Source: Naegleria gruberi
Lineage: Eukaryota
Assembly (NCBI GenBank): GCA_000004985.1
Contig: GG739119.1
Length of the DNA stretch: 7,683 nucleotides
Reading direction: 5' to 3' (one strand)
Shown: piece by piece, positions 1 through 7,683 of the stretch
Position numbering within the stretch: position 1 is the stretch's first letter
Layout: every line of letters starts with the position of its first letter
Made by a program: the position numbers and the translations under genes
The notes under the pieces: generated by a model
Told to the model about the DNA's origin: nothing
Databases searched by the model: none
Seen by the model: only the letters and a program-made list of their open reading frames with translations

Positions 1-65
1 CGATATATGTTTTTTCAATAAATATACAACTCTATACATCCAATAATCTGTTACAGTTCTATAAA

Positions 66-71
66 CACGTG
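66..71. promoter_or_regulatory. CACGTG palindromic E-box (bHLH site, for example Cbf1/Pho4-type in fungi).
   Basis: The exact hexamer aaaCACGTGaag is seen. It lies about 920 nt upstream of the ATG at 990, so assignment to that gene is uncertain. It could serve a leftward or upstream gene outside the window. Confidence 0.25.
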
Positions 72-333
72 AAGTTTCACAATATCGATTTTAATTCACA
101 TATTCACGTCTTGGTGTCTAGAATTTATTCACATAGATACTCTCAGGGTCGAGGATGATGTTTCCCAAAACTTTAGCAATTTGAAGACATTTCAGTACCA
201 ATATATATATTTCTCATCTTGGAATTATTCATTTCTGTGAAGTATTTATCGTAAACAGCATATTTTCAGAATTAAATTTTAAGCTAAAAACACATGCACT
301 ATTTAGGAAGTATTAAAAAAAATAAATACGATG

Positions 334-356
334 AAATAAAAAAATAGCTTCTCTCA
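334..356 (+). repeat. Copy 1 of a 22-23 nt direct repeat AAATAAAAAA(A)TAGCTTCT(C/G)TCA. Copy 2 is at 520-541.
   Basis: Positions 334-356 read aaataaaaaaatagcttctctca. Positions 520-541 read aaataaaaaatagcttctgtca. They are identical apart from a 1-nt A-run length difference and one C/G mismatch, and lie about 185 bp apart in the region upstream of the 990 gene. Confidence 0.55.
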
Positions 357-519
357 GTTACTTTTAAATTTCATAAAGTTCAATAATTGAACACATGACA
401 TCTTTAAAAGATTCCTTCGTTGTGGCTGGAGGATTTTTTGAACTATCTGTGTACGCTTGGTTTTGGTATGAAATTGAATGAGTGTGATGGCTAACTTTCG
501 TTCTTAAGATAGAAGCAAA

Positions 520-541
520 AAATAAAAAATAGCTTCTGTCA
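520..541 (+). repeat. Copy 2 of the direct repeat AAATAAAAAATAGCTTCTGTCA.
   Basis: See copy 1. The TAGCTTCT core with flanking A-run is shared. Chance recurrence of about 21 of 22 nt within 1 kb is improbable even in AT-rich DNA. Confidence 0.55.
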
Positions 542-818
542 AATCGCGATAATTCATGTAGTAATGATATATTCCAAATATCAAAGGTTGGAATTGTTTC
601 TTCGATGTGGCAGATAATAATGTTTAATCTCAATCACAATTATAATGCATTTTTATTTACCAAAAACTTCCAAAAAATGGCAAAACCCTTTTGCTGTACT
701 GTTTGTGGAGTTACGAAAAAAGTTGATTCTTAAAGCATTTCTGGCTAATAATCAGAAAGTTACTTTACAAGGTCTGAAACATGGCTTTGGTTTTGGTTGT
801 TCAGAAAATTAAAAACTG

Positions 819-989
819 GTTGTTTTTTGTTTATTTTTTCCTTTCTCACCATTTTTCTTCACTTTCCGCCCCCCTGCCAATAATATTCAAAACTATTCAC
901 TTCACAATAATTATTCCACACACTTTTCATCAACAAGTTTTTTATTTTCAATTCAACAAAAAAATTTACATCACCAAAAACACAATAAA
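819..989 (+). promoter_or_regulatory. Putative core promoter and 5' leader of the 990 gene. A T-rich pyrimidine tract contains a short GC island and is followed by an A-rich leader.
   Basis: Sequence ttgttttttgtttattttttcctttctcaccatttttcttcactttCCGCCCCCCTGCC is followed by A-rich aacaaaaaaatttacatcaccaaaaacacaataaaATG. A poly(dT)/pyrimidine tract followed by an A-rich leader is typical of fungal promoters. No canonical TATAAA lies within 150 nt of the ATG. This is inference only. Confidence 0.3.
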
Positions 990-1474
990 ATGGTCAATAA
1001 CAAGAAGAATAACAAGAAAACATCAGCCATTGCTTCCGAAGTTGCTGGATCATCATCGAAACCATCATCAAAGAAGACCACCACAACAGCTCCTCCAGCA
1101 GCTCCTGTTGCTACAGAAGTAGTAGTTGAAAAAGTAGAAAAAGCCACACCAACAACAACAACAATAGAAAAGAAGCAAACAAAGAAGGCAACAACAACTA
1201 AAACAACACAAGAAAAGAAGAAGCCTGATGTTGCTGCTGATAAGAAGAGAAAATTGGATCAAGTTGTTGAAGAACCAGCTAAAAAGAAGGAAGAAACAAA
1301 GTCTTCTGCAGTAGTTGTTGAAAAATCATCAAAGAAACAAAAGAAAGAAACAAAGCCAGCAGTTGTTGTTGAAGAAGTAGAATCAAAGGAAGAAGAAGAA
1401 ACTGAAGTTGTTGTTGAAGATGANAAGGAAGAAAAGAAAAAGAACAAACGTAAGGAAGCCAAAACTGATATTGA
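990..1474 (+). CDS. N-terminal part of a lysine/glutamate/threonine/valine-rich low-complexity repeat protein. The 3' end is truncated by the N gap and the true extent is unknown. It may continue to the stop at 6474.
   Basis: ATG at 990 has an A-rich context (A at -3, aaaATGg). The frame stays open for 161 codons up to the gap. Translation is MVNNKKNNKKTSAIASEVAGSSSKPSSKKTTTT... with recurring (A/E)VVVE(K/E/D) units separated by K/E-rich spacers (EVVVEKVEK, AVVVEKSSKK, AVVVEEVESK, EVVVEDxKEEKKK). Codon usage is strongly biased (AAG, GAA, GTT, GCT, CCA, ACA, TCA) and unlike the flanking noncoding DNA. The antisense ORFs 1068..1262 and 1259..1462 are mirror artefacts of this low-complexity coding strand. 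Confidence 0.6.
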
Positions 1475-4400
1475 NNNNNNNNNNNNNNNNNNNNNNNNNN
1501 NNNNNNNNNNNNNNNNNNNNNNNNNNNNNNNNNNNNNNNNNNNNNNNNNNNNNNNNNNNNNNNNNNNNNNNNNNNNNNNNNNNNNNNNNNNNNNNNNNNN
1601 NNNNNNNNNNNNNNNNNNNNNNNNNNNNNNNNNNNNNNNNNNNNNNNNNNNNNNNNNNNNNNNNNNNNNNNNNNNNNNNNNNNNNNNNNNNNNNNNNNNN
1701 NNNNNNNNNNNNNNNNNNNNNNNNNNNNNNNNNNNNNNNNNNNNNNNNNNNNNNNNNNNNNNNNNNNNNNNNNNNNNNNNNNNNNNNNNNNNNNNNNNNN
1801 NNNNNNNNNNNNNNNNNNNNNNNNNNNNNNNNNNNNNNNNNNNNNNNNNNNNNNNNNNNNNNNNNNNNNNNNNNNNNNNNNNNNNNNNNNNNNNNNNNNN
1901 NNNNNNNNNNNNNNNNNNNNNNNNNNNNNNNNNNNNNNNNNNNNNNNNNNNNNNNNNNNNNNNNNNNNNNNNNNNNNNNNNNNNNNNNNNNNNNNNNNNN
2001 NNNNNNNNNNNNNNNNNNNNNNNNNNNNNNNNNNNNNNNNNNNNNNNNNNNNNNNNNNNNNNNNNNNNNNNNNNNNNNNNNNNNNNNNNNNNNNNNNNNN
2101 NNNNNNNNNNNNNNNNNNNNNNNNNNNNNNNNNNNNNNNNNNNNNNNNNNNNNNNNNNNNNNNNNNNNNNNNNNNNNNNNNNNNNNNNNNNNNNNNNNNN
2201 NNNNNNNNNNNNNNNNNNNNNNNNNNNNNNNNNNNNNNNNNNNNNNNNNNNNNNNNNNNNNNNNNNNNNNNNNNNNNNNNNNNNNNNNNNNNNNNNNNNN
2301 NNNNNNNNNNNNNNNNNNNNNNNNNNNNNNNNNNNNNNNNNNNNNNNNNNNNNNNNNNNNNNNNNNNNNNNNNNNNNNNNNNNNNNNNNNNNNNNNNNNN
2401 NNNNNNNNNNNNNNNNNNNNNNNNNNNNNNNNNNNNNNNNNNNNNNNNNNNNNNNNNNNNNNNNNNNNNNNNNNNNNNNNNNNNNNNNNNNNNNNNNNNN
2501 NNNNNNNNNNNNNNNNNNNNNNNNNNNNNNNNNNNNNNNNNNNNNNNNNNNNNNNNNNNNNNNNNNNNNNNNNNNNNNNNNNNNNNNNNNNNNNNNNNNN
2601 NNNNNNNNNNNNNNNNNNNNNNNNNNNNNNNNNNNNNNNNNNNNNNNNNNNNNNNNNNNNNNNNNNNNNNNNNNNNNNNNNNNNNNNNNNNNNNNNNNNN
2701 NNNNNNNNNNNNNNNNNNNNNNNNNNNNNNNNNNNNNNNNNNNNNNNNNNNNNNNNNNNNNNNNNNNNNNNNNNNNNNNNNNNNNNNNNNNNNNNNNNNN
2801 NNNNNNNNNNNNNNNNNNNNNNNNNNNNNNNNNNNNNNNNNNNNNNNNNNNNNNNNNNNNNNNNNNNNNNNNNNNNNNNNNNNNNNNNNNNNNNNNNNNN
2901 NNNNNNNNNNNNNNNNNNNNNNNNNNNNNNNNNNNNNNNNNNNNNNNNNNNNNNNNNNNNNNNNNNNNNNNNNNNNNNNNNNNNNNNNNNNNNNNNNNNN
3001 NNNNNNNNNNNNNNNNNNNNNNNNNNNNNNNNNNNNNNNNNNNNNNNNNNNNNNNNNNNNNNNNNNNNNNNNNNNNNNNNNNNNNNNNNNNNNNNNNNNN
3101 NNNNNNNNNNNNNNNNNNNNNNNNNNNNNNNNNNNNNNNNNNNNNNNNNNNNNNNNNNNNNNNNNNNNNNNNNNNNNNNNNNNNNNNNNNNNNNNNNNNN
3201 NNNNNNNNNNNNNNNNNNNNNNNNNNNNNNNNNNNNNNNNNNNNNNNNNNNNNNNNNNNNNNNNNNNNNNNNNNNNNNNNNNNNNNNNNNNNNNNNNNNN
3301 NNNNNNNNNNNNNNNNNNNNNNNNNNNNNNNNNNNNNNNNNNNNNNNNNNNNNNNNNNNNNNNNNNNNNNNNNNNNNNNNNNNNNNNNNNNNNNNNNNNN
3401 NNNNNNNNNNNNNNNNNNNNNNNNNNNNNNNNNNNNNNNNNNNNNNNNNNNNNNNNNNNNNNNNNNNNNNNNNNNNNNNNNNNNNNNNNNNNNNNNNNNN
3501 NNNNNNNNNNNNNNNNNNNNNNNNNNNNNNNNNNNNNNNNNNNNNNNNNNNNNNNNNNNNNNNNNNNNNNNNNNNNNNNNNNNNNNNNNNNNNNNNNNNN
3601 NNNNNNNNNNNNNNNNNNNNNNNNNNNNNNNNNNNNNNNNNNNNNNNNNNNNNNNNNNNNNNNNNNNNNNNNNNNNNNNNNNNNNNNNNNNNNNNNNNNN
3701 NNNNNNNNNNNNNNNNNNNNNNNNNNNNNNNNNNNNNNNNNNNNNNNNNNNNNNNNNNNNNNNNNNNNNNNNNNNNNNNNNNNNNNNNNNNNNNNNNNNN
3801 NNNNNNNNNNNNNNNNNNNNNNNNNNNNNNNNNNNNNNNNNNNNNNNNNNNNNNNNNNNNNNNNNNNNNNNNNNNNNNNNNNNNNNNNNNNNNNNNNNNN
3901 NNNNNNNNNNNNNNNNNNNNNNNNNNNNNNNNNNNNNNNNNNNNNNNNNNNNNNNNNNNNNNNNNNNNNNNNNNNNNNNNNNNNNNNNNNNNNNNNNNNN
4001 NNNNNNNNNNNNNNNNNNNNNNNNNNNNNNNNNNNNNNNNNNNNNNNNNNNNNNNNNNNNNNNNNNNNNNNNNNNNNNNNNNNNNNNNNNNNNNNNNNNN
4101 NNNNNNNNNNNNNNNNNNNNNNNNNNNNNNNNNNNNNNNNNNNNNNNNNNNNNNNNNNNNNNNNNNNNNNNNNNNNNNNNNNNNNNNNNNNNNNNNNNNN
4201 NNNNNNNNNNNNNNNNNNNNNNNNNNNNNNNNNNNNNNNNNNNNNNNNNNNNNNNNNNNNNNNNNNNNNNNNNNNNNNNNNNNNNNNNNNNNNNNNNNNN
4301 NNNNNNNNNNNNNNNNNNNNNNNNNNNNNNNNNNNNNNNNNNNNNNNNNNNNNNNNNNNNNNNNNNNNNNNNNNNNNNNNNNNNNNNNNNNNNNNNNNNN

Positions 4401-6157
4401 NNNNNNNNNNNNNNNNNNNNNNNNNNNNNNNNNNNNNNNNNNNNNNNNNNNNNNNNNNNNNNNNNNNNNNNNNNNNNNNNNNNNNNNNNNNNNNNNNNNN
4501 NNNNNNNNNNNNNNNNNNNNNNNNNNNNNNNNNNNNNNNNNNNNNNNNNNNNNNNNNNNNNNNNNNNNNNNNNNNNNNNNNNNNNNNNNNNNNNNNNNNN
4601 NNNNNNNNNNNNNNNNNNNNNNNNNNNNNNNNNNNNNNNNNNNNNNNNNNNNNNNNNNNNNNNNNNNNNNNNNNNNNNNNNNNNNNNNNNNNNNNNNNNN
4701 NNNNNNNNNNNNNNNNNNNNNNNNNNNNNNNNNNNNNNNNNNNNNNNNNNNNNNNNNNNNNNNNNNNNNNNNNNNNNNNNNNNNNNNNNNNNNNNNNNNN
4801 NNNNNNNNNNNNNNNNNNNNNNNNNNNNNNNNNNNNNNNNNNNNNNNNNNNNNNNNNNNNNNNNNNNNNNNNNNNNNNNNNNNNNNNNNNNNNNNNNNNN
4901 NNNNNNNNNNNNNNNNNNNNNNNNNNNNNNNNNNNNNNNNNNNNNNNNNNNNNNNNNNNNNNNNNNNNNNNNNNNNNNNNNNNNNNNNNNNNNNNNNNNN
5001 NNNNNNNNNNNNNNNNNNNNNNNNNNNNNNNNNNNNNNNNNNNNNNNNNNNNNNNNNNNNNNNNNNNNNNNNNNNNNNNNNNNNNNNNNNNNNNNNNNNN
5101 NNNNNNNNNNNNNNNNNNNNNNNNNNNNNNNNNNNNNNNNNNNNNNNNNNNNNNNNNNNNNNNNNNNNNNNNNNNNNNNNNNNNNNNNNNNNNNNNNNNN
5201 NNNNNNNNNNNNNNNNNNNNNNNNNNNNNNNNNNNNNNNNNNNNNNNNNNNNNNNNNNNNNNNNNNNNNNNNNNNNNNNNNNNNNNNNNNNNNNNNNNNN
5301 NNNNNNNNNNNNNNNNNNNNNNNNNNNNNNNNNNNNNNNNNNNNNNNNNNNNNNNNNNNNNNNNNNNNNNNNNNNNNNNNNNNNNNNNNNNNNNNNNNNN
5401 NNNNNNNNNNNNNNNNNNNNNNNNNNNNNNNNNNNNNNNNNNNNNNNNNNNNNNNNNNNNNNNNNNNNNNNNNNNNNNNNNNNNNNNNNNNNNNNNNNNN
5501 NNNNNNNNNNNNNNNNNNNNNNNNNNNNNNNNNNNNNNNNNNNNNNNNNNNNNNNNNNNNNNNNNNNNNNNNNNNNNNNNNNNNNNNNNNNNNNNNNNNN
5601 NNNNNNNNNNNNNNNNNNNNNNNNNNNNNNNNNNNNNNNNNNNNNNNNNNNNNNNNNNNNNNNNNNNNNNNNNNNNNNNNNNNNNNNNNNNNNNNNNNNN
5701 NNNNNNNNNNNNNNNNNNNNNNNNNNNNNNNNNNNNNNNNNNNNNNNNNNNNNNNNNNNNNNNNNNNNNNNNNNNNNNNNNNNNNNNNNNNNNNNNNNNN
5801 NNNNNNNNNNNNNNNNNNNNNNNNNNNNNNNNNNNNNNNNNNNNNNNNNNNNNNNNNNNNNNNNNNNNNNNNNNNNNNNNNNNNNNNNNNNNNNNNNNNN
5901 NNNNNNNNNNNNNNNNNNNNNNNNNNNNNNNNNNNNNNNNNNNNNNNNNNNNNNNNNNNNNNNNNNNNNNNNNNNNNNNNNNNNNNNNNNNNNNNNNNNN
6001 NNNNNNNNNNNNNNNNNNNNNNNNNNNNNNNNNNNNNNNNNNNNNNNNNNNNNNNNNNNNNNNNNNNNNNNNNNNNNNNNNNNNNNNNNNNNNNNNNNNN
6101 NNNNNNNNNNNNNNNNNNNNNNNNNNNNNNNNNNNNNNNNNNNNNNNNNNNNNNNNN
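1475..6157. other. Assembly or masking gap of 4683 consecutive N. Isolated single N positions lie at 1424 and 6295.
   Basis: The N run is directly visible. The long ORFs reported across it (990..6209, 1408..6474, 1279..6171 minus) are artefacts of translating N as X. Nothing inside the gap can be annotated. Confidence 0.98.
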
Positions 6158-6159
6158 TA

Positions 6160-6474
6160 GTTCCTATCCATCTCAGATCAGATCGAGAAATAGTAGAAAC
6201 TTTTATTAAGAATGTAAATTTATTTCTTTTTGATCCATCAAGTTTTCCTGATAGTCTATTGGAGGATAGTGAGTTTGTTTGGAGAATGATAGATNTGCGT
6301 CCTAATTTGATAAAAAAGTTTCCAAATCATGAATTTTTCAAAGAAAAGAAAATAATTCTCAAAATGATTTCTAAAAATATTCTCTGTAATGAAATTATTT
6401 CAAATGAACTTAGAGAGGACAGGGATATTAAATTGGCATTGATAAAAATAGGGAATTATCCATTCAAGGAATGA
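6160..6474 (+). CDS. C-terminal coding fragment, 5' partial and emerging from the gap, ending with TGA at 6472-6474. It is possibly the 3' end of the gene that starts at 990.
   Basis: A 105-codon open frame (window frame 1) runs immediately after the gap. It translates to VPIHLRSDREIVETFIKNVNLFLFDPSSFPDSLLEDSEFVWRMIDxRPNLIKKFPNHEFFKEKKIILKMISKNILCNEIISNELREDRDIKLALIKIGNYPFKE*. The composition is mixed and globular-like, not low-complexity. The other two forward frames close quickly (for example the 990 frame stops at 6209). It is followed by an AT-rich 3' region with TATATA. I do not recognise a domain family. Confidence 0.5.
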   Translation, partial: VPIHLRSDREIVETFIKNVNLFLFDPSSFPDSLLEDSEFVWRMIDXRPNLIKKFPNHEFFKEKKIILKMISKNILCNEIISNELREDRDIKLALIKIGNYPFKE

Positions 6475-6562
6475 AAGTAAAAGCTCAAAAACAAATTAAT
6501 GAAAGTGTGAATTTTTATTTGAAAAAAAATGAGGTTAAACCTGTGGTTATTTTCTCCATCGA

Positions 6563-6572
6563 TATAATATAT
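6563..6572 (+). promoter_or_regulatory. TATAATATAT element lying between two same-strand genes. It is a candidate 3'-end efficiency element for the upstream gene and/or TATA box for the downstream gene.
   Basis: Sequence gatataatatatgaaaag sits 89 nt after the stop at 6474 and about 150 nt before the ATG at 6720. In budding yeast, TATATA-type elements act as mRNA 3'-end efficiency elements and TATA boxes lie roughly 40-150 nt upstream of start sites. This is established knowledge applied by inference and depends on the yeast-like assumption. Confidence 0.3.
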
Positions 6573-6679
6573 GAAAAGGAGATATTTGAACCTCTGATAG
6601 TTTTACAAGCCTAGTTTGTGTGGTTAAAATTTGAAAGACTAAGGCTTTCCAAAAAGGGTTAAAATTGATATCTTTCTGA

Positions 6680-6709
6680 TGCGTCGACCGGGAATTGAAC
6701 CCGGGAACT
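6680..6709 (-). pseudogene. tRNA 3'-half-like fragment. It has a variable loop, T-arm, 3' acceptor strand and discriminator, but no 5' half.
   Basis: Minus strand reads agttc-CCGGG-TTCAATT-CCCGG-TCGACGC-A. The 5-bp T-stem is perfect (CCGGG/CCCGG with a G53-C61 closing pair). The 7-nt T-loop TTCAATT matches T54-T55-C56-R57-A58-N-N. A 7-nt 3' acceptor strand and discriminator A follow. Minus-strand upstream sequence (gtggagacatttttt-gaggt) has a T6 run where the anticodon loop would be and cannot form an anticodon stem. No GCGTCGA partner for the acceptor strand exists in the readable window. On the minus strand a TTTT lies 16 nt downstream of the 3' end (AAAA at 6661-6664 on +). Confidence 0.45.
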
Positions 6710-6719
6710 ACCTCAAAAA

Positions 6720-7676
6720 ATGTCTCCACATCATCTATTAATTCTGCTCTTGCTCATTTTCTTGCTGGTTGGCATTCAAATCCAACACACAAACCAGCAG
6801 GAAATTAAATTTATCAGAAAATCATCACTGATACATCAGGAAATATCATCAGATCAATGGAAACAATCATCTATAGATGATGATCAAGCCTATTTAATGG
6901 AAGAAATAGATTGGACACTCTCCGATCACTATTTTACACATTGTTGGAATACCACTCGATTAATGAGAGATGATTTGTATTATGATAGGATGTTTACGAT
7001 GGGAGAGGAGATTCCATCTTCATTCGGATGTACTTCTATTCGATTACCAACTGTTTATGAATATTATCCATATAATAGGAAATCAATTTATAATTCAGAA
7101 TTGAGAAATATTGGATTGGAGGATGAGGCATTATGTTCGAGAGTTGCTGATTGGGAACGAAATTTAAATGTGAGCTGTCAGACATTATTATGTGAAATGG
7201 ATGGGAAAAGTGAAGGATATTCAGATTTGAATGCAATGATTAGACAAAGAACTGATTCAAAGACCAGAATTGAAGATTGGGTTAATTATTGTCAATATTG
7301 TAAAGTGGATAATTTGAGGAAATATAGGGAAGAAAAGAAATGTAATCCCAAAGATGAAACTGCCAATTTTTTAATTAGAAAGTTTCCAAACTCTGCATTC
7401 TTTTGTGGATTTCACCAATTTGGAATACCCTTCATTATTAATACGTCGAGAATTGTTGATTTATCAGTGCCTCTGGAACATACTGATTTTTCATTCATTT
7501 GCTATTGTAGAGAGAGCCAGGCCTTTCACTTTAAATGTCCAGATGTGACAACTGAATTCGAGTTGAAAACTGAATATTTTGCATTTTTACTCACAATATT
7601 TAACAGTGTTTCGATAATATCTACGTTAGTATTACCAAAAGGATTTTCAATGATTAAGGATCGCAAAATTAATTGA
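6720..7676 (+). CDS. Intronless gene for a secreted or type I membrane, cysteine-rich protein of 318 aa. It has an N-terminal signal peptide, 12 Cys, three N-glycosylation sequons and a C-terminal transmembrane segment with a short basic tail. The family is not recognised.
   Basis: Start context ctcaaaaaATGtct. This ATG is the first in frame after an upstream TGA at 6696-6698. The 319-codon ORF ends with TGA at 7674-7676. The N-terminus MSPHHLLILLLLIFLLVGIQ is a classic signal peptide (h-region L/I/F-rich). Cysteines occur in motifs HCW, GCTS, LCSR, SCQTLLCEMDG, NYCQYCK, KKCNPK, FFCGFH, ICYCRE and FKCPDV. Sequons are NTT, NVS and NTS. The C-terminal hydrophobic stretch FAFLLTIFNSVSIISTLVL is followed by PKGFSMIKDRKIN. 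The amino-acid composition is protein-like (W, Y, D, E, C distributed). Codon usage is TTA-, AGA- and ATA-rich. Confidence 0.7.
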   Translation: MSPHHLLILLLLIFLLVGIQIQHTNQQEIKFIRKSSLIHQEISSDQWKQSSIDDDQAYLMEEIDWTLSDHYFTHCWNTTRLMRDDLYYDRMFTMGEEIPSSFGCTSIRLPTVYEYYPYNRKSIYNSELRNIGLEDEALCSRVADWERNLNVSCQTLLCEMDGKSEGYSDLNAMIRQRTDSKTRIEDWVNYCQYCKVDNLRKYREEKKCNPKDETANFLIRKFPNSAFFCGFHQFGIPFIINTSRIVDLSVPLEHTDFSFICYCRESQAFHFKCPDVTTEFELKTEYFAFLLTIFNSVSIISTLVLPKGFSMIKDRKIN

Positions 7677-7683
7677 ACATGTG

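Follow-up and report, generated by a model that had tools for sequence, protein, structure and literature searches.

The 30 nucleotides at 6709..6680 (minus strand) of the window, a 7,683-bp Naegleria gruberi scaffold, are best read as the non-functional relic of a nuclear tRNA-Gly gene, likeliest one with the anticodon UCC, that was cut near tRNA position 44–48 (a reading to which we give a probability of about 0.75). An earlier note on this DNA had described here an orphan tRNA 3' portion with a perfect T arm, acceptor 3' strand and discriminator, and both sequence and coordinates are as claimed, with truncation of a tRNA gene, the first of the origins it listed, being the one favoured by the evidence. 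Read as a minus-strand tRNA (positions ~44–73), the fragment consists of AGTT (6706–6709), C48 (6705), CCGGG (positions 49–53; 6700–6704), the T loop TTCAATT (54–60; 6693–6699), CCCGG (61–65; 6688–6692), the acceptor 3' strand TCGACGC (66–72; 6681–6687), and A73 (6680), thereby comprising the last bases of the variable loop, a perfect T arm, an intact B box, and the 3' side of the acceptor stem with its discriminator. The B box, GGTTCAATTCC (tRNA positions 52–62; 6691–6701), fits the consensus GGTTCGANNCC at 10 of 11 bases, the sole mismatch being an A for G at position 57, which is also present in 13 intact tRNA-Gly genes among those retrieved. The canonical residues that the earlier note had listed between positions 53 and 61 (G53, T54, T55, C56, A58, and C61) are all present, together with R57 and a 5-bp stem, and what survives of the gene shows no decay. 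Homology to tRNA is certain for 6680–6705 (positions 48–73) and uncertain for the four bases at 6706–6709, with the breakpoint falling within the 6710–6719 spacer or at most 4 nt into the relic.

This assignment is carried by the sequence itself, by a 25-mer found only in tRNA-Gly, and by profile and covariance model searches. A tRNA-Gly profile covering columns 44–72 scores 49.9 bits at the relic compared with -11.0 ± 5.9 bits in shuffled sequences, a score reached solely in windows overlapping the fragment. The tRNA-Gly covariance model scores 26.3 bits at the site (E = 3e-5), and a local match on positions 47–64 scores 18 bits; across 78 kb of Naegleria DNA from elsewhere, scores of this model do not exceed 8.1 bits. 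The same bases are matched by Rfam models whose T arm resembles that of a tRNA, namely tmRNA, mascRNA, and Plastid-ycf2, the last through its antisense trnI part.

The 25-mer, running from the T stem to A73, occurs at more than 130 public loci (at least 120 in metagenomes and 14 in archaeal or bacterial genomes), with all 132 complete ARAGORN tRNAs that contain it being tRNA-Gly. These 132 genes represent 31 distinct full-length sequences, and their anticodons are UCC in 120 cases, GCC in 8, and CCC in 4; the few unassigned matches are tRNA-Gly genes with introns or cut by contig ends. The earlier note had looked to intact tRNAs sharing the T arm and acceptor strand of the 30-mer as a means of recognising the parent, and in these public metagenome, archaeal, and bacterial collections, from which the isotype assignment is drawn, all such tRNAs are indeed tRNA-Gly. 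Sequence matching thus identifies the parent of the relic as a tRNA-Gly gene, the anticodon of which was probably UCC.

No 5' half accompanies the fragment in any layout within the window, as had been claimed. ARAGORN calls no tRNA in the window at default settings, and at relaxed thresholds of 95–70% still calls none over the fragment, false positives appearing elsewhere from 80%. The complement of the acceptor strand, GCGTCGA, is likewise missing from the minus strand of the whole window, in agreement with the claim that none lies nearby. Across the 51 nt that adjoin the relic on its 5' side, profiles of the acceptor 5' strand (p = 0.83), A box (p = 0.39), D arm (p = 0.34), and anticodon arm (p = 0.88) all score at chance, with the A-box and D-arm scores equalled by 13–17% of genomic windows. 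The best place for a tRNA-Gly 5' half anywhere in the window scores 4.7 bits compared with 62 bits for the positive control, the 5' half of a human tRNA-Gly-UCC. Instead, the place of the 5' half is taken by a 10-nt spacer (6710..6719), in which 5'-half profiles remain at chance, and by the first 32 nt (first 11 codons) of the neighbouring coding sequence. The TTTTTT said to stand in place of the 5' half is found on the minus strand at 6720..6715, and corresponds on the plus strand to six A residues formed by the end of the spacer and the A of the ATG.

A degenerate whole tRNA was also considered, as the covariance model can be fitted along its whole length to 6744..6680, which places an A-box-like TAGATGATGTGG and a D stem able to pair within the coding sequence. 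The 5' part of this alignment is forced and not significant, its anticodon arm spans 7 nt compared with the 15 expected, and the reading was dropped because the 5' resemblance is at chance against both shuffled sequences and genomic windows.

The perfect preservation of the 3' piece would also suit a tRNA-Gly gene that still works in split or circularly permuted form. Such arrangements share with the present locus a 3' half not preceded by its 5' half, and are known from the red alga Cyanidioschyzon merolae, some green algae, Nanoarchaeum, and other archaea (PMC3978253 and PMC3218864). In permuted genes, however, the 5' half follows within tens of nucleotides of the 3' half, whereas the 180 nt downstream of the relic give -5.7 and -3.7 bits with the 5'-half profiles (p = 0.09 and 0.34), compared with 62 and 37 bits for the control. 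The halves of split genes carry complementary leader or trailer sequences and have a partner gene, and no such partner lies in the readable ~3 kb of the window. Furthermore, the T6 run immediately upstream would halt Pol III arriving from that direction, and our literature search returned no report of such genes in Heterolobosea. The earlier note had itself thought this arrangement unlikely, and on the present evidence it is exceedingly so. Separately, a minihelix was considered in minus-strand RNA from 6725..6670, where the hairpin is extended by partial pairing of GGUAGUU with the acceptor 3' strand. The fold (-16 kcal/mol, z = -2.2, with 7 of 200 shuffles as good) is weak and was noticed post hoc, the T6 run speaks against transcription by Pol III, and the reading was rejected.

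The relic of a truncated tRNA-Gly gene therefore remains the preferred reading. We propose that a deletion or rearrangement with its breakpoint between 6706 and 6719 would have removed the acceptor 5' strand, A box, D arm, and anticodon arm, with the same event bringing the start and signal-peptide codons of a Naegleria-specific gene into the vacated place. The sequence following the relic on its 3' side would then be the former 3' flank of the tRNA gene. The T runs in this flank (minus strand, 6651..6664), TTTT at 6664..6661 and TTTTT at 6655..6651, begin 16 and 25 nt past A73 and are compatible with a former Pol III terminator, yet are uninformative in such AT-rich DNA, where runs of at least four T occur once per ~74 nt per strand. 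With no A box and a T6 run just upstream, Pol III transcription of the relic as a tRNA is not expected; nor can the relic fold into a cloverleaf, so that it makes no tRNA, and it appears to be inert. Its lack of decay is a point against this reading, and may reflect either recent truncation or constraint. With a genome of ~41 Mb, N. gruberi would carry about one tDNA per 44 kb. The 924 tDNAs underlying this figure were reported by tRNAscan-type surveys (PMC2888827), an abundance at which decayed or broken copies are to be expected. This count was all that a search of the literature for Naegleria tRNA fragments, split tRNAs, and promoter structure turned up.

The relic lies in a 245-nt intergenic region bounded on its left by the 3' end of a gene with DUF4116 repeats (6175..6474, plus strand), the C-terminus of which returned no match when used as a query for homologues. 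On its right, and 10 nt away as the earlier note had stated, the ATG at 6720 opens the 5' part of NAEGRDRAFT_76743 (XP_002668346; 6720..7676, plus strand). The product is a membrane protein of a Naegleria-only family, with a signal-peptide-like start followed by a Cys-rich N-terminal domain, and the open reading frame contains no Pfam domain and no retroelement domains. Tandem paralogues are found in N. fowleri and N. lovaniensis in normal chromosomal contexts, and the neighbour is an ordinary host gene. The loci around homologous genes of N. fowleri and N. lovaniensis and on Naegleria-like metagenome contigs contain no tRNA or tRNA-Gly piece over 78 kb, indicating that the pairing of relic and gene is specific to the present locus; the association looks accidental.

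The quality of the scaffold raises the question of an assembly or cloning artefact, in which a chimeric read or mis-join in a thinly covered 1.5-kb contig would have fused part of a tRNA-Gly gene to the 5' end of the membrane-protein gene. The scaffold, 61% of which is a run of N (a gap of 4,683 nt), with further single N's at 1424 and 6295, is redundant, duplicating at lower quality a locus on the 290-kb N. gruberi scaffold. Its right-hand contig measures 1,526 nt and has one ambiguous base, and the stop at 7674 in NAEGRDRAFT_76743 is probably due to a 1-nt deletion near the scaffold end, as judged against the second copy. However, a random chimeric junction would need to land in a 10–14 nt window right before the ATG, a search for vector- or plasmid-like sequence gave no match, and base composition and the AT-rich flanks run on unbroken through the junction. 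Additionally, the start of the coding sequence is reproduced in the other copy, a second gene model (NAEGRDRAFT_73520) on the 290,827-bp scaffold that is identical over the first 47 residues and at 315 of 318 residues overall, meaning that the sequence replacing the 5' half recurs in an independent piece of the assembly. Taken together, these observations make an artefact distinctly improbable.

The coding sequence cannot reach further upstream because of an in-frame stop at 6696–6698, and the relic, spanning -40 to -11 as counted from the ATG, must therefore belong to the promoter or 5' UTR. With the breakpoint only 10 nt before the start codon, any earlier promoter of the gene would be gone and its expression would depend on the relic or the DNA flanking it, a situation that gives co-option some scope. 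The relic may accordingly act on the 6720 gene as a putative TFIIIC-binding B box resembling an extra-TFIIIC (ETC) site, or as an antisense copy in the core promoter or 5' UTR, where the hairpin CCGGG-N7-CCCGG would lie 16–32 nt before the AUG. This is consistent with the undecayed state of the relic, its placement, and its B box, intact at C56 and A58 and departing from the consensus at position 57 alone, and B-box-only sites are known to bind TFIIIC without Pol III and to serve as barriers or insulators in yeast and human (reviewed in PMC12409998). Against it, no such element accompanies the homologous genes of N. fowleri and N. lovaniensis, plus-strand RNA around the relic folds no better than shuffled sequences (z = 0.16), and a recent origin explains the lack of decay equally well. 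The yeast setting in which the earlier note had framed such effects does not apply to the amoeboflagellate N. gruberi. Co-option, as suggested by motif and position, is unlikely, although it is the alternative to which we give most weight.

An antisense tRNA 3' end followed, after a short spacer, by an open reading frame is also the layout of an LTR-retroelement primer-binding site before gag, and a trace of a mobile or repeated element may further take the form of a tRNA-derived SINE head, or of an orphan tRNA 3' repeat marking the far end of an element integrated into a tRNA-Gly gene. In prokaryotes, site-specific integration into tRNA genes leaves a sharp-edged, perfect tRNA 3' piece, which the present fragment resembles in its sharp boundary and perfect match. 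The absence of an A box means that the relic is not a SINE head, and the earlier note's suggestion of a SINE or retroelement origin is made unlikely by this point and by the lack of retroelement domains in the neighbouring gene, which belongs to a host membrane-protein family. Primer-binding sites contain TGG, the complement of CCA, and end ~18 nt in, at position 58/59, whereas the present sequence reads TGA and extends its complementarity over at least 26 nt, with no LTR, gag, or pol at the locus. There are no flanking repeats within the contig, no further copies of the tRNA piece in the window or in 78 kb of other Naegleria loci, and no match to the 25-mer among viral contigs. A mobile-element origin is thus very improbable, and a truncated tRNA-Gly gene continues to explain the fragment best.

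The fragment is an ordinary gene relic rather than a new kind of element, truncated tRNA genes being already known as a by-product of genome rearrangement and of little importance in themselves. It adds one unannotated tRNA-Gly relic to the N. gruberi genome, and would gain interest only if its B box, or the hairpin in the antisense copy, proved to act on the neighbouring gene. Were this the case, a broken tRNA gene would have become the foundation of a Pol II gene start in a heterolobosean, a group in which ETC-like elements and promoter architecture are essentially unexplored.

Among known systems, the best plus-strand Rfam match is to RF04354, the Plastid-ycf2 5' UTR RNA (23.9 bits, E = 0.0011, far short of the gathering score of 65.7). 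Judged by the chloroplast trnI-CAU sequence, the 5' end of this model is presumably also an antisense tRNA 3' end before a protein gene. The match is limited to the tRNA-derived half of the model, the isotype differs, being Gly, and the genome is a nuclear one from a protist; the fragment resembles the family without belonging to it. With the ETC sites of yeasts and mammals, the locus shares a stand-alone B box near a Pol II gene start, the consensus at 6691–6701 being accompanied by neither an A box nor a transcribed Pol III gene. TFIIIC occupancy is what defines an ETC site, however, and the B box of such sites is often extended and conserved (PMC12409998), whereas the present B box is plainly a tRNA-gene leftover with the acceptor strand still attached. 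The closest likeness is to the truncated tRNA pseudogenes and tDNA relics of eukaryotic nuclear genomes, with which the relic shares tRNA-grade identity, a partial cloverleaf, the loss of one internal promoter box, an intergenic position, and a tDNA-rich genome. There is no essential difference from these, the particulars of the present relic being its clean cut near position 44–48, its lack of decay, and its position 10 nt from a start codon.

Minus-strand positions 6709..6680 read AGTT C CCGGG TTCAATT CCCGG TCGACGC A. Here the 5-bp T stem is perfect, the T loop (T54 T55 C56 A57 A58) is canonical, and C61, the 7-nt acceptor 3' strand, and A73 are all retained. The B box GGTTCAATTCC is evident in the sequence at 6691-6701 on the same strand. 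The identification of this piece in the earlier note as an orphan tRNA 3' portion with a canonical T arm is borne out by a tRNA-Gly profile of columns 44-72, which scores 49.9 bits at the fragment vs -11.0±5.9 in shuffles, and by a covariance model of 25 tRNA-Gly sequences, taken from the 25-mer-bearing genes described below, which matches with 26.3 bits (E 3e-5). With its filters switched off, this model found nothing above 8.1 bits in 78 kb from other Naegleria loci, namely those of N. fowleri and N. lovaniensis together with Naegleria-like metagenome contigs, and ARAGORN found no tRNA in that DNA. Exactly the fragment bases are also matched by the tRNA-like T-arm models of Rfam, namely tmRNA (E 3e-5) and mascRNA, and, on the plus strand, by the Plastid-ycf2 5' UTR model, the first half of which we take to be an antisense tRNA 3' end, judging by the chloroplast trnI-CAU sequence.

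The 25-mer CCGGGTTCRATTCCCGGTCGACGCA, which spans the T stem of the fragment through A73, occurs in public collections at no fewer than 120 metagenome loci and at 14 archaeal or bacterial genome loci, with none found in viral contigs. Among the matches listed, all 132 ARAGORN tRNA genes containing the 25-mer are tRNA-Gly (120 UCC, 8 GCC, and 4 CCC), and the eight listed matches outside called tRNAs are either tRNA-Gly cut by a contig end or intron-bearing archaeal tRNA-Gly. The metagenome matches are not independent, since most come from one kind of tRNA-gene-packed marine contig; however, 31 different full-length sequences, drawn from several lineages, are represented among the listed tRNAs, and because all of these are Gly, the parent of the fragment is judged from sequence to be a tRNA-Gly, most likely with a UCC anticodon. 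The T arm and NCNAYGC-A acceptor end also fit eukaryotic cytosolic tRNA-Gly in general. As a separate observation, 104 of the 134 listed loci, including L001, L009, L011, and L091, are very dense tRNA-gene arrays reaching 10 tRNA genes per kb (59 tRNAs in 8,147 nt of L001 and 34 in 3,240 nt of L091), many with JGI or TARA contig names and apparently marine.

ARAGORN at default settings finds no tRNA in the window and, when relaxed to 70% of its thresholds, returns false positives elsewhere and nothing over the fragment. The motif GCGTCGA is absent from the minus strand throughout the window. Position-specific tRNA-Gly profiles, controlled with shuffles and with the remaining 51-nt windows of readable scaffold sequence, are at chance beside the fragment for tRNA columns 1-26 (p = 0.55 vs shuffles), the D arm (p = 0.34), the A box (p = 0.39), the acceptor 5' strand (p = 0.83), and the anticodon arm (p = 0.88). 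The missing A box contradicts the suggestion that the fragment is the tRNA-derived head of a SINE. A permuted tRNA gene, also raised earlier, is likewise contradicted, and a split one is very unlikely, with the 5'-half profiles at chance across the 180 nt that follow on the minus strand, where a permuted gene would have its 5' half, and reaching at best 4.7 bits anywhere in the window vs 62 bits for a positive control, a human tRNA-Gly-UCC 5' half that was not part of the model. No such genes in Heterolobosea came up in our literature searches. As the profiles are at chance beside the fragment, downstream, and window-wide, and relaxed ARAGORN finds nothing, the 5' half is absent rather than merely degraded, and tRNA homology ends between 6706 and 6719. 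An end-to-end covariance-model alignment of 6744..6680, in which the CDS stretch GAATTAATAGATGATGTGGAGACATTTT is matched to the acceptor 5' strand and to the D arm, was rejected as resemblance at chance.

Several local features were also noted. Inside the CDS, a 13-nt inverted repeat (6758-6804, minus strand, 92% complementary) encloses TTGGATTTGAATGCCAA, a weak second T-arm/acceptor look-alike ~55 nt upstream of the fragment on the same strand, which scores 4.4 bits (E 8) with the tRNA-Gly model, a chance level, and also lies behind the tmRNA alignment and one ARAGORN false positive at the 70% threshold. Downstream of the fragment in the tRNA sense, an exact 10-nt intergenic direct repeat, GGTTAAAATT, occurs at 6622-6631 and 6657-6666, 35 nt apart; such two-copy repeats often arise by chance in AT-rich DNA. 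The minus-strand RNA of 6670-6725 folds into an extended hairpin (-16 kcal/mol, z = -2.2, equalled by 7 of 200 shuffles), in which GGUAGUU pairs partly with the acceptor 3' strand and UUUUUGA with UCAGAAA; a minihelix-like character of this modelled fold is weakly supported.

The fragment is best read as the dead remnant of a tRNA-Gly gene of the nucleus, in line with the truncated gene listed first in the earlier note. A deletion or rearrangement would have taken away tRNA positions 1 to about 44-47, leaving behind the T arm with the acceptor 3' strand and what had been the gene's 3' flank. Taking the N. gruberi genome to be ~41 Mb, tDNAs lie at roughly one per 44 kb. With 924 tDNAs reported for this species (PMC2888827) at such a density, broken copies are expected. 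The T runs found 16 and 25 nt past A73 of the relic are uninformative, as such runs occur every ~74 nt. Without an A box, and with a minus-strand T6 run (6720..6715) directly upstream, no Pol III transcript is expected; no cloverleaf could form, and we infer that the relic is inert.

On the 1,526-nt right-hand contig, the relic occupies part of a 245-nt intergenic region running from the stop of a DUF4116-repeat gene (6474) to the ATG at 6720, from which a 10-nt spacer separates it. The window is an entire small N. gruberi scaffold, readable at 1-1474 and 6158-7683 (G+C 31.6%), with a run of N at 1475-6157 (61% of the scaffold) and single N's at 1424 and 6295; long 'ORFs' spanning 1475-6157 are artefacts that arise when N is translated. 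At 990-1474 on the plus strand is the start of a gene that runs into the gap and encodes a Lys/Thr/Glu-rich low-complexity protein (MVNNKKNNKKTS...).

ORF 6720-7676 is 100% identical to XP_002668346 (NAEGRDRAFT_76743; 'predicted protein [Naegleria gruberi]') and is kept from extending upstream by a TGA in the same frame (6696-6698) that falls within the T loop. Its N-terminus, MSPHHLLILLLLIFLLVGIQ, looks like a signal peptide, and no Pfam domain was found in the protein. Exhaustive HMMER searching gave 31 relatives at 50% clustering, and the ten looked up are Naegleria or unnamed metagenome proteins; the family appears restricted to Naegleria. In N. fowleri and N. lovaniensis (L135 10001-15004, L136 5855-11591), two to three homologues stand in tandem, with LRR and TCP1 chaperonin genes upstream and PH/beta-helix and RRM genes downstream in both. 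This is an ordinary host gene family rather than the cargo of a mobile element, and an integration-site repeat is disfavoured by such a neighbour. Within the CDS, the Rfam snoR64 (C/D box snoRNA) match at 7135-7232 on the plus strand (27 bits, E 0.099, gathering score 45) is probably chance.

A second N. gruberi model in the same 90% cluster, XP_002671438 (NAEGRDRAFT_73520, 499 aa, on a 290,827-bp scaffold), is identical to the window protein at 315 of 318 residues and shares its N-terminus; its first 11 codons cover the place of the tRNA 5' half, which is thus missing from this place in that copy too. As the longer protein reads on as N W N M L where the window has aat tga aca tgt g (within 7660-7683), the stop at 7674-7676 probably stems from a 1-nt deletion near the scaffold end. 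Given this probable deletion and the near-identical second model, the small scaffold appears redundant, as an allele or a duplicate of the locus on the 290,827-bp scaffold, and of lower quality. Such quality makes an assembly chimera possible. Its junction, if random, would need to land ~10 nt or less from the ATG, and neither vector nor plasmid sequence was found.

The relic may nevertheless be functional, as its 26-30 nt survive without decay and its position is necessarily the promoter or 5' leader of the 6720 gene. At yeast and human ETC sites, TFIIIC can bind where an intact B box stands by itself (PMC12409998). Against such a role, the mRNA strand here folds no better than shuffles (z = 0.16), and the homologous genes of N. 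fowleri, N. lovaniensis, and Naegleria-like metagenome contigs have no such element.

Three points contradict a primer-binding site: the match runs for at least 26 nt, neither an LTR nor gag/pol is present, and the fragment has TGA where TGG is expected in such a site. The truncated tRNA gene is a kind of feature already known.
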